Assembly: GCA_018303845.1 (NCBI GenBank) | Contig: JAGVXH010000002.1 | Span: 27,532-91,531 of the forward strand | DNA: 64,000 bases | Origin: Candidatus Pacearchaeota archaeon | GTDB taxonomy: Archaea > Nanobdellota > Nanobdellia > Pacearchaeales > GW2011-AR1 | Direction: 5' to 3' | Part shown: piece after piece, positions 1 to 64,000 of the stretch | Position numbering within the stretch: the first letter of the stretch is position 1 | Layout: each line of letters opens with the position of its first letter | Program-made: the position numbers and the translations under genes | Notes under the pieces: generated by a model | Told to the model about the DNA's origin: nothing | The model's input: the letters and a program-made list of their open reading frames with translations, nothing else | The model's database searches: none

Positions 1-30
1 GCCTCTTAATTTTATAAACATATTGGCCAA

Positions 31-612
31 TCAATAATTCTCTACAAACAATTCATAATAAGCCCTATCATGTTTACACGCCGGACAAACTTCAGGCGCT
101 TCACTTCCCTCATGAACATATCCACAATTCCTGCATTTCCATTCAACAATACTATTCCGAACAAAAACCATCCCAGAATCAACATTATCTTTCAACTTCA
201 AATACCGTGCCTCATGCCTCTCTTCAACTTCAGCAATCTCCTTAAACGAATCAGCAACGTCATTAAACCCTTCCTCACGAGCAACCCTCTCAAACTCAGG
301 ATAAAGCTTACTCCACTCCTCCCTTTCTCCCTCAGCAGCAGAAAGCAAATTCTCCGACGTGTTTCCAATTTTCCCAGCAGGATAACTAGCAACAATCTCA
401 ACTTTGCCACCTTCTAAATACTTAAAAAAAATCTCTGCATGTTCTTTTTCATTATCGGCAGTCTCCTGAAAAATTCCAGCAATCTGTTCGAAACCCTCCT
501 TACGTGCAACCGAAGCAAAAAAAGTATAACGATTCCGAGCTTGACTCTCACCAGCAAATGCCTTCAACAAATTCTTTTCCGTCTTACTCCCCTTCATAAA
601 ATAAAAAAACAA
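31..612 (-). CDS. rbr: Rubrerythrin (ferritin-like diiron domain plus C-terminal rubredoxin-like CxxC..CxxC)
   Basis: The ORF translation has two E..EXXH diiron motifs and a C-terminal CRNCG..CPACK pair typical of rubrerythrins. Confidence 0.85.
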   Translation of the reverse strand: MFFYFMKGSKTEKNLLKAFAGESQARNRYTFFASVARKEGFEQIAGIFQETADNEKEHAEIFFKYLEGGKVEIVASYPAGKIGNTSENLLSAAEGEREEWSKLYPEFERVAREEGFNDVADSFKEIAEVEERHEARYLKLKDNVDSGMVFVRNSIVEWKCRNCGYVHEGSEAPEVCPACKHDRAYYELFVENY

Positions 613-678
613 AATCTCTTTTTATAGTTTTGGAATCAAAATAAAAAACTATAAATAAAAAAAATAAAAAATACAGGT

Positions 679-1131
679 CTAAATTTGATAACAAATATCT
701 TCAAACCACACCGGCTGAGTATCAACAACTTTAACAGGATATATTGGAGTAGTGTGAACAGACGTTCTCCAGCTAGGCAATCCGCAATTAGCATAACACT
801 GATATTCTATACAAATATACAACCCACTTCCCCCACCAACAGTAGCAATCTGAGCTGCAGTTAAACAACTCCCATCTCCATCTAAAAACTGGTCATCAGG
901 ACAAAGAGTAATAGTATTAGTATCAACCGCCCCTGCAGGAATAGTCCCACAATTATACCCAGTTATCGCATTACAAAGCGCATTATCGACAACAACTTCC
1001 CCAGAACTATGTCCCATAAGAGCAGGGCTACTCCCGCCATATCCATAAACAAATCCAACACCAACCAAAATAACAATCAAACCAATCCAAGCAAAATCCC
1101 TTTTCCCTAAACTAAACTTCACATCAACCAT
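679..1131 (-). CDS. Hypothetical small Cys-rich secreted or membrane-anchored protein
   Basis: There is an N-terminal TM segment after a charged start, followed by a Cys/Gly-rich ectodomain. I recognise no family. Confidence 0.4.
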   Translation of the reverse strand: MVDVKFSLGKRDFAWIGLIVILVGVGFVYGYGGSSPALMGHSSGEVVVDNALCNAITGYNCGTIPAGAVDTNTITLCPDDQFLDGDGSCLTAAQIATVGGGSGLYICIEYQCYANCGLPSWRTSVHTTPIYPVKVVDTQPVWFEDICYQI

Positions 1132-1222
1132 CTTACAATTATTAACAATAATTCTTTTAAATATATTCGTATTTCAAAAAAACAGTCCCAAGCCTTTTAT
1201 ACTAAAAACTCTAAATCAAATT

Positions 1223-2050
1223 ATGAAAAAAATCCCCCAAGACATAGTAGGCAACATCGCAATCCTAAAATTTCCAAGAACAACTCTTTGGATAATAAAA
1301 AAATTAAAAGCAATGTCTTTCCTAAAATCACATCCACATGTAACAACAGTAGTTGAAAAAATAGAAAAATTTTCTGGGGAGCTCAGAATTCCAACAACAA
1401 AATATCTAGCTGGAGAAAAAACATACACAGCCATCTACAAGGAAAACGATTGCACATTCAAATTCAACATCAATACAACTTACTTCTCCCCAAGACTGTC
1501 CAATGAAAGAAAAGTTATAGCAGATGAAGTTGGAAAACTCGTCCCCGAACAACCAAACAACCAGACTACCAAACAACCAGTTAAAATGTGCAACATCCTA
1601 GTCATGTTCGCAGGAATTGCCCCTTATCCAATCACAATAGCAAAATGCTTGCTAAAAGCTAATCGCCAAAAACTAAAGGCCAATTTCCACATCTACTCAA
1701 ATGAATTAAACCCAGAAGCAAATAAGTCAGCAAAAGAAAACATAATCCTAAACAAACTACAAAAAGAAATAACCCTCATCCCAGGAGACGCCAATAAAAT
1801 AAAATCCAAAAAAAAGTTCGACATTATCCTAATGCCAAGACCAAACCTAGAAGACACCTTCCTAAAATCAGCCTTAAAACTTTCGAAATCCGGAACAACA
1901 ATCTTCTATCACGGCTTCGGAACAGAAGAATCAGTCCTAAAAGAAATTAAAAAAGACGCTAAAGGAAAAATAGAAAAAATCAAAATCAGAAAAGCCGGAG
2001 ATATCGGACCCTACATTTTCCGTTGGCAAGCCCAATTCAAAGTAAAATAA
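1223..2050 (+). CDS. Trm5/Tyw2-family (Met-10+ like) tRNA methyltransferase
   Basis: It has the DIVGNIAIL N-terminal motif, FSPRLSNER, and a VMFAGIAPY SAM-binding segment characteristic of archaeal Trm5/Taw2 class I MTases. Confidence 0.65.
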   Translation: MKKIPQDIVGNIAILKFPRTTLWIIKKLKAMSFLKSHPHVTTVVEKIEKFSGELRIPTTKYLAGEKTYTAIYKENDCTFKFNINTTYFSPRLSNERKVIADEVGKLVPEQPNNQTTKQPVKMCNILVMFAGIAPYPITIAKCLLKANRQKLKANFHIYSNELNPEANKSAKENIILNKLQKEITLIPGDANKIKSKKKFDIILMPRPNLEDTFLKSALKLSKSGTTIFYHGFGTEESVLKEIKKDAKGKIEKIKIRKAGDIGPYIFRWQAQFKVK

Positions 2051-2170
2051 ATTACAACAAGCCTCCACTTTAGTGAGCCATCCAATTACAAAGTAATCGA
2101 GCCATCCAAAAAATTCATTTTTTGAACCACCCACCTTAGTGAGCCATCCAGCAAAGCTGAGCTAAAGTCA

Positions 2171-2309
2171 CGGCTTCGGAACAGAAGAATCAGTCTTAAA
2201 CGAAATCAAAAAAAACACCAATAGAAAAATAGGAAAAATAACCATAAGAAAAGCTGGGGATATCGGACCTTATTTATTTCGATGGCAAGCTAAATTCAAA
2301 ATCAAATAA
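2171..2309 (+). repeat. Direct duplicate (about 85 % identical) of the last 139 bp of the Trm5-like gene, including its stop; non-functional 3'-end copy
   Basis: Sequence 2171..2309 aligns base-for-base with 1912..2050 (cggcttcggaacagaagaatcag...ttcaaa.t.aaataa). A 120-bp spacer separates the two and itself contains two 20-bp direct repeats (c.ttagtgagccatcca at 2065-2085 and 2131-2150). Confidence 0.7.
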
Positions 2310-2586
2310 GAAAATCCTTTATCTTTTCTCCAAGCTGCCCTTCAGAGACAGAATTCCCTCTAATCTCATCGACAACCTCGCCATCTCTATAAAATTCCAA
2401 AAAGGGGAATGCAGATATCCCCTGCCCCAACATATACTGCCAATGCACACTCTCACCAGAACACAAAGCAATCAGATGTCCTTTATTCTCTTGCACAACA
2501 CTCGACAATTTAGAAAACTTATCATTAAGCCTGGAGCAATGCACACATCCATCCTTCCAAGAATAAACAATCTTCTTGTCAGCCAT
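2302..2586 (-). CDS. Thioredoxin-like protein (CVHC active site)
   Basis: Internal start MADKKIVYSWKDGCVHCSRL gives a roughly 94-aa thioredoxin-fold protein with a CxxC motif. The longer listed ORF (to 2757) overlaps the upstream gene and is probably not translated from its first ATG. Confidence 0.5.
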   Translation of the reverse strand: MADKKIVYSWKDGCVHCSRLNDKFSKLSSVVQENKGHLIALCSGESVHWQYMLGQGISAFPFLEFYRDGEVVDEIRGNSVSEGQLGEKIKDFLI

Positions 2587-2713
2587 AACATCCCCCCTTA
2601 ACTCCTTAACATTTATTCCATTAAGGGGGACCAAAAACCCAAGTTCATTCACTCTATAATTATTCATATTCATATTAATCGCAAAAAAAATTTGGTTTAT
2701 AAAAATTTGCATA

Positions 2714-4024
2714 CTAAAAATTCTCTTTCCTAATCGCCATCGGAGCCTCTCCGCCATGCCAAGTAAACCTAGGACGTATCCTCATTGGATAAATCCTTTC
2801 CGAATTATCATCCAAAATAATTGCCGAACCTTTCAGATGCGGCAACCCATTAAGCTTAGCCGCGATGTCAGACTTCATATAGCTCTGCGTAACATCATTT
2901 AAGGCATCAACATCAGCCCGAGCAGTAACCCTATGCGAAATAACAATGTCACTTTGAGTCATCGCATCTGTATGAATCTTCCCAGGTTGCTGCGTAGCCA
3001 AAACCATCGAAACCCCAGGTTGCCGACCCTCTCTCAAAAGCTGAACCAAAGCATCCGTCGCCGGCGTCTTCCCAACAGACTCATGCGCCAAAAACTCGTG
3101 AGCCTCATCAATGAAAATCCAGACCAAGGGCATCTCTCTCACAACCCGAAATCTCCCATAATCCGCCCCATGCGAAACAGCCGAAATCTCTTCCATCTTC
3201 CGAGCCTTCATTCTCTCATTAAAAATTTTCTTCGACACCAACCCAATAATCAAAGCCCGAACATTAAAAGACCCAAGTGAAGCATACATGGACAAATCAA
3301 TAACCGTAGTAACTCCAGCCTCAATCAAATCACGAACAGCCGTACCCTTTTCCTCATCAAAAACCTTCCAAGTATCAGCCGCATCAAAAAGCGCACTAAC
3401 AGCATTCTGGACATCCTGACTCACATTCCGAGCTCTCCCCACAAGACCATGAATCTCCTTAAACCCAAAACTTTTCCCTTCCTCTCGAAGCTCCGAAATA
3501 ACACCCTCAATCAAAACTGCCACCGGGTCAGTAAATTTCAATTCAAAAAGACTAACCCAATCACTAGCTTCCAATTCCGAAATCTTAATCGCAAACTCAG
3601 CATCGACATCAATCCCCTTATCCTTAAACTCATTATAATAACCAAACGGCGCAAAAACTTTTACATTAACATTCTTCTCACTAAGCCCCCATTCCCGAAG
3701 CAAATCCGCGTCCTTCGCATTCTTATACTTCATCGTCCAATAAATCCCCATAGTATCAAAAATTAAACTCGCAATATTCCCAGATTCCTCGACACCCAAA
3801 TCTCCAAGTGCCTCAGCCATCACACCTAAAGTATACGATTTACCACTTCCCCTCTTACCTGAAACCAAAACAACATGACTCCGCACAATATCCATATAAA
3901 TTGGATTCGATAAAGACGTGTAATTTCCCATCGTAACAAAACTCTTTCCCAAATACGCAAGCCCTCGCATCCCAAACGCTTCCCTATCACTTTTATTACG
4001 ACCAACAATTAAATCAAACGGCAT
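2714..4024 (-). CDS. HerA/FtsK-like P-loop ATPase (DUF87 / HerA central domain)
   Basis: Walker A is GKRGSGKS and Walker B is WIFIDEAHEF with HerA-like spacing. The likely start is MPFDLIVGR. Confidence 0.6.
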   Translation of the reverse strand: MPFDLIVGRNKSDREAFGMRGLAYLGKSFVTMGNYTSLSNPIYMDIVRSHVVLVSGKRGSGKSYTLGVMAEALGDLGVEESGNIASLIFDTMGIYWTMKYKNAKDADLLREWGLSEKNVNVKVFAPFGYYNEFKDKGIDVDAEFAIKISELEASDWVSLFELKFTDPVAVLIEGVISELREEGKSFGFKEIHGLVGRARNVSQDVQNAVSALFDAADTWKVFDEEKGTAVRDLIEAGVTTVIDLSMYASLGSFNVRALIIGLVSKKIFNERMKARKMEEISAVSHGADYGRFRVVREMPLVWIFIDEAHEFLAHESVGKTPATDALVQLLREGRQPGVSMVLATQQPGKIHTDAMTQSDIVISHRVTARADVDALNDVTQSYMKSDIAAKLNGLPHLKGSAIILDDNSERIYPMRIRPRFTWHGGEAPMAIRKENF

Positions 4025-4264
4025 AATAAAATAAAACAAATAAGCTTTATAATTATTTAGCAAAATCAAACAAGTTCACAAATTATTTTTTAAATTCAGA
4101 CGTCATATAAAAAATAACAAAGAAAAAAATTGAAGTATCGCTAATTAAATTCTCACCAAACATCTTTTTCGCTTAGACAAAAATACATCAAATAAATAAA
4201 AGTTATTATGCATAAAATCATGCACAACCAAAACCTTTAAATAGTTTAATTATCTAGTAGTAAC

Positions 4265-4477
4265 ATGGAATACAAACCAAACTACGAAACTTCTTCCCTC
4301 GGGAAGAAAATCGCAAATACAGGACTAGCCCTACTTGTTGCAGGAACCTTATTTGCAGGAATCGTTGGATGCACATCCACCGGAACCTACAATGTGCCAG
4401 TGGAGACATACCAGCATGAAGGTAGAGATGGTGGCGGAAACGGCGGCGGCGGAAACGGCGGCGGCGGAGAAGGCTAA
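4265..4477 (+). CDS. Small putative lipoprotein with Gly-rich C-terminal tail
   Basis: A hydrophobic N-terminus ends in AGIVGC (lipobox-like), followed by GGGNGGGGNGGGGEG. It is followed by a perfect hairpin. Confidence 0.35.
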   Translation: MEYKPNYETSSLGKKIANTGLALLVAGTLFAGIVGCTSTGTYNVPVETYQHEGRDGGGNGGGGNGGGGEG

Positions 4478-4491
4478 TTTTTTATTTTTAA

Positions 4492-4519
4492 AAAAGAACC
4501 TATTCTTATAGGTTCTTTT
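4492..4519. terminator. Perfect inverted repeat aaaagaacctat-tctt-ataggttctttt between convergent genes
   Basis: A 12-bp stem with a 4-nt loop flanked by T/A runs lies directly after the 4265..4477 stop and downstream of the minus-strand gene ending at 4579. Confidence 0.4.
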
Positions 4520-4578
4520 AATCTTATTCTAATCAATCGCTATAATACAAAATAAAAAAATATCCTTACCAATATTAT

Positions 4579-5946
4579 CTAAGGCCTAGGGCACACAAAA
4601 CTAATTCCACCTATATCATTTGAAGCATCATCATAAACACGCACATCATAATCCAAATCATTAAAGCACTGACTATTAGCAAATCCCACAGGATCTATGA
4701 CCAGTCCAAAAGTTCCAGATACTACCTCAATATTATAGATTTTCTCAAAACCAGTTTGGGTTGTCACCCTCTTCCAAACAGTCCCAGCAGCCTCGCCACT
4801 ATTACTAACACTAACCTTATAATTACACTTATTATAATAACATCCAGCGGCTGAATCATAAGTCAAAACCGTAGTCGTCTGAGCAATACTCGCACTCAAA
4901 ACCGCAACTCCCGATGTACCCACGACGCATTTTCCATTACTGCAAACTTTTCCACTAGAACACACACTGCAATTAACGCTTGCACCACAAATCGTTTGCG
5001 TTCCACATTCAAATCCTAAACTAGAACACGTATCATAACAAGACGCCCCAACACAAGATCTGGTACTATCTAAAACATATCCAGGCCAAAGAGAACAATC
5101 CGGAGAGGCCATTTTGCAACTCGTAATTTCATAAACATCATTCCAGCACTCATAACGTTCTTTAAAAAATCCACATCCACCCGTACTTCGCCCATGATCA
5201 TATGCATCACACTCATCATCAAAATTACTTACGCACCCTCCCTTGATAACCGGGCCATCTCCCCGGCAAACTCCTTCCTTGTACAAACTATCAACACACT
5301 CACCACCAACACAAATCTTTCCACGCGAACTACAATCATCGATTACACTTCCAACCCCCCAATTTAAACAACCATCCACATCTTCTACACAATTCTGTCC
5401 CAAAACCTTAACGCCATCAGCAGAACAATCAACAAGTAATCCAGCTGCCGAACACTCATCCACACAAAACCCTGAAGGAAGCTCGCCTTCCCAAAAAAAC
5501 AATCTAACCTTTTTAGGAGAATACACAGCATCAGGTCCTCCGCCAACCTCACTGGATATCACAATTTCCTCCACATAAACATCTTTATCTAAAGTAACAA
5601 TAAAAATTTTCGAATCCATTTTACAAAAATCTGTCAAATTCCCAAGATCACAAATCCGAAGAGAATATCCAAAAACATCTGGAATTTTTTCTTTAACAAA
5701 CGCATTCAACTTATCATAGCTAGGATCTCCCGGCGAATCATCCACAACACTCAAAACATCTAATCTCAAATCAGTCCGAAGAGCAATATCTGCCAAAATT
5801 TCCTTTTGCAAACTATAACTGTAATCACTAATCGTGACCTCCTCTCGAACCGACTGGTTCGAATAAACCGCAATCATAGCCCCGCTAACAATCATAACAG
5901 CAATCGTTGCCTCCAAAATACGAATCCATCCACTCTTCCCCTTCAT
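4579..5946 (-). CDS. Large Cys-rich secreted protein with pilin-like N-terminus (possible pilus-associated adhesin)
   Basis: The N-terminus MKGKSG/WIRILEATIAVMIV resembles a class III signal peptide. There are more than 40 Cys in the ectodomain. It is the first gene of the minus-strand pilus locus. Confidence 0.45.
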   Translation of the reverse strand: MKGKSGWIRILEATIAVMIVSGAMIAVYSNQSVREEVTISDYSYSLQKEILADIALRTDLRLDVLSVVDDSPGDPSYDKLNAFVKEKIPDVFGYSLRICDLGNLTDFCKMDSKIFIVTLDKDVYVEEIVISSEVGGGPDAVYSPKKVRLFFWEGELPSGFCVDECSAAGLLVDCSADGVKVLGQNCVEDVDGCLNWGVGSVIDDCSSRGKICVGGECVDSLYKEGVCRGDGPVIKGGCVSNFDDECDAYDHGRSTGGCGFFKERYECWNDVYEITSCKMASPDCSLWPGYVLDSTRSCVGASCYDTCSSLGFECGTQTICGASVNCSVCSSGKVCSNGKCVVGTSGVAVLSASIAQTTTVLTYDSAAGCYYNKCNYKVSVSNSGEAAGTVWKRVTTQTGFEKIYNIEVVSGTFGLVIDPVGFANSQCFNDLDYDVRVYDDASNDIGGISFVCPRP

Positions 5947-6096
5947 GTAAATATTTACTTATTTATTTTTATATACTTATCCATCAAGATAAATAAACCC
6001 ACAAATTAAAATTTTAAATTTCAATCTAAAAAAGCGTTAATCAAATTTTTCTCAAGTCTTTTTATCCAACAAAAATACATCAAATAAATCTAAGAC

Positions 6097-6801
6097 TTAC
6101 CAAATTCTAATACTAATCCGCTCGTTACTAACTTCCCCATTGCTCTTTAAAACCTTCACGACATAATCCTGAGCCAAAACATTGACGACATCAGGAATAT
6201 CATTACTGGGCTTCATCTCAACCTCACTCATCCCCTCAGGAACAATCGCAAAATCAAAAATATCAGCAACTCCCAAATCTCGCTTCAACCCGCTATAATC
6301 AGTATCATACCTGACCTTCATCGCCTGCAACTTAGAATAAGAAACAACCTCCAACTCAACAACCCCGCCCAATTCAAAATCAGTCAAATGCCCACACGTC
6401 GCAACTATCCCATCCGTAAACTCAGGAGAAATTGCAACCCTAAAAAAACTATCATCCTTTTTCAAATTCAACTCTCCTTCAACAAGATTAGAGTCAATAC
6501 TAGCTCCCCCAAGTCTAGTCACTAAACTACTCTCATCAGTAATAGCATATTTGAAAAGTTCACTGGGCAATTTAATATAAAAACAAGCCTTATCTCCAGT
6601 ATAATTAGTCTTCACAAAAACACTAGACAACTCAGTATTAACCTCATCACTAAATGAATCATAAACCCCCTCAAGCGCAGATTTCGGAAGTGACGAATCT
6701 TTCCATGGACTCAAAAACATAAACAGAAAAAATACAAATCCAATAAAAAACACAAATCCAATTATCATTTCAAAATGCCCCGAACCCTTCTTCCCTCTCA
6801 T
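6097..6801 (-). CDS. Pilin-like / pilus assembly protein with class-III-like signal
   Basis: N-terminus is KKGSGHFEMIIGFVFFIGFVFF, a charged-Gly cleavage context plus a hydrophobic helix, within the pilus locus. Confidence 0.4.
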   Translation of the reverse strand: MRGKKGSGHFEMIIGFVFFIGFVFFLFMFLSPWKDSSLPKSALEGVYDSFSDEVNTELSSVFVKTNYTGDKACFYIKLPSELFKYAITDESSLVTRLGGASIDSNLVEGELNLKKDDSFFRVAISPEFTDGIVATCGHLTDFELGGVVELEVVSYSKLQAMKVRYDTDYSGLKRDLGVADIFDFAIVPEGMSEVEMKPSNDIPDVVNVLAQDYVVKVLKSNGEVSNERISIRIW

Positions 6802-6842
6802 GTCAACAAAATACTTTTCTCATTTATATAACTATTCCCATT

Positions 6843-7670
6843 TTAACCAAACAATACCCGAGCCCCCATAGTAATCAAAAGCGTCACCGTGAGCAAAATA
6901 AACGAATGCCGAATCCCAGCCCTAATTGTCCCCTCCGAAATCTTCCCAATCACCAGTCCAGCAAAAAATGACTGCACTAACAACATCACAAAAAGTGGCA
7001 TAGAAAATTCCTCAGGATTCATCTGACTTATGCTCACGCTTAAACCTTCTCCAGTCTGCAAGTCCGAAACCAAGGGCAAAATCTTAAACTCCATAACAAG
7101 CATAATAATAATAAATACAAAAAAAATCATATAACCTTGAGTCACCAGATTCGAAACCGAAGCCTGTCTCTCCTTTCTCAAAGTCTCAACCTGAGTAACA
7201 GAACTCGCAACTGATTCCAAAATCATTTCAATATTTCCACCAGCCCGTTCAGCCTCACTAATCAAACCAACCGCCCTAGAAACAACTGGGCTATTCGTAT
7301 CCTTCGAAAAAGTAATCAAAGCATTAGTCAAAGTAATCCCAATCGTCAATTGATTCGCCAACTTAACAATATGAAAACTAAGTGTCCCATAATCTCTGCT
7401 CCTTAAATTAATAATACTCTTACTAATCGGAGTCCCCGACCGAACCATCTCAACAAGATCCCTAGTAAACTCCAAAAATTTCTCTTCCTTCTCACGCTGT
7501 CGAGCCTGCCCAAGCAAAAAACTAAGCATAAATGGAATAACCATAACCAAAAGAGAAATAACAAGTAAAAGATTCAACAAATCCCCAGAAAAAATCCCAA
7601 ACGAAGCGCCAGCCACAATAATCCCCGCTCCAATCCCCAGCCAATGCATCAAATCAAGCTTCATCCTCAC
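6843..7670 (-). CDS. TadC/FlaJ-like type II secretion system F-domain membrane protein (pilus platform protein, second half)
   Basis: Polytopic membrane protein with one T2SSF-like domain. Its start overlaps the stop of the upstream gene (ATGA). Confidence 0.55.
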   Translation of the reverse strand: MRMKLDLMHWLGIGAGIIVAGASFGIFSGDLLNLLLVISLLVMVIPFMLSFLLGQARQREKEEKFLEFTRDLVEMVRSGTPISKSIINLRSRDYGTLSFHIVKLANQLTIGITLTNALITFSKDTNSPVVSRAVGLISEAERAGGNIEMILESVASSVTQVETLRKERQASVSNLVTQGYMIFFVFIIIMLVMEFKILPLVSDLQTGEGLSVSISQMNPEEFSMPLFVMLLVQSFFAGLVIGKISEGTIRAGIRHSFILLTVTLLITMGARVLFG

Positions 7671-9154
7671 ATCCTCGGCTGCTTCATATTTAGTACTACA
7701 ATAAAAACAATATTCGTAACAACAATCGCGCCAATCGCCAAAAACATCAAACTAGTAATCCCAAGCCCACCCATGCCAAGCCCAGCCACATTCATAACAA
7801 TAAACATCATCATCAAAACAAGCGGAGCCGCAATCAAAATAGAAATATAAACATCCATAAAAGTCCCAGCCAATGCCGAATACTTTTGCCTTTCAAGTCG
7901 ATAATCAACCAAAAAACTTTCACTCTTCTTGTCCAAATAATTCTTCAATGCCCCACCACTAGAAATATTAGTAGCGAGCCCAGAAAACAATTCCGCTAAT
8001 TGTTTATTAGAAGTAGTCTTCGCAACATTCTTCAAGGACGTTACAATATCATACCCATAGACTTCAATTTGAACAACAATCTTCTTCATCTCAGCACCAA
8101 TATTCGGATATTCTACCGATGCCGCAATAATCTTAAAAATTTTTACAGGCGTAATATTAGACCCAGCAATCGCCGCCATATGAATCGTCGAAAAAGGCAA
8201 CTCATAAGAAACACTTTTATGCACAGAAGAAGCCTCACTCGAAGGATAAAAATAAAATCCAAACATAGTCAGCCCAACAAAACCAAAAGGCAAAAAGAAA
8301 TAAATCCAATTCGATAAACTAAAAAGCAACAAAAGCAAAAACATAAACACCCCAAAAACAAAAGCAATACAACAACTCATCATCGCCATCGACAAATAAC
8401 TCGAAAGTAAAATCGGAATATTCGCGTTCTTCAAATCCTTACTCACCTCATCAAACTGCCGACTCCACTTATCGCTAAACCTTCCGAAATATTTACTCGA
8501 AAAAACAATATACATATTCGGCTTCCAAGCATCTGCGCCTACTCCCTCTTCCTTAATCTTCTTAACTCCCTCCAACGCTTCTTCACTAAGTTTCAAAGTT
8601 TTAAGAAAATTTTTCCTATCCTCTTTGTTAATCGTAATAAATCTCTTCTCATTAGTAGCAGGCGAAACATAACTCATACTAACAGTCTTCTTCTCAATAG
8701 GTGCAGTCTCAATAACTTTAAGTTTTCCAGCCAACTTCTTAGCCTCTCCAGCATCACGACTCGCAATCAAATCCAATTTCTTAATTTCAGGCTTGGCAAC
8801 CAAGGGCTTCAAAGTTTTCCTCTCAGCAACCAAAGGCTTCGCAACAACAGACTCTGGCATCTCAGCAAAGGGACTCCACTCTTTCAATAACTCAGGCACT
8901 GCATTATTCAAATAATCCAACTGCTCAGCGAGAGCCTTCAAGCTCGTACCATAAAAAGCCCTATTCACCGGATCATTCCGATATCCAATCGCAATCGCTC
9001 GCATATCCATAATAATTTTTTTCTCTTGCTCCAAATTCCTCTTCAAATCCTCAAACATATTATGTTCTAAGTGCCTCCGAAATTTTCCGATGAATATCAA
9101 AAATAAAAACCCTAAGCTTATTCGCGCTAACACTATCATGCTTCTCAATCGCAA
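7667..9154 (-). CDS. TadB/FlaJ-like T2SSF-domain membrane protein with about 250-aa cytoplasmic N-terminal extension
   Basis: The C-terminal half has T2SSF-type TM topology. It is translationally coupled to the downstream TadC-like gene. Confidence 0.55.
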   Translation of the reverse strand: MRLRSMIVLARISLGFLFLIFIGKFRRHLEHNMFEDLKRNLEQEKKIIMDMRAIAIGYRNDPVNRAFYGTSLKALAEQLDYLNNAVPELLKEWSPFAEMPESVVAKPLVAERKTLKPLVAKPEIKKLDLIASRDAGEAKKLAGKLKVIETAPIEKKTVSMSYVSPATNEKRFITINKEDRKNFLKTLKLSEEALEGVKKIKEEGVGADAWKPNMYIVFSSKYFGRFSDKWSRQFDEVSKDLKNANIPILLSSYLSMAMMSCCIAFVFGVFMFLLLLLFSLSNWIYFFLPFGFVGLTMFGFYFYPSSEASSVHKSVSYELPFSTIHMAAIAGSNITPVKIFKIIAASVEYPNIGAEMKKIVVQIEVYGYDIVTSLKNVAKTTSNKQLAELFSGLATNISSGGALKNYLDKKSESFLVDYRLERQKYSALAGTFMDVYISILIAAPLVLMMMFIVMNVAGLGMGGLGITSLMFLAIGAIVVTNIVFIVVLNMKQPRM

Positions 9155-9245
9155 TCTCTAACTTCGAAATCCCATCTTCCATAGAATCAACTAATTGCCC
9201 AATAAATTCAACATCCATATATCACCCACAACTCCAAAAGAAACT

Positions 9246-9785
9246 CTATTTATTAACTTTATCCAGATAGCCCTGACAAACAAAACATTCATTTGGGAAA
9301 ATATCTTCCATAAAATTATTATTTAACTTAATTCCCTTAACAAACTCATTCCGCCTAATAGTATTTTTGCCATTATATTGCGCATAAAAGTCCAAACAAA
9401 ATGGAGACAAATTTTTTCCCTTAACTTTCATTTCCTCTCCCCCGAAAAAACACAACCGCTCATAAACATTACTACTTTCTCTAGAACAAAACCCCTGTTC
9501 AAAAAATAAACTACCAACCCTTTCATGCCCTCTCCCAAAATGAAGCGCCGCCATCTCTACTGGTTGCAATAAATAAAACTCTCCACGTTCAAGAATTTCC
9601 CCATCTTTAATCTTCATTATATAATCCAAAAACTTATCAAAAACAGAAGGCATCCTAGATTTAAAATCAGATAAACTCAAGAGATTTCCTTTACTCTCAA
9701 GACGCCCCAATGCATCATTTAAATTTCCAACAATTTTTTCAGGCGACTCAAAATAATGCGGAACAATTTCCATAAAACTATACAA
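9246..9785 (-). CDS. Hypothetical protein inside the pilus operon (possible Zn-binding, several Cys pairs)
   Basis: The ORF lies between the ATPase and platform genes and contains a CFVCQG motif. I recognise no family. Confidence 0.35.
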   Translation of the reverse strand: MYSFMEIVPHYFESPEKIVGNLNDALGRLESKGNLLSLSDFKSRMPSVFDKFLDYIMKIKDGEILERGEFYLLQPVEMAALHFGRGHERVGSLFFEQGFCSRESSNVYERLCFFGGEEMKVKGKNLSPFCLDFYAQYNGKNTIRRNEFVKGIKLNNNFMEDIFPNECFVCQGYLDKVNK

Positions 9786-9813
9786 CCCAACTCTTTATAA
9801 AAATTATTGCACT

Positions 9814-10140
9814 CTAATTAATCCTTCTCTCAAGCTCTCTAAAAAACGCATCCCTCACAACCCCACCAACACGCTTCCCAACTTTAATCTCCATATCATA
9901 TTTTTCATCCCCAAAAGAATCAAAATACCTTCTAGAAAAACCCACGTTCCAACGAGCAAGTCGCATAATATCCAAATAATTATCCAAAGGAATGCTCGCC
10001 TCAATTCCCTTGATAGCGTCCTCAAAAGTCATTTTACCTTTCTCAGAATCCCCAACAAAAACACCTAAATCTTCCAAGCTAAAAATAGACAAATCCACTT
10101 TATTCAACTCTTCAAAAACACAATCTCCAGATAAAACCAT
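9814..10140 (-). CDS. Hypothetical small protein inside the pilus operon
   Basis: The ORF is compactly spaced between neighbouring genes on the same strand. Confidence 0.3.
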   Translation of the reverse strand: MVLSGDCVFEELNKVDLSIFSLEDLGVFVGDSEKGKMTFEDAIKGIEASIPLDNYLDIMRLARWNVGFSRRYFDSFGDEKYDMEIKVGKRVGGVVRDAFFRELERRIN

Positions 10141-10174
10141 AATCCCACATCAAAACCCTACTTTTTAAAAATTA

Positions 10175-11719
10175 TTATACTCGACTCTTCTTACTCTCAA
10201 TACCATACTTCTTCAAAATAATCTCAGGCATTTTCGCATAATCATTAATAATTCTCTGAACTTCATCGTAAGCAAAAACTTTATTCTGAAACAACGCATA
10301 AAGAAGCCTGGTTCGCGTCTCAAACTCCTGCTGCATCTCTTCCTTACCAAACCCATACCTCGCCCCAATTTTATCAAAAATTTTACTCTCCGTAGCATAA
10401 TAAAATTTATCATCAGCCGGATTCCACTTGAATGGAGTATTGGTAGTAGTAGTCCCATCGACTGCAATATTCACAACCTCAGTAACCTCTCTAAGTCGCC
10501 TAGTCTCTTTCCCATTAACAATCGCATGCGTCATAATCGCCATCGCATCAAGCCCATTAACAAGCATCGGAGACAAACTAATCGGAGGTGTCATAAGTCG
10601 TCGAACAATAGAATCAACCGAATCTCCATGCATAGTAGAAATCGAAGCATGACCTGAAGCCATTCCCTGAAATAAAACACTCGCCTCCGCACCTCGCACT
10701 TCACCAACAATTACATAATCCGGATTCTGTCTAAACGAACTCCTAAGCAAACTAAACATATCAACTTCACCAACACCAGCAGAAGAAACCCCACTTCTAA
10801 CAACTGACGGCAACCAATTCTCCCTAGGCAAATTCAACTCACGAGTATCCTCAATCGAAACAACCCTATTCTCTTGCGGAATAAAAAAAGCCAAAGCATT
10901 CAGAAGAGAAGTCTTACCAGAAGCCGTCCCACCAACAATCATCAAATTCGACTGATACTGCAAAAGAATCCAAAAATACGCCATCATCTCTGGACTAAGA
11001 GTATGAAATCCAAGCAACTGAGTAGGCGTCCAAGGAGTCTTGGTAAATTTACGAATCGTAAACGTCGGACCCTTCGAAGAAATATCCTGAGTATACGTAG
11101 CATTAACTCTTGACCCATCCGGCAAACTACCATCTAAAATCGGAGAAGCATAAGAAATATATCGTCCAGTCTTCTGTGCCAACTTCTCAACAAAACTCGA
11201 CAACTCATCCATATCCATAAACTTCGTCGTAGTCTTAATATTTCTAAAAACTCGATGAACAATATAAAGCGAATCCCCCATCCCATTACACTCCAAGTCC
11301 TCAATAAAATAATCCCTCATCATCGGCTCAATCTTATTTAGCCCAATAAAATCTCGATATATAAAATAAAACATCCTAAAATAAGAATCCTCTTCAACCT
11401 CTAAGCCCAACTCCGAAATAATCAACCGCGCCGTCTTATCAACATAATCAATCAAATTTTCAACAGACTGATCAACCGCAACCATATTGACATTAACAAC
11501 CTCCTTCATCGCCGACATAAGCCTATTCAAAATCACCCTTTCCTCCTCACTAACAATCGGCTCCTCAACATCATAGATAACCTCACCAAGCCTCGCATCA
11601 TAATAAACATGAACCGAAACATATGGCGCAATAACCATATACCTAACATCAATCTGGGTCCTATCTTTAAATGCAGGAATAGAAGGAACCTGTGGATTCA
11701 AATTTATATTCATCACCAT
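10175..11719 (-). CDS. FlaI/TadA/VirB11-family secretion ATPase (type IV pilus assembly ATPase)
   Basis: Walker A is GGTASGKTSLLNAL, with Asp-box/His-box style motifs (VIVGEVRGAEA, ASGHASISTMHG) of GspE/FlaI ATPases. Confidence 0.85.
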   Translation of the reverse strand: MVMNINLNPQVPSIPAFKDRTQIDVRYMVIAPYVSVHVYYDARLGEVIYDVEEPIVSEEERVILNRLMSAMKEVVNVNMVAVDQSVENLIDYVDKTARLIISELGLEVEEDSYFRMFYFIYRDFIGLNKIEPMMRDYFIEDLECNGMGDSLYIVHRVFRNIKTTTKFMDMDELSSFVEKLAQKTGRYISYASPILDGSLPDGSRVNATYTQDISSKGPTFTIRKFTKTPWTPTQLLGFHTLSPEMMAYFWILLQYQSNLMIVGGTASGKTSLLNALAFFIPQENRVVSIEDTRELNLPRENWLPSVVRSGVSSAGVGEVDMFSLLRSSFRQNPDYVIVGEVRGAEASVLFQGMASGHASISTMHGDSVDSIVRRLMTPPISLSPMLVNGLDAMAIMTHAIVNGKETRRLREVTEVVNIAVDGTTTTNTPFKWNPADDKFYYATESKIFDKIGARYGFGKEEMQQEFETRTRLLYALFQNKVFAYDEVQRIINDYAKMPEIILKKYGIESKKSRV

Positions 11720-11807
11720 ATCTAAATCTAAAACACAATCAGATTATATAAAACTTCTTTCTTCCAATATTAACCAAAATAATAAAACATCCCAAAATCC
11801 ACACCAA

Positions 11808-12338
11808 TCACGCTTCCACAAATCCAATCACAATATTCCCACTCACATCCTTTCCAACATTCTCAATAATTAGTCTATACGGAGTCGGCGCAACATCAAA
11901 TTTTTTCTCTATAAAATCCCCTCCGGCATAGGTCAAATTCATCTTATACCCAATCTTCAACTCAACCTCATAATTCCCATTCTGCGTCGTAGTAACATTC
12001 ATATCCCCAAAAGGAACCGTCTGTCCAACCTGACTATAGGGAAAACTAGAATCCAAACTCCAAGAAATGCTATCCTCAGCCGGATTAATAATAAGTGAAC
12101 CTTTCTTTATTTCCAAATTAATAACTCGCCTATTCCCAGCGGCCCGACTAACCTCGTAAATCTTATCATCTATATTTGTCATCGCCTCAATCGACCGACT
12201 AATACTCATCTCATCCTTCTTCTGTTCTATCTTCGGCAAAGCCCCCGCCAAAACAAGCCCGATAATCGCAAGCCCAATCAAAGTATAAATCACAGTCTCA
12301 ACCCAAATCTGCCCACGGCAATTAAATAACCCCCTCAT
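11808..12338 (-). CDS. Type IV pilin-like protein (class III signal, Glu at +5)
   Basis: N-terminus is RG/QIWVETVIYTLIGLAIIG. Confidence 0.55.
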   Translation of the reverse strand: MRGLFNCRGQIWVETVIYTLIGLAIIGLVLAGALPKIEQKKDEMSISRSIEAMTNIDDKIYEVSRAAGNRRVINLEIKKGSLIINPAEDSISWSLDSSFPYSQVGQTVPFGDMNVTTTQNGNYEVELKIGYKMNLTYAGGDFIEKKFDVAPTPYRLIIENVGKDVSGNIVIGFVEA

Positions 12339-12436
12339 ATATACAAAACAAAAATATTCTTTATATACTTATTGCAAATTCAAAAAATTCAAAAGCCCAT
12401 AAGGGCTAAAAAAAATAAAAATAATTTAAAAATAAT

Positions 12437-12901
12437 TTAACAAGCTATCAATTTTACCGGAGCCAATGCATCACAGGTTTCATTTTTCCCACCAACTGTA
12501 ACAACAGGAGCAATAGAAACAGAATCAGCAATTACGGTATACGGTCTAACAAAAAGCACTTTCTCTTCATTAACATTAGGAAGAACAGTTAAAGTTCTAT
12601 TAGTAACAGACATAGTATTCCCATTAGTATCCGTAATTAAAATTTGAATAGCCTCTAATCCAACTTCTTTAGAACCATGTTTAACCTGAACCTGAACATG
12701 ATTAGCAACATCATTAAAACATGTATGCCCCTTGTTCTCGATTGATAGTGCAGTCATAGCATCCAAACAAACCGTTCCTCTAGCTAATTGATTATTAATC
12801 ATAGGGATGATTGTAGCCCAAATAATTGTGACAGCAGCAACAGTAATCAAAATTATCAACACCGTAGCGACTACTGCACTTATACCTTTCTTTTTATTCA
12901 T
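12437..12901 (-). CDS. Archaeal type IV pilin (DUF361-like N-terminus)
   Basis: The sequence KKG/ISAVVATVLIILITVAAV is a canonical archaeal prepilin signal. The likely start is MNKKKG. Confidence 0.6.
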   Translation of the reverse strand: MNKKKGISAVVATVLIILITVAAVTIIWATIIPMINNQLARGTVCLDAMTALSIENKGHTCFNDVANHVQVQVKHGSKEVGLEAIQILITDTNGNTMSVTNRTLTVLPNVNEEKVLFVRPYTVIADSVSIAPVVTVGGKNETCDALAPVKLIAC

Positions 12902-12940
12902 AATCATACCTCCTTTCATTTTGTTTTAAATTTCATTTAG

Positions 12941-13396
12941 TTAAAGCGTAACCCCCGAATCTATACAAGTAAACATACTATTAGCTGTTGTCCCCTGCGT
13001 CTTCCCAACCAAAACAGGATAAGCAATAATCTTATCTGGCACACTCCCATCCGCCATCTCAAAAGTAGCATAATCCCTCACGGACTTCCCAGCATCAATC
13101 TTAAACGAAAATCTTGCTGCCTCAGAATTTCCCTTGCCATCAAACATCTTAATATCCAAATATCTGATATTAATATCCCCAATATTCCTAATTTCTAACT
13201 CACTTCCAAATCTCGCAGCATCAAACTTTACCGCTCTACAACTTTCCTCAATTGGTTGTCCAAGCTTTTCAATCTGCTCACCAATAAATCCCCTCGCCCA
13301 TAAAAAAATAATAACAGCTAAAACCAAAACTAACAGAATCAACAACACACTCGCAATCACAGGCGACAAAGCCCTCTTTCCCACACTCTCTTCCAT
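12941..13396 (-). CDS. Archaeal type IV pilin
   Basis: N-terminus is KRA/LSPVIASVLLILLVLVLAVII. It is a paralog of 61679..62137. Confidence 0.6.
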   Translation of the reverse strand: MEESVGKRALSPVIASVLLILLVLVLAVIIFLWARGFIGEQIEKLGQPIEESCRAVKFDAARFGSELEIRNIGDINIRYLDIKMFDGKGNSEAARFSFKIDAGKSVRDYATFEMADGSVPDKIIAYPVLVGKTQGTTANSMFTCIDSGVTL

Positions 13397-13523
13397 GGAA
13401 TCTACCAGTTTCTATATTTTATAAATGTAGCTATTATTAACAAAAAATATCTCTTAGATAAAACGATCAATCCTAACTAAATTCTCAAAATTAAATTATT
13501 TGCCCCAAATTTTCCTCAAAAAA

Positions 13524-14018
13524 CTAAGAACAACTAACCTTCTGGGAAGTATGAGACTCACAGCTAATCTTCCCATCATCCATCAAATATGGCTGGACAT
13601 CAACCAAAGTAATATCCGTAAGCCCATAAGGAAGAAGAGAAGGGTCAGAAAAACGATATACAAATGACTTACTTTCCCCCGTCTTCAAGCCAAGTCCAAG
13701 CTCATCAAAAACATAAAATCCAAATTCGGCATCAGGCCTATCATGAACTCTCAAAATAAATCCATCAATATTAAACAATCCCTTATTTTTAAGCGTCACA
13801 GTCAAATTCCCACCGGCCCCCTTACTACACTCATAACTAGAAACAATCACATTAACATTCTCAGAACAAACAGCCACATCCTCCCCCTCAGCATAAAACT
13901 TCAACCAACCATAAACCAAAACAGACAAAGAAATGGTAATCGAAATCAACAAAACATAAGCAACCACATCACTAAGCCCCTTTCTATCGCCCCCTATTTT
14001 CCTCATCAAATCTCTCAT
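13524..14018 (-). CDS. Archaeal type IV pilin
   Basis: N-terminus is DRKG/LSDVVAYVLLISITISL. Confidence 0.55.
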   Translation of the reverse strand: MRDLMRKIGGDRKGLSDVVAYVLLISITISLSVLVYGWLKFYAEGEDVAVCSENVNVIVSSYECSKGAGGNLTVTLKNKGLFNIDGFILRVHDRPDAEFGFYVFDELGLGLKTGESKSFVYRFSDPSLLPYGLTDITLVDVQPYLMDDGKISCESHTSQKVSCS

Positions 14019-14142
14019 CTTACAAACTTTATAAAACTTCGCGCGACATCCAGCCCATCTAAATACCTAACAATCAAACCCATCCCAATCCTTTCTTCAT
14101 AATCAACTATCACAAAAATTATGCAACAAAATGCCATATTTT

Positions 14143-14754
14143 TTATTCCACAATAATATGTCGATCATCACCAACATTCTTCTGCATAATAAAAATAACC
14201 TGTCGGTATTTTGAAGTAGGAAATTCGAAAACATTCCCTTTAATTTCCACGGTAACATTAGTATTGCTTGCAAGGTTTCTCGCATCATCAATTGCAACTT
14301 GCATACTCGTAGAAATTTCACTATCAAAATCAACAATACTCTCATCAATCTCTTGGCACATTGCCTTCAAGCAAACCCGACTCGTTACCCCCGTATTCAA
14401 TCCCTCAACTTCAACCCCATCTATATAAACACTATCGCTCCCATAATTCTTCAATTCCATCTTCGTACTATTCCCATAAATAAAAATAAAATTACTACCC
14501 GAACTCCTCTCCTCAATCTCTCCCGCAAGCAGATTCACAAACTCCGTCAAATTTACACTCGAATCAAAACCACTATAAACCTCATAATCCAAAACCGCCC
14601 CAACCTCCCTTTTTACTTCATAGCTAAAATCATAAAAACTCCCAGGCTCCTCATTCCCAATAACCTTATTTGTCCCAGCTCCCAAGCTAATTATAACCGC
14701 CGAAATAATCACAGCGGCAAGCAAAAAAAACTGCCCACGCCTATTAATCACCAT
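14143..14754 (-). CDS. Pilin-like protein (first gene of the pilus operon)
   Basis: N-terminus is RRG/QFFLLAAVIISAVIISL. A TTTATAAA box lies about 30 bp upstream at 14782-14789. Confidence 0.45.
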   Translation of the reverse strand: MVINRRGQFFLLAAVIISAVIISLGAGTNKVIGNEEPGSFYDFSYEVKREVGAVLDYEVYSGFDSSVNLTEFVNLLAGEIEERSSGSNFIFIYGNSTKMELKNYGSDSVYIDGVEVEGLNTGVTSRVCLKAMCQEIDESIVDFDSEISTSMQVAIDDARNLASNTNVTVEIKGNVFEFPTSKYRQVIFIMQKNVGDDRHIIVE

Positions 14755-15047
14755 ACAACTATCTATTTCAAATCTTTATAAAATAATCGCAACCAAATTT
14801 TTCACAACCAATGGTAACCAAAAGCAAACCAATCCCATCATATAAAAATCATGCACGATTAAATTTTTAAATATCTACCACAAACCCGTACGAAAACCCC
14901 ATAAATTTTAATTAAAAAATATTATAACATAAACTCTCCAAACACATTTTTATTTTAATTAGACAATTTCGTGGCATAAAAAATTTCGCCGTGTGCAAAA
15001 GCACATAAGAAATTTTTTATCAAGAAATTGACAATTAAAATAAAAAT

Positions 15048-15305
15048 GTAGGCGAGCAAGAGCTCAAATCCACATAACAGAGGAAGACACTCATCCTCAG
15101 GTCTGCTACCCCCTAAGCACCTAAACCTTAACTTAGGGCTGCTGGAATTCCTCCCCCTGACCCAATTCATCAAAGCAAGATCAAAGAGGACAAACCTTCA
15201 ACGTCAAAATGTCAACATGTCAAACTTCATATCACTTACTTGCCTTGCGGTCCGTCATAAAGCCCATTTACGAACAGCGTGGGGCTAGCACGCCAACCTG
15301 CCTAC
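15048..15305 (-). ncRNA. Candidate signal recognition particle (7S/SRP) RNA
   Basis: The minus-strand transcript contains GGUCAGG..GGAA..AGCAGCC..AAGG, matching the conserved helix-8 (domain IV) primary motif of SRP RNAs. Its 5' GUAGGC and 3' GCCUAC pair as a terminal helix. GC content is locally elevated. A TTTTAAAGG box lies about 25 bp upstream. Confidence 0.5.
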
Positions 15306-15357
15306 AAAAAACAAAAGGTAAAAACCTTTAAAAGAGTTGTCATTCTCTTCCCTACAT

Positions 15358-15438
15358 GCCCACATCGCATATCGGTATTGCAGCGGATTGCTAATCCGCG
15401 CCCTCCGGGGCCGGCAGGTTCGACTCCTGCTGTGGGCG
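15358..15438 (+). tRNA. tRNA-Ser (anticodon GCU), type II with long variable arm
   Basis: Manual fold: acceptor GCCCACA/UGUGGGC, anticodon stem GCGGA/UCCGC with loop UUGCUAA, T-arm GCAGG-UUCGACU-CCUGC. CCA is not encoded. Confidence 0.75.
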
Positions 15439-15508
15439 TTCATTATCGAAACTGACGGCTTGACGGCTGGTTTAAAAAAAAATAAAGTTTTTCTTTAGGA
15501 ATCTTTGA

Positions 15509-15555
15509 TTCCGTGTCCGAGTGTCTCTGACACGAAGGCGACTCCTACCGTAGGC
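15509..15555 (+). repeat. tRNA-associated element: conserved motif TTCCGTGTCCGAGTGTCTCTGACACGAAGG fused to a 17-bp copy of the tRNA-Ser 3' end (from the T-loop)
   Basis: cgactcctaccgtaggc after the motif matches the tRNA-Ser 3' end cgactcctgctgtgggc, which lies 70 bp upstream. The same motif family is found at the tRNA-Leu and tRNA-Met loci. Confidence 0.55.
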
Positions 15556-15843
15556 AGTCTAACAAAAATGCAATGTAATTGTAAACAACATTGTCACCGA
15601 CGCTGTTTGTAATCCCTATAAGATTACAAGAAAAACTTATAACTATAAACACCATCTAATATCATTCGATTTATCAGCTTTGGCTTCGGTCAATTCAACC
15701 TAATCGAATGTTCGGCTTCGGTCGAATGGAAGAGAGGTGATGCATTAGAATCAATACTCTTCCATTTTACAATTACATTCAAAATAACAATATTTTCTCT
15801 TCTTCACCTAAATCCTTATAAACAAAATAGAATATCTCGCCAT

Positions 15844-16152
15844 ATGGAAAAAGACATCGGAAAAATAAAAAAGAACGACGAGACAGACATCATAATCAGA
15901 ATCGACGACTTCGGCGGGCAACCAGGTCTAACAATAAGAGAATTCGTTCACTCTCAAAATTACACAGGATTCACAAAAGCCGGCATAAGAATCAAATCAG
16001 AAAAATTAGCAGAATTCAAAGCAATGATAAATTCAGTAAGCCAAAGCGACCTCTTGCCACAAAAAATCCAAACCCCAAAAAAAACAGAGAGACAAGAACC
16101 AAAAGAAATTGACAGTGACGAATCTGGAATCGACGAAGAAGGATTAATGTAA
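15844..16152 (+). CDS. PC4/YdbC-like ssDNA-binding transcriptional coactivator domain protein
   Basis: IIIRIDDFGGQPGLTIREFV...TKAGIRIKSEKLAEF resembles the PC4 C-terminal domain fold signature. It has an acidic C-terminal tail. Confidence 0.45.
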   Translation: MEKDIGKIKKNDETDIIIRIDDFGGQPGLTIREFVHSQNYTGFTKAGIRIKSEKLAEFKAMINSVSQSDLLPQKIQTPKKTERQEPKEIDSDESGIDEEGLM

Positions 16153-16233
16153 TTCGAATCATCTCTACAAAAATTTATAAAGACAAACAGGCAATAACAC
16201 AATAGGTGACATCGGCTTCTAGTCGAAAAATAT

Positions 16234-18168
16234 ATGAAAAAAAGAGGAATACAATACGTAGTAAAAAAAAGTGACGGATTCTACCCAAGCGAAGAAATGA
16301 AAAAAATCGCAAACATTACTGATCCTCAAATTTACGAAAAAGCAGCAAAAGACCCAATTGCTTTCTGGGGCAAAATGGCAAAGGAAGGTATAACATGGGA
16401 AAAGGAATGGGACAAAACTTATGTAGAAAAACTTCCATATTTTGAGTGGTTCAAAGGCGGAAAATTAAACTTCTCAGTAAACTGCCTAGACAGGCACCTA
16501 GCTCATCCAGACAAAACAGCACTAATCTGGGTGCCAGAACCAGATACAGAGCCCTCAATCAAAATCTCATACGAAGAACTCCATGACAAAGTCTGCAAAT
16601 TCGCAAACGTCCTAAAAGCAAACGGAGTCAAAAAAGGAGACGTCGTATCAATCTATCTACCAATGGTACCACAAGCCCTAATCGCAATGCTTTCATGCAC
16701 AAGAATCGGCGCAATCCATTCCGTAGTCTTCTCTGCATTTTCCGCAGACGCACTAAAAGCAAGAATAGAAGACGGCCAATCAAAAATCCTAATCACATCC
16801 GACGGATATTACCGAAGAGGGAAACCAGAAGACCTACTAACAAAAGCAAAAAACGCAGCAAAAAAAACAACCATTAAAAAAATAATAGTAGTAAATAGAA
16901 TTGGGAAAAAAGTCAGAGGAAGAAGATTTCTAAATTTCGAAGATGAAATAAAAAAAGCTCCATCATATTGTAAACCAGAAATGATGAACTCAGAAGACCC
17001 AATGTTCTTACTATATACATCAGGAACAACGGGAAGACCAAAAGGAATTGTCCACGATACTGGGGGCTATGCAACACAAGCCTACTGGACATGTAAATGG
17101 AATTTCGACCTACACCCAGAAGACATAATGTGGTGCACAGCAGATATCGGCTGGATTACAGGACATACCTACGCAATGTACGGGCCATTATTAACCGGAG
17201 CAACAACCCTAATCTACGAAGGCGGACCAGACTTTCCGAATCCAGGAAGATGGTGGAAAATAATCCAAGACCATAAAGTAAACGTATTCTACACCGCACC
17301 TACCGCAATAAGAATGTTTATGAAAACCCCACAAAAATGGATAACAAAATACGACCTCTCTTCAATAAAAATTCTAGGAACAGTAGGCGAACCAATAGAC
17401 AAAGAATCGTGGATGTGGTACTTCAGAACAATCGGAGGTTCTCGTTGCCCCGTAATAGATACCTGGTGGCAAACTGAAACTGGCGGAACCTTAATTAATA
17501 CGATTCCAGGAATCGGGCCATTCATACCAACAATATCAGGGAAAAGCTTCCCAGGAGTAAAACATATAATCGTAGACGACAAAGGATATCCAATGCCAAA
17601 AGGAAGGCAGGGTTTTCTCGCACAACAAAGTCCATTTGCACCAGGAATGTTACACGGAGTTTTCAACAACCACAAAAAATACGTAAGCACATACTGGGAA
17701 AAATTCAAAACAATGTACGACACATCCGACGGAGCCTATCTACAAAACGGACTAATAAGAATCACCGGAAGAACAGACGATGTAATGAAAGTAGCAGGAC
17801 ACAGGCTTGCAACAGCAGAAGTAGAAAACGCAATCCACGACAACAAAGTAGTAGGGGACTGCGCAGTAGTTCCAATGCCAGACAAAATAAAAGGACAAGT
17901 CCCAATCGCATTCGTAGTTCTAAAAAAAGGACACCCATCAAAAGACTTAGAACAAAAACTAAAAAAACACGTTGACATCAAAATAGGGCCGACTGCAAGA
18001 CCAGCAAGAATATTTTTCGTAGAAGACCTTCCAAAAACAAGATCAGGAAAAATAATGAGGAGAATCCTAAAATCACTCTTGATTAAGGAAGAACCAGAAG
18101 GATTAATGACCTTAGTAAACCCTTCATCCGTGGAAAAAATTAAAGATACAATCACAGAAAACCCATGA
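16234..18168 (+). CDS. acs: Acetyl-CoA synthetase (AMP-forming)
   Basis: It has the YTSGTTGRPKG AMP-binding motif, WWQTETGG, and a length of 644 aa with overall Acs architecture. Confidence 0.9.
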   Translation: MKKRGIQYVVKKSDGFYPSEEMKKIANITDPQIYEKAAKDPIAFWGKMAKEGITWEKEWDKTYVEKLPYFEWFKGGKLNFSVNCLDRHLAHPDKTALIWVPEPDTEPSIKISYEELHDKVCKFANVLKANGVKKGDVVSIYLPMVPQALIAMLSCTRIGAIHSVVFSAFSADALKARIEDGQSKILITSDGYYRRGKPEDLLTKAKNAAKKTTIKKIIVVNRIGKKVRGRRFLNFEDEIKKAPSYCKPEMMNSEDPMFLLYTSGTTGRPKGIVHDTGGYATQAYWTCKWNFDLHPEDIMWCTADIGWITGHTYAMYGPLLTGATTLIYEGGPDFPNPGRWWKIIQDHKVNVFYTAPTAIRMFMKTPQKWITKYDLSSIKILGTVGEPIDKESWMWYFRTIGGSRCPVIDTWWQTETGGTLINTIPGIGPFIPTISGKSFPGVKHIIVDDKGYPMPKGRQGFLAQQSPFAPGMLHGVFNNHKKYVSTYWEKFKTMYDTSDGAYLQNGLIRITGRTDDVMKVAGHRLATAEVENAIHDNKVVGDCAVVPMPDKIKGQVPIAFVVLKKGHPSKDLEQKLKKHVDIKIGPTARPARIFFVEDLPKTRSGKIMRRILKSLLIKEEPEGLMTLVNPSSVEKIKDTITENP

Positions 18169-19688
18169 AACTAAATATAACTATAGGCGGATACGCAGGA
18201 CAAGGAATAAACAAAGTTTCGCAAATTTTCTCAAATGTTCTAAGCGCCCACGGCTACTTCACCTTCAACTACCGAGACTACGCTTCCCTAATAAGAGGCG
18301 GACACAACTTCAACACGTTAGCAATATCAGACACACCAATAGAATCTCACGACGCCAAAATAGATGTCTTAATAACACTAGATGAACGAACACTAAAAAC
18401 TCATAAACAAGCCCTCAAAAAAAACGGCATACTAATCTCAGGCGAACAATTCGAAAGCCTAGGCAGAAACCAAAATGTAGCACTAGCAGGATGCCTAACA
18501 AAAATATTTGGTATACCATTTGAAACTCTTGAAAACGAAATCAAATCCCAATTCAAAAATTCAGAAGAAGCAATCATCGCAGCAAAGCAAGGATACGACT
18601 CACAAGAAACATCTCAAGAACTACCAAAGCTAAAAAATTCGCCTACAATTCTAGCAGGATCCCAAGCAATCGCAATCGGTGCAATCAATTCTGGATTACA
18701 AGTCTACATCGCATATCCGATGACACCAGCAACAAACGCAATGCACGAACTAGCAGAAAACCAACTCGAAAATAATATGATAGTATTCCAAGCAGAAAAC
18801 GAAATAGCAGCAATATCAATGGCGCTAGGTGCTTCATTCGCAGGCTCCAAAGTAATGACCGGAACCTCAGGCGGAGGATTTGACTTAATGTCTGAAACTC
18901 TTTCTATGCAAGGAATGTCAGAAATCCCCCTAACAGTATACCTAGCTTCCCGTGCAGGACCAGCAACAGGCGTCCCGACCTACACCGCACAATCCGACCT
19001 AGACATCGCACTTCGAGCAGGACACGGAGATTTCCCAAGAGTAGTTGTAGCGCCAGGAAACCCAACCGAACTAATTCAGAAAACCTCCGAAGCATTATTC
19101 TTGAGCGAAAAATTCAAAACACTTTCAATAATTTTATCAGACAAACATCTAGCAGAATCCGAATTTTCTTCCACAGAAAAACCATACAAATTCCCAACAT
19201 TCAATGTAACACGACCTATACCAGGTTCATCCCTAGTAAAAAATTCCTCTTATGAATCAGACAAATTCGGCAATTCAACAGAATCGTACACAATAACCGA
19301 AGAAAACGCGAACAAAAGAATCCAAAAATACGAAGACATAAAACAATATGTAAGAAAAAATTTCGAAATGATAAAAATTCATGGAAACAAAAAATCCAAA
19401 AACCTAATCATCGGATGGGGCTCAACTTCGGGAGCAATCAAAGATGCAATCAAAGACCTCGATGCCAAATTCCTCCAAGTCATTTATTGCAAACCACTTT
19501 CCCCTCAAATAAAAAAAGAAATAGAAAAGGCGGACAAAGTAATCCTAGTAGAATGCAACGTAACTGGACAACTAGGAAGATTAATCAGAGAAAAAACTGG
19601 AATCAAAATCAAAAACCGATTACTAAAATATAACGGCAGACCATTCCACACCGACGAACTAAACAAATTAATCAAAAGCATAATATGA
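18165..19688 (+). CDS. korA: 2-oxoacid:ferredoxin oxidoreductase, fused gamma-alpha subunit
   Basis: The N-terminus has the gamma-subunit GGYAGQG motif, followed by an alpha-subunit domain. The start overlaps the acs stop (ATGA). Substrate specificity (pyruvate or 2-oxoglutarate) is not determinable from sequence. Confidence 0.85.
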   Translation: MKLNITIGGYAGQGINKVSQIFSNVLSAHGYFTFNYRDYASLIRGGHNFNTLAISDTPIESHDAKIDVLITLDERTLKTHKQALKKNGILISGEQFESLGRNQNVALAGCLTKIFGIPFETLENEIKSQFKNSEEAIIAAKQGYDSQETSQELPKLKNSPTILAGSQAIAIGAINSGLQVYIAYPMTPATNAMHELAENQLENNMIVFQAENEIAAISMALGASFAGSKVMTGTSGGGFDLMSETLSMQGMSEIPLTVYLASRAGPATGVPTYTAQSDLDIALRAGHGDFPRVVVAPGNPTELIQKTSEALFLSEKFKTLSIILSDKHLAESEFSSTEKPYKFPTFNVTRPIPGSSLVKNSSYESDKFGNSTESYTITEENANKRIQKYEDIKQYVRKNFEMIKIHGNKKSKNLIIGWGSTSGAIKDAIKDLDAKFLQVIYCKPLSPQIKKEIEKADKVILVECNVTGQLGRLIREKTGIKIKNRLLKYNGRPFHTDELNKLIKSII

Positions 19689-20548
19689 AAATCCAATTAG
19701 ATACAACTTCAGAAAAGACCTGGTGCCCAGGCTGCCCAAACCACATGATACTAGCATCGGTAAAACAAACCATAACAGAACTAATCGAATCCAAAACTTA
19801 CAAACAAACCGATTTCGCAATAACAACCGACATTGGATGCCACGCAAAAATCTTCGACTACATAAACCTCTCAGGAATCTATTGCCTTCACGGAAGAGCT
19901 CTCCCTACAGCAATCGGAATAAAACTAGGAAACCCTTCATTAAAAGTCTTAAGCTTCGTAGGAGATGGAGGAATGTATTCAGAAGGAATGGCACACTTCA
20001 TCCACGCTTTCAAGCACAACGCCAACATGACACTAATCCTTCACGACAATCAATCTTTCTCCCTAACAACAGGACAACCAAGTCCAACCACTCAACAAGG
20101 TTACATCTCAAAAGCCTCTCCATTAGGAACAGCAGACCGACCATTCAACCCAATTAAACTAGCCCTAGCGGCAAATGCAACTTTCGTAGCAAGAACATCT
20201 GCAAAAGACATGAAACACATGTCAGAAATATTTACAAAAGCAATCGAACACAATGGTTTCTCATTTGTAGAAATAATCCAAGACTGCCTTATCTTCAACG
20301 CAGAAGCAAACAACAAAGACAGCTTAATGTATAAAATCAAAGACAATAAAAGCCTAGAACAAGCAGAAAAATTAGCAAGAGAATTCGACTATAATTCAAA
20401 ATCAGGAAAAATTCCAATTGGGGTAATTTACCAATCAGCCGAAAGATCCCTAGAAGATAAATGGCCACAACTAAAAAAACAACTTAATCTCAAATCTAAC
20501 ATAACAAAAAAACCAAGCATCTTAGACAAACTAATTCCAACTAAATAA
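19685..20548 (+). CDS. korB: 2-oxoacid:ferredoxin oxidoreductase beta (TPP-binding) subunit
   Basis: It has the CPGCPNH motif and GDGG TPP-binding motif. Its start overlaps the korA stop. Confidence 0.85.
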   Translation: MKIQLDTTSEKTWCPGCPNHMILASVKQTITELIESKTYKQTDFAITTDIGCHAKIFDYINLSGIYCLHGRALPTAIGIKLGNPSLKVLSFVGDGGMYSEGMAHFIHAFKHNANMTLILHDNQSFSLTTGQPSPTTQQGYISKASPLGTADRPFNPIKLALAANATFVARTSAKDMKHMSEIFTKAIEHNGFSFVEIIQDCLIFNAEANNKDSLMYKIKDNKSLEQAEKLAREFDYNSKSGKIPIGVIYQSAERSLEDKWPQLKKQLNLKSNITKKPSILDKLIPTK

Positions 20549-20559
20549 AAGGAGTAAAA

Positions 20560-20769
20560 ATGGCAAAGAAAAAGATAGCAAAAAAAACAGAAATAAAACC
20601 CTCACCGGTATGTTCTACAGACGAAACCTGCTACTGCAAAGGAATCATCGCACTGATTATAATTGCACTTACATGGTGGAAACCTGTAGAAATGTGGGCA
20701 AACATAACAATAACTGTACTAGCTGCAATAATCCTATTATCAGGAAACAGCTGCTGCTGCAAGAAATAA
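20560..20769 (+). CDS. Small Cys-rich membrane protein
   Basis: A GGAG-like RBS precedes it. There are two TM helices and a C-terminal CCCKK. Confidence 0.35.
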   Translation: MAKKKIAKKTEIKPSPVCSTDETCYCKGIIALIIIALTWWKPVEMWANITITVLAAIILLSGNSCCCKK

Positions 20770-20839
20770 ACCCCAAATTTTTATTTTTATTTTTTAATAT
20801 TCAAAATTTTAGTAATAAAATTTATTATCATTCTTCCCC

Positions 20840-21646
20840 TCAAAAAAACAACCTTTCAAAATTCTCCCAAATCTTATCAGCAACCTCTTCCAAAGAAATC
20901 CCCTTAATCCTCGCAATCTCCCCTAGCGTAACCGAAACATTAACCGGCTCATTCCAAGTCCCAACAACAGGAGAAAGATAAGCCCCATCAGTCTCCGTCA
21001 AAAGTTGCCCAAGCGGAACTATCTCAACCAACATCTTAAAATGCTCAAGCCTCACAATCACAGCCGGCACACTAAAACTCCAACCATTTTCTAGCACTCT
21101 CCGAATCAAAGCCTTCTTACCATTAAAACAATGCATCACAACCTTATCCATTTTCTCATCTTCCAAAATCTCAATAGCGTCAAGTTCAGCCTTCCGAGAA
21201 TGAATCACCACAACCTTATCCAACTTCTTCGCGAGCCTCAAGCATTTCCGAAAAACCTCCTTCTGTTTCTCCCTCATCTCCTCAGTCTGAAACTCCTTAA
21301 AATTATAATCCAGCCCAATCTCACCGATAGCAACACAGCTCGACTCATGCGCCTCAATCCAAGAGAGCTCCTTATCAACATCAAACTCTTCCAATTTACG
21401 AAGCAATTCATTAGACTCACCCAATTCAACTTCCTTCGCCAAAGCGTCAGTCGGATAAATCCCAAATGCAGCCTTAACACAATCATATTTATTAGCCAAC
21501 TCCAAACTCCGACGATTCGTCTCCTTATTCACACCCGAAGTAACAATAACCTCGCCACCTTTCTCTCGAAACCTTTCCAAAACAGAATCCAAATCCGCGT
21601 CAAATCGCGAATCATTCAAATGACAATGTACATCAACTAACTTCAT
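20840..21646 (-). CDS. tatD: TatD-family metal-dependent hydrolase/DNase
   Basis: It has the HCHL, GEIGLD and TETDGAY motifs. Confidence 0.85.
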   Translation of the reverse strand: MKLVDVHCHLNDSRFDADLDSVLERFREKGGEVIVTSGVNKETNRRSLELANKYDCVKAAFGIYPTDALAKEVELGESNELLRKLEEFDVDKELSWIEAHESSCVAIGEIGLDYNFKEFQTEEMREKQKEVFRKCLRLAKKLDKVVVIHSRKAELDAIEILEDEKMDKVVMHCFNGKKALIRRVLENGWSFSVPAVIVRLEHFKMLVEIVPLGQLLTETDGAYLSPVVGTWNEPVNVSVTLGEIARIKGISLEEVADKIWENFERLFF

Positions 21647-21679
21647 AAAATCTATAAACCAAACCCTCTTAAAAAACTA

Positions 21680-21913
21680 ATGATAGAATACTTTCTCTTA
21701 ATACTAGCAATCCCACTCGGAATCCTCCTAGCAAAAACCACCAAAGACGAAAAACAAATCTTCACAAAACCAGTCTACTTCCCTCTAATCCAAAAAATCA
21801 TCCTAATCCTAATGGCAATCACAATATCTCAAAACCAACAAATTTTCCTAACCTCAACATTCATGCTAATAACAATCTACACCTGGCAAAAGCTTAAACC
21901 CAAAACTTCTTAA
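21680..21913 (+). CDS. Hypothetical small membrane protein
   Basis: Two predicted TM helices. No family recognised. Confidence 0.3.
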   Translation: MIEYFLLILAIPLGILLAKTTKDEKQIFTKPVYFPLIQKIILILMAITISQNQQIFLTSTFMLITIYTWQKLKPKTS

Positions 21914-21935
21914 CCAAAAAACTTCTCCTTATCCC

Positions 21936-23324
21936 ATGAGTACCGAACAACCAAACCACCGAACAACCAAACCACCCACCAAAAAAAACGGATTTTTTTT
22001 GGTCGGAACCGGCATGACAAAAAATTCCCTAACAGCTGAAAGTCTCGAGGCCCTAAAAAAATCCGACAAAATCTACCTAGAAAACTACACTGTAAACTTC
22101 CCCTACAAAATAGAAGACCTAGAAAAAGAAATAAACAAACATCTAAATTCTAATTCCTACAATCTAATCTCTCTTCCAAGAGGAAGTGTCGAAGACGAAT
22201 CAATCCTCCAAGAAGCAAAAACTCAAAAAGTGGCTCTCCTAGTTTACGGAGATTCATTATCAGCAACAACCCACATGCAACTAATCCTAGAATGCAAAAA
22301 ACAAAGTATACCTTACCAAATCTTCCACAATGCAAGTATACTAACAACAGTCGCCGAGACTGGACTCTCCCTCTACAAATTCGGGAAAACAACCTCAATG
22401 CCAAACTGGGCAGAACACACCAACAAACCAACCTCCTTCATAACCTACATAAAACAAAACCTCTCAATCGACGCCCACACCCTAATCCTAACCGACATTG
22501 GACTAGAAATTGAAAACGCAATCAATCAACTAAAAGAAGCATCAGAAAAAGAATCCCTAAAACTCCCAGAAAAAATAATTACAATTTCAAATGCGGGAAC
22601 TGAAAACCAAAAAATTTTCTACGACACTCCAGAAAACCTTAGCAACAAAAATATAGAAATGCCATTTTGCATAATCATACCAACAAAACTTCATTTTCTA
22701 GAAGAGGAAACATTGGAAAAAATTAAAATGATAATTCCGCATTATACATCATATAAAAAGGGTATCATGACGAAATTCGATCTTGTTTTTGAGGAAATTA
22801 GTAAGATTACCAAAAATGCAGCGGATAAAACTGAATATGGTCATTCACAATCCGTTTGGCAGTGGGTCTTAAAACTCAAACCAGACGCAGACATTGCATT
22901 GCAAATCGCCGCCTTGGGTCACGACATTGATAGAAGTTTTGAAGACTATCGGAAGATGAAGGCAAGATATGCGACTTATGATGAATACAAAAAAGCACAT
23001 GCTTTACTTTCTGCCAAGATAACATGCGATATTCTAATAAAACACAATTTTGACAAAGCAACGATAGATAAAGTTAAACATTTGATTGAAAATCATGAAA
23101 TTGGTGGTGAAGGCGATGTCGAGACTTTAACGGAAGCAGATAGCATGACATTCTTCAACAACTTACGGCATTATCGAGACACACATACTGAAAAAGAGAC
23201 AATCGACAAAATCAAATTTATGTATAAACGACTGTCTGCTAAAGCCAAAAAGTTAGTTAATCAAATCAAATTTAAAGACCAAGAATTATCTAATCTTGTG
23301 GAAGAATCAATTTCTGAATTATAG
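21936..23324 (+). CDS. dph5: Diphthine synthase (Dph5/DphB) fused to a C-terminal HD-domain phosphohydrolase-like module
   Basis: Residues about 20-265 match DphB (LVGTG, YGDSLSATTH, ETGLSLYKFG). Residues about 290-462 carry H...HD (YGHSQSV ... AALGHDIDR) in the same uninterrupted frame. Confidence 0.7.
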   Translation: MSTEQPNHRTTKPPTKKNGFFLVGTGMTKNSLTAESLEALKKSDKIYLENYTVNFPYKIEDLEKEINKHLNSNSYNLISLPRGSVEDESILQEAKTQKVALLVYGDSLSATTHMQLILECKKQSIPYQIFHNASILTTVAETGLSLYKFGKTTSMPNWAEHTNKPTSFITYIKQNLSIDAHTLILTDIGLEIENAINQLKEASEKESLKLPEKIITISNAGTENQKIFYDTPENLSNKNIEMPFCIIIPTKLHFLEEETLEKIKMIIPHYTSYKKGIMTKFDLVFEEISKITKNAADKTEYGHSQSVWQWVLKLKPDADIALQIAALGHDIDRSFEDYRKMKARYATYDEYKKAHALLSAKITCDILIKHNFDKATIDKVKHLIENHEIGGEGDVETLTEADSMTFFNNLRHYRDTHTEKETIDKIKFMYKRLSAKAKKLVNQIKFKDQELSNLVEESISEL

Positions 23325-23534
23325 TTGTTTCAGGGCTATTTGGGCGACTTGAGATTTTTACCTTCGGCATCGTTGCTAAAATCTCGTCTTAACGAAAAGC
23401 ATAACAGCGATTAAGAGGTTACGCTCGGTTTCACCTCACTTCACCCAAATTTTTTCCTGCGAGGAAAACTTCCCTTAAGCCCGATGTTAAAAATCCACAA
23501 CAAATCTTAAATAACCTTTCAAACAAGAATTACT

Positions 23535-26417
23535 ATGCAAGAAAAATCCCAAATCCAAGAAACCGAAGAACAAATCTCAAAATTCTGGAAAGCAAACAAA
23601 ACATTCGAAGCCTCACTAAAAAAAACAGAAAAAGGCAAACCCTACATCTTCTACGACGGCCCACCCTTTGCAACAGGCCTTCCTCACTACGGCCACCTTC
23701 TGGCTTCAACCCTAAAAGACGTATACCCAAGATTTCACACAATGCTCGGACGTTACGTAAAAAGAACATGGGGCTGGGACTGCCACGGACTTCCCATTGA
23801 ATCAATCGCAGAAAAAAACCTCGGCATAAAATCTAAAGACGAAATAGAAAAAATGGGCGTCAAAAAATTCAACGACCATTGTAGACAACAAGTTTTAACC
23901 TACGACTCCGACTGGCGAACCTACATAGAAAAAATCGGAAGATGGGTAGACTGGCAAGGAGGCTACAAGACAATGGATAACTCCTACATAGAATCCGTCT
24001 GGTGGGCATTCAAACAATTATACGAAAAAGGCTACCTTTACGAAGGCGAAAAAATCCTACTCTACTGCCCAAGATGCGCAACCCCTCTAGCAAAATCAGA
24101 AATCGCAATGGACAATTCCTACAAAACAGTAAAAGAACTAACACTAACAGCAAAATTCAAACTCCAAACCCCCGAACCACCAAACCCCCGAACCACCAAT
24201 GGAAAAGGTGAAACCTTTTTCATAGCATGGACAACAACCCCATGGACTCTTCCAAGCAACCTGGCCTTAACAGTAAACCCAAACCTAATCTACACCTTCG
24301 TCAAAGATAAAAAAGACAACAACACCTACGTCCTAGCAAAAGAACTAATTCCCTCATTCTACAAAGACACAAATGAATACGAAATAACAAAAGAAATGAA
24401 AGGTAGCAAATTAGAAGGATTACAATACGAACCACTATTTCCCTATTTCAAAAATAACCCAAACTCATTCAAAATCCTAACCGCCGACTTCGTAACCGCA
24501 GAGGCAGGAACAGGAATCGTCCACACAGCCCCAGCATTCGGAGAAGATGACAACGCCATCTGCAGAAAATACAACATCCCAATGGTCCAACCAGTTACAG
24601 AAACAGGACACTTTACAAAAGAAGTAACAGACTACAAGGATCAACTAGTCTACGACGCAAGCCAACAAATAGTAATCGACTTAAAAACACAAGGGAAGGC
24701 AATCCAATCAAAAAAAATGGAACACGAATATCCATTCTGCTACAGATGCGACACGAAACTAATGTATCGAGCACTCCCAGCATGGTTTGTCGACATCCAA
24801 AAAATGAAAAACAGATTCCTAGAACTAAATCTCCAAATCAACTGGTTCCCATCTCACCTAAAAGAAGGACAAATGCAACACAACATCTCAACTGCGCCAG
24901 ACTGGAACATCACAAGAAACAGATACTGGGCAACCGCCATCCCAATTTGGAAATCCCCGTCAGGAAAAATAAAAGTCCTAGGCTCAATTGAAGAATTAAA
25001 ACAATATGCAATAAACCTACCAGAAGGGCAAATAGATTTACACAAAGATTCTCTAGACCCAATCAAATTAAAAATAGACGGAGAAGAATACACAAGAATC
25101 CCAGAAGTCCTAGACTGCTGGTTCGAATCAGGTGCAATGACCTTCGCGCAATTCCACTATCCATTCGAAAACAAAAAATTCTTCGACAAAAACTTCCCAG
25201 CACAATTCGTCACAGAATACATTGGGCAAACTAGGGCTTGGTTCTATTACATGATGGCACTTTCAACTATCCTCTTCGATAAAATCCCTTTCGAAAACGT
25301 CCTAACAACCGGAATCATCCTAGCCGAAGACGGAAAGAAAATGTCAAAATCCCTAAAAAACTATCCAGACCCACTAACAATGATAAACAAATACGGGGCC
25401 GACACATTCAGATTCTATATGTTAGGTTCTCCCCTAATGACAGCCGAAAATTTCAACTTCTCAGAATCCGGGCTAGAAGAAGTCTACAAAAAAATAACAG
25501 TCCTCTTATACAACGTAACAAGATTTTACAAAGATTACGCAACAGAAGACGACAAAAACTTCGAAACCTCAACAAACATATTAGACAACTGGATAATCTC
25601 AAGAACCGAAGAACTAAACAAAGTCGTCCAAGAAAACCTAGAGATATACAACTCCATCAAAGCCTGCGCCTTCGCAAAAAAATACATCGAAGACCTTTCA
25701 ACTTGGTATATCAGAAACTCTAGGAACCGATTCAACGAAGACGACTCCCAAGCAAGAAAAACAACATACTACGTCCTAAACAAACTCTCCAAAATCTTAT
25801 CACCACTAATCCCCTTCGTAACAGAATCAATCTTCCAAGACATAAATAACTCCCAAGATTCCGTCCACCTCCAAGACTATCCCAAAGCAAACGAATCCCT
25901 AATAAATAAAGAGCTAGAAGAAGAAATGGAAACCACAAGGAAAATAGTCTCAACACTATTACAACAAAGAGACAAAGCCGCAATAGGAATAAAATGGCCA
26001 CTAGCAAAAGCAACAGTTTCAACCCCAATACGACCAAAAGAAGAACTATCCAATATCATAAAAGAAGAACTTAACATAAAAGAAATAGAATACATCCCAC
26101 TAGCAGCTAACAGCCAAGAGCTAACAGCCAAATTAGACACAACCCAGACTCCAGAACTAGAATCCGAAGGCTACGCCAGAGAACTATCCAGAATAATCCA
26201 AGCGTCACGAAAAGAAAACAATCTAATAAAATCCGACACAATAGAACTAGAAATAATCTCCAATTTCAACGACATTATAAATTCCCAACTAGAATTCATA
26301 AAAACAAGAGTCGGAGCGACGACAATATCTTTAAAAAAAACCAGTAAAAATTTTGATTACTCAAAAGTCAGTAAAATAAAAAACAAAGAATTTGAAATAA
26401 AATTCAATAAGTTATAA
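23535..26417 (+). CDS. ileS: Isoleucyl-tRNA synthetase
   Basis: It has the HYGH and KMSKS class I motifs and is 960 aa with IleS-type editing and anticodon-binding regions. Confidence 0.9.
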   Translation: MQEKSQIQETEEQISKFWKANKTFEASLKKTEKGKPYIFYDGPPFATGLPHYGHLLASTLKDVYPRFHTMLGRYVKRTWGWDCHGLPIESIAEKNLGIKSKDEIEKMGVKKFNDHCRQQVLTYDSDWRTYIEKIGRWVDWQGGYKTMDNSYIESVWWAFKQLYEKGYLYEGEKILLYCPRCATPLAKSEIAMDNSYKTVKELTLTAKFKLQTPEPPNPRTTNGKGETFFIAWTTTPWTLPSNLALTVNPNLIYTFVKDKKDNNTYVLAKELIPSFYKDTNEYEITKEMKGSKLEGLQYEPLFPYFKNNPNSFKILTADFVTAEAGTGIVHTAPAFGEDDNAICRKYNIPMVQPVTETGHFTKEVTDYKDQLVYDASQQIVIDLKTQGKAIQSKKMEHEYPFCYRCDTKLMYRALPAWFVDIQKMKNRFLELNLQINWFPSHLKEGQMQHNISTAPDWNITRNRYWATAIPIWKSPSGKIKVLGSIEELKQYAINLPEGQIDLHKDSLDPIKLKIDGEEYTRIPEVLDCWFESGAMTFAQFHYPFENKKFFDKNFPAQFVTEYIGQTRAWFYYMMALSTILFDKIPFENVLTTGIILAEDGKKMSKSLKNYPDPLTMINKYGADTFRFYMLGSPLMTAENFNFSESGLEEVYKKITVLLYNVTRFYKDYATEDDKNFETSTNILDNWIISRTEELNKVVQENLEIYNSIKACAFAKKYIEDLSTWYIRNSRNRFNEDDSQARKTTYYVLNKLSKILSPLIPFVTESIFQDINNSQDSVHLQDYPKANESLINKELEEEMETTRKIVSTLLQQRDKAAIGIKWPLAKATVSTPIRPKEELSNIIKEELNIKEIEYIPLAANSQELTAKLDTTQTPELESEGYARELSRIIQASRKENNLIKSDTIELEIISNFNDIINSQLEFIKTRVGATTISLKKTSKNFDYSKVSKIKNKEFEIKFNKL

Positions 26418-26500
26418 ATACGACGACAAAATCCTTTTCACCCCTTAAAATCCAGACAACATGAAGAAACATTTAAATACTATTTAGAGTTAGAACAGTC

Positions 26501-27310
26501 ATGATAGTCAAAGAGGAGTTTCTTAGCAGACTCAGAAAAATATTCGACCTGAACCTTTACGAGGTCAAAGTATGGGCAGCCCTATTATCCAGAGGAACTT
26601 CTACCGCAGGAGAGCTATCCAGCATCTCAGACGTTCCAAGGTCTAGAACTTACGACATCCTAGAATCCCTAGAAAAGAAAGGCTTCATAGTAATGAAACT
26701 AGGAAAACCAATCCAGTTCGTAGCATTAAAGCCAGAAGAAGTAATTGAACGAGTAAAAAGAAATCTGATAGTTAACGCAAAAGAAAAATCAAAAAGATTA
26801 GAAAAGCTAAAAGGCGACGAAGTACTAGAAGAACTAACAAGCATCTTCTCTGAAGGAATCAAATACGTAGAACCAAGCGACCTCTCAGGCGCACTAAAGT
26901 CTAGACAAAACATATACAACCATTTAGACATGCTAGTTAGAGAAGCAGAAAGTACAATAACACTAGTAACAACTGCAGATGGACTAACCAGAAAACTAGA
27001 AGTCCTACTACCTTCTCTAGAAAAAGCAAAGAAAAGAGGAGTTAAAATAAGAATAGCCGCACCAATAACAGCAGAAAACAAAAAGGTAGCAAAAGATTTC
27101 TTAAAAATTGGAGAAGTAAGAGACATCCAAGATCTTAATGCAAGATTCATGTTAGTAGACAGTGAACAAATAATGTTTATGCTCCTAAATGATGACAATG
27201 TTCACCCATCTTACGATGTAGGAATTTGGATAAACACAGAATTCTTCGCACAAGCGCTAGAAAGCCTTTTCGAAATTGCTTGGAAAAATTTCAAAGCAAT
27301 AAAAGCTTAG
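26501..27310 (+). CDS. TrmB-family transcriptional regulator
   Basis: The N-terminal wHTH LNLYEVKVWAALLSRGTSTAGELSSISDVPRSRTYDILESLEKKGF is typical of TrmB. Confidence 0.65.
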   Translation: MIVKEEFLSRLRKIFDLNLYEVKVWAALLSRGTSTAGELSSISDVPRSRTYDILESLEKKGFIVMKLGKPIQFVALKPEEVIERVKRNLIVNAKEKSKRLEKLKGDEVLEELTSIFSEGIKYVEPSDLSGALKSRQNIYNHLDMLVREAESTITLVTTADGLTRKLEVLLPSLEKAKKRGVKIRIAAPITAENKKVAKDFLKIGEVRDIQDLNARFMLVDSEQIMFMLLNDDNVHPSYDVGIWINTEFFAQALESLFEIAWKNFKAIKA

Positions 27311-27388
27311 TCGTAAATCTATAATATCAAAATGTTAAAAACCATTATGATGTAAATCAAAATCCCTAACTTTCTCCAGCCTCAAATC

Positions 27389-29092
27389 CTACATCTCTTC
27401 TAAAGTCTCAATCCCAAGCAAATCAAGTCCCTTCTTAATCACAACCCTAAACACCTCAACAATCTCTAATCTAAACGCCTCACTCTCTCCGCCCAAAACA
27501 GGACAGCCGTGATAAAACTCATTAAAATCCTTAGCAAGTTCAAAACAATAATTCGCAATCAAATTCGGGGACAAATCCTCATAAGCCTTCACGACAACAT
27601 TATCAAACAAATCAATCTTCTTAATCAAAGCAAACTCCAAATCCCCAAAATCCTTATACTTTATATCTTGCCTTTTACTTTCAAATTTAATCTTCCTAAG
27701 GATAGAAGAAGCCCGAGCATACGAATACAAAAGATATGGGCCAGTGTCCCCTTCAAAAGAAAGAAACCTATCAACATCAAAAACCATATTATGCTCCCGA
27801 TTATTCTTCAAGTCTCCATAAAAAATCGCAGCCAAAGCAATTCTTCGAGCCCGCTCATCTAAATTATCACAATCGCCTCGAGCCTCCAAATTCCCTCGAG
27901 CCTTCTCGACAACCTCACCCAAAACATCTTCCATATAAACCGTCTTCCCTCGCCTAGTAGAAAACTTTTTCCCATCACTATCTAAATAAAGCCCATGCGC
28001 AGCATGCACCAAATCATCCGCCCAAGCATAGCCCATCTTCTTCAAAATACCAAACACCTGCCGAAAATGCAATGTCTGTTCAGCCCCAACCTCATAAATC
28101 GCCCGGTCAAAATCATAAACCTTCTTCCTATCAAGTGCCATGGCCAAATCCCTCGTCGCATAAAGACTAGTCCCATCACTCTTCTGAATCAAAACCTTCC
28201 CCAATCCAACATCATCAAGGTCAACAATCCTAGCACCCGCATCTTCAATTAGCAATCCCTTCTCCTTCAACTCGAAGATAACCGCATCCATCTTATCATT
28301 ATACAAACTCTCCCCAGAAACCTCATCAAAACTAATCCCAAGCAAATCATAAATCTTCTGAAACTTCACCAAAGACATCTCTCTAAATCTCTTCCACAAA
28401 GCCAAATTCTCAAAATCCCCACTCTCTAACTTCTTAAATTCAAGTCGACACTCATCATCAAATTCATCCGTAGCATTAATCCGAACATAAAGTTCCTGCA
28501 AGTGCCCAATGGCATCGCTCTCTAATTTCTCCTCACTACCCCACTTCTTCCAAGCACAAATAATCTTCCCAAACTGTGTCCCCCAATCCCCAAGATAATT
28601 AATCTTAACAACCTCAAATCCATTCGCCTCACAAATCCTCGCAATCGAATTACCAATAATCGTCGACCTCAAATGCCCAATCCCAAAAGGCTTTGCAATA
28701 TTCGGACTCGACATATCAATAACAATTCGCTTCCCATTTTTCAAAACCTTCTTCCCATAATCCTTGCCCAAAACCTTCCGCGCAAAAATCCCCTTATCAA
28801 TAAAAAAGTTAACATAAGCACCACTAGCCTCAACTCTCTCAATTTCCTTAGGCAAAACCTTCACAAAAGTCAAAGCCAAATCTCCAGCAATAACTCCAGG
28901 GGACTTCTTCAAAGTTTTAGCCAAACCAAAACAAGGAAAAGCATAATCCCCCATTTCAGACCTAGGCGGAACCTCAAGCAATCCCTCAATTTCACAAATA
29001 TCAAAATCAACTTCTTCAGCAATTAATTTAACAACAACATCTTTCATACAACAAAACACAAACAAACACTTATTAACTTTTCTTTTCTTCAA
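27389..29092 (-). CDS. argS: Arginyl-tRNA synthetase
   Basis: It has the SSPNIAKPFGIGHLR (HIGH-type) motif and a DALR-like C-terminus. The true start may be the internal MKDVVV. Confidence 0.88.
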   Translation of the reverse strand: MKKRKVNKCLFVFCCMKDVVVKLIAEEVDFDICEIEGLLEVPPRSEMGDYAFPCFGLAKTLKKSPGVIAGDLALTFVKVLPKEIERVEASGAYVNFFIDKGIFARKVLGKDYGKKVLKNGKRIVIDMSSPNIAKPFGIGHLRSTIIGNSIARICEANGFEVVKINYLGDWGTQFGKIICAWKKWGSEEKLESDAIGHLQELYVRINATDEFDDECRLEFKKLESGDFENLALWKRFREMSLVKFQKIYDLLGISFDEVSGESLYNDKMDAVIFELKEKGLLIEDAGARIVDLDDVGLGKVLIQKSDGTSLYATRDLAMALDRKKVYDFDRAIYEVGAEQTLHFRQVFGILKKMGYAWADDLVHAAHGLYLDSDGKKFSTRRGKTVYMEDVLGEVVEKARGNLEARGDCDNLDERARRIALAAIFYGDLKNNREHNMVFDVDRFLSFEGDTGPYLLYSYARASSILRKIKFESKRQDIKYKDFGDLEFALIKKIDLFDNVVVKAYEDLSPNLIANYCFELAKDFNEFYHGCPVLGGESEAFRLEIVEVFRVVIKKGLDLLGIETLEEM

Positions 29093-29098
29093 TATTCC

Positions 29099-29767
29099 AT
29101 GCGAACTAAGATCATAGCGACCTACGGCCCATCATCAAAAAATCTAATCCCCGAACTCCTAAAAGCCGGCGCTTCCATAATACGACTAAACACAAAATAC
29201 ATCTCCCCCAGACAAGTCCAAAACATAATACAAAGACATCCAAAAACATCTTTCATGCTAGACATCAAAGACAGAAATCTCCTTCAAAAAATTTCCCATC
29301 TAAAATTCAAATACCTAGCAATTTCTTTTGCAGAATCCGAAAAAGAAATCATCCAGATAAAAGAAATGTTTCCAAAACAAATAATAATATCAAAAATAGA
29401 GAACCAAAAAGGTGTAGATAATATTAACAAATTAATAAAAGTTAGTGACGGAATCATGATAGCAAGAGGAGATTTAGGAAAAAGTATTCAATTCCAAAAA
29501 GTTCCAATGATACAAAAATCCATTACAAAAAAATGTAATAAAGCAAAAATATTCTCAATAACAGCGACCGAAATGATGCCATCCATGATAAGTTACGTAA
29601 GACCTTCAAGAGCGGAAACAGCAGACATAGCAAATGCAATTTTAGAAGGCTCGGAAGCCCTAATGCTTTCCGAAGAAACTGCCATAGGCAAATATCCAGT
29701 CTTAGCAATAAAAATGATGAAAACAATAATTCTAGAAACCGAAAAGCATATCAAAGAATTCAAATAA
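29099..29767 (+). CDS. Minimal pyruvate-kinase-like protein (A/TIM-barrel domain only; B lid and C-terminal domains absent)
   Basis: KIIATYGPSS, ISKIENQKGVDN, DGIMIARGDLG, ATEMMPSM and RPSRAETADIANA are collinear with the pyruvate kinase catalytic core, but the protein is only 222 aa. Confidence 0.6.
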   Translation: MRTKIIATYGPSSKNLIPELLKAGASIIRLNTKYISPRQVQNIIQRHPKTSFMLDIKDRNLLQKISHLKFKYLAISFAESEKEIIQIKEMFPKQIIISKIENQKGVDNINKLIKVSDGIMIARGDLGKSIQFQKVPMIQKSITKKCNKAKIFSITATEMMPSMISYVRPSRAETADIANAILEGSEALMLSEETAIGKYPVLAIKMMKTIILETEKHIKEFK

Positions 29768-29773
29768 ATAAAA

Positions 29774-30187
29774 TCATATTTTCAAACTAACCAACTTAGT
29801 ATTCCCAAGATTCACCCTCGCCAAAACCCGCCTCGTCTCAAGCTCAGACAAAATCCTCGAAACCTTAACCTTATTCAAACCCGACAAAGCAACCAGCCGA
29901 TTCTGCTCTAAGCTCCCATTATTCTCAACTAGCAAACCAACAATCTTCCTCTCCCCTTCAGGCAAAATACTCAAAACCCGATTTAACAAAACTTTATTTA
30001 TCTTACTCTGAAACAGCACAACAATCCCACCACCAACAACAATCGACAAAAACGAAATTCCATAAACAATCAAAGGCAAACTACTCCCCTCTTCAGAGAC
30101 ATAATAGCCATTAACAACAGCAAACAAAACCCCAAGAAAAAAAATCAAAACAAGTCCAACAATCAATCGCCTAACAGAAACTTCCAT
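29774..30187 (-). CDS. Membrane-anchored winged-HTH transcriptional regulator
   Basis: Two N-terminal TM helices are followed by a C-terminal wHTH (LEQNRLVALSGLNKVKVSRILSELE). It is a paralog of 54220..54750. Confidence 0.45.
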   Translation of the reverse strand: MEVSVRRLIVGLVLIFFLGVLFAVVNGYYVSEEGSSLPLIVYGISFLSIVVGGGIVVLFQSKINKVLLNRVLSILPEGERKIVGLLVENNGSLEQNRLVALSGLNKVKVSRILSELETRRVLARVNLGNTKLVSLKI

Positions 30188-30426
30188 TATCTCAATACCT
30201 TCTTTATTTTCAAAAATTCCTTCTCACTTATTTCACCAGCAGCAAACCGCTTCTTAACAATGTCAATAGCGGACTCATTCTTATTCCCTCTAACAACCCA
30301 ATAGATAACAAACCCAACGGCAAACAATATCAATAACTGAAAGACCCATCCATAAGGATGAAAACCCATAACTGGCTTAAATCCATCTCTTACCGCACAT
30401 CCCGTAATTCCAATTGGCATATTCAT
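30187..30426 (-). CDS. Small membrane protein with SHOCT-like C-terminus
   Basis: The C-terminus VKKRFAAGEISEKEFLKIKKVL matches the SHOCT motif. Confidence 0.45.
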   Translation of the reverse strand: MNMPIGITGCAVRDGFKPVMGFHPYGWVFQLLILFAVGFVIYWVVRGNKNESAIDIVKKRFAAGEISEKEFLKIKKVLR

Positions 30427-30494
30427 TTTAATTTCCCAAACCTTTTAACCTTTGCCAAAATAAAAATAAAAATAAAATTTAATTATACTTAGCC

Positions 30495-30884
30495 CTATTC
30501 AGCAAAAGGACATCCTTCATGAGACTTGCCCATTCCACGCCCAAAGCCTTTCTTGCCGCCCATCTGGCCAAAGCCCATTCCACGACCTTCAGGCATAAGC
30601 TCTTCTAATTCAGCCATCAAACTCTCAACAGCCTCATCATCTCCAGCTTCACGAGCTTCTAAAAGCTCAGTCCTTAAAGCATGCATCCGAGTCATCCTAT
30701 CAAAATTCTCTTCACTAAGTTGAGCTATATGCAATTCCTTCCAAGCAGAATAGTCTCCACTCTCAACAGCCGCTTTCATAACATCCCTATCTTCACTAGA
30801 AGCAAAAGGCATAGCCACAACAAAAGAAACAGCAAAAAGCCCGACTAAAGCCAAAGCCAAAATCGCCAATGTTTTTCTTTCCAT
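30495..30884 (-). CDS. Secreted CpxP/Spy/ZraP-like periplasmic protein with Gly/Met-rich C-terminal tail
   Basis: It has a signal peptide, helical LTxxQ-like repeats, and a tail GRGMGFGQMGGKKGFGRGMG. GC content is noticeably higher than in neighbouring genes. Confidence 0.4.
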   Translation of the reverse strand: MERKTLAILALALVGLFAVSFVVAMPFASSEDRDVMKAAVESGDYSAWKELHIAQLSEENFDRMTRMHALRTELLEAREAGDDEAVESLMAELEELMPEGRGMGFGQMGGKKGFGRGMGKSHEGCPFAE

Positions 30885-31229
30885 GTTAAATCCTCCCTTA
30901 TATCTCATGACAAAACCAGCATGAAACGAGATATACTTTTTACTGAAACGAGAAATGCAAAAGAATTATGGGCATATTAAAAAATCCCATCAAAACAATA
31001 AAAAAATAAGAAGGAAACAAAATCTCAAATCAGAGAATTCAAATGATTGTTTCCAAGTAATCTAATTAATCCCAGTCGCCTTCTTCAGGATCTTCAATTT
31101 CACTTTCGAAATCATCCTCAAAATCTTCGTCTTCATCATATGCCATTATAAAGTTCTCCGAATTTAGATGAAACTATCTATCTAAACATTATTTAAACCT
31201 TACTAACAACATATTTCCCAACAAAAATC

Positions 31230-33017
31230 CTAAAAAACAGCCCACTTTCCAGTTTCTTTCTGCTCCCTATCTAAAACTGAACCCCTCTTATTAATCCTAG
31301 GTCTCCCAGATTCCTTGTCTTTCCTAAGCGTAACATCCAAACTCCTAAGCAACTCCGAAACACCCTCTTCAAACAAAACAACCTTTCCAGCCTCACCACG
31401 AACTCCACCAACACCACCAAAATTAATAATGGAATCAGCCAAATATGAAATCACCAACAAATCATGATCCACCACAAACGCCGTCTTACCTCGCTCAACC
31501 ATAATGTCCTTAATCGCCTTAGCAACAGAAATCCTTTCCTCAACATCAAGATATGCGCTAGGTTCATCAATCAAATAAACATCCGCATCCCGAGCCAAGC
31601 ACCGAGCAACCTCAAACCTTTGCAACTCACCACCAGACAAATTCTTCAACTTCTTCCCCTCCAAAACTCCCAAATTAAAAGTACTTTTTAATCTCTTAGA
31701 AATTTTCTCCTTAAAACAAATATCCCGAACCATTGTCTCATCCTCCGAAAATAAATATTGCTTCTTATAAGAAATATCTAATTTCAAATCCAATTTCCCC
31801 AAACTAGTTTCAAGCTCCCCAGCCAAAGCCTTAACAAAAGTCGTCTTCCCAGTTCCATTTTTCCCTAAAATCCCAATCACATGATTCTCATGTATCACCC
31901 CGCCCTTAACATCCAACTCAAATCCAGTATCAAACTTCAAAGAAAAATCCGGCCAAGTCGCAATCTTGTGCCCCGACATCATCGCATTCCGCGTAAAATC
32001 AAACTTCAAAGCCTTATCCCGAATCCTCATATTCTCCTCTTTCAAGAAACCATCAAGATAAGCATTAACCCCCACCTTCGAACTCTTAACCCCACTAACC
32101 AAACCAAACGCTCCCTGCCCCCCAAAAAACACATTAACATAATCAGTCAAATAATCCAAAATCAATAGATCATGCTCGACAACAATTAAAGTTTTATTTT
32201 TAGAAATCTCCTTCAAAAAATCCGAAACCCTAAGTCTCTCTCCAATATCCAAAAATGCCAAAGGCTCATCAAAAAAATAAATATCACTCTCGCCCAAACT
32301 CGCCGCCAAAATCGCGACCCGCTGCAACTCACCACCAGACAGCTTATTCATCCTATTCCCCAAAACCTGACTCACCCCCAAAACCTCAGCCAATCTCTTT
32401 ATGTCTGCCTCACCTCCTCGTTGCAACAACAAATCCATAACCCCAACATCCAAAGAAAGTACAGACAAATTCTGCGGCTTATACGAAACCTTCTTCCCGC
32501 TAAGCCCCTCAAAATATCTCAAAATCTCATTTCCCTTAAAAAACTCTTTAATATCCTCATCACTCGCTTCAGTTTTCCCAAGATTCAACTTCTCCGTCCC
32601 AGCCAAAATCTTAACCGCAGTCGATTTCCCAATTCCATTCCTCCCAAGCAAACCCAAAACAGAACCCTCTTTCGGTACAGGCAAACCATAAAGCGCAAAC
32701 CCATTAGCCCCATAGCGATGCACAATATCCTTCTCTGATACAGAAGGCAAATTCACAATATCAATCGCTTCGAACGGACACCTCTTGACACAAATCGCAC
32801 ACCCAACACAAGTATTTTCATCAATAACACATTTTCCCGAAGAAGACAAAACACCAGTTCCTTTCTTAACAGACGGCCCGGCATCAACCAAACCAATCAC
32901 AACACAACTATCTGGTTCTTTCTTTTCAACAGGGCAATACTTCTTACACTCCCGACCACAAAGGGTTGGCTTACATTTCTCCTTATGCACAATCGCTAAC
33001 TTCATAAAAATACCCAA
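31230..33017 (-). CDS. abcE1: ABCE1/RLI ribosome-recycling ATPase
   Basis: An N-terminal 4Fe-4S domain (CKPTLC..CKKYCP, CVGCAICVKRCP) is followed by twin ABC domains. Confidence 0.9.
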   Translation of the reverse strand: MGIFMKLAIVHKEKCKPTLCGRECKKYCPVEKKEPDSCVVIGLVDAGPSVKKGTGVLSSSGKCVIDENTCVGCAICVKRCPFEAIDIVNLPSVSEKDIVHRYGANGFALYGLPVPKEGSVLGLLGRNGIGKSTAVKILAGTEKLNLGKTEASDEDIKEFFKGNEILRYFEGLSGKKVSYKPQNLSVLSLDVGVMDLLLQRGGEADIKRLAEVLGVSQVLGNRMNKLSGGELQRVAILAASLGESDIYFFDEPLAFLDIGERLRVSDFLKEISKNKTLIVVEHDLLILDYLTDYVNVFFGGQGAFGLVSGVKSSKVGVNAYLDGFLKEENMRIRDKALKFDFTRNAMMSGHKIATWPDFSLKFDTGFELDVKGGVIHENHVIGILGKNGTGKTTFVKALAGELETSLGKLDLKLDISYKKQYLFSEDETMVRDICFKEKISKRLKSTFNLGVLEGKKLKNLSGGELQRFEVARCLARDADVYLIDEPSAYLDVEERISVAKAIKDIMVERGKTAFVVDHDLLVISYLADSIINFGGVGGVRGEAGKVVLFEEGVSELLRSLDVTLRKDKESGRPRINKRGSVLDREQKETGKWAVF

Positions 33018-33047
33018 TCATTTAGAGTTTTAAGTTTAACTCATATA

Positions 33048-33941
33048 CTAACCCTTATCTCCCCCAGCCAACCGCGCCCTCAAGACCGGCAACTCCCCAT
33101 TAATCTCAGTCAATCTCTCACCATACTTCTTCATCCTAATATCATAAACTAACCCAGAAAGACTTCTCTTCTTAAACCGCTCAACCTGAACCTTCCTAAT
33201 CAAATCCTTCAAAACAGTACGCTCTGTCTCCATCTTCAAAATCTTATTCTTCAAGATTCTTTTCACAATATTCTTTCTAAGAAAAAATACCATAAAACCA
33301 ACTAAAACAAAACCAACTAAAACAAAAATCCAATGCTCCTGAAAAAAATTTTTAGCCCCACGTTGAACCCCCGCAAAAACAGTTCTATCAGCCCTATCTT
33401 TTTCAACACTAACTCGATATACTTTAATCAAATCTTCAGTCTCAGAAAATCTCTCCTCATAAAAAGCAGCCTTAGCATCTTCCAATATCTGAACATTTCC
33501 AGGAGAAACAATTCCAGGGAGGGGCTCTTCTATAATAATCTTATCCCACAATAAAAACGCTAAATCCCGACGAGCAACAATATCATAATAATAAACCATC
33601 ACGTCATCATACTCAAGATTTTGCCACTTAATCAACCTCAAAGCCTCAGTCGCTTCAGCCTTATCCTCACGAGAAAGACTACCATTCCTCAAAATTTCGG
33701 CATAACTAACCTGCTCAAAAACCCGATTCATCTCTAGTAAAGAATCTTCAACATAAGAAACAGAAAAATTATGCGCCTTCATTTCCGAAATAATATCATC
33801 AACATTTTCAAAAGCCACCATCACAGAATCCAAAGTAATATTTTCTTCTTTTTCCAAAATATCACCAGTCACCAAATTCATAACAATAAATAAATAAATA
33901 AATAGAATAGGCACACCAAAAACTTTAATTTTATTTTTCAT
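33048..33941 (-). CDS. Hypothetical membrane protein
   Basis: There is an N-terminal TM, a soluble domain and a C-terminal TM. The internal start MKNKIKVF avoids a long overlap with the upstream giant gene. Confidence 0.4.
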   Translation of the reverse strand: MKNKIKVFGVPILFIYLFIVMNLVTGDILEKEENITLDSVMVAFENVDDIISEMKAHNFSVSYVEDSLLEMNRVFEQVSYAEILRNGSLSREDKAEATEALRLIKWQNLEYDDVMVYYYDIVARRDLAFLLWDKIIIEEPLPGIVSPGNVQILEDAKAAFYEERFSETEDLIKVYRVSVEKDRADRTVFAGVQRGAKNFFQEHWIFVLVGFVLVGFMVFFLRKNIVKRILKNKILKMETERTVLKDLIRKVQVERFKKRSLSGLVYDIRMKKYGERLTEINGELPVLRARLAGGDKG

Positions 33942-36900
33942 TTTTCCCGCCCTTAATTTTAATCCACTTCCCATGAACATTCCTACCCAAAAAGCCCTTC
34001 CGTCCAACAAAAACTTTCTTAGCAAAACCCTTATCTATAATCTTGCTTTCCCCCTTATCCTCCTTATTCCCCGACGCCACAGACTTAGAAGAAATCTTGT
34101 TCACCCTCTCCTTCATCAGCAACACCGTCATCCTTTCTCCTTCAATCTCGGCCAACCTCTCATTCAAAATCCTAAACTGCAACTCATAACTATCCGTACC
34201 AATCTTCTTATTCTTATAATAATCATTCTGCAATTTCTTAACTTCCGCTTCCGCCTGAATCCTTTCACTATCAAGTTCAGAAATAATCTCCCTAGGCTTC
34301 AATATTCCAATTCTCTGATTCCTCAAAGTCAATCGAACTCCCCTTAAATTCGCCAACCTTTTCTCGTACTGATTCATAATCCGATGATATTCTCCAGAAG
34401 AAATCACACCCGTAAAATATTGTTGCTGAGACGCAGTCATTAATTTCCTAATATTCTCCTCTTCCCTATTAATATCAATAATCCTAGAACTCGCGACGCT
34501 CTTCTGATATTTACGATACCCAAAAATTCCACCCAAGAAAATAAAAAAGACACCCAAGAAAATAAACGGCCAATACAAAAATAAAAACAAAGTAAAATTT
34601 CCCTTTCGATTAAACAACAACAAATTCTGAGCCTCTTTTATTCTCTCATTAGCCAAAGCGTAATCTCCCCTTTCAAAAGCAACCTTAGCTAAATTCAAAA
34701 TATCCTCAACAGACTTATCGCCAAAAATAGCCCAACCAGTAAATATAGAATTCATATTGGCCCGAATACTATCATCAGCATAAGCATCCTTTACAGCGTT
34801 TCCAGTAATTACACCCATCTTCACCGGGTTCCTAAGCGATTCAAAAACTCCATCAATCAAACCTTGAGTTTCAAAAGCCAAATCTCTCAAATCCAAAATA
34901 CTTTCACTTAATTCCAATGCCTCCGCATTTTTTCTTTCTCCCAATTTCAACTTAGCCTTAGCAAAAAAATCCTCAACCTGAATCGTATTAAAACCCGCAA
35001 GCTTCATCTCAAGAATAGCCTTCTCCGCCGCTAGCAAAGAAAGACTCGTATCTTCAAAACTAGCCTCCTGAATAATCAACAAAATATTCTGAGTCTCTCT
35101 ATAACTTCTAGCAGCACCACCCACAACCAATTGACCACTAATCACCGCAACCAAAGTATGTTCCTCCATTACCTCCTTATATGCCGGAACCCGAACATTA
35201 ATATTAAACTTCCCAGATTCTCTATAGCCTATCGGGCCAACAACCAAAGGAGAAATTTTAATATACTTAGACATAAAACCATTCAAACTCAAAGTCAAAT
35301 TTTCCAAAGTAGAATTAATATATTTATTATCCACAGTTATCTCAAAACTATCTTCCCCCCCACGAACAATTTCAATAACTTTAGAATACACAACGGATTC
35401 TCCACTTGCCCCACCCCCGCCGCCTCCACTTCCGCCTCCACCAGTGATAGAAACCACAGTCGAGGCCACAATCGTCCCAGCGCCAATAGTAACCGCCTTA
35501 CTAGCATTAGCGGAATCAGCATTACTAGAATTAGCTACAGCAACAATAGAAACAGAGCTGTCCGTAGCCGACGAAGAAACAGAAACAACCAAACTATTTG
35601 AACCACTTCCGCCAATAGGCAAAGCCCCAAGACTTCTCGTCAAACTTCCACTACTAACACTAAACACCGAAGGCAAAGTCCAACTTAAATAAACATCCGT
35701 CGCATCCGCAGTACCAAGATTAGTAACCGTCGCAACCAAATTCACACTAGAATCCCCAGCCGTCACGCTCCCACTATAAGTACCAATATCAACAACCAAA
35801 TAAGGTCCAACAGCCGTCTGAAGATTGAGTCGCCTCTCAAAAATTTCCACTCCAGCCGCAGAAACAACAGTCACATTATAACTATACAAACCAGAAATCA
35901 AACCAGTAGTATTCACATCAATAGTTATATTTGCAAAACTCCCAGAACCGACAGAATAATTTACACTTAAATTTCCAGAATAATTTACACTCAATCGAGA
36001 ACCAATAGAAGAAGAACTAAGGCTAACATTAAAATTCAAATCTACATCTCCAGTATTATTTAAAATAACATTTCCTAAAGAATTGTTAGAAGCCCTATCA
36101 GCATAAACCAAAGAAACAATAGAACCAATCACAGCACTAACATTATGAGAAGTATCATTCCCAACAACAATCACAGTATTTGCAGAAATATTTCTATTAC
36201 CAGCAAAATCCGTAGCATTAATCTTAAACGTCCAGTTATCTGCCTCAGGAATAAAAGAACCGTTGTAAACAATCACCGAAGACGAACCTACAACCAAATC
36301 AGAATTATTATTCATACTAACAAAACTCCAATTCGTCTCCGTAGAATTCTTGTACATCAAAACAACCGAAGAAATATTATAATCTTCCGTAATACTAGAA
36401 TTCACATTCACAACAACAACAGGGTCCAAGCCATCCGTTGAGTTAGGAAAATAAGTTATATTATTAATAACAGGGGCAGTGTCATCAAAAATAACAACAT
36501 CATCAATACTACTATCATTAACTCTCCCAGCTAAATCATAAACATAAAGCCTAGCACTAAAACCTGGCGGAGAATGATTTCCAGAACCAATTGTATAACT
36601 AGTGGAATTCAAAGTCCCACTCAAATCAATATCAGAACTATTTACCCAAGTCCCACTAGCATTATAACTAACAATAACATAATCCAATCCAACAGCATCA
36701 CTAACATTCACAACACAAACAACATTAACAGAATCATTCGAATCACTGCATGAAAAATTATTCACAGCCGGTACAGTCAAATCGACATAAACAATCACCG
36801 AAGAATTCCCCTGATTACCAGAACTATCATTTGCATAAAATATTACATTATGCTGCCCCTCAACAAAATTAACGGTAGCATTCCAAGAGGTAGAAGAAGT

Positions 36901-39900
36901 ATTCCCCAAATTAGTAAGCGCACCAGAGTTATTCCTATATCCTGCCCAAATAACATTCTCACTCATAGTCGCATTCAAAAGAACACTCCCGTCCAAATCA
37001 TAAGAATTATTAGAAGGACTCCAAACAGTTATCACGGGGGCAGTACTATCCGCAGGAACAGCATCAACAGTAAACGAAACAGAGCTCACTCCGATATTCC
37101 CAGAAGAGTCCACAGCATAAAAAATAACAGTCTTGCTCTCGTCCGCTCCGGTCGCAACAACGCTATTCCAAGCAGATCCAGAACCAGACAAACTAACATT
37201 AGTAGCCCCACCATCCAAAGAATAATTCGCAGCAGTAGCATTCTCATTTAAACTAATACTAAATAAAATATTCGCAGTACCATAAGTCTGATTCAATGGA
37301 CTATTAATACTAACAACCGGAGCAGTCACATCATTAACCGTAAAAGTTATGGAACTAGAATTAGAATTTCCAGCAACATCACTAGAATAGAAATTACAAA
37401 CATATCCACCCTTAGCAACGCTACTCATCGTATAGTTCATCCATCCAGTTCCAGTCAAACTAATTGTATGATTCACAAAACTTCCCGTAACATTCTCCCC
37501 AATCTTAACATTAGTCAAACCAAAAGCATCCGCGACATAAGCACTACAAACCACATTCTGACTTTCATTCGCAGGATTCGGAGTTGCACCAACATTCGTA
37601 TAAACAGGAGAAACGCCATCAACATAAAACACAATCGTCTTACTTCCCTGATTACTCGAAGTATCATTAGCATAAACAACCAAAGTATTAGTAGATTCAT
37701 CACTCAAAGTAAGCATAGCATTCCAATCAACCATAGTCGTATTTGTCAAAGCAACAACAGAAGAGCCATTCAAAGTATACCCAGCCCAAGTCAAATTTTC
37801 ATTAGCAGTCACATTCAAAATAAGACTAGTCGAAGTGTAATAAGTCGCATTAGAAATCGTATCTATCGTTATCACCGGAGGAACAGTATCGGGGGCAGCA
37901 GTATTAACAGAAAAATAAATCACCGAAGAAACTCCAATATTCCCAGAAGAATCATTAGAATAAAACACAATATTATATGCCCCATCTGATAAATTAGTCA
38001 ATGTACTATTCCATGCCACAAGAGAAGTATTTCCCATACTAACATTCGCAGACCCATTCAAAGAATACCATGCCAAACTAGCATTCTCAGAAACACTAAT
38101 CGAAGCAGAAACATTAGCAACATTATACGTAAGATTACTAGGACTATTAACCGTTATTACCGGAACAGTCACATCATTAACATTAAAATTAACAGAACTA
38201 ACATTAGCGTTCCCGGCAAGATCACTAGCATAAAATTTGCAAGTATACCCACCAAAAGTTCCAAGCTGTGCACCAGAAATCAAATAACTAGCTTCACCAC
38301 TAATTCCAGAAAAAGAAATACTATGATTCTCAAAAGTCCCACTACTATTCTCCCCGATTATAACACCAGTTATATTATACGTATCAGTCCAACTAATAGA
38401 ACAATTAACATCCTGCGAAACATTAGCAGGACTAGGGAAAGCCTGAGCCAAACTATATCTCGGAGCAAGACTATCAGCATAAAACACCGAAGTCTTATTG
38501 TTCAAATTATTAGAAGTGTCATTAGCATAAACAACTAATGTATACGTAGTCTCCTGCGTCAAACTAGTCAAAGTAATATTCCAACTCCGAAGACTACTAT
38601 TCCCCAAATCCGAAACAGAACCACCATTCAAAGAATATCCAGCCCAACGCAAATCTTCATCCGCGGTAATATTAATCAAAGTATTCGCAGGATTCTTATA
38701 ACTTAGATTAGCAGGAGAAACAATCGTAATAGAAGGAGGCGTTGTATCAACCGGAGTCGTATCAATCACAAAAGAATTCCCAGTCAAAGTCCCAATATTC
38801 CCATAGCTATCATTCGCCCAAAAAGTCAAAGAATAAGTCCCATCCGCAATACTCGAATTTGTATGAGTATAACTAAGCAAAGTAGTATTCGCCATAGAAA
38901 CATTAGTCGCCCCACCATTCAAAGAATACCAAGCACGAGATAAAGCCTCGCTAACAGAAACACTAATCGTAACAGAATCCTGAGTTATCGTAGAACCATT
39001 AGTCGGAGAAACCAAAGTAATAATCGGAGCTGTATAATCAGTCGTATAGCTCCCGGTCAAACTATTGTTAGTTGCCGCTTCTCCAAGCTGATCAAAAACA
39101 TAAGCATACCAAGTATGAGTAGAAGAATCTAGTTCCGAAACAAGAACACAAGACAAATTAGCGCCACCAGAATCGCTACAATATTCACCCCCAAAACATC
39201 CACTTGAATTCGCCCCAGAAGAATTACAGACAAAAAGAGAAATCAATTGACTAGCATCAGAATCATAAGACACACTAGAAATATTAACGGCAACTCCACC
39301 TTTAATAATCGTAGCATTATCACTAGCACTCATAAAAGTAGGAAGTTGATTTATATTAATCGTTTTATTTTGAACCTCCTGAATGTTACCTGCATCATCA
39401 CTTGAATTATATCTCAAATAATTTATCCCACGGTTTACAGAAGTAAAAATAATTTGCCCACCATTATCAACACTAACCGAAGGCACACAAGTTCCAACAG
39501 TATCAGTACAATATAGAGTAGTAGGATCCGAATCTACATTATCTGCTTCCGTAATCGTAACAGTATAATTTGGAGCTTGAATAGTAGAAACCGAATTATC
39601 CGAAGTTGTTGGAGCAGTATAATCCAAAAAAAACTGCACATCTAAATTTTGACTAGAATTTTGTCCATTAGTATAATTATCTTGACAAGAAACATACCGC
39701 GCATAAAATCCCTGAGAAGCTACATTATTCACAGAACAATTCGCCCGTATTCCAGATACGGTGCAATCATTAGACATAGAAGAATAGGAAACATCACTTG
39801 AACTCCATCGACAGCTCATATTCGCCTCGCCAGAAACAACGATGTTCGTCACCCCATCATTTACTATATCAAAATAACTAGCAGCACTATCTCCAGCAAC

Positions 39901-40827
39901 ACTAACTATCGAAGTCGTTGGAGGAGTAGAATCTGTAATGTAAGTCACATTTGGAACAACCGAAGAATAAGCTGCCCCATCATAAACTCTACAATACTCT
40001 GTATAATTCGTGCTCGTAACAGCCGTAGCAAAAGTGCAAGACAAACTATATGGATAAGTCCCACTAGTAGTCCCACCAGTGCAATCTGTATTCGCAGAAG
40101 TAGGTAAATTAGTGGAATCACAAAATAATTGTAAAGTATTCAAGTCACTATCATTTACTCCATTACGCGTAGTATTCGCGTAGATAGTTATCGTATCCCC
40201 TCCCTTAATCACGGAATGACTTGCACTAATATTCGCAATCACAGGCTCAGCATTTGCAGAATAAGTCACATTAAAATACATCACATCCCAAGTCCCAGTC
40301 TCAGTCGTAGCAGGACCAGTTCCAATTCTTGACATTTCAGATTTCGCAAGCCCCCTAGTTCCACTCGCTCCAAAAAAATTCCCACAACTCCAAGTTTCCA
40401 GACTAGTTACATTTGAACAAGTTATAGAAGCCGGCTCACTAATTGCAGGACAAGTCGTAGTCACAACACTATAACTAGCTCCTCCATTAGCATCGACAGA
40501 AACATCACAATCCTGAGGCGTAGCAGTATTAGTTCTCCACCACTTGTAACAAACAAAAACCTGAGAAACCCCACCACAACTAAGCATGGAGCTATTTACC
40601 GACTGTATTCTTACACCCCCATAAGTACTTTTCAAATAAGTATGAGTCTCAAGAGAAGCATCGTCATTAATCAAAAAAGAACCCGTAGTATTATCACAAA
40701 CTCCCGCAAAACTTCCCTTAATTGCATTATCTTCCGCAGAACAAGTACTCACAACATTCGTGAACACAGCAGCACTCCCAAAAGTTCCAATAAAAACTCC
40801 AATCAACAAAACAAAAATTAACCTCAT
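33931..40827 (-). CDS. Giant (2298 aa) type-I membrane surface protein/adhesin with tandem Ig-like repeats, Gly-rich linker, C-terminal TM and cytoplasmic coiled-coil tail
   Basis: It has a signal peptide, more than 100 N-x-S/T sequons, and about 90-aa repeats (xP.IT..SP.N.SY...WAGYSLNG..) alternating with about 110-aa P.PAN.SQ.V.C modules in an A-A-B pattern repeated three times. There is a GGGGSGGGGGGASG linker, then TM FLFLYWPFIFLGVFFIFLGGIFGY, then a tail of about 180 aa. Confidence 0.8.
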   Translation of the reverse strand: MRLIFVLLIGVFIGTFGSAAVFTNVVSTCSAEDNAIKGSFAGVCDNTTGSFLINDDASLETHTYLKSTYGGVRIQSVNSSMLSCGGVSQVFVCYKWWRTNTATPQDCDVSVDANGGASYSVVTTTCPAISEPASITCSNVTSLETWSCGNFFGASGTRGLAKSEMSRIGTGPATTETGTWDVMYFNVTYSANAEPVIANISASHSVIKGGDTITIYANTTRNGVNDSDLNTLQLFCDSTNLPTSANTDCTGGTTSGTYPYSLSCTFATAVTSTNYTEYCRVYDGAAYSSVVPNVTYITDSTPPTTSIVSVAGDSAASYFDIVNDGVTNIVVSGEANMSCRWSSSDVSYSSMSNDCTVSGIRANCSVNNVASQGFYARYVSCQDNYTNGQNSSQNLDVQFFLDYTAPTTSDNSVSTIQAPNYTVTITEADNVDSDPTTLYCTDTVGTCVPSVSVDNGGQIIFTSVNRGINYLRYNSSDDAGNIQEVQNKTININQLPTFMSASDNATIIKGGVAVNISSVSYDSDASQLISLFVCNSSGANSSGCFGGEYCSDSGGANLSCVLVSELDSSTHTWYAYVFDQLGEAATNNSLTGSYTTDYTAPIITLVSPTNGSTITQDSVTISVSVSEALSRAWYSLNGGATNVSMANTTLLSYTHTNSSIADGTYSLTFWANDSYGNIGTLTGNSFVIDTTPVDTTPPSITIVSPANLSYKNPANTLINITADEDLRWAGYSLNGGSVSDLGNSSLRSWNITLTSLTQETTYTLVVYANDTSNNLNNKTSVFYADSLAPRYSLAQAFPSPANVSQDVNCSISWTDTYNITGVIIGENSSGTFENHSISFSGISGEASYLISGAQLGTFGGYTCKFYASDLAGNANVSSVNFNVNDVTVPVITVNSPSNLTYNVANVSASISVSENASLAWYSLNGSANVSMGNTSLVAWNSTLTNLSDGAYNIVFYSNDSSGNIGVSSVIYFSVNTAAPDTVPPVITIDTISNATYYTSTSLILNVTANENLTWAGYTLNGSSVVALTNTTMVDWNAMLTLSDESTNTLVVYANDTSSNQGSKTIVFYVDGVSPVYTNVGATPNPANESQNVVCSAYVADAFGLTNVKIGENVTGSFVNHTISLTGTGWMNYTMSSVAKGGYVCNFYSSDVAGNSNSSSITFTVNDVTAPVVSINSPLNQTYGTANILFSISLNENATAANYSLDGGATNVSLSGSGSAWNSVVATGADESKTVIFYAVDSSGNIGVSSVSFTVDAVPADSTAPVITVWSPSNNSYDLDGSVLLNATMSENVIWAGYRNNSGALTNLGNTSSTSWNATVNFVEGQHNVIFYANDSSGNQGNSSVIVYVDLTVPAVNNFSCSDSNDSVNVVCVVNVSDAVGLDYVIVSYNASGTWVNSSDIDLSGTLNSTSYTIGSGNHSPPGFSARLYVYDLAGRVNDSSIDDVVIFDDTAPVINNITYFPNSTDGLDPVVVVNVNSSITEDYNISSVVLMYKNSTETNWSFVSMNNNSDLVVGSSSVIVYNGSFIPEADNWTFKINATDFAGNRNISANTVIVVGNDTSHNVSAVIGSIVSLVYADRASNNSLGNVILNNTGDVDLNFNVSLSSSSIGSRLSVNYSGNLSVNYSVGSGSFANITIDVNTTGLISGLYSYNVTVVSAAGVEIFERRLNLQTAVGPYLVVDIGTYSGSVTAGDSSVNLVATVTNLGTADATDVYLSWTLPSVFSVSSGSLTRSLGALPIGGSGSNSLVVSVSSSATDSSVSIVAVANSSNADSANASKAVTIGAGTIVASTVVSITGGGGSGGGGGGASGESVVYSKVIEIVRGGEDSFEITVDNKYINSTLENLTLSLNGFMSKYIKISPLVVGPIGYRESGKFNINVRVPAYKEVMEEHTLVAVISGQLVVGGAARSYRETQNILLIIQEASFEDTSLSLLAAEKAILEMKLAGFNTIQVEDFFAKAKLKLGERKNAEALELSESILDLRDLAFETQGLIDGVFESLRNPVKMGVITGNAVKDAYADDSIRANMNSIFTGWAIFGDKSVEDILNLAKVAFERGDYALANERIKEAQNLLLFNRKGNFTLFLFLYWPFIFLGVFFIFLGGIFGYRKYQKSVASSRIIDINREEENIRKLMTASQQQYFTGVISSGEYHRIMNQYEKRLANLRGVRLTLRNQRIGILKPREIISELDSERIQAEAEVKKLQNDYYKNKKIGTDSYELQFRILNERLAEIEGERMTVLLMKERVNKISSKSVASGNKEDKGESKIIDKGFAKKVFVGRKGFLGRNVHGKWIKIKGGKNEK

Positions 40828-41106
40828 CCGATCTCCTCCATATGCGCCATAATCAACCTCTCAACCCGCTTAGAAAGCATAACATCATTCTTATCGCAAA
40901 AATCCTGAAACTTCCCATAAACATCCACGTCCAAACTAAGAGTCACCTTCTTTCTCATAACAAAGCCAACCACTTTTTATTATTAAGAATTCTTACGCAC
41001 ATATACGTACATAACAACACATCCATATATTACAAAGAAATACATAGAAGAAAATACCATAAGTATACCTACAAAGAAATACAAAACCAAACTAACCTAA
41101 ATCCCA

Positions 41107-41136
41107 AATCCGTGAGAATCCGTGAGAATCCGTGTG
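41107..41136. repeat. Short tandem repeat (aatccgtgag) x 3
   Basis: It reads aatccgtgagaatccgtgagaatccgtgtg, in the promoter-proximal region of the giant surface protein gene. Confidence 0.6.
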
Positions 41137-41194
41137 CCAAATAATTAACAAACATTTCCAAAATCCAATCTACAAAACATCCAACAAATAAAAA

Positions 41195-42154
41195 CTAATC
41201 AATCTCACTAAAAACTTCTTGCTCAGGATAAACCATTATCCCCTCTCCAGTAATTTGCATCGCAACAATCTTCTTTTGATGTGCGGCCCCTCGAAGCTTC
41301 AAAACCTCTATCGCATTTTCTCTAACATTCCCATGTTTCAAATTATAAAACACGATAACCCCATCGGCCAAAAACTCCTCAACACCAGAAGTGCTAAAAA
41401 TCTTTGGAATTTGCTCAGTTTCCGTAATCAAAAAACTAGTCGCTCCAATCTTCTCAAAAAACCTAAACAACTGCTCGATATAAATCCGATAACTATCCTC
41501 CTTGCCAGTAAACGCCGAAGCAATCGCAGTTAAAGAGTCCAGTGCAATAAAGTCAGGCTTAAAGCCGCTTGGAATAATCACCGGGTCAACATCAATTAAT
41601 AATTCACCTTTCTCTTTAGCAAGAAGCGCATCGACATTTCGAGTAATCTCAAACGGACTAATCCTTTGAATTTTCAACAGCCCCTTCTTAATAAGCTTAT
41701 CAGCTCCCCATCCAAAACCATTCATATGATCAATCAATCTTTCCTCTCTCTCTTCAAAACTCATATACAAACATTTTTTACCAGCCTCTGCCTGATGAAC
41801 CAAAGTCTGCAAACTAAAAATAGTCTTACCACTTCCCGCTCCTCCTGCAACCAAAACAGCACTACCTTCAGGGATACCCTTATCCAAAAGTTCATCAAAC
41901 CCAGGAACTCCAGTCATAATATATTTCCTGTTATCTTTCTTAACTTTTACAGAAGATTTATTTTTCATACTAGCTAAATTTTTAAAAGAGGCTCTCTGAC
42001 TAGAGATTTGCTCAGCCCTAACCTCTTTTGCAATTTCTGAAACATCTATCTTCCCTTTGACAACTTTCTTCGATACAGCTTTCTTCGATACAGCTTTTTT
42101 CAAAACAACTTTCTTTCTAATCACAGACCCAACCTTCTTTTTCTTTCCTACCAC
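41195..42154 (-). CDS. KaiC/RadA-like RecA-superfamily ATPase with Lys-rich N-terminal extension
   Basis: GVPGFDELLDKGIPEGSAVLVAGGAGSGKT (Walker A) and the KaiC-domain layout are present. The 70-aa N-terminus is K-rich. Confidence 0.7.
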   Translation of the reverse strand: MVGKKKKVGSVIRKKVVLKKAVSKKAVSKKVVKGKIDVSEIAKEVRAEQISSQRASFKNLASMKNKSSVKVKKDNRKYIMTGVPGFDELLDKGIPEGSAVLVAGGAGSGKTIFSLQTLVHQAEAGKKCLYMSFEEREERLIDHMNGFGWGADKLIKKGLLKIQRISPFEITRNVDALLAKEKGELLIDVDPVIIPSGFKPDFIALDSLTAIASAFTGKEDSYRIYIEQLFRFFEKIGATSFLITETEQIPKIFSTSGVEEFLADGVIVFYNLKHGNVRENAIEVLKLRGAAHQKKIVAMQITGEGIMVYPEQEVFSEID

Positions 42155-42200
42155 AAATAGGAATAGTAAAAACCTTATAATTACCCTTATACGAACATAT
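42155..42200 (-). promoter_or_regulatory. Conserved 46-bp promoter/operator element (copy 1 of 2)
   Basis: aaataggaatagtaaaaaccttataattacccttatacgaacatatt lies immediately 5' of the KaiC-like start. It matches 48996..49042 upstream of the receiver-kinase operon at 41 of 46 positions and contains a TATA-like ttataagg at about -28. Confidence 0.55.
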
Positions 42201-42608
42201 TTACTTTAATCCACAAGCCCGAAAATTTTCCACATATTTATGATCCATTTTAATCAAATGATCTTCCCACCAACTTTTTAAAAAATTTAAAACATCATCA
42301 GCACTACAAGTCCCATTCTGAAAATTTCTATAAAGCAAAAGAACTTTTGCAATATATCCCATATGGGCCGCTACATGGGCCTCGGCTCCTCCATAATTAC
42401 ATTTTGCAAAATAATTTTCTTCCGTAGTAAAATGCACACGAGCAAATTCAATAAGCTCATTTAATATCCTGTTCCCCTTCTCCTTATCTTTATCCCAATC
42501 AATATCATGCGCCCAATTAATCAAACCAAGAAGTTTCTTATGCTGGTTATCAATTTCCTCCACATGAACACTAACACTTTCACTCCATTTAATAAACACC
42601 ACAATCAT
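42201..42608 (-). CDS. Hemerythrin (bacteriohemerythrin-like O2/iron-binding)
   Basis: IDNQHKKL..HFTTEE..H..AH matches hemerythrin metal-ligand spacing. Confidence 0.7.
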   Translation of the reverse strand: MIVVFIKWSESVSVHVEEIDNQHKKLLGLINWAHDIDWDKDKEKGNRILNELIEFARVHFTTEENYFAKCNYGGAEAHVAAHMGYIAKVLLLYRNFQNGTCSADDVLNFLKSWWEDHLIKMDHKYVENFRACGLK

Positions 42609-42620
42609 TCAGAAATATCC

Positions 42621-43802
42621 CTATTTTTTCAAAGGAATATCTTTCTTCCCTCCTTCATCCTTACTAATATTTTTTTCAGAAAAAACCTTTTTTTCATTTG
42701 AGCCAGAAATTTTCTTAGCAGGAACCTCGCATTCATCTCCTAGGCACAAAAAACTACCGCTAGAACCAGTTCTCAAAATTGCTAATTTTAATGACGCTAG
42801 TATTCGATTCAAAGAATCTGCCAAATTCTGAATTTCAAAGATACTACTTTTTTCCAGTTGGATTTCCAATTTGCCTTTTGTTATTTCGTCAACATCAAAC
42901 GCCAATTTCTTGATAGGATTCAAAATAAAAAAAGAAACAATCCACCCAATCAGAGAAACAAAAATGATGATAATGGCTACAATAACAATCGCTTTTCTAA
43001 TCAATTGATTCCGAGCAATACCGAGTGCTTCAGCTTCATCAATTTTAACAACAAGTCCAACATCCATCTCATCAATATATCTCGTCACTGCGAGAACTTC
43101 AACATTACGGTAATCAAACAAACCATAGGCAACCCCTTCTTCTTTGTCCAATGCCTTTTCAATAGGCAAAATGCCAATCAATCTTTCTCTTTCATCAACA
43201 GCCTCTTCCTCAAACCTCCTTTCTGTAAACAAAGAAACGCTCCCATCAACAGTACGATAGGCTAGCAACACCTCACCAGTTTCACCTAAACCCGTCCTAT
43301 CGGATACAAATTCATTAAAACTATCCAAATCAATTCTTGCAACCAAAACATCCTCATGAAAAGGAACAGAGATGGCAATAGATTCTTTTTGAACAGTTTC
43401 AGAAAAATAAGCAGGTTTAACATACACATCTTCTCTAACATTAATAAAATAAGCATCCCCTGATTTATCTTTTCCCACCTGAGATTCATCAGAACTAGCA
43501 ACCACTTTCCCCTCAGGGTCTAAAATAAAAATCTCATAAAATTCTTCCTGCAATTCTATTATCGCCCTTAACTCCTCAGAAGAAAGTTCTTGATGCGTAG
43601 CAGCTATCTTTAATTTTTCTTTTTGCTCTTCCAAAACCTCTTCAATAAAATTTTCAAGTGACTGCGCGACAGATTCTAAATTTAAAACAACCTTTTCTTC
43701 CAATAAAGAATTAGCCTCAATATAATAAGAATACATTCCAACGATACTCCCAACCGTACCTACAAAAATAAATGACATAATCAGTACAACTAAAAATTTC
43801 AT
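42621..43802 (-). CDS. Membrane sensor protein with periplasmic Cache-like domain and HAMP domain (no output domain)
   Basis: A TM helix, a roughly 250-aa extracytoplasmic domain, a second TM, a HAMP-like segment and a short tail are present. No kinase or MA domain follows. Confidence 0.5.
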   Translation of the reverse strand: MKFLVVLIMSFIFVGTVGSIVGMYSYYIEANSLLEEKVVLNLESVAQSLENFIEEVLEEQKEKLKIAATHQELSSEELRAIIELQEEFYEIFILDPEGKVVASSDESQVGKDKSGDAYFINVREDVYVKPAYFSETVQKESIAISVPFHEDVLVARIDLDSFNEFVSDRTGLGETGEVLLAYRTVDGSVSLFTERRFEEEAVDERERLIGILPIEKALDKEEGVAYGLFDYRNVEVLAVTRYIDEMDVGLVVKIDEAEALGIARNQLIRKAIVIVAIIIIFVSLIGWIVSFFILNPIKKLAFDVDEITKGKLEIQLEKSSIFEIQNLADSLNRILASLKLAILRTGSSGSFLCLGDECEVPAKKISGSNEKKVFSEKNISKDEGGKKDIPLKK

Positions 43803-44230
43803 TTCTTCACCTCGTAATATTTTTCATAAACGGGGAAAAGCACCCCTTCTTCAAGGTTAATCCTTTTTATAACGACCTGAGCAATTAGACTAAGTTCATT
43901 TTTAAATTTAAAATTTTCAAATAAATACTTTACACTCTCGTTCTTATGTCTCTCAAAAAAATCCATACTCACTCCAAAAATTGCCAACATCTCTTCAGAA
44001 AATAAACTCCCTAACTTTTTAACACTAGCATCGTCACATTTAGAAAAAAATGGATACAACATCTTATTCTCCAAATCAAGATGGGCAACAAGAATATCTT
44101 TTAACATTCTTAAATCCCTCACCAAATCATCAGCCTCAATCAATTGATCAGAAAAATATTCTTGTATATTATTAAACATTCGCTCAATCTCAATATGTTC
44201 CTGTTTCAGTCGTAAGATTAATCCAATCAT
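43799..44230 (-). CDS. Hemerythrin-like HHE cation-binding domain protein
   Basis: It has repeated H..E / H...E ligand patterns in a four-helix layout. It is translationally coupled to the flanking genes. Confidence 0.45.
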   Translation of the reverse strand: MIGLILRLKQEHIEIERMFNNIQEYFSDQLIEADDLVRDLRMLKDILVAHLDLENKMLYPFFSKCDDASVKKLGSLFSEEMLAIFGVSMDFFERHKNESVKYLFENFKFKNELSLIAQVVIKRINLEEGVLFPVYEKYYEVKK

Positions 44231-47200
44231 TTTTCATTCTCCTTACTCCCAAATATACTAGAGATTGCTTCTTTAAAAACTTCACCATTTTCTTCTTTCA
44301 ATATTCCCTTTTCCGTCAAATCGTTAATATATGAAATCAAATCTTTCTCAAATAACTTATCCTTCTTCTCCAAAAGCTCAAACTCCTGTTTTCCCATGGG
44401 ACCAAGCATTTTAACAAATAAATCCTTAATCTTATCCTTACTATTCTCCTGTATAGAAAACAATAATTTAATTGGCTTAATCTCTTTAGTAGGTTTAAGA
44501 GGCAAGGTAAAATTAAATGTAGTTCCTTTACCAACAACACTTTCCAGCCAAACCTTACCACCTTGAGACTCAACAATTCCTTTAACAATAGCAAGACCAA
44601 GTCCCGTTCCCTGATATTCACGATAGATCGTCTGCTCAACCTGGAAAAAGGGCTCAAAAAGTCTTTGTTGAGATTTCGCATCTATACCAATGCCATGGTC
44701 AGCAACCGAAAACAAAATCATATCTCCCTTTAATTTGGCCTTAACATCAACAGTCGAACCTTCTTTGGAAAATTTAATGGCATTGTTAATCAAATTTCTC
44801 AAAACTTGAGATAATCTATTCGGATCGTGCTCAACAATTGGCAATTTTTCTATACTAGGAATAATAGTAATCTTTTTTTCCGGCATAAACCCTTTCATCT
44901 CTTCAATAACTTGAAGAACAACCTTACCAGGATCATCTCTAACAAACTTAAACTTTAACCGAGCAGCTTCAATCCTAGAAATCTCCAAAAAATCAACAAT
45001 AATACCGTCCAACCTCTTCGTGTTCCTAGAAACAATCTCAATAGCAGTCTTCTGCTCGTCAGTCAACTTCCCATAATATTCGCCAAGTAACATCTGCAAC
45101 TGAGCCTGCATCGGAGTCATGGGAGACCGAAGTTCATGAGAGGTAATAGACAAAAATTCCGTCTTAGCTTTCTCCAATTGTTTATACTCTATTTCCATTC
45201 TGTCCAACGCCTCAGCAGTACTATTAAGAGTCTCACCAAGCGTCTGCAACTCATCGCCAGTATCAATATTAGTCCTAGCCTTAAAATTCTTCTTCCGCAA
45301 CTCTTGCGCCACAACATTTAATTCAGCAATAGGTTTAGAGACTCTATTTGAAACATAAAAACCAAGTCCTACAAAAATAGAAAAAACAATGAAAAGGATA
45401 AACAAAATAACAAACCTAATATTAATCATAATATTATAGTCCTTTGTGGCATTTATTGAAGAAAATATCACTGCAGGTTTTTCATTATAAACATCAACCA
45501 TGGAAAATCCCCCACAAGCAAATACCTCATCATCTAACTTGGAAATTTTCAAAAGAGAAGATTTTTTTCTCAATAACTCAACATTTTCTTCTGAAAAACA
45601 AGGAAAGATTTTTTCAGAATTACTGCTGACTATAACATACTCTTCAAAATCATCCCAATTATTTCTTAATCCCTGAGATTTCCTTGAAGAAGCCCAGTCC
45701 ATTTCATCTAATGAGCCTTTATCTGCAACCATTAAAAAATCATCTCCCTTTCTTTTTTCCATAATATCAAAAAATCCGTCAATCCCTTGAGCTAATTCCA
45801 CATAACCAATCAAATCATCCCCATCATAATACGGGGCCACTACTCTTAACGCATAAGTAGTTTTCCCAAGTTCAATCCCAGAACTCACCAATCCAGTTTC
45901 TTTAGCTTTCAAAAAAGAAGATCTCTTAATCTCATCTCCAAAAATACTTTTATCATGGAGCCGAACAAAACTGGTCCCATTAGGTTCTATAAAATAAAAA
46001 TGCGTTATTCCATATTCATTTTTAAGTTCCGAAAACAACGGATAACTATACTCAAACAATTTCTCCCTATCTCTTTCAAGATAAAGATGCCTCATACTTT
46101 CATCATTTAAAACAACTTCAAGCGTTGCGGATAAACGAGTTATACTGGCCTCCTGCAAATCAAAAAAATCTTCCTCATTTTCAAGTACAGCATCAAAAAA
46201 TTGACGTTCAAGAATTTGATTTTGATAATAAACGACAAGGGCGCCAATTAAAACTATTTCAAACAAAATAATAAATAGAATCACCATAAACTTTTTATCA
46301 ATCTTACTAAAAATTACTTCCTTCGAAGATGAAACATTCGTATTTTTTTTCTTACGAACAATAATCCCAACACCAATCGCAATCGCAATAACAATAGCAA
46401 TCGCAATAAAATAAAATTTGAAACTTATTCCAGGAACAGGTTCAGAAGGCGTCAGTTGAATAGACAACATTATTCCACCAAAAACACCAACATCTTCATA
46501 ATTAGTATTTGGATTAGAATACAAAACAGGAACAGCTAATGTAACCTTAGTTCTGCCACCAACATCAGTAGCATAAGAGACAAACGTCTCCTTATCTTCC
46601 AAAACCTGCCTCGCCATTTCGCTATAAGCAAAAGATCCGCGATACTTATACAAATTAAATATGCTTCCCTCTCTCGTAGAATTAGGCTCATTAAATCCAG
46701 CCAATTGCCCATCCTCTAAATAACCTAAAACATTATCAGGCTTTGGATGAAAAATAGTATTCCCCTCCAAATCAAAAACTAAAAGATAATTCCGAGCATA
46801 AGTGCTACTGATTACAATTTCATCCCTAGCAGGTTCAATGTGCTTAAACAATTCCTGCAAATGCCTATAATCTAAAGACAAAACAACAACACCCTTGAAA
46901 ACTCCGTCCCTATAAACTGGAGAAGAAAATCTTATCACTCCTTGCTTCAAAATATCTCTTCCAATAACTTCTTCATAAATTTTCCCCTCTTTCGCCTCGA
47001 CAGAAGCTCCCTCAAAAACATCATCAAATCCAACATACCAAGTCAAAACTTTCCCAATAAAAACCTCGCCACTATCTAAACCCTTAGTGTCTTCAAAATA
47101 AACTTCAGATTTAAATTCTGTATTCTCTTGGACAGAAACATCCAAAAGATTATCCGAAAATCCATCCTCACTATATTTAATAATTTCTTTCCCATCAGCT

Positions 47201-47520
47201 CCAATAAAAACAATGTCCCTATAAATGGGAATAACTTTTTTTTTCTCTATAGGAAAATTGTCACTTCCCAAATTAAACCAAATCTCAGAATTATGATCAG
47301 CATAAAAATCACGAATAGAATTTTTCGCAACCTCAATATCAGAATAATCAAAATTTGCAACCTCAATAGTTTCGTCAACCCTTTTATCTAAAAAAGAACC
47401 AAAATTCTCAGCAATCTTTAAACCTTCAGTTTCAAAATCACTTTCATGGGTTGCAAAAATCCCAGGAGCCAGAAAAAGACCAATTAAAAAACCAATTAAA
47501 AAAAATCTTCCCAAATACAT
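44227..47520 (-). CDS. Large sensor histidine kinase (double periplasmic sensor domain, TM, HAMP, HisKA, HATPase_c)
   Basis: The H-box is ITSHELRSPMTP. The N, G1 and G2 boxes include GTGLGLAIVKG. The periplasmic region is about 350 aa. Confidence 0.85.
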   Translation of the reverse strand: MYLGRFFLIGFLIGLFLAPGIFATHESDFETEGLKIAENFGSFLDKRVDETIEVANFDYSDIEVAKNSIRDFYADHNSEIWFNLGSDNFPIEKKKVIPIYRDIVFIGADGKEIIKYSEDGFSDNLLDVSVQENTEFKSEVYFEDTKGLDSGEVFIGKVLTWYVGFDDVFEGASVEAKEGKIYEEVIGRDILKQGVIRFSSPVYRDGVFKGVVVLSLDYRHLQELFKHIEPARDEIVISSTYARNYLLVFDLEGNTIFHPKPDNVLGYLEDGQLAGFNEPNSTREGSIFNLYKYRGSFAYSEMARQVLEDKETFVSYATDVGGRTKVTLAVPVLYSNPNTNYEDVGVFGGIMLSIQLTPSEPVPGISFKFYFIAIAIVIAIAIGVGIIVRKKKNTNVSSSKEVIFSKIDKKFMVILFIILFEIVLIGALVVYYQNQILERQFFDAVLENEEDFFDLQEASITRLSATLEVVLNDESMRHLYLERDREKLFEYSYPLFSELKNEYGITHFYFIEPNGTSFVRLHDKSIFGDEIKRSSFLKAKETGLVSSGIELGKTTYALRVVAPYYDGDDLIGYVELAQGIDGFFDIMEKRKGDDFLMVADKGSLDEMDWASSRKSQGLRNNWDDFEEYVIVSSNSEKIFPCFSEENVELLRKKSSLLKISKLDDEVFACGGFSMVDVYNEKPAVIFSSINATKDYNIMINIRFVILFILFIVFSIFVGLGFYVSNRVSKPIAELNVVAQELRKKNFKARTNIDTGDELQTLGETLNSTAEALDRMEIEYKQLEKAKTEFLSITSHELRSPMTPMQAQLQMLLGEYYGKLTDEQKTAIEIVSRNTKRLDGIIVDFLEISRIEAARLKFKFVRDDPGKVVLQVIEEMKGFMPEKKITIIPSIEKLPIVEHDPNRLSQVLRNLINNAIKFSKEGSTVDVKAKLKGDMILFSVADHGIGIDAKSQQRLFEPFFQVEQTIYREYQGTGLGLAIVKGIVESQGGKVWLESVVGKGTTFNFTLPLKPTKEIKPIKLLFSIQENSKDKIKDLFVKMLGPMGKQEFELLEKKDKLFEKDLISYINDLTEKGILKEENGEVFKEAISSIFGSKENEK

Positions 47521-47560
47521 TTCGTCAACAAGAAAACGTCATTAAATAAAACACCATTTC

Positions 47561-48157
47561 CTACCCCTCCTTATTAATTTTTATTTTTTCAATTTTTTCA
47601 TTAGAGAGAACAAAAGATTTAGAAAACTTGCCACGAATAACCTTATCCACAACAGTTCCAACTTTAGCAATAAGGTCTTCATTATTAGAAGATTCAACCG
47701 CATAAAAAATAGCTCGAGTTTTAGACCTCTTAACCTTATCAACCAAATCAGCAAGAAACTTATTACACATATTATTATCCTGATAAGTCAAAAGATTAGT
47801 CACTGCATCAAAAACCAAATAATCAAAATCATGTTTCAAAAATTTTTTAATAACTAGTGACAATTCCGTCAAAGCCCCAGGACTCGAAACATAATAAACA
47901 TCTTCAGATTGATCCGGAATTTTCATCATCGCTTTAGAAATAGTATCAATAAAAACAATATTCCCAATCTCAATCTTCTTCTTTAAAAAAATTTCTTTCA
48001 AAGAATAAAAAGTTTTATTCGTGGTAATATAACAAATATTCCCAGACAATTTTTTTATCACACTAACAATATTCTCGTTATATTCACCACTAGACATAAC
48101 AAAAAGAATAGTCTGATTAGATTTCAATTCAGATTTAATATCCACCATCTTAGCCAA
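47561..48157 (-). CDS. KaiC/RecA-fold-like protein lacking Walker A (probable pseudo-ATPase)
   Basis: The beta-alpha pattern resembles a KaiC domain (ILFVMSSGE.., YLVFDAVTNLL), but no GxxxxGK[ST] motif is present. Confidence 0.35.
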   Translation of the reverse strand: MAKMVDIKSELKSNQTILFVMSSGEYNENIVSVIKKLSGNICYITTNKTFYSLKEIFLKKKIEIGNIVFIDTISKAMMKIPDQSEDVYYVSSPGALTELSLVIKKFLKHDFDYLVFDAVTNLLTYQDNNMCNKFLADLVDKVKRSKTRAIFYAVESSNNEDLIAKVGTVVDKVIRGKFSKSFVLSNEKIEKIKINKEG

Positions 48158-48503
48158 TTAACTCCTTTACTTTATTCAAAAGCTTATCAATATCAAAAGG
48201 CTTCTGAATAAAACCAACAATATTTTTCGATTTCATCAAATCTTCCTTCTCGGCTTCAGAAATTCTAACAACACTCAAATAAGCTACCTTGGCTCCCATC
48301 ATTTTAGGAATAATATCTCTAACGGGGGTCCCAGGCATCATAATATCCATCAAAACCAAATCCGATTTTTTCTCTGCCCATTTCTTCAACGCATCATCCC
48401 CACTAACCGCAAGAATAACATTATAGCCATTTTTTTCCAAAATCATCTTCACCGTAGTCCTATTGTCAGCTTCATCATCAACAACCATAACCGTCTTAAC
48501 CAT
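48150..48503 (-). CDS. CheY-like response regulator receiver (stand-alone)
   Basis: It has DD..D (phospho-acceptor), T and K in a roughly 117-aa REC domain. Confidence 0.85.
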   Translation of the reverse strand: MVKTVMVVDDEADNRTTVKMILEKNGYNVILAVSGDDALKKWAEKKSDLVLMDIMMPGTPVRDIIPKMMGAKVAYLSVVRISEAEKEDLMKSKNIVGFIQKPFDIDKLLNKVKELIG

Positions 48504-48638
48504 TCTTTCCGCTACCTCCTTTTATCCAATCAAAAATACAAACATCCATCTGCATCAAAACCCCTTCTCCTTCAGCAACAATTACCATAAATTTAACATC
48601 TCCTTTAACCCTCCAAATAAGACCAAAAAGTCATAACC

Positions 48639-48995
48639 TCATCTTTTGTTAATTACTTCCTTTACAGTCTTCAATAAAACTCCTGAAGAAAATGGTTTCT
48701 GAATAAAACCATCCACATTCCCCATATCAACCTCTTTACGGGGAACAATCGAAACATAAATTATTTTAATTTTTTTATTAGATCTCCATTTCAATAACCT
48801 AGAAAAATCATAACCAGAAAGCGTCGGCATCTTAATATCAAGCAAAATAACATCAACCTCATTAACTCCTAATAAATCCAAGGCAACGGCACCATTCCCA
48901 GCCATGACAACTTCATAGCCATCCTTCTTAAGAAAACTCCCCATAAGCTCTCTGTCTTCCTCATCATCATCAACAATTAAAATCTTTTTCGCCAT
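48639..48995 (-). CDS. CheY-like response regulator receiver (stand-alone)
   Basis: ILIVDDDEEDRE...ILLDIKMP is a canonical REC domain. Confidence 0.85.
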   Translation of the reverse strand: MAKKILIVDDDEEDRELMGSFLKKDGYEVVMAGNGAVALDLLGVNEVDVILLDIKMPTLSGYDFSRLLKWRSNKKIKIIYVSIVPRKEVDMGNVDGFIQKPFSSGVLLKTVKEVINKR

Positions 48996-49042
48996 AAATA
49001 GGAATAGAAAAAACTATATAATTACTCTTATACGAACATATT
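48996..49042 (-). promoter_or_regulatory. Conserved 46-bp promoter/operator element (copy 2 of 2)
   Basis: aaataggaatagaaaaaactatataattactcttatacgaacatatt lies immediately 5' of the receiver start. Confidence 0.55.
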
Positions 49043-49284
49043 CAAATCGGAATCTTCTTCCCGCATTCCGAGCAAAACTTCACTCCGCTTTCAATTGGCC
49101 AACCACATTCACACCTCTTCACCTTCTCTTCTCTCTTCTCAATAACAGCCGTATAATCCCCTCGTCCAGACATTACCTTCCCAATAATCTTTGCTATCTT
49201 CTCTTGCTCTTTCTCGTCATTCTGATACCGCGTCAAATCAAATCCTTCCATGTTCATTTTAGGGAAAACACTAGGGCCTCCCAT
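49042..49284 (-). CDS. Small zinc-ribbon protein
   Basis: C-terminal CECGWP...CSECG. Confidence 0.4.
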   Translation of the reverse strand: MGGPSVFPKMNMEGFDLTRYQNDEKEQEKIAKIIGKVMSGRGDYTAVIEKREEKVKRCECGWPIESGVKFCSECGKKIPI

Positions 49285-49467
49285 CCCAAATCTAGAAAAT
49301 TCAACTTTTAAAATTATCTATACCCAACTATAGTAAATTCCTAACTTTTCGTTACACAACTCTATGAAATCCTATACCTAAAATCACCAAAACAAAACTC
49401 CAATACTCTATTTTCACAACAAAAACAAACCCCAATATTTTATAAAGATTACTCAACTAAAATCTTC

Positions 49468-49635
49468 ATGACACACAAATGCGACCTCTGCAAAAAAGAA
49501 ATCAAAACAACATTCCTAGACAAACTAAACGGAACAATAATCAAAACAGGAAAAAGCGAAACCTCGAAAACCCACTACATCTGCTCATCCTGCCAAAAAG
49601 AACACAAAGAAAAGTTAAAAGAGAAATTAATCTAA
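49468..49635 (+). CDS. Small (55 aa) zinc-ribbon protein not present in the supplied ORF track
   Basis: Manual translation gives MTHKCDLCKKEIKTTFLDKLNGTIIKTGKSETSKTHYICSSCQKEHKEKLKEKLI. A TATA-like ttttataaaga box lies about 25 bp upstream. The stop abuts the tRNA-Thr 3' end. Confidence 0.4.
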   Translation: MTHKCDLCKKEIKTTFLDKLNGTIIKTGKSETSKTHYICSSCQKEHKEKLKEKLI

Positions 49636-49708
49636 AGCCTCCGGCGGGAGTCAAACCCGCGACCTCAACATTACGAGTGTTGCGCTCTGTCAACTGAGCT
49701 ACGAAGGC
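49636..49708 (-). tRNA. tRNA-Thr (anticodon CGU)
   Basis: Manual fold: acceptor GCCUUCG/CGAGGGC-type 7 bp, D-stem GCUC/GAGC, anticodon stem CAACA/UGUUG with loop CUCGUAA, T-arm GCGGG-UUUGACU-CCCGC. Confidence 0.8.
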
Positions 49709-49740
49709 ACCCTCATAAACGTCCCTAACAATTAATAAAT

Positions 49741-50859
49741 CTACCTCACTGAAGCATACCCGCCATCAACCCCACCCTTAGAAAAAACAATCTGCCACAA
49801 CTGATTCCGCCGAGCCCTAAAGCTCCCCGCACAACTCAGCAAATAATAATCCCACATCCTCTTAAATCTCTCTCCATAATTCTCCTTCAACCTATCCCAC
49901 CCCTTCGAAAAATTCTCATGCCACGCCATCAAAGTCTTATCATAATCAGTCCCAAAATTATGCCAATCCTCAACAACAAAAACATCCTCACTGCTACTAG
50001 CAATTTGCTTTGCCGAAGGAATCATGGAATTAGGAAAAATATACTTTTCAATCCAAGGGTCAGTAGAATTAACCGACCTATTCCCTCCAATACTATGCAA
50101 CAAAAACAAACCCTTATCATCTAAACACTCACTAATCTTTTTCATATATGTTTCATAATTCTTAATTCCTACATGCTCAAACATCCCTAGGGAAATAACA
50201 GCATCAAATTTCTCATAGACATCCCTATAATCCTGAAACCTAATATCAACAGGTAACCCAGTACATTTTTCTCGCCCGAGCTTAACCTGTTCTTCAGAAA
50301 TAGTAATCCCCACAACTTCCGCTCCATGTTTCTCCGCGGCATATTTAGCAAAACTGCCCCAACCACAGCCCACATCCAAAACCTTCATCCCGCTCTTCAG
50401 CCCAATCTTTCGACAAACAAGCTCAAGCTTCGACTCCTGAGCATCCGCCAAATTACTAGCATCCTTCCAATATCCACAAGTATAAACCATCCTCTCACCC
50501 AACATCTCACTATAAAGATCATTACCAATATCATAATGATGCCTACCAACCTTCAAGGCCCCAACCTTATTTTGCAAATTAAGCAACTTAGACCTTAACG
50601 ATAAAAAAAATCTCTGACCATGCCCAACCCTATCTTCCAACTTAACTCTCAATACCCGATTAAAAAATTCATCCAACTTATCACAATCCCACTGCCCATC
50701 CATATAAGATTCCCCCAGTCCCAAAGACCCCTGACCCAAAACCCTTCCATAAAACCTATCATCATAAACCCGAATATCCCACGGCCTCTCTCCACCAATC
50801 TCAACATCAGCAAAACCAAGAATTTCCTCAACAGCCTTTTTCATCCTACCAACAAACAC
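49741..50859 (-). CDS. cfa: Cyclopropane-fatty-acyl-phospholipid synthase family SAM-dependent methyltransferase
   Basis: The VLDVGCGWGSFAKYAAEKHGAEVVGITIS motif I and CMAS-family length and architecture are present. Confidence 0.8.
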   Translation of the reverse strand: MFVGRMKKAVEEILGFADVEIGGERPWDIRVYDDRFYGRVLGQGSLGLGESYMDGQWDCDKLDEFFNRVLRVKLEDRVGHGQRFFLSLRSKLLNLQNKVGALKVGRHHYDIGNDLYSEMLGERMVYTCGYWKDASNLADAQESKLELVCRKIGLKSGMKVLDVGCGWGSFAKYAAEKHGAEVVGITISEEQVKLGREKCTGLPVDIRFQDYRDVYEKFDAVISLGMFEHVGIKNYETYMKKISECLDDKGLFLLHSIGGNRSVNSTDPWIEKYIFPNSMIPSAKQIASSSEDVFVVEDWHNFGTDYDKTLMAWHENFSKGWDRLKENYGERFKRMWDYYLLSCAGSFRARRNQLWQIVFSKGGVDGGYASVR

Positions 50860-50908
50860 CTCTAAACATCAACGATTAATTAATATAAATATTTAACTAA
50901 CAAAAATC

Positions 50909-53092
50909 CTAAATCTTCGCCATCCGAAGCAAATTAGCATTCCCAACAACCGTCACCGAAGACAAAGCCATAGCAATTTCCGCCACGACAGGAGAAAGAA
51001 ACCCCCCCATAGCCAAAGGAATAGCCAAAACATTATACCCAAAAGCCCAAAACAAATTCTGCTTAATCTTCATAAATGTCGCCCTAGACAAATTAAAAGC
51101 CTCGACAACTCCCATCAAACTCCCGCGAACCAAAACAATATCTCCCGCCTCAATCGCAATATCAGTCCCGCCCCCCATAGCTATTCCAACATTCGCACTT
51201 TTCAAAGCAACCGCATCATTAACCCCATCCCCAACAAAAACAACCTTTCCCTCTTTCTGCAACTCCAAAATCTTCTTCGCCTTATCCTCAGGCAACACAT
51301 CGCTAAAAACCTCATCCACACCAACCGCCTTAGCAATAGCATGAGAAGTTAAAGCATTATCCCCACTAACAATCACAGTCCGAAAACCCATCTTCTTCAA
51401 TCTGGAAATAGCCTCAACAGAATCGTCCTTCAAACCATCCGCAACAGCAATCACGCCAAAAGCCTTCCCATCAACGCAAACAACCATAACGCTCTTTCCT
51501 TCCGAAGAATACTTCTTAATCATATCAACAAACAAGTCCAAAGAAACCTTCCGCTCACTCATCAACAAAACATTTCCAATCAAAACATTCTTCCCATCAA
51601 CAACGCCCTCAACACCTCGACCTCTCAAAACTTTAAACTTATCAACTTTCAAATACTTCTTCAAAGAAGCCCTAGCAACAACAGCCCTAGAAATAGAATG
51701 CTCACTTAAAACTTCCAAGCTAGCGGCAATTTCCAACAACTTTTTCTCATCTTTAGCATAAACATCACTAACCTCGGGCTTCCCCTTCGTAATCGTCCCA
51801 GTCTTATCAAAAACAATAGTCTTAACATCCTTCATCGTCTGAATCGCCTCTCCCTTCCTAATCAAAATCCCACGCTCAGCCCCCATACCAGAACCAACCA
51901 TCAAAGCCGTAGGAACAGCCAATCCCAAAGCACAAGGACAAGCAATAACCAAAACAGAAACCATCACGCCAATCGCACGACCCCAATCACTCGTCACAAA
52001 AAAACCCCAAACCCAAAAAGTAAGAAAAGCAACAATCAAAACAACTGGAACAAAAACGGCCGTAATCTTATCCACCAATTCCTGAATCGGAATCTTCGAA
52101 CCTTGAGCCTCCTCAACCAATTTCACAATATGCGCCAAAAAAGTATCCTTCCCAACCCTAGTCGCCCGAACATACAAAATCCCATCCTGATTAATCGTCG
52201 CCCCAATAACATTACTCCCCACGACTTTATCCAAAGGCAAACTTTCCCCACTAATCATCGACTCATCAACAGAACTCTCTCCCTTAACAACAACACCATC
52301 AGTCGGAATCTTCTCCCCAGGCTTCACAACCATGACATCTCCAATCTTCACTTCCGAAATCAAAACAGAAATCTGCTTCCCATCACGAACAACAGCTGCA
52401 TTCTTCGCCCCCATCTCCAAGAGCTTCTTAATCTCCGCACCAGCCCGACCCTTCGCCAAATTCTCAACATACTTCCCACTAAAAAAGAAAGCCATAATCA
52501 TCGCCGAAATTCCAGAATAATCCTGCACACTAATAAAAAAACTAAGTATTCCCGTAGAAAAAGCAACAACAGTCCCAAGTGAAATCAAAGAATCCATATT
52601 AAAATAAAAACTAGTAAAACCCTTCAGTCCCCCTCGCAAAGTATCAAACCCCAAAATAAAAATAACAGGAAAACTTAAGAACAACATCACAACAGTCATC
52701 GCCGTCTCACTAAACAAATGAAGCCCAAATAATCTCTCACTCCCCATAATAAAAATCAACGGCAAAACAATCAACCAAGAAATAATAGTCCGCCTTTTCC
52801 ATTTTAAAACCTCATCAACTTCCGCCATCTTAGAGTGATCCATCTTAGAGTGATCCATTTCTCCACCATCAAAATTAGAAACCTTATAATTCCCAACAGT
52901 AGAAACAGCCTTTTCTATCTCCGCCTCACTAACCTTCCCCTCAACAAAACCCTTCTTTGCCAAAAAATTAACCTTAACATTCTCAACGCCCTTAATCTTA
53001 CCAAGACCTCGTTCAATATTCGCAGCACACGAAGCGCAACTCATTCCAGAAACATCAAACCTAATCTTATCACCCATACAAAAAACCAACAC
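50909..53092 (-). CDS. copA: Copper-translocating P1B-type ATPase
   Basis: It has an N-terminal HMA (GMSCASCA), a CPC transmembrane motif, DKTGTIT and [10 protein letters not shown]. Confidence 0.9.
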
Positions 53093-53133
53093 AAAAATTA
53101 GTTATAAGGATTTCGCGAACAACATCATTAACA

Positions 53134-53727
53134 TCATCCAACTTCATCAGAAACAACCTCCGCAGGATACTCCTCAAAAACATCCAAACCCAAAACATCT
53201 TCTCGCACTCCAGCCTCATAAAAAATTTCAAACTTATTAGGAAAAGAATATTCAACTCCCTTAACACCATTAACGCCAGAAACCTCACTACTAATCAAAG
53301 GCGCATGCCCAGGACACGGAATATCAACTTCCAAATTCATAACACGCAAACCAGAAGAGTCCTCAACGCTCGCGCCAACAAAACCAGACAAAAAAGGAAA
53401 AATAAAAAAGAATAACAAAACATTCACCCCGACAGTAAACCCATACATACCAAACAAATATCCTTTCTTCTCCCTAATCCCATCAAAAGACAAAGCATCA
53501 TTTTTTCTCAAATAAAAAAAAGAACTAACACTAGCAAATCCAATAGAAACCAGAATCAAATAATAAAAAATATTTCGACTCATCAAAAGTGGCTTAAAAT
53601 ATTGCATCAAAACAGTTGTTCCCAAAATAGAAACAATAATAAAAAGAATACACCCGACATGAGGAATCAGCCCAAACAAAATCCCCTTACCGACATTTCT
53701 CTCGCAACAACTTTTATCTTTAGCCAT
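53134..53727 (-). CDS. Cys-rich membrane protein adjacent to copA (possible metal handling)
   Basis: N-terminus is CCERNVGKG..HVGC. There are four TM helices and a C-terminal soluble domain with a CPGH motif. Confidence 0.35.
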   Translation of the reverse strand: MAKDKSCCERNVGKGILFGLIPHVGCILFIIVSILGTTVLMQYFKPLLMSRNIFYYLILVSIGFASVSSFFYLRKNDALSFDGIREKKGYLFGMYGFTVGVNVLLFFFIFPFLSGFVGASVEDSSGLRVMNLEVDIPCPGHAPLISSEVSGVNGVKGVEYSFPNKFEIFYEAGVREDVLGLDVFEEYPAEVVSDEVG

Positions 53728-53816
53728 AACAAATTAAAAAAAATTCTTTATTTAACGACTTCGCTGAAACTAGTTACATCAACAAAATATTTATACCACA
53801 ACATACAAAACAAATT

Positions 53817-54227
53817 ATGAAAACAAAAATCCTTCCAATTTTCCTAATCGCCTTCGCAACAAACGCAATCTGGGAACTCCTCCACTATCCCCTCTACATC
53901 GACCTATCCGGCATCCCCCAATATCCACATCTTTTCCTAGCAACAATAACTGACGCCATCATTATAACAACAATCTTCCTAATCATCTCCCTAAAAAACT
54001 CCTCATCCAACTGGACAAAAAACCCAAAAAAAACAGATTACCTAATAGCACTAATTCTACCAATTGCAATAGCAATAGCAATAGAAACAAGAGCCCTAAA
54101 AATACAAAGATGGGCATATACTTCTTCAATGCCAACAATTCTAGGAATCGGCTTAAGTCCCCTAATTCAGTTAGCAACAACATCAATAATAACATTTGCA
54201 ATAATCAAAAAAATAAAATCTACCTAA
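53817..54227 (+). CDS. Hypothetical membrane protein
   Basis: Four predicted TM helices. Confidence 0.35.
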   Translation: MKTKILPIFLIAFATNAIWELLHYPLYIDLSGIPQYPHLFLATITDAIIITTIFLIISLKNSSSNWTKNPKKTDYLIALILPIAIAIAIETRALKIQRWAYTSSMPTILGIGLSPLIQLATTSIITFAIIKKIKST

Positions 54228-54750
54228 CTAAAACCAAAATATTATTCATACCGCGCCTCTTCCTTTCAACTAAACCCTTAGCTTCCAACTTATCAGTAAT
54301 CCGCGTCATCTTGACCTTCCCGCATCCAAGCTCATCCATAATACTCTTCTGGAAAAAAGCCCCTTTCTCACGCTGCAAAATCCCAACAACCCTCTTCTCC
54401 ACAGAATCAAGCCCACTCAAATCAAGCTTCTTCTTCAAAACTTTCTCCTTGACTTTCTTAACAACAATCCTCTCATTTTCCCTAGAAAAAACAAAAAACA
54501 CCCCAATCAAAAAAACCAACCCCGCAATAATCAAACTAAGTCCCGTCTGAATTCGAATCGTATCGTACATAGTACAACTCGCCCCATGGTCACACCCTTC
54601 GTCCATAATATCCTTCAACCCAAAATTAAATAACAATATAATTGCGACTATTAACACCGAAATCCCGACTATCAAAAACCCGACATTTTTATTCTTCATA
54701 ACAACAAAAGTCATCCAATCTATAAAAACATACCTAAACACCGTTAACAA
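54220..54750 (-). CDS. Membrane-anchored winged-HTH transcriptional regulator (paralog of 29774..30187)
   Basis: There are N-terminal TMs, a CDHGASC motif, and a C-terminal wHTH RVVGILQREKGAFFQKSIMDELGCGKVKMTRITDKLEAKGLV. Confidence 0.45.
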   Translation of the reverse strand: MLTVFRYVFIDWMTFVVMKNKNVGFLIVGISVLIVAIILLFNFGLKDIMDEGCDHGASCTMYDTIRIQTGLSLIIAGLVFLIGVFFVFSRENERIVVKKVKEKVLKKKLDLSGLDSVEKRVVGILQREKGAFFQKSIMDELGCGKVKMTRITDKLEAKGLVERKRRGMNNILVLVR

Positions 54751-54786
54751 TAAAACTTATAACCCATATAAATATCCAAAATACAT

Positions 54787-54869
54787 GTGGGGATGCCGGA
54801 GTGGCCAAACGGGCTGGCTTTAAGCGCCAGTAGCATCTGCTTACGGGGGTTCGAATCCTCCTCCCCACA
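54787..54869 (+). tRNA. tRNA-Leu (anticodon UAA), type II
   Basis: Manual fold: acceptor GUGGGGA/UCCCCAC, anticodon stem CUGGC/GCCAG with loop UUUAAGC, long variable arm, T-arm GGGGG-UUCGAAU-CCUCC. Confidence 0.8.
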
Positions 54870-54990
54870 TTTATACAATTCAATTTATTGAATTGTATTT
54901 ATTTTTGGAAGACGATTCTAATGCTCGAACTTTACGGGGGTTTGCGAAAAATTACGAAGTAACTTTTTCGCAGAAAAATTCAAAGAATTT

Positions 54991-55040
54991 TTCGTGTCCG
55001 AGTGTTCTTCATAACACGAAGGCGAATCCTCCTCTCTACA
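54991..55040 (+). repeat. tRNA-associated element: motif TTCGTGTCCGAGTGTTCTTCATAACACGAAGG fused to an 18-bp copy of the tRNA-Leu 3' end
   Basis: cgaatcctcctctctaca matches the tRNA-Leu 3' end cgaatcctcctccccaca, which lies 120 bp upstream. Two hairpins sit in the spacer. Confidence 0.55.
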
Positions 55041-55307
55041 TTAAAAATATTTTTCTAAAACCTTATTCATCTCGTCTGCAAAAGTTGTGTCACAGCAGTT
55101 CCTACAAATAAAATCAATCAAAGCGATATACCCCAAAAGGAAAATAAGCCCAAACAATATTGCCATAACCATCCTCAAGCTTCCCGTAACCTGTAATAAA
55201 ATTTCTCCAGCTAAAACCTTCTCCATAGTAGGATATCCGAATATCAAGGACCCCACTCCGTAAAAAAATTCTCCTACAGAAATACCTACACCTTTGATAT
55301 CTGCCAT
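55041..55307 (-). CDS. Hypothetical small membrane protein (internal start MADIKG)
   Basis: This is ORF-based only. The listed longer ORF extends into the repeat region. Confidence 0.25.
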   Translation of the reverse strand: MADIKGVGISVGEFFYGVGSLIFGYPTMEKVLAGEILLQVTGSLRMVMAILFGLIFLLGYIALIDFICRNCCDTTFADEMNKVLEKYF

Positions 55308-55349
55308 AAAACAAAAATGAATCTCCACTTTATATATTAGAGGTATCAA

Positions 55350-55580
55350 GATTAGATAGCGGGCGAACAATTTGCATTTGAAAAAGAATATTTTTCTTCG
55401 AAAAATTTTTTCAAAAGCAAATTGCAAGTAGGGATTTCAAATCCTCGTCAACGCATAGCGGGCGAAAACTTCGCGCGAATTTTGTCCTAGAACAAAAATT
55501 AGACAAAATTTTAGTGCAAAGTTTGAGTAGGGATTTTTCAAATCTCTCCCTGCCATAGCGGGGGCAGGATGCGGACAAAA
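55350..55580. repeat. Degenerate roughly 100-bp direct repeats carrying GTAGGGATTT(T)CAAATC...ATAGCGGG(C/G)G cores (tRNA-Met 3'-end-like)
   Basis: Cores occur at 55355, 55453 and 55553. The last copy, tagcggggcaggat, matches the plus-strand image of the tRNA-Met acceptor/T-arm tagcggggacaggat. Copies are irregularly spaced. Confidence 0.4.
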
Positions 55581-55641
55581 AGTCTAGAAGGCGGCTATCT
55601 TATCTACTACTGGAAAAATAAACTATACCTGTCTGTCCAAA

Positions 55642-56391
55642 TTAAGGACAATCAATTATCTTGCTCTGGCCGTATTTATGATCAGAACTTCCTGAATTTA
55701 TATTAGGTTTTATCTCTCCAGCTTCATAAGATCCAGGCAAATCAACAGAATCCTCCGCCACCCAACTGGTGAAGGAAACTTCTCCTTGCATTCTCTGACA
55801 ATAATAATTTTCAGGATACATATTCTTAGTCACCATTGTCCAATCACCGCAATCAGTTATATATCCCAAAGGCCGTTGCCCGGAACCATCCAAATAAAAT
55901 CTTGTTCCCACAGGGCCCTGTGCTTTTCCAGAAGAAACAGCATTATATTTAGTAAGATAACCGTTATTTCCAGCAATTGTACACACCGCAGAATCAATTG
56001 TGACTTCAGTCGTAACTATATCTGGAGCCGCTGTAATCTCTCCTCCAGAATCTCCTACATCAATCTTTATCGGATCAGAAGTGGTCATCTCACACTGGCC
56101 TGCAATACAACACTTTTGACTTTTAGGTATGCAAAACATACCACACATCTTTTTATCATCGCTACATGAGTTACAAATTGTATTCTCAGTCACAGATTCA
56201 AGACAATAACTTCCTCCAGAACTGCACCGGGCATTAGTTGGAATACACCCATCATCGCATCTCTGCAATCCTGCAGGGCAAATAGATTTAACGTTAGAAT
56301 CCGACATATAGCTAAAGATCATTATACTCGCAAGAATCAGAACAACCCCTCCAATAACAAAAGGCCACTTAATACCTACCATAGAATACAC
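55642..56391 (-). CDS. Secreted Cys-rich protein (signal/TM anchor plus Cys-knot-like N-terminal region)
   Basis: There is an N-terminal hydrophobic segment and 20 Cys. No family recognised. Confidence 0.4.
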   Translation of the reverse strand: MYSMVGIKWPFVIGGVVLILASIMIFSYMSDSNVKSICPAGLQRCDDGCIPTNARCSSGGSYCLESVTENTICNSCSDDKKMCGMFCIPKSQKCCIAGQCEMTTSDPIKIDVGDSGGEITAAPDIVTTEVTIDSAVCTIAGNNGYLTKYNAVSSGKAQGPVGTRFYLDGSGQRPLGYITDCGDWTMVTKNMYPENYYCQRMQGEVSFTSWVAEDSVDLPGSYEAGEIKPNINSGSSDHKYGQSKIIDCP

Positions 56392-56476
56392 AAATCAAAA
56401 TATTATTTAAATCTTATCAATCAAGGTTCAAATCTGACTCTATCAAAAAATGAGATTTTACCGACGATAAAAAAAA

Positions 56477-56552
56477 TAGCGGGGACAGGATTTGAACCAT
56501 GTGACCTCGAGGTTATGGGCCTCGCGAGCTGACCAGACTGCTCCACCCCGCT
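56477..56552 (-). tRNA. tRNA-Met (anticodon CAU), probably initiator-type (A1:U72); T-stem carries a one-nucleotide bulge
   Basis: Manual fold: acceptor AGCGGGG/CCCCGCU, D-stem GAGC/GCUC, anticodon stem CGAGG/CCUCG with loop CCCAUAA. The T-arm ACAUGG-UUCAAAU-CCUGU needs a U bulge. A TTTATAA box lies about 25 nt upstream. Confidence 0.6.
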
Positions 56553-56653
56553 ACACAATTAAACGCCTAAAACGTGTTATAAATCTTTCTTTAAGCAAAA
56601 ACAAGGGGACTGGATTAAAAGTTCTTTATGAACTTTTAGAAATTCAAGAGAAT

Positions 56654-56779
56654 TTCGTGTCCGAGCTTCTTTGAAGCGAAGGTTGAACTATTGTGACCTC
56701 GAGGTTATGGGAATCGCTGGTCGGGACAGACTGCTCCATCCCGCTACACAATTAAACATCTAAAACGTGTTATAAATCG
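56654..56779 (-). repeat. tRNA-associated element: motif (TTCGTGTCCGAGCTTCTTTGAAGCGAAGG on plus) fused to a copy of the tRNA-Met 5' two-thirds plus its promoter
   Basis: 56683-56746 is a diverged copy of tRNA-Met from acceptor 5' end to T-loop. 56747-56779 copies the 33-bp promoter region cacaattaaac..ctaaaacgtgttataaatc found at 56553-56585. Confidence 0.55.
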
Positions 56780-56799
56780 TTATTATAAAAAAGTCGAAC

Positions 56800-57330
56800 T
56801 CAATAACTCAAAAAAGAAACATCAAGCTTATTCATTCTCAAATAAAATTCATAATCCGGAAAACCTTTCTTGGACTCTATAAACATTTTCCCAAGTCCTT
56901 CCCAAAAAGCAAACCATCCGGCCGGCTCAGAAATTATAAAAAATAAATCAATCAAAAAACTATCCGAACTAAATCTATATGCAAAAGTAGCGACAATCAT
57001 AATAATCGTTCCAAGAAAAACCCAAAATAAACCTTCAACCCAAATCTTCTTTATTCCTTTTTTTTGAATCACAAAATTTTTATAAAAATGTTCTTTAAGT
57101 CTACGCTTAATCCTTAATTCGTCCGGCTTTTTACGAAACTTTCTAGGGACAAGAAGACGAAGTTCAATCTTCTCAGAATCTTTCTCTCTAGCCGCCCGCC
57201 TGCATTCTAACAAAAAATCCTCAGACAAAGCACGATCAGAATAAGGCCTAGGATCAAAATCAGAAAATAAATCATTATAAGAATCTAAAATCAAACTGAC
57301 ATTACCTTCTCTTAAATTAACTTTTCCCAT
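56800..57330 (-). CDS. Hypothetical membrane protein
   Basis: There is a soluble N-terminal domain and two C-terminal TM helices. Confidence 0.35.
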   Translation of the reverse strand: MGKVNLREGNVSLILDSYNDLFSDFDPRPYSDRALSEDFLLECRRAAREKDSEKIELRLLVPRKFRKKPDELRIKRRLKEHFYKNFVIQKKGIKKIWVEGLFWVFLGTIIMIVATFAYRFSSDSFLIDLFFIISEPAGWFAFWEGLGKMFIESKKGFPDYEFYLRMNKLDVSFLSY

Positions 57331-57369
57331 AGAGCCAAAAAATATATTGGGTTAATAAACTCTTTGAAA

Positions 57370-57813
57370 TCAATAACAAAAAATATCTTTTTTTTCCGAA
57401 ATCTCACTGCCATCCTCGTATCTCATAATTTTCATAAAAGAACATCCAGAAGCACCAATATTCTTACCAATATAATCTAATAAAAAATTTCCATCCATAT
57501 CCAGATTACAGGTATTGAAATCAAACTCCATAAAGCCATCCTCGGGCCAACTATGAGCAGAAGCATGAGACTCCGTAATCCCAATCAAAACCGTAGCTCC
57601 TTGTGGATAAAACTGCTTAACAGATTTAGAAAAAATATTCGCCCCAATATCAACCAGCCCATCGCAAATCAACCCGCACAAAAATTCCGCATCATCAATC
57701 ACAAGCTTACCACTATCAACCCGTCTTCTACAACCAGAGAAACTTGCAATCCAGTGAATTCCATATAATTTCTTTTCCACATTACCATAAATTTTTACTG
57801 CTGGGCAAAACAA
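57370..57813 (-). CDS. speH: S-adenosylmethionine decarboxylase proenzyme (class 1b, SpeH-type)
   Basis: It has LYGIH, PQGATVL and the self-processing ESHASAHSWPE motif. Confidence 0.7.
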   Translation of the reverse strand: MFCPAVKIYGNVEKKLYGIHWIASFSGCRRRVDSGKLVIDDAEFLCGLICDGLVDIGANIFSKSVKQFYPQGATVLIGITESHASAHSWPEDGFMEFDFNTCNLDMDGNFLLDYIGKNIGASGCSFMKIMRYEDGSEISEKKDIFCY

Positions 57814-57888
57814 ATTTAAAAACCTTGCCCCTAATACAAAGAAATCTCAAGCCCACAACATTAAAAACATCAATCTCTTAAAATCAAA

Positions 57889-58548
57889 ATGAAACTTCTA
57901 GGAATCGACGACGCAGGACGGGGACCAGTCCTCGGGCCAATGGTTTTAGCAGGAATAATCGCAAACCCGCAAGACGAAACAATCCTAAAATCATGGAATG
58001 CAAAAGATTCAAAACTTTTATCTCCCCTTCAAAGAAAAACAATCGCAGACAAAATAAGACCACAATTCATTCACTACATCGTAACATCCTCGCCAAAACA
58101 AATCGATGAATCCTCAAATCTAAACTACCTCGAAGCAATCAAAACCGCCCAAATCATAAACCATCTAACAAAAGACATTCAAGAAAAAACCACAGCCATA
58201 ATAGACTGTCCGTCGGTAAACATAGAAAGTTGGACCAGAGACGTCCAAAAACTCCTAGAAAAACCGGAAAATATAATCCTTCAATGCGAACACAAAGCAG
58301 ACGCCAATCACCCAATCGTCTCCGCTGCCTCAATCCTAGCAAAAGAAAAAAGAGAAGAAGAAATGGGAAAATTAAGACAAACCTTTAAAATTGACTTCGG
58401 CTCAGGATACCCAGCCGATCCAAAAACAAAAAAATTCATCTTAGAAAACTTCAACAACAAAGAATACTCTTCAATAATAAGATTCTCCTGGAGCACCGTA
58501 AAAAAACTAATTCAAGCAAAAACCTCGCCACAAAAAAAATTATTTTGA
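57889..58548 (+). CDS. rnhB: Ribonuclease HII
   Basis: MKLLGIDDAGRGPVLGPMVLAGI is the canonical RNase HII N-terminus. Confidence 0.9.
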   Translation: MKLLGIDDAGRGPVLGPMVLAGIIANPQDETILKSWNAKDSKLLSPLQRKTIADKIRPQFIHYIVTSSPKQIDESSNLNYLEAIKTAQIINHLTKDIQEKTTAIIDCPSVNIESWTRDVQKLLEKPENIILQCEHKADANHPIVSAASILAKEKREEEMGKLRQTFKIDFGSGYPADPKTKKFILENFNNKEYSSIIRFSWSTVKKLIQAKTSPQKKLF

Positions 58549-58667
58549 ATCAACAATTCTTAAAAACCCCACTCACCTCTTCCAAACATGAAAAAAAGAG
58601 TCGCTAACGCCCAAACCACCAAACTGCCAAACCACCAAACCACCCCAAGTAAACCAGGGGTTTACAA

Positions 58668-61532
58668 ATGACTTACATAAAAAAAATGACAATGCACGGG
58701 TTCAAATCCTTCGCAAGAAAAACCGAACTCCCATTTGACAACTCAATGAACGTAATCGTCGGACCAAACGGCTCCGGAAAATCAAACATCACTGACGCCC
58801 TCTGTTTCGTACTAGGCCGACTTTCAATCAAATCAATCAGAGCGGCAAGAGCTGCAAACCTCCTCTTCTCCGGAAACCAGACATACAAAGGATCCCTAGA
58901 AGCCTCAGTAGAACTAACCTTCGACAACACAGACAAAAGCTTCGCCATCGACTCAAAAGAAGTCGTAATAAAAAGAGCCGTAAGAAAATCCGGTCAATCC
59001 ATCTACAAAATCAACGATAAAATAAAAAACCGTCAAGAAATTTTAGAACTCCTCTCACAGGCCGGCGTAGACCCAAACGGATTCAACATAGTCCTCCAAG
59101 GCGAAATCCAATCCTTAGTCCAAGCAACGTCAGAAGAGCGAAGAAAAATAATAGAAGAAGTAGCTGGAATTTCAATTTACGAAGCAAGAAAAATAAAATC
59201 GATTAGAGAACTAGAAAAAACCGAAGAAAAACTCCACGAAGTTTCAACCGTCCTAAAAGAAAGAACCGCATATCTAAAAAACCTAGACAAAGAAAGACAA
59301 GAAGCGATATCTTATCAAAAATTAGAAGAAACAATAAAGCGATGTAAAAAAACACTACTGGTAAAAAACAAAAAAGGAAAAGAAGAAAATATAGTTGAAA
59401 TAAAAAAATCAATACAAGATATCGACAATGAAATAGAAAAAATAAAAAAATCAATACAAGAAAAAAATTTCAGAGTTGAAGAATTTCAAAACAAAATACT
59501 CGCAGTGAATAAACAAATCCAATCCTCAACTTCCAACGAACAAGAAGTGCTCCATAGAGAAATCTCAGACTTAAAAGCAGAACTAGCAGGACTAGATGTC
59601 CGACGTGAAAATTTTGAAAACAGGCTAACACAAGGAAAGAAAAAAACAGAAGATCTAAAAGAAAAAATAGAAAACCTCGGATTAGAAATGTCAAGGATAC
59701 AAACATCTTCACCAGAAATAAAAAAACAACAAGAACAACAAAAAATTCTAACACAGAAATTCGAAATACTAGAGCAACAAAGAAGAAAATTCTATATCTC
59801 AAAATCCGAGCTTTCAACCCTAGAAAATCAAAAACTCCAAAAAGAAAAATTCCTAATAGAATCCAAAAAGGAAGTCCAACTAATAGAACAAACCATCACG
59901 GCCCTCTTCAATGAAATAAAATACGAAAAAGCTCTAGGGCCAAACGAAAATTTAAAATTCGAAACAGGAGCCAAAATAGAAAAAACAACAGATCAAATAT
60001 TCGCCTTAGAAAGAGAAATATTAGAAAAAGAAAAAAGAAATGCAATACTAGAAATGGATGTCAAAAGAGAAGAAAAATTAAAATCCGACATAATAGCCCT
60101 TAAATCCTGTCCAATCTGTAAGCAAGAAGTAAGCGAAGATCACAAACATAAGATATCAACAAATGCAAACGAAAAAATAGAAAGTGCATCAAAAGAAGTT
60201 AAAACCAATCTAAAAATCAAAATAGAAGAGGCAGCAAGAGTAACTCATCTAAAAGAAAAACTTTCAGACCTAAGAACAAAACTAGAAGAAATAAGAATAG
60301 ATAGAATAAAATTAAAAAATTCAGACGAAAAGAAAGAAAGGATAAAAATACTTACCGAAAAACAAGAAGAAGTCTACGAAGAAATAAAATATTTAAACGA
60401 AAAAATCCACGCACAAAGAGCAATCTACGAAAAACTTACAGATATAGAAGAAAAATACGACGAAACAAGACTGGCCTTACAAGAAAATTCTTTCATAGAC
60501 ATGGACGTAGACACAGAAGTCCAAATCAAAAAACGAGAAATAGGAAGGCTCACACTAGACCTAAGAGCAACGGGGCGAGACATAGAAGAATCCCAAATAG
60601 AATTACGAAAAATAGAATTACGAATAACAGAAAAAGATAAAGAAGCCGTCAAAAAAGAAATTGAGGAACAAAAACTTTATGAAAAATCTCAAAAATTCTT
60701 CGACCTTAGAAACGAATTACAAGACCAACAAAAAGTAATAGAAACTGACATCATCGGACTCCAACATACTGTCAAAAATTTCGAAGACAAAATTAACTAC
60801 AACAAAATACAAAAGGCACAACTCGATGCACAGATAGAATCCCTAAACTCAGAGCTTGCTGAATTCACATCATTAGAAACCCTGCCACTATCAACTGAAC
60901 AACTAAAAGAACGTCTCCAGAAAGCCCAATTCGGAATATCAAGATTAGGAAATGTAAATATGCGGGCATTAGAAGTTTTCGACAAAGTAGAAGAACAAGT
61001 AAAAATAATAGAAGAAAAAGTAAAAGTCATCCAAGAAGAAAAAGAACAAATAGATAAAATAATACAAGAGATAGACAAGAAAAAAAAGAAATCTTTCCTA
61101 TCAACTCTTTCAGCTGTAAATGAATACTTCACCAGAAACTTCACACAACTTTCCAGAAAAGGCGAAGTAACCCTAGAATTGGAGAACAAACAAAACCCAT
61201 TCGAAGGCGGACTAAGCATACTAGTAAAAGTTTCCCACGGCAAACACTTCGATATAACATCCCTTTCAGGAGGAGAAAAAACAATGGTCGCACTTTCCCT
61301 AATCTTTGCAATCCAAGAATACAAACCCTATTGCTTCTATGTCTTTGACGAAATCGACGCCGCACTAGACAAACACAACTCCGAACTCTTATCGGCCTTA
61401 ATTAAAAAATACATGACAACAGGTCAATATATAGTAATTACGCACAATGACACCCTAATCTCCGAAGCTTCAAATCTCTATGGAGTATCAATGCAAGAAA
61501 ATATATCAAAGATTATCTCTTTGAAAGTATAG
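58668..61532 (+). CDS. SMC/Rad50-family ATPase: SMC-type head motifs with a central CxxC (zinc-hook-like) in the coiled coil
   Basis: N-terminus is HGFKSFARKT..VIVGPNGSGKSNITDALCFVLG (SMC-like). C-terminus is LSGGEKTMVALSLIFA..YVFDEIDAALD..QYIVITH. CPICKQ lies at about residue 480 of 954. Confidence 0.75.
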   Translation: MTYIKKMTMHGFKSFARKTELPFDNSMNVIVGPNGSGKSNITDALCFVLGRLSIKSIRAARAANLLFSGNQTYKGSLEASVELTFDNTDKSFAIDSKEVVIKRAVRKSGQSIYKINDKIKNRQEILELLSQAGVDPNGFNIVLQGEIQSLVQATSEERRKIIEEVAGISIYEARKIKSIRELEKTEEKLHEVSTVLKERTAYLKNLDKERQEAISYQKLEETIKRCKKTLLVKNKKGKEENIVEIKKSIQDIDNEIEKIKKSIQEKNFRVEEFQNKILAVNKQIQSSTSNEQEVLHREISDLKAELAGLDVRRENFENRLTQGKKKTEDLKEKIENLGLEMSRIQTSSPEIKKQQEQQKILTQKFEILEQQRRKFYISKSELSTLENQKLQKEKFLIESKKEVQLIEQTITALFNEIKYEKALGPNENLKFETGAKIEKTTDQIFALEREILEKEKRNAILEMDVKREEKLKSDIIALKSCPICKQEVSEDHKHKISTNANEKIESASKEVKTNLKIKIEEAARVTHLKEKLSDLRTKLEEIRIDRIKLKNSDEKKERIKILTEKQEEVYEEIKYLNEKIHAQRAIYEKLTDIEEKYDETRLALQENSFIDMDVDTEVQIKKREIGRLTLDLRATGRDIEESQIELRKIELRITEKDKEAVKKEIEEQKLYEKSQKFFDLRNELQDQQKVIETDIIGLQHTVKNFEDKINYNKIQKAQLDAQIESLNSELAEFTSLETLPLSTEQLKERLQKAQFGISRLGNVNMRALEVFDKVEEQVKIIEEKVKVIQEEKEQIDKIIQEIDKKKKKSFLSTLSAVNEYFTRNFTQLSRKGEVTLELENKQNPFEGGLSILVKVSHGKHFDITSLSGGEKTMVALSLIFAIQEYKPYCFYVFDEIDAALDKHNSELLSALIKKYMTTGQYIVITHNDTLISEASNLYGVSMQENISKIISLKV

Positions 61533-61620
61533 TTGCATGAACAATAGACGAAGGTTCCACCCTTCGACAAAATAAGTTCTTTGACTCCAGGGAACCTTTC
61601 TTTCTAAGAAAGGGAGCCTA

Positions 61621-61662
61621 ATGCAAGAAAATATTTCTAAAATAATCAGCCTAAAAATCTAA
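61621..61662 (+). repeat. Duplicate of the last 14 codons of the SMC-family gene (MQENISKIISLKI*) preceded by a hairpin and a GGGAG Shine-Dalgarno-like site
   Basis: atgcaagaaaatatttctaaaataatcagcctaaaaatctaa matches atgcaagaaaatatatcaaagattatctctttgaaagtatag at 61491-61532. The 88-bp spacer contains cgaaggttccacccttcg and cctttctt/aagaaagg hairpins. Confidence 0.6.
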
Positions 61663-61678
61663 AAAATATTTAACTAAC

Positions 61679-62137
61679 CTAAGCTCCTTTCACCTTAACC
61701 GGATTCTTAGCACAAACAACATCAGAAGATGAGCCAACCAACTCTCCATCTAAAACGCCCAAGGCCTCGACTCTCTCAATAACTCCAGTCAAAACAACAT
61801 GCCCAGCAACAGAGCTGCCAGCCCAAAGACCAACGGCCGAATTAACAACATTAGAATCTCCCCCGGGGAAAATCCTAAACCTCAAAGAACTAATATTAAC
61901 ATTTCCCCTGTTTACCGCCTCAAACTCATAATCATCCCCAATCTTATCAACAACTACAACATCAAAATCAACGGCCCGACATAAAGCATCCGCGGAGACA
62001 CTCGACCTAATCTCCTCCCCCTTATCATTCACTAAGCCTCGTGCCCAAGCAAATACAACAGAAGACAAAACCAAAACAAGCAAAATCATAAGAACACTTG
62101 CAATCACAGGTGACAAACCACGCTTCCAAACTCCCAT
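61679..62137 (-). CDS. Archaeal type IV pilin (paralog of 12941..13396)
   Basis: N-terminus is KRG/LSPVIASVLMILLVLVLSSVVFAWARG. Confidence 0.6.
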   Translation of the reverse strand: MGVWKRGLSPVIASVLMILLVLVLSSVVFAWARGLVNDKGEEIRSSVSADALCRAVDFDVVVVDKIGDDYEFEAVNRGNVNISSLRFRIFPGGDSNVVNSAVGLWAGSSVAGHVVLTGVIERVEALGVLDGELVGSSSDVVCAKNPVKVKGA

Positions 62138-62255
62138 AAAATCAACAAGTATACCAACTTTATAAAACTACTTTCCCCAAGTCCCAAAGCACCTCTAAAA
62201 AATTTCAAGCCTTCAAAAGCGAAGGCAAAATAAAAAATAATAATCAAATTTGAAT

Positions 62256-63446
62256 TTAGTAGTAACTAGTCTCTACTTCTTCAATTGGCTTTTCTTTCTT
62301 TGTCAAAAGAACAACCAAAACAGCAAGAAGCACGACGAAGACAATAACCAAGATAACTGTCAAAGCAATAACAGAAGAAGACACAGAGCCTCCAACAACA
62401 TTAGCGCCAAAAACAGTTTGTTCACCATCAACATCTACAGAGAAAGTATAAGTTCCAACTTCAGCGTCCTTATCAGCAGTAACTGCAACAGGGACAATTT
62501 GACTAGCCTTTGGTCCAACAGTAACAACTGAGGGAACAGAAACACTCAAAGCATCTCCAGAAACACTGTTCAATGTAAAAACTTTAATATCATCTGCAGA
62601 ATTAACAATAACCAAATCATAAGTTACAGTCTCTCCACTCATCAAATTTTGATTCTTTACAGCAGCTAAAACAGTAGTAGATGCAGATCCACCGATACTA
62701 ACCAACTGCTTAACAGTTGTCTCAGCATCATCGTTATAGACCAAAACTTCCATCTCGTAAACCCCACTAGCAGCACTAGAAGGAATCTTCAGGTAAACAG
62801 TTCGGTACATAGAATCTTCTTCATCGTCATAATCTATATAGTCCTCAGCTGGGATTAAATCGCCAACATATCCTCGAGTAGAAACACTCAAGGCAGGAAT
62901 AGAAACAACAACATAAGCGTCATCCATCCTATTATATCCAGTGTTTTTTACAACAACAGAAACAGGAACAACATCACCAGCCTTAACTTTAGAAGAAAAA
63001 TCAACAGACTTAACTTCAAAAGTATATGACTCTCTCTGCATACTGATAGTATACCGAGCTTCACTCTGGTCATCCTTGGAAACAATTTCTACGTATAGAG
63101 TATATTTCTCAGACAAATCATCAGAATCAGTTGGTAACTTCAAGGCCAAAAGCTTAGTATAAGAAGAACCAGCCTCAATATCGAACCTATCAGTTTTGAC
63201 AGATACGTCGTCTCGGTGACCTTCCATGTAAACCTTAACCTTAACATCAGCAGCGTCTACATCAGCAGTGAATGTTACTCTAACAGGAACAACATCATCA
63301 ACATCGCCAACCATAGTGTTAGAGCTAGTCAAATCAACCCCGTTAAAATCAGTATCAATGTCACTAGCCAATCCAGCTGAAGCAAAAGCAACAACCATCA
63401 AAGTCATAACAGCCACGAAAGGAATCAAAAGTACATTTCTTTTCAT
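62256..63446 (-). CDS. Cell-surface protein with signal peptide, beta-rich repeats and C-terminal TM anchor (S-layer-like)
   Basis: It has a signal peptide, an acidic Asp/Val-rich ectodomain with CARDB-like segments (VVVKNTGYN), and a C-terminal TM plus KKEK tail. Confidence 0.5.
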   Translation of the reverse strand: MKRNVLLIPFVAVMTLMVVAFASAGLASDIDTDFNGVDLTSSNTMVGDVDDVVPVRVTFTADVDAADVKVKVYMEGHRDDVSVKTDRFDIEAGSSYTKLLALKLPTDSDDLSEKYTLYVEIVSKDDQSEARYTISMQRESYTFEVKSVDFSSKVKAGDVVPVSVVVKNTGYNRMDDAYVVVSIPALSVSTRGYVGDLIPAEDYIDYDDEEDSMYRTVYLKIPSSAASGVYEMEVLVYNDDAETTVKQLVSIGGSASTTVLAAVKNQNLMSGETVTYDLVIVNSADDIKVFTLNSVSGDALSVSVPSVVTVGPKASQIVPVAVTADKDAEVGTYTFSVDVDGEQTVFGANVVGGSVSSSVIALTVILVIVFVVLLAVLVVLLTKKEKPIEEVETSYY

Positions 63447-63585
63447 TTTTTCATTTTGAATTTAGTTAAAATAATAACCCTCAAAACCTATATAAACCTT
63501 ACGTCTGTTGTAATTCCGGAGAGACGAAAAAGCTTAAAAAGTATACTTCGGTATACAACCTATTGTAAAAATAAGTAACAAAAAA

Positions 63586-63852
63586 ATGGCGAAGAAAAAA
63601 AATCCAGAAGAAAAAATTACGACGATAAAACTCTTAGAAGAAACAAAAATAAGAATTGAAAAATTAAGAGAGCATAAAAGAGAATCTTATGACGACATCT
63701 TAAAAAAAATTTTATACATATTAAACACAGCACGAGATTCTCCAGAAAAAGCAAAAAGAATATTAGAGAGAATATCTGAATTAAGAAACAGAATGTTAGA
63801 AGAGGAAAAACAACAAAAAGAAGATCTTAAAAAAGAAAACACTCTAACCTAA
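63586..63852 (+). CDS. Hypothetical small Lys/Glu-rich protein (possible ribbon-helix-helix)
   Basis: ITTIKLLEETKIRIEKL is a beta-strand/helix start. It overlaps a convergent adk end by 9 nt. Confidence 0.3.
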   Translation: MAKKKNPEEKITTIKLLEETKIRIEKLREHKRESYDDILKKILYILNTARDSPEKAKRILERISELRNRMLEEEKQQKEDLKKENTLT

Positions 63853-64000
63853 TCCAACTCCTTCAACAATATCCGCCTCAACTTTTTCAATACTATTATT
63901 TCCGTTAACCCTCATAAACTTATACATCTTCAAAATCCTCTCCGTCTCTTTATGGTAAACCTTTAGTCTCTCCTTCAAAGCCTTCTCGTTATCATCCGCT
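63844..64000 (-). CDS. adk: Adenylate kinase, C-terminal fragment (gene continues beyond window)
   Basis: Manual translation of the minus strand gives ...DDNEKALKERLKVYHKETERILKMYKFMRVNGNNSIEKVEADIVEGVGLG*, matching the Adk C-terminus (RLxVYHxxT...VDG..SI.EV). Confidence 0.55.
   Translation of the reverse strand, partial: ADDNEKALKERLKVYHKETERILKMYKFMRVNGNNSIEKVEADIVEGVGLG

Follow-up and report, generated by a model that had tools for sequence, protein, structure and literature searches.

The DNA stretch analysed here, referred to as the window, comprises 64,000 nucleotides from Candidatus Pacearchaeota archaeon (assembly GCA_018303845.1, contig JAGVXH010000002.1, positions 27,532 to 91,531, forward strand). 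Three of its four tRNA genes, those for Ser, Leu and Met, are adjoined by a broken partial tRNA copy that carries an insert in its T-loop. The insert, termed family A, is a conserved 65–80-nt scaffold with three hairpins (P2, P3 and P4), and its copies span positions 15473–15538 (Ser), 54943–55022 (Leu) and 56616–56682 (Met). The Ser and Leu copies are in direct orientation relative to the tRNA, and the Met copy is inverted. At all three loci, as well as at other loci, an intact tRNA gene with the same anticodon lies ~70–120 nt from the unit. A preliminary description of the Leu locus, which reported a 32-bp motif fused to a tRNA fragment after a 70–120-bp spacer, captured a real feature but under-read it: the motif is just the final 32 bases of the Leu scaffold, that is, the 3′ terminal module of a 65–80-nt non-coding element, and most of the “spacer” is the conserved element itself.

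At the Leu locus, the intact tRNA-Leu(TAA) gene (54786–54870, + strand) was called by ARAGORN and by the Rfam tRNA model. Downstream lies a left arm (54925–54942, + strand), in which a reverse-complement piece of the T-loop (TCGAAC...) overlaps the segment CTTTACGGGGGTT, a copy of the variable-arm end, the 5′ strand of the T-stem and T54 T55. The scaffold (54943–55022, + strand), assigned by its fold and by a covariance-model match of 81.4 bits, contains P2 (GCGAAAAATTAC-GAA-GTAACTTTTTCGC), P3 (GAAAAATTC-AAA-GAATTTTTC) and P4 (GTGTT-CTTCAT-AACAC). As previously described, it abuts an 18-bp copy of the tRNA 3′ end (55023–55040, + strand; CGAATCCTCCTCTCTACA), which starts at C56 and extends to the discriminator; 16 of its 18 bases agree with the intact tRNA-Leu, and both differences are C-to-T. 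Once joined, the two flanks reproduce the T-arm of tRNA-Leu without a mismatch (18 of 18 bases). What was once assigned to the motif as a 7-bp terminal inverted repeat (TTCGTGT/ACACGAA) is missing in the Met copy and in the majority of the others, and is not a feature of the family: TTTC is the 3′ strand of P3, and GTGTT...AACAC is P4.

The same architecture recurs at the Ser locus, as had been proposed, with a diverged tRNA 3′ end. The intact tRNA-Ser(GCT) gene (15357–15439, + strand; ARAGORN, and 50 bits against the Rfam tRNA model) is the parent of the adjoining partial copy. The left arm (15446–15472, + strand) comprises TCGAAACTG, an imperfect reverse complement of CAGGTTCGA in tRNA-Ser, followed by a short loop and GACGGCTGGTT, which repeats the T-stem 5′ strand together with T54 T55 and has GGTT as its end at the insertion point. 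The scaffold (15473–15538, + strand; covariance-model matches of 77.7 and 93.2 bits) runs in the order P2, P3 (GGAATC/GATTCC), GTGTCCGA, P4 (GTGTC/GACAC) and GAAGG. A 12-mer held to be identical in all three copies reads TCCGTGTCCGAG here, with TCCG instead of TTCG, a change compensated within P3. The copy of the tRNA-Ser 3′ end (15539–15556, + strand; CGACTCCTACCGTAGGCA) again starts from C56, and its differences from the intact gene are transitions, with which T-stem and acceptor pairing would break; combined with the 5′ part of the neighbouring gene, this fragment leaves two acceptor pairs and one T-stem pair broken. The joined flanks match the T-arm of tRNA-Ser at 16 of 18 bases.

At the Met locus the arrangement is mirror-imaged, also in agreement with the preliminary description. 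The intact tRNA-Met(CAT) gene (56476–56553, − strand; ARAGORN and Rfam tRNA) is preceded by a promoter region at 56554–56585. The left arm of the inverted unit (56605–56615, + strand; GGGGACTGGAT) is the reverse complement of the 3′ part of tRNA-Met, from the acceptor 3′ strand to nt 59 of the T-loop. The scaffold (56616–56682), which lies on the + strand opposite to the tRNA and gives a covariance-model match of 73.9 bits, has P2 (AAAAGTTC.../GAACTTTT), P3 (GAAATTC-AAGA-GAATTTC) and P4 (GCTTC-TTT-GAAGC). Beyond it lies a − strand segment (56683–56778) consisting of nt 1–58 of tRNA-Met (56683–56746) and a 32-nt copy of the promoter region (56747–56778). This partial copy cannot fold as a tRNA because its D-stem 3′ strand and anticodon-stem 5′ strand are replaced. 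The trailer of this 5′ fragment (CCTTCG...CTCGGACACGAAA) is exactly complementary to the leaders of the 3′ fragments.

Such complementarity resembles the split tRNAs of Nanoarchaeum, and the 5′ fragment has a promoter copy of its own. Both features raise the alternative that the units are split tRNA halves or tRNA genes with a T-loop intron, in which the motif complement after a 5′ half pairs with the motif before a 3′ half and the pieces are joined by splicing endonuclease and RtcB ligase. The split tRNAs of Nanoarchaeum equitans and the non-canonical T-loop introns of Thermoproteales indeed share with family A the breaks within loops, the complementary flanks of 5′ and 3′ pieces and, for a DPANN host, the setting. 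However, family A differs from them in its adjoining intact gene of the same anticodon, found within ~120 nt of every tRNA-adjacent copy with a complete flank, and in its non-functional pieces: the window fragments cannot form a cloverleaf, with stems lost in Met and T-stem and acceptor pairs broken in Ser. No partner halves occur in the window, one leader shared by all halves provides no partner specificity, the scaffold of inverted copies, which are frequent, lies on the non-tRNA strand, and close relatives do without any such unit. A bulge-helix-bulge (BHB) motif has a 4-bp helix with a bulge of 3 nt on either side. No BHB could be drawn at position 55/56 upon inspection of the alignment, because CGAA, which is invariant before the bulge at the 3′ junction, cannot pair with the T-stem 5′ strand as the central helix would require, and an intron at this position was rejected also in view of the inverted copies. 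Altogether, we give an origin as split or intron-containing tRNA genes hardly any credence.

Every insert of the window interrupts the 7-base T-loop of its partial tRNA copy two bases from the edge of the loop. Direct copies, found at Ser, Leu, Arg, Ile and Gln genes, follow GGTT between nt 55 and 56 and have just 5–13 nt of tRNA upstream of the insertion, whereas inverted copies, found at Met, Gln-CTG and Leu-TAG genes and accounting for 6 of 19 copies, are placed between nt 58 and 59, behind GGAT on the opposite strand. The two positions mirror each other about G57 in the middle of the loop and not about the TTCGAA palindrome; a symmetry like that of a restriction site (TT^CGAA) was therefore rejected, hairpin geometry being the better explanation. 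The left flank ends with [G/C][G/A]TT, i.e. GTT or ATT, in nearly all copies, and with GCGT in one. One further copy (L266a) resides in a different hairpin target, the D-arm of a 5′ partial copy of tRNA-Ser. The junction in the T-loop noticed earlier is thus real and exact, as the joined flanks rebuild the T-arm of the neighbouring gene at 15–18 of 18 bases in most tRNA-adjacent copies (18 of 18 also at L266b). This uninterrupted T-arm indicates that there is no target duplication. In the aligned copies there are no terminal inverted repeats, and the two ends of the element are unrelated in sequence. In every case the insert interrupts a non-functional duplicate that covers only part of the tRNA; an intact gene for the same kind of tRNA lies next to this duplicate, which is truncated at the end towards the intact gene. 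The insert is bounded by direct repeats of a tRNA segment, which measure 18–27 nt in the direct type and 64 nt plus the promoter in the inverted type. The length of the duplicated flank lies anywhere between 18 nt and over 100 nt, promoter included. The flanking repeats are identical in L234, L239, L268, L303 and L244.

The motif GTCCGAG-N(6–24)-CGAAG has exactly three matches in the window (15515, 54996 and 56659), all on the + strand, compared to 0.02 expected by chance, indicating that the repeat is not fortuitous. A covariance-model search of the window likewise gave three matches of 74–81 bits, with a runner-up of 20 bits. This candidate fourth copy (4454–4525) is an A/T-rich, terminator-like hairpin and was rejected. 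With the filters turned off, the search found no family-A copy at the tRNA-Thr locus, at odds with the former statement that every tRNA locus examined bears the element. The arrangement was recovered in independent assemblies from JGI, ENA, Logan and NCBI, and is therefore not an assembly artefact.

Several DPANN-like genomes carry family A, which recurs next to numerous different tRNA genes. A scan of a genome collection from which the window's own species is absent gave 79 matches, of which 75 are bacterial and attributable to chance; among the four archaeal ones, two (L132 and L152) are true copies and two (L153 and L205, with a GC content of 0.64–0.65) are chance matches. The syntenic tRNA-Met/RNase HII locus was compared in eight sampled relatives, whose RNase HII is 65–81% identical to that of the window. 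The locus is empty in L300 and L305, carries two family-A copies in L302 and holds only a second family (B) in L299 and L301. A third family (C) is present in L303, as a single unit behind Leu and a tandem pair of units behind Met; it shares the GAG-hairpin-CGAA terminal module with family A, except that the flanking pair is AC/GT instead of CC/GG. The tRNA-adjacent insert locus is thus polymorphic between relatives, present in some and absent in others. Empty sites in close relatives, which the preliminary description had proposed to look for, do exist, and owing to this polymorphism, the invariant arrangement at orthologous loci that it would have counted against mobile DNA was not seen. The three window copies share only 70–75% identity with one another, and their nearest counterparts are found in other genomes, in each case at a gene for the same type of tRNA, suggesting that the family is old and largely vertically inherited. 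Copies within one genome bear no sign of a recent burst or of recent mobility.

A common layout is shared by 17 aligned copies. An invariant CC...GG pair and an internal loop of GA/GAA enclose P4, and a single-stranded core of 22 nt is invariant across genomes. P3 is found in 16 of 16 copies, with a length of 5–9 bp and compensatory variants. Covariation was assessed over 22 pairs in 19 family-A copies from other DPANN-like contigs. Standard pairs occupy 98.5% of the pair cells, compared to 80% in shuffled alignments, none of which (0 of 500) reached 98.5%; double-sided changes occur in 14 of the 22 pairs and cover 80 cells. In control alignments with the 3′ partner shifted by 1–3 columns, just 36–61% of the cells are paired. 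The compensatory changes in three hairpins indicate that the scaffold is under selection for structure rather than decaying. Moreover, the excess of G-U cells (15) over non-standard cells (6) in these 19 copies favours the motif strand as the folding strand. The scaffold matches no Rfam family at the gathering or E-value thresholds, which retrieved tRNAs only. A K-turn, as a site for L7Ae, was considered for the CC-GA-[P4]-GAA-GG module and rejected, as the required strand has no 3-nt bulge. Inspection by eye of the Leu and Ser spacers revealed no box C of a box C/D RNA, and the idea of a box C/D or H/ACA RNA was dropped.

tRNA genes are classical landing sites for mobile DNA, and the preliminary description offered two readings of the units, as highly degraded scars of integrative elements or as miniature non-autonomous elements. 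In the first reading, the units are attL/attR-type leftovers of kilobase-sized virus or plasmid elements with a tyrosine integrase, which recombined in the portion of the tRNA between the T-loop and the 3′ end and have mostly been deleted since. The repetition of a tRNA segment in direct orientation around the insert, one side of which bears the intact tRNA, conforms to the classical signature of integration; in L303 the identical sequence continues for another 8 nt beyond the tRNA, in line with an att core, and tandem units of different families behind one tRNA resemble serial integrations. In Caldiarchaeum, tRNA disruption by a recombinase-carrying integrating element has been proposed (PMC3293823). 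Compared to this tRNA-Thr model (PMC3293823) and to SSV-type and pNOB8-type elements with their tyrosine integrases, family A is similar in the intact tRNA with a displaced partial direct repeat, the breakpoint inside the tRNA and the varying presence between related genomes. It differs in that the insert is shorter than 130 bp, geneless and of covarying structure, with identical boundaries everywhere, both orientations and no integrase in the ORFs scanned. The same two precise boundaries enclose just ~65–80 nt of covarying hairpins in every copy, which does not fit independent deletions, and highly degraded scars are hard to reconcile with compensatory changes in three hairpins. Copies in both orientations at mirror positions of the loop, together with the D-arm copy, also speak against att cores.

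Searches for a cognate enzyme point in the same direction. No integrase, transposase or other recombinase was found with Pfam and PHROGs in ~20 of the 29 window ORFs of at least 200 aa and in smaller ORFs around Leu and Met, which agrees with the integrase-free window described before, nor was an integrase found in the flanks examined. The element-bearing loci share no protein family apart from genes of synteny (RNase HII and SMC). None of 2.9 million viral contigs carries the element: a first scan was saturated by chance matches, and more specific scans gave two chance matches or none. We therefore regard leftovers of large integrase elements as improbable. The miniature, non-autonomous reading fits better, given a complete unit of ~65–80 nt with precise boundaries at many tRNA genes and its presence or absence at the syntenic tRNA-Met locus. 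The insert family is so far undescribed; in the literature, the 12-mer appeared only in unrelated viral primer lists, and no paper on T-loop insertions in DPANN archaea was found.

Among known systems, family A resembles IS200/IS605 elements and their miniature derivatives, PATEs: neither terminal inverted repeats nor a target duplication; what appears to be insertion directly behind a brief conserved sequence ([G/C][G/A]TT in nearly all copies); strand-specific folding of hairpins that tolerate G-T pairs; and a terminal module whose junction bases would pair just 5′ of the hairpin. Nevertheless, no TnpA or TnpB was found in the 64-kb window or in the short flanks of other contigs. In addition, the hairpins near the two ends (P2 at the left and P4 at the right) are dissimilar, whereas the ends of IS608 share one hairpin; family A has only 65–80 nt and targets the hairpin loop of a tRNA arm, and every copy is accompanied by a partial tRNA duplication that IS200/IS605 elements do not produce. 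A target chosen by its stem-loop shape, a folded single strand and a structure conserved above sequence are also known from other hairpin-targeting DNA, namely IS1111/IS110 elements in REP or attC, group IIC introns at terminator stem-loops and integron attC sites; family A bears no resemblance to them in sequence or size, has no associated enzyme and targets a tRNA arm. MITEs of cut-and-paste (DDE) transposons differ from family A, which has no terminal inverted repeats or short fixed target-site duplication.

Taken together, family A may well be a site-specific, non-autonomous miniature insertion module that is aimed at the hairpin loops of tRNA arms and paired with a partial duplication, a reading to which we give an even chance. 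Such a module would recognize a tRNA arm in single-stranded DNA by its hairpin geometry, or would be joined there by a recombinase, and would become fixed only when the partial duplication leaves an intact tRNA. For the origin of the duplication, we infer as one possible route the single-crossover integration of a small circle composed of a short arm, the scaffold and a long tRNA arm, which would yield exactly the order of intact tRNA, linker, short arm, scaffold and long arm. The terminal module is predicted to pair the two bases before the junction (GG in family A and GT in family C) with the two bases 5′ of the hairpin (CC and AC, respectively), a pairing of junction bases that would follow the same logic as the presentation of cleavage sites by IS200/IS605 ends. 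The searches above, which gave no recombinase in the ORFs scanned, no protein family shared by the loci and no viral contig with the element, count against an insertion module, as does the apparent age of the family. Furthermore, the short arm matches the specific neighbouring tRNA, which a generic element inserted at a pre-existing site does not alone explain, and covariation over such divergence indicates purifying selection, which is easier to account for with a working RNA than with inert mobile DNA.

Accordingly, the scaffold might instead be a working small RNA, host-encoded or domesticated, with a layout like that of an omega-RNA guide and a tRNA-derived 3′ tail. Such an RNA would bring a protein to tRNAs or their genes, or have some other function connected with tRNA. 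The guide would be the flank just outside the element end, and GTT or ATT, the left flank of nearly all copies, would be the 5′ adjacent motif. The three covarying hairpins, the G-U pairs on one strand and the invariant single-stranded core of 22 nt all suit an RNA. Furthermore, the variable segment begins directly at the scaffold 3′ end and is identical to the neighbouring tRNA in the youngest copies (L234, L239, L268, L266b and L303), and the Ser and Met scaffolds of the window are kept intact as the adjoining tRNA fragments decay. For TnpB, the omega-RNA is located at the 3′ end of the gene (PMC12558985). The family-A flank at the 3′ end would be the “guide” in this comparison; the layout is analogous only, as family A has no adjacent tnpB-type ORF and a flank of variable length. 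Omega-RNAs are longer than 100 nt. The scaffold is far shorter and without an Rfam family, the surroundings of the copies revealed neither a TnpB-like protein nor another candidate effector, and the duplicated flank has no fixed guide length. Moreover, the tails in the window have drifted from the tRNA, their first 20 nt being no better kept than the remainder, and a DNA nuclease guided to the essential intact tRNA gene nearby would be self-destructive. A working RNA therefore appears to us possible, yet rather doubtful.

In a broader and still tentative proposal, which spans the insertion module and the RNA, the scaffold would be part of a system, so far undescribed, in which the hairpin loops of tRNA arms are recognized by their shape, either as a mini-transposon or recombination module of single-stranded DNA, or as a structured RNA whose tRNA-derived tail guides a protein to tRNA genes or tRNAs. 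At least three families (A, B and C) would then compete for the position two bases into the loop in DPANN archaea.

For annotators of DPANN genomes, the units are of practical relevance in that they create tRNA pseudo-fragments and false second tRNA calls. ARAGORN made such calls at units in L244 and L304. The origin of the interrupted, split and permuted tRNA genes of archaea is still debated, and family A bears on this question. It marks one exact position of the T-loop on either strand, always in a broken tRNA copy beside an intact one, and thereby provides a natural record of the disruption and rescue of tRNA genes in genomes with single-copy tRNAs. Should the scaffold prove to be a guide RNA or an active substrate for recombination, this would hint at a new enzyme of DPANN archaea that is specific for hairpin loops.

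Both ARAGORN and Rfam recognize four tRNA genes in the window: tRNA-Ser-GCT (15357-15439, + strand), tRNA-Thr-CGT (49636-49708, − strand), tRNA-Leu-TAA (54786-54870, + strand) and tRNA-Met-CAT (56476-56553, − strand). The motif GTCCGAG-N(6-24)-CGAAG occurs three times in the window, at the Leu, Ser and Met loci and always on the + strand, against a chance expectation of 0.02, which bears out the recurrence reported in the preliminary description. At the Leu locus, the motif is followed by CGAATCCTCCTCTCTACA, which covers tRNA-Leu positions C56 through the discriminator and departs from the gene by two C-to-T changes, and at the Ser locus by the tRNA-Ser 3' end, which has diverged further than the Leu copy. 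At the Met locus, it is followed by the reverse complement of tRNA-Met from nt 58 to nt 1, in addition to 32 nt of the tRNA-Met promoter. The element had been described as present at every tRNA locus, but a covariance-model search found no family-A copy at the tRNA-Thr locus of the window. The window tRNA-Met and its orthologues have an archaeal-initiator-like A1-U72 pair; the window gene, 78 nt long by ARAGORN, also contains one additional base on the 5' side of its T-stem (ACATGG vs CCTGT), an oddity shared by the tRNA-Met of its relatives (CACGTGG). An RNase HII encoded in the window shares 100% identity with a protein listed by NCBI under Candidatus Pacearchaeota. Metagenomes, including those of Rifle groundwater, contain the window DNA on 22 contigs, the longest being 161 kb.

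Public collections were scanned with the motif, the contig surroundings were inspected and 17 copies were aligned. Most matches are chance occurrences in GC-rich bacteria, and the true copies come from about a dozen non-redundant low-GC archaeal contigs. On the motif strand, the unit opens with a short stretch that copies, in reverse complement, the T-stem 5' strand and T-loop of the neighbouring tRNA (e.g. AATCGAACCC). After a loop only a few bases long, the T-stem 5' end is repeated directly together with T54 and T55, ending in ...GGTT; then follow a 65-80-nt scaffold and tRNA sequence extending from C56 to the 3' terminus. The family-A scaffold, found in the window at 15473-15538 (Ser), 54943-55022 (Leu) and 56616-56682 (Met), has the order P2, P3, single-stranded GTGTCCGA, P4 and GAAGG, where P2 is a long A/U-rich hairpin, P3 a second hairpin and P4 a 5-bp hairpin. 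The TTTC of the previously described 12-mer forms the 3' strand of P3. This 12-mer is not identical in all three window copies as claimed, since the Ser copy has TCCG instead of TTCG, a variant that is a compensatory change in P3 (GGAATC/GATTCC). Likewise, in the 17-copy alignment the proposed terminal inverted repeat is not common to family A, and the presumed spacer between tRNA and motif is conserved as well, being part of the unit. No Rfam family matches the element, and no copy was found on the viral contigs scanned.

The covariance model R2, which has 22 base pairs, was used to align 19 copies, drawn from the window and from 15 other contigs. In this alignment, whose fitting to the structure biases pairing statistics in its favour, standard pairs make up 98.5% of the pair cells, compared to 80% after shuffling, a level reached by 0 of 500 shuffles, and both sides change in 14 of the 22 pairs (80 cells). 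As a control, sliding the 3' partner by 1-3 columns lowers the pairing to 36-61%. Independently of R2, MAFFT/RNAalifold gave double changes in 10 of 15 pairs, and P3 was recovered copy by copy in an alignment-free manner. The excess of G-U cells (15) over non-standard cells (6) in the 19-copy alignment indicates that the motif strand is the folding strand. The scaffold structure of family A is under selection. Long-term covariation of this kind favours the main rival reading, which takes the scaffold for a working RNA that has a tRNA-derived tail and is organized like a guide RNA. At 4420-4475 (− strand), the 3' end of an ORF (4579-5946, − strand) has a run of GCCGCC/GTTTCC repeats and, after it, an A/T-rich terminator-like hairpin; the model match to this hairpin is weak (20 bits) and was rejected as false.

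Insertion is precise. Once joined, the scaffold flanks reproduce the T-arm of the neighbouring tRNA at 18 of 18 positions at the window Leu locus and in L266b, a copy on another contig, and at 15-17 of 18 in most other tRNA-adjacent copies, in agreement with the T-loop junction noted earlier. As the flanks rebuild an uninterrupted T-arm, the target is not duplicated at the junction. The insertion point is nt 55/56 for direct copies, which have the orientation of the tRNA (GGTT/CGA..., the slash marking the junction), and nt 58/59 for inverted ones (GGAT/TTGAACC as read on the opposite strand); the latter are found at the window Met locus, its orthologues on L244 and L302, tRNA-Gln-CTG on L241 and tRNA-Leu-TAG on L251. 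These insertion points are symmetric about G57, the centre of the 7-nt loop, and not about the centre of the TTCGAA palindrome, which points to recognition of a stem-loop shape that both DNA strands can adopt; such symmetry is difficult to reconcile with any mechanism that acts on the tRNA transcript. BHB introns were rejected, because the invariant CGAA before the 3' junction bulge cannot form a central helix with the T-stem, and 6 of the 19 copies lie on the wrong strand.

One copy, L266a, interrupts the D-arm, within a partial copy of the tRNA-Ser 5' region. At this locus (minus strand, ~6431-6507 plus flanks), the promoter and nt 1-13 of tRNA-Ser run into the scaffold; beyond it come a stray hairpin resembling P2 and what is left of the D-arm, and then the intact tRNA-Ser(TGA). 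That gene is followed by a second copy, and the other strand has a weak third match at 6026-6115. On L152, L208 and L209, the 3' fragment past the motif is itself split into CGATT, a 25-nt insert ending in GCGAAGCG, and TGGGGTACAGGCGT, which looks like a second, nested event at the T-loop/T-stem boundary.

Each tRNA-adjacent copy has an intact tRNA of the same kind within ~120 nt; L260 and L281 are among the few copies with no tRNA nearby. The interrupted copy is full on the far side and truncated toward the intact gene. Direct units have just 5-13 nt of tRNA ahead of the scaffold, and in inverted Met units the scaffold is followed by the entire 5' part together with >30 nt of promoter. In young-looking units (L234, L239, L268, L266b, L303 and L244), the partial copy is identical to the gene. 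The partial copies in the window have drifted, chiefly by transitions, and lost tRNA folding, yet their scaffold cores are intact. Survival of scaffolds beside decayed tRNA fragments again favours a working RNA, but the variable length of the duplicated flank, the drifted tails and the lack of any effector found argue against that reading, which is considered rather unlikely. Split tRNAs were also rejected: an intact gene with the same anticodon stands alongside, the fragment stems are broken with no partner halves, a leader common to all halves could not specify a partner, and empty loci occur in relatives.

The syntenic tRNA-Met/RNase HII/SMC block of seven relatives (L299-L305), whose RNase HII is 65-81% identical to that of the window, was scanned with the model and ARAGORN. 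The distribution is patchy and involves several families. L300 and L305 have a bare tRNA-Met, the kind of empty site that the preliminary description proposed to look for. L302 has two family-A copies around tRNA-Met, L299 and L301 have family B only, L304 has a duplicated tRNA-Met along with two units of family B, and L303 has family C, with one unit after tRNA-Leu and two in tandem after tRNA-Met. This differing content indicates that the tRNA-Met locus is dynamic. In these relatives, tRNA-Leu(TAA) and tRNA-Met are 65-170 nt apart on the same strand, immediately upstream of RNase HII. In the window (54786-58548), tRNA-Leu is inverted relative to tRNA-Met and ~1.6 kb away, with two ORFs in between that match no family (55041-55427 and 55642-56391, both − strand) and three further genes between tRNA-Met and RNase HII; the rearrangement breakpoints coincide with element-bearing tRNA flanks.

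Family B, of the form GCGCGAATTTT-hairpin-AAAATTTTAGTG...GAGTAG, is unrelated to family A. It adjoins tRNA-Met, Arg, Ile and Gln in L299, L301, L244, L304, L225, L268 and L132, and its long hairpin shows compensatory changes by eye. The window copy (55473-55530, + strand) reads GCGCGAATTTT-long hairpin-AAAATTTTAGTGCAAAGTTTGAGTAG; within 55432-55570 it is flanked by T-arm-like scraps (GGATTTCAAATCC at 55432 and GGATTTTTCAAATC at 55531) and tRNA-Met-like end pieces (CATAGCGGGCG at 55454 and CATAGCGGGGGCAGGAT at 55554). Family C (L303, 3541-3990) comprises a T-stem 5' copy plus TT, a ~50-nt scaffold ending in ACGAGGATTTTATATCCGAAGT, and the tRNA from C56 to the 3' end, this tRNA copy being perfect in each unit; viral contigs gave no match. 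Families A and C have in common a terminal GAG-hairpin-CGAA module, with the framing pair altered on both sides (CC-GAG-hairpin-CGAA-GG/C in A versus ...AC-GAG-hairpin-CGAA-GT/C in C). Among themselves, the three window family-A copies are only 70-75% identical; the closest copy to each comes from another genome, where it is associated with the same type of tRNA or shares the orientation (Leu 90%, Ser 86%, inverted types 80-85%). Judged by these identities, family A is old, and the comparison gave no sign of a recent burst.

Altogether, we propose with moderate confidence that family A is a site-specific, non-autonomous miniature insertion module that targets the hairpin loops of tRNA arms and is fixed only with a partial duplication sparing the tRNA. 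Of the two origins suggested earlier, miniature elements are thus retained and decayed scars of large integrated elements discarded, since all copies share the same boundaries and enclose a structure under selection. Ordinary MITEs were rejected in the absence of inverted repeats and target duplication. The mechanism would act on DNA, being either single-strand or recombinase-mediated. A single crossover between a tRNA and a small circle carrying short arm, scaffold, long tRNA arm and linker would generate exactly the observed order, and each unit would then match its own tRNA. The terminal module resembles the ends of IS200/IS605 elements, which pair the cleavage site with bases 5' of a hairpin. 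No TnpA, TnpB, integrase or shared protein was found in the ORFs scanned.

Literature searches, run both on sequence and on subject, turned up no description of family A; the closest ideas in print concern tRNA disruption driven by integration in Caldiarchaeum (PMC3293823) and archaeal IS200/IS605 omega-RNAs (PMC12558985). We place family A with the site-specific miniature elements that occur at tRNA genes, with an appreciable probability that it works by a new mechanism. On L244 (7369-7441) and L304 (2114-2193), the second "tRNA-Met" called by ARAGORN is a 5' partial copy running into a scaffold. Units of this kind can lead to inflated tRNA counts when DPANN genomes are annotated.

Follow-up and report, generated by a model that had tools for sequence, protein, structure and literature searches.

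A three-hairpin element of 66-80 nt in the T-loops of partial tRNA gene copies in Pacearchaeota-like archaea, with a disrupted tRNA-Met as example

The tRNA-Met locus described here lies in a 64-kb stretch of archaeal DNA (hereafter the window) and consists of an intact gene and a disrupted second copy, whose T-loop is interrupted by a module of three hairpins, termed E. With moderate confidence, this arrangement is read as a tRNA-Met gene hit by a small, non-autonomous mobile unit that targets hairpin loops and has E as its core. E apparently represents an undescribed family next to tRNA genes of Pacearchaeota-like archaea; literature searches on T-loop-targeting elements, on tRNA-fragment arrays in DPANN archaea and on the motif string returned no description of it. 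tRNA genes are classic landing sites for mobile DNA and, to our knowledge, their users are kilobase-sized elements with integrases. The family presented here is about 70 nt long and sits with single-nucleotide precision inside tRNA hairpin loops, and a rebuilt gene is always present to one side of it. At the Met locus, the following features are found:

56477..56552, minus strand: intact tRNA-Met(CAT), the functional copy (ARAGORN 56476-56553; Rfam RF00005, 56.3 bits)
56553..56600, minus strand: upstream region and promoter of the intact tRNA-Met (TATA element TTTATAA at 56577-56583, about -28)
56597..56615, minus strand: 3' remnant of the disrupted tRNA-Met (ATCCAGTCCCCTTG and a T-run; 14/19 positions as in the intact 3' end)
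56616..56682, plus strand: element E, Met copy, 67 nt, antisense to the tRNA (covariance model R1, 53.6 bits, E-value 1e-9)
56683..56745, minus strand: positions 1-58 of the disrupted tRNA-Met, from the acceptor 5' strand to A58 of the T-loop (alignment)
56746..56791, minus strand: promoter and upstream region of the disrupted tRNA-Met (TATA element TTTATAA at 56770-56776)

Repeat analysis and alignment place the second promoter and tRNA-Met positions 1-58 at 193 nt upstream of the intact gene in the tRNA sense. The direct repeats D1 (58 nt, 91%) and D6 (26 nt, 92%), together with the alignment, bear out the original prediction of a partial tRNA-Met with its promoter at this place, and the D-arm changes described for this copy are accompanied by changes in the anticodon stem. 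D-arm and anticodon stem are decayed, and the anticodon stem and the acceptor are broken. The window nevertheless retains this copy's promoter intact. The duplicated block measures 109 nt (56791-56683 versus 56600-56492). A duplication of the 5' part of the tRNA was recognized correctly, but its extent is larger than proposed, as the 109-nt block and the 3' remnant together amount to a second complete tRNA-Met gene unit that extends from the promoter to the T-run. The 3' side had been thought to be replaced by a sequence motif. Instead, the remnant is present past the 67-nt insert, which is located exactly between T-loop positions 58 and 59: on the minus strand, the disrupted T-loop is followed by CCTTCG...CTCGGACACGAA, and the sequence beyond the insert is ATCCAGTCCCCTTGTTTTT, with 14/19 positions matching the intact ATCCTGTCCCCGCTATTTT (read from the sequence). 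If the flanks are joined without the insert, exactly GTTCAA^ATCC is obtained (^ marks the junction), and the remnant starts exactly at the T-loop break. This exact rejoining identifies the event as an insertion and not a replacement. The inverted position of the motif relative to the tRNA was seen correctly and leaves the promoter and 5' part, rather than the 3' part, as the orphaned piece.

E has the layout T-hairpin1-A, hairpin2, GTGTCCGA, hairpin3, GAAGG. It spans 66-80 nt between the ends T... and ...GAAGG and has no terminal inverted repeats. The motif that had been regarded as a junction sequence is only the last 26 nt of this three-hairpin module, which has tRNA sequence on both sides. 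Minimum free energy (MFE) folding yields three hairpins for the Met and the Leu copies of E, and the stems of the Met copy comprise 9 bp in hairpin 1 (hp1), 7 bp in hp2 and GCTTC/GAAGC in hp3. hp1, in which T4-T6 tracts are found, begins just 1 nt inside the left end, and hp3 is closed by a GA/GAA internal loop. The hairpins are conserved in structure and not in sequence; the invariant single-stranded words, GTGTCCGA and GAAGG, are kept across distant genomes. In an alignment made by the covariance model, which leans towards its founding structure, 97.5% of the stem cells are paired versus 79% in shuffles, only 40-61% pair after sliding the partners by 1-3 columns, and 18 of the 24 stem pairs have changed on both sides. 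The stems are also asymmetric between strands, with 14 G.T pairs versus 5 A.C pairs. Rfam 15, searched at gathering and at permissive thresholds (E-value up to 10), identified tRNA genes only and nothing over E. Several candidate interpretations of the module were rejected. A K-turn formed by CCGA-hp3-GAAGG is inconsistent with the 2x3 internal loop (GA/GAA) that is present in place of a 3-nt bulge with tandem GA, and a hammerhead-like reading lacks both the CUGA box and an Rfam match. A role of GAAGG as a T-stem mimic fits Leu, where it pairs with the T-stem 3' strand at 4/5 positions, and fails for Ser copies with other T-stems, where at most 3/5 positions pair (read from the sequence). This pairing was also considered as a possible inverted pair of core-type recombinase sites around the crossover.

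A structural covariance search, as suggested with the original prediction, was performed with model R1 and detected exactly three copies of E in the 64 kb, each within 120 nt of a tRNA gene. These copies accompany tRNA-Ser, tRNA-Leu and tRNA-Met, three of the four tRNA genes of the window, and tRNA-Thr is without E. About 20 kb of neighbouring DNA without tRNA genes gave no match to the same model. In the window, the motif CGTGTCCGAG has three occurrences versus 0.49 expected by chance, and each of them is on the plus strand beside a tRNA gene. The Ser and Leu loci contain the following features:

15358..15438, plus strand: intact tRNA-Ser(GCT) (ARAGORN, Rfam)
15473..15538, plus strand: element E, Ser copy, 66 nt, with degenerate hp1 (R1, 77.6 bits, E-value 5e-15)
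15539..15557, plus strand: decayed 3' fragment of tRNA-Ser from C56 (CGACTCCTACCGTAGGCAG versus CGACTCCTGCTGTGGGCG)
54787..54869, plus strand: intact tRNA-Leu(TAA) (ARAGORN, Rfam)
54914..54942, plus strand: decayed tRNA-Leu piece from the anticodon loop to T55, the left flank of E, ending in CTTTACGGGGGTT
54943..55022, plus strand: element E, Leu copy, 80 nt (R1, 42.8 bits, E-value 2e-7; fold)
55023..55040, plus strand: 3' fragment of tRNA-Leu from C56 (CGAATCCTCCTCTCTACA; repeats D2 and D5; 16/18 positions as in the intact 3' end)

The left-flank piece at the Leu locus agrees with GCTTACGGGGGTT of tRNA-Leu at 11/13 positions and is conserved in two further contigs (L186 and L194), and the Ser copy of E is 91% identical to a copy from another metagenome (L187a). 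Using the covariance model, E was detected in ten further contigs (L137, L184, L186, L187, L189-L192, L194 and L200) that come from at least six other archaeal sequence sets. The copies in the ten contigs share the same anatomy and are found at tRNA-Ser, -Leu, -Pro and -Gln. Nearly all copies of E are located flush in the T-loops of partial tRNAs that neighbour the intact gene, and some of them form arrays. Most of the E-bearing tRNA copies have lost their 5' half or have broken stems, with 5' halves missing from the Leu, Ser and Pro copies, and the direct repeats around E measure 18-26 nt or longer at Ser, Leu, Pro and Gln and 109 nt at Met. The array in L187 consists of tRNA-Ser and three subsequent units, each composed of an 18-nt 3' fragment identical to the gene, a 25-nt spacer and a differing E variant. 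Other settings comprise a D-loop (L191a, one case), a nearly full-length pseudo-tRNA with a plain insertion of E, whose joined flanks give CCCCGTT^CGATTCGGGG (L184b), and an intergenic, T-loop-like sequence upstream of rpl11 (L189). In addition, the Met copy of L200 has lost two hp3 pairs, which probably reflects decay without host constraint. Copies of the same genome are not each other's closest relatives, a pattern that a recent burst would explain less well than insertions of greater age or exchange between genomes. Clustering of the variants by tRNA type is only partial, and type-specific lineages are therefore not claimed. Among the matches listed in a motif scan of GTDB species genomes, chance matches in GC-rich bacteria dominated and only L137 was informative. 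Searches of IMG/VR viral contigs with different motif forms produced no copy of E and only chance matches in GC-rich phages.

The insertion of E occurs without target duplication, and the joined flanks regenerate the cognate T-arm exactly. The left flanks end in T^ in all 17 cases and in GTT^ in 13 of them; the left 4-mers (GGTT, CGTT, TGTT, GGAT, GCGT, GAGT and CGAT) do not conform to a fixed tetra- or pentanucleotide target. In tRNA numbering, the junction at Met (58/59) differs from that at Ser and Leu (55/56), although all three are in the T-loop, as had been noted. Read on the strand of E, the three junctions are equivalent, each 2 nt into the 7-nt T-loop. A single family at Ser, Leu and Met was predicted correctly, but the free choice of orientation that was part of this prediction is not observed: at 10 of 11 loci, corresponding to about 8 independent sites, the E strand is the C-rich chromosome strand, and this rule covers both copies that are inverted relative to their T-loop-like target (Met and L189). 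E is antisense to tRNA-Met and breaks it at 58/59 rather than 55/56 because tRNA-Met is on the G-rich strand. With replication direction at these loci inferred only from skew, the GTGTCCGA strand would be on the leading-strand template if the G-rich strand is the leading strand.

The Met locus is a gain/loss polymorphism, as a sister haplotype exists without the duplication and without E. This haplotype (L195-L197) stems from the same aquifer, its ORF176 is 87% identical to that of the window, and it has only one tRNA-Met, located 54 nt past ORF176, and lacks E. BLAST alignments of these contigs skip the Met copy of E, and a covariance model search of L195 found no E. In the comparison of L195 with the window, a 91% block extends across the disrupted copy as far as the E junction at 56683, and a 98.7% block starts from 56600. 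The upstream region of the intact copy (56553..56600) is 100% identical to L195, and the promoter region of the disrupted copy is collinear with the ORF176-proximal intergenic region of this haplotype. The intact tRNA-Met is identical in L195 and in L200, a 99% strain, and the disrupted copy in L200 differs from the window at about 12 positions per 100 nt. Window and L200 also differ at the Leu locus, and L189 has a tRNA-Pro without units where L190 has two. Filled and empty Met haplotypes are both present in the Rifle aquifer time series, and mobility could therefore be examined directly in existing reads.

In the proposed mechanism, E would enter the 5' side of a hairpin loop without target duplication, with the entry 2 nt into a T-loop. 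A hit in the sole functional T-loop should be lethal, and in the survivors E would separate a complete gene from an orphaned part. The mobile unit would usually comprise E and an adjoining replacement tRNA segment that would be cut out at the nearest ...GTT^ site upstream. Its insertion would restore the gene and orphan the old segment, and repeated insertion of E with its segment would produce arrays. For Met, the replacement segment would consist of the promoter and positions 1-58, and the original 5' part would survive as the decaying copy beside ORF176. Mobility may proceed via a single-stranded, replication-coupled intermediate, for which an HUH/Y1-like transposase or a recombinase acting in trans is a candidate. 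The capture-and-restore step is a model and would presuppose one founding event per tRNA type. As a more tentative proposal, the E units may constitute an unrecognised class of self-restoring micro-transposons, single-stranded and replication-coupled, that target tRNA loops and carry a replacement segment, either the 3' part or the promoter and 5' part. Pfam scans of about 50 window ORFs of at least 120 aa, excluding the 2298-aa ORF at 33931-40827, detected no integrase, transposase or recombinase domain. No transposase or integrase was evident in the ribosomal-protein neighbourhoods of other E loci, and neither tnpA/tnpB nor a Y1 (TnpA) transposase was found in the window or the retrieved E loci. 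Circular or excised forms of E were likewise not seen.

Several known systems share features with such a mobile unit. Like IS200/IS605 elements and PATEs, E has no terminal inverted repeats, causes no target duplication and displays subterminal hairpins with conserved flanking words. The asymmetric ends, the insertion 3' of a short left-flank sequence and the single active strand recall the 'peel and paste' transposition of IS200/IS605, as does the orientation bias relative to strand asymmetry. We take the right end of E (8-nt word, hairpin, 5-nt tail, cleavage) to resemble the right end of IS608; on the left, hp1 starts 1 nt from the end and therefore leaves no room for an IS608-type guide. 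In contrast to IS200/IS605, E is only 66-80 nt long, tnpA/tnpB are not seen, the target is a hairpin-loop position and not a fixed tetranucleotide, and a tRNA segment is apparently carried. IS1397 and ISKpn1 target palindrome loops in REP/BIME units and group IIC introns target terminator hairpins, and E agrees with them in a target that is set by a stem-loop and not by sequence. However, these elements are autonomous, kilobase-sized, mobilised by known enzymes and not tRNA-specific. The attC site of integrons is one long imperfect palindrome with R and L boxes that is associated with IntI and cassette ORFs. E is similar in keeping its structure while the sequence varies, in the apparent folding of one strand and in its arrayed units, but consists of three separate hairpins without R/L boxes, IntI or cassette ORFs.

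Micro-integrative elements or att scars, which would be very small elements dependent on an integrase, or larger ones reduced by deletion, and would behave in a cis-mobilisable manner, are an unlikely source of the E units, albeit one that merits serious consideration. Here, a tyrosine recombinase would act in trans on an attP with a tRNA segment, restoring the gene and leaving a direct repeat; E would represent the conserved P-arm that adjoins the core, and tandem accretion would account for the arrays. Partial tRNA genes flank elements of 9-23 kb in Thermococcaceae (PMC9897764). An intact tRNA with a partial direct copy that is bounded in the T-loop, where the repeat completes the gene, is the classic signature of tRNA-targeting integrases and is found at the E loci, together with an apparent replacement tRNA segment from the element side, arrays and strain-hypervariable loci. 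Direct repeats that run about 8 nt or more past the tRNA 3' end (L187, L190 and L184a) and the distal position of the most decayed unit in the L187 array agree with this origin as well, and the near-palindromic T-loop TTCGAA could permit either orientation. Nevertheless, an integrated element of the usual kind (kilobases, integrase) is absent between the repeats. In each of about 15 cases the complete unit measures 110-195 bp, a size range too uniform to result from random deletions and too short for easy duplex circularisation, and no integrase was found in the scanned window ORFs or the neighbourhoods of other loci. The three-hairpin module directly abuts T-loop halves at either end, and an attP arm has no reason to carry the cognate T-stem 5' strand and GTT left of E. 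Furthermore, E is also observed as a bare insertion in the L184b pseudo-tRNA, the L191a D-loop and the L189 intergenic site, and its orientation follows the chromosome strand.

Two unrelated steps, a tandem duplication of tRNA-Met by slippage or unequal exchange and a subsequent insertion of E alone into the redundant copy, which would have decayed afterwards, would match the appearance of the Met locus as a clean duplication of the whole unit with a 67-nt insert, and the plain insertions in L184b and L189 indicate that E alone can be inserted. The link between E and partial copies would then be pure survivorship, with hits in functional T-loops being purged. This course of events is considered quite unlikely: two rare events per locus would be needed at more than ten loci and at 3/4 of the tRNA genes in the window, and neither the arrays of identical 3' fragments that alternate with different E variants, nor the distance of only 20-70 nt between the partial copies and the gene, nor the haplotype break at the E junction would be explained.

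It is improbable that the host cell retains E, with or without its tRNA fragment, because it acts as a structured signal at the RNA or DNA level. Candidates for such a signal are a bidirectional terminator or insulator downstream of tRNA genes, a small RNA whose 3' tail derives from the tRNA, and an att-site decoy. Such a role would account for the compensatory changes that maintain the structure, for the invariance of GTGTCCGA and GAAGG across distant genomes and for the finding that E copies from different genomes can, when they share the tRNA type, be closer to each other than copies of one genome. In addition, the GA/GAA internal loop of hp3 may resemble a protein-binding motif, and the T4-T6 tracts of hp1 would allow a terminator or insulator role. 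However, archaeal transcription terminates at T5-T6 tracts, and the internal tracts would stop it inside E. The presence of E varies between near-identical strains, the copies L200 Met, L187c and L137 are visibly decaying, E is antisense to the promoter at Met, an Rfam family is absent and tRNA-Thr does without E.

Highly improbable is a T-loop intron or a split or permuted tRNA, in which E would be spliced by the splicing endonuclease or form a trans-spliced leader or trailer. Non-canonical introns that transpose in Thermoproteales and the split genes of Nanoarchaeum and Caldivirga illustrate the diversity of archaeal tRNA genes. E shares with these introns the short structured inserts in D- and T-loops, an intron-like size and the apparent spread among tRNA genes, and introns and split genes alike share the idea of mobile DNA disrupting tRNA genes. 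Genes for RtcB and archease are located about 5-8 kb ahead of the window, and antisense E, as the trailer at Met, shows complementarity to the conserved words at Ser and Leu. However, E resides in pseudogenes beside intact, intron-less genes of the same tRNAs, and most of its tRNA copies have lost the 5' half or the integrity of their stems, with no foldable tRNA left at Met, Leu, Ser or Pro once the insert is removed. Moreover, E occurs in both orientations and in an intergenic copy, and MFE folds of the T-arm with E place both junctions in a four-way multiloop without a bulge-helix-bulge (BHB). The trans-splicing variant is ruled out by the intact genes, the missing BHB and incompatible acceptor strands, as the Met strand could not pair with Leu or Ser. 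Finally, an assembly artefact in the form of a collapsed or chimeric repeat, named initially as a possible refutation, is of negligible probability: assemblies commonly fail at short repeats close to contig ends and scaffold L062 starts inside tRNA-Leu, but three independent assemblies from different assemblers and samples (an ENA MEGAHIT contig, a JGI contig and an ANAN16 scaffold) are 100% identical over 2.0-2.15 kb of the region 54700-56850, and the architecture is shared by a 99% strain, a fourth assembly (NCBI MAG GCA_053534935.1) with its own point differences.

If E is a mobile hairpin-loop-targeting unit, it would represent a new minimal mode of parasitising essential genes in very small DPANN genomes and would account for the clutter of tRNA fragments and the mis-annotation of tRNAs in these MAGs. 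The long-standing idea that mobile DNA creates disrupted, intron-bearing and split tRNA genes would become testable. Should the self-restoring reading be true, the units would provide a transposon answer to the problem that integrases meet with a tRNA-bearing attP, and a living model, at the DNA level, for tRNA loop inserts, introns and splits.

The hypervariable inter-tRNA region that contains E-bearing loci harbors one further array:

55356..55570, minus strand: three tRNA-Met 3'-end fragments (CCCGCTAT; repeat families D3 and D13, inverted repeat I6)

Its fragments are spaced at 99-100 nt, with other hairpin units between them.

56476/7-56552/3, minus strand: intact tRNA-Met(CAT) gene (ARAGORN and Rfam)
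56616-56682, plus strand: Met copy of E, a small three-hairpin insert found in tRNA loops

Minus-strand reading and alignment place a second copy of the upstream region (with its TTTATAA box) and of tRNA positions 1-58 at 193 nt upstream of the intact tRNA-Met gene, with a much-altered D-arm and anticodon stem. The direct repeats reported by a repeat finder, D1 (58 nt, 91%) and D6 (26 nt, 92%) at spacings of 193 and 192 nt, agree with this, and the original prediction of a partial tRNA-Met and promoter copy with D-arm changes and a motif at the T-loop is thereby borne out. At the T-loop, the copy continues on the minus strand with CCTTCG CTTCAAAGAAG CTCGGACACGAA. The motif does not, as had been proposed, replace the 3' side of the tRNA: beyond it the minus strand resumes with ATCCAGTCCCCTTGTTTTT, which equals the intact ATCCTGTCCCCGCTATTTT at 14 of 19 positions, and rejoining the flanks without the insert restores GTTCAA|ATCC. 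Hence the upstream copy is not truncated at the T-loop but comprises the entire tRNA-Met gene unit with a 67-nt insertion in it. The mis-assembly that had been raised as a counter-explanation is ruled out, since window 54700-56850 recurs at 100% identity over 2.0-2.15 kb in three independent assemblies, namely an ENA MEGAHIT contig, a JGI contig and an ANAN16 scaffold. Many contigs encode an RNase HII identical to that of the window; NCBI annotates the source organism as Candidatus Pacearchaeota archaeon, and homologues of the neighbouring ORF carry the names Pacearchaeota, Woesearchaeota or Nanoarchaeota. The T-stem of the intact tRNA-Met contains an additional T in its 5' strand (56492-56503, ACA-T-GG paired with CCTGT); this tRNA also has an A1:U72 pair but no more than two G-C pairs across positions 29-31 of the anticodon stem, and may be an initiator, elongator or Ile2 tRNA.

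The motif CGTGTCCGAG occurs three times in the 64 kb (0.49 expected), always on the plus strand and each time adjoining a tRNA gene: Ser at 15512, Leu at 54993 and Met at 56656. None lies beside tRNA-Thr, the fourth tRNA gene of the window. With its hairpins named hp1 to hp3, E has the form T-hp1-A, hp2, GTGTCCGA, hp3, GAAGG. The Leu locus is laid out as Met, with CTTTACGGGGGTT (11 of 13 positions of the tRNA), an 80-nt insert and then CGAATCCTCCTCTCTACA. At Ser, the GAAGG end of E likewise abuts the 3' part of the tRNA, starting at T-loop position C56 as at Leu, and the left flank GACGGCTGGTT (9/11) is only a doubtful T-stem match.

The same three hairpins are predicted for 14 of 16 copies with ViennaRNA, using RNA or DNA parameters alike. 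A covariance model (R1) built from six copies recovers every copy, exactly three of them in the window, and detects no E in tRNA-free sequence spanning the window start (about 20 kb, of which roughly 9 kb lies outside the window). In the R1-made alignment of 17 distinct copies, which is fitted to the model and so yields numbers that lean towards structure, 97.5% of cells are paired compared with 79.3% in shuffles and 40-61% with partners slid, both-sided changes occur in 18 of 24 pairs, and compensatory cells number 79 against 22.7 expected. Whole stems are also exchanged in the raw sequences, e.g. GTGTC/GACAC for GCTTC/GAAGC. G.T pairs outnumber A.C pairs in the stems by 14 to 5, which suggests that folding would involve the GTGTCCGA strand. 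No Rfam family matches E.

The family distribution is known from exact-pattern scans only. A GTDB scan, consisting mostly of chance matches, yielded among the matches listed the contig L137, with tRNA-Gln, about 100 nt, E and then CGAATCCTCGCGGAG; a stricter pattern applied to JGI metagenomes gave nine real loci, and a relaxed regular expression found further copies inside them. All forward copies share one layout, in which an intact tRNA (Ser, Leu, Pro or Gln) and a short spacer are followed by a stretch that ends in GTT and resembles the 5' strand of the cognate T-stem, then by E, then by the tRNA 3' part from C56. In six loci this 3' part matches the gene exactly (L184a, L184b, L186, L187, L190 and L191b, with L192 as a repeat of L184 not counted separately), and in four it has diverged (window Ser, window Leu, L137 and L194). 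In L187, three units repeat in tandem every 110 nt; the 18-nt 3' fragment is identical in all of them and precedes a 25-nt spacer and an E variant that differs from unit to unit, and decay is greatest in the distal unit. Two units accompany tRNA-Pro in L190, and its relative L189 has none at that gene; in L189, E lies in intergenic T-loop-like sequence upstream of rpl11. In L191 (5960-6560), a 5' copy of tRNA-Ser with its promoter carries one E in the D-loop, and a solitary hp1 comes after this E; a short inverted E lies nearby between inverted copies of the tRNA 5' end. In L194 (1-520), tRNA-Leu is followed by an E unit, a tRNA-Met on the same strand and RNase HII, and the four genes flanking tRNA-Met in the window are all absent; relatives therefore differ by rearrangement of the genes around tRNA-Met.

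Insertion of E causes neither duplication nor deletion of the target. Left flanks read GTT^ (^, insertion point) in 13 of 17 copies and T^ in all, and the right flank is C56 in forward copies and TTGAA at Met and L189, the two inverted copies, so that the insert always lies 2 nt into the 7-nt loop on the E-bearing strand. E occupies the C-rich strand in 10 of 11 loci (about eight independent sites once orthologous loci are allowed for) and the eleventh is neutral; replication direction is deduced from skew only. The opposite orientation originally described at Met stands insofar as E is antisense to the tRNA, and is accounted for by this strand rule, because tRNA-Met lies on the G-rich strand. 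Strand asymmetry in the window is very strong, with a GC skew between -0.05 and -0.56 across all 2-kb bins, which remains negative in stretches with plus-strand genes, and a positive AT skew throughout.

Filled and empty alleles were found between strains. A homologue of ORF176, which adjoins the disrupted tRNA-Met copy, is present at 87% identity on five short contigs of the same aquifer, and a single tRNA-Met follows it after 54 nt on both contigs scanned with ARAGORN (the sister haplotypes L195 and L196). Aligned to the window, L195 has neither the second tRNA-Met copy nor E and is identical from AAGAAAGATTTATAAC onward; BLAST gives one block of 91% identity that runs through the disrupted copy and ends at the E junction (56683), and another of 98.7% that begins at 56600. 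The close strain L200 (GCA_053534935.1; 98.6-99%) has both duplication and E. Its disrupted copy differs from that of the window by about 12 per 100 nt and its Met E has lost two hp3 pairs, with the intact tRNA-Met and the next 240 nt identical. At the Leu locus, L200 and L195 are without window 54871-55355 and carry a different, degenerate E 17 nt after tRNA-Leu.

From these features in combination, we infer that E is a non-autonomous mobile element with a single-stranded intermediate, closest in style to the IS200/IS605 miniatures. This reading is based on defined ends without inverted repeats or target duplication, conserved hairpins with one favoured strand, the strand rule, the decay of individual copies and the filled and empty alleles. 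The regular layout, in which E separates a complete gene from an orphaned segment, can result from survivorship, where duplication comes first and E then inserts into the spare copy. Favoured over this is an origin in which the mobile unit would often comprise E and the tRNA segment beside it, released by a cut at the next GTT^ upstream, and its insertion into a T-loop would rebuild the gene; such a unit would account for the arrays, the GTT left junctions and the haplotype break at the E junction. A classic integrase with a tRNA segment in its attP would explain the direct repeats and is less favoured, as it leaves unexplained the T-arm half left of E, the bare insertions and the strand rule, and no integrase was found among the window ORFs scanned (at least 120 aa, except the 2298-aa ORF on the minus strand at 33931-40827). 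A host function is less likely given the strain-level presence and absence of E, its decaying copies and internal T5-T6 tracts. An intron or split tRNA is ruled out by the intact genes alongside, host copies that cannot fold, and junctions in the multiloop instead of a bulge-helix-bulge. As copies of one genome are not each other's closest relatives, activity of the putative element may be old or involve exchange between genomes.

Further features were observed nearby. In L203, a contig reaching beyond the window start, RtcB ligase and archease genes are adjacent (4897-7188, 5-8 kb before the window), which indicates that this genome has the ligation machinery of tRNA splicing. Downstream of tRNA-Met by about 900 nt, past a Cys-rich 249-aa ORF, the minus-strand reading of 55356-55570 contains three tRNA-Met 3' termini 99-100 nt apart, ATCCTGCCCCCGCTAT and then CCCGCTAT twice. 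The T-loop breakpoint at which the first begins is that of the E junction; the 91-nt hairpin-rich units between them are unrelated to E, and the array may represent another family of such repeated units. From tRNA-Leu to the CCCGCTAT array, the sequence is wholly different in window 54871-55355 (485 nt, with an E unit and a 66-aa ORF) and in the 98.6%-identical L200 at 5976-6082 (113 nt, with the degenerate E); this inter-tRNA region is a replacement hot spot. Within a long hairpin with 18-bp arms, the interior at 55368-55424 (57 nt, 100% match) is inverted relative to its flanks in L200 and L195 compared with the window, and is a small flip-flop polymorphism.
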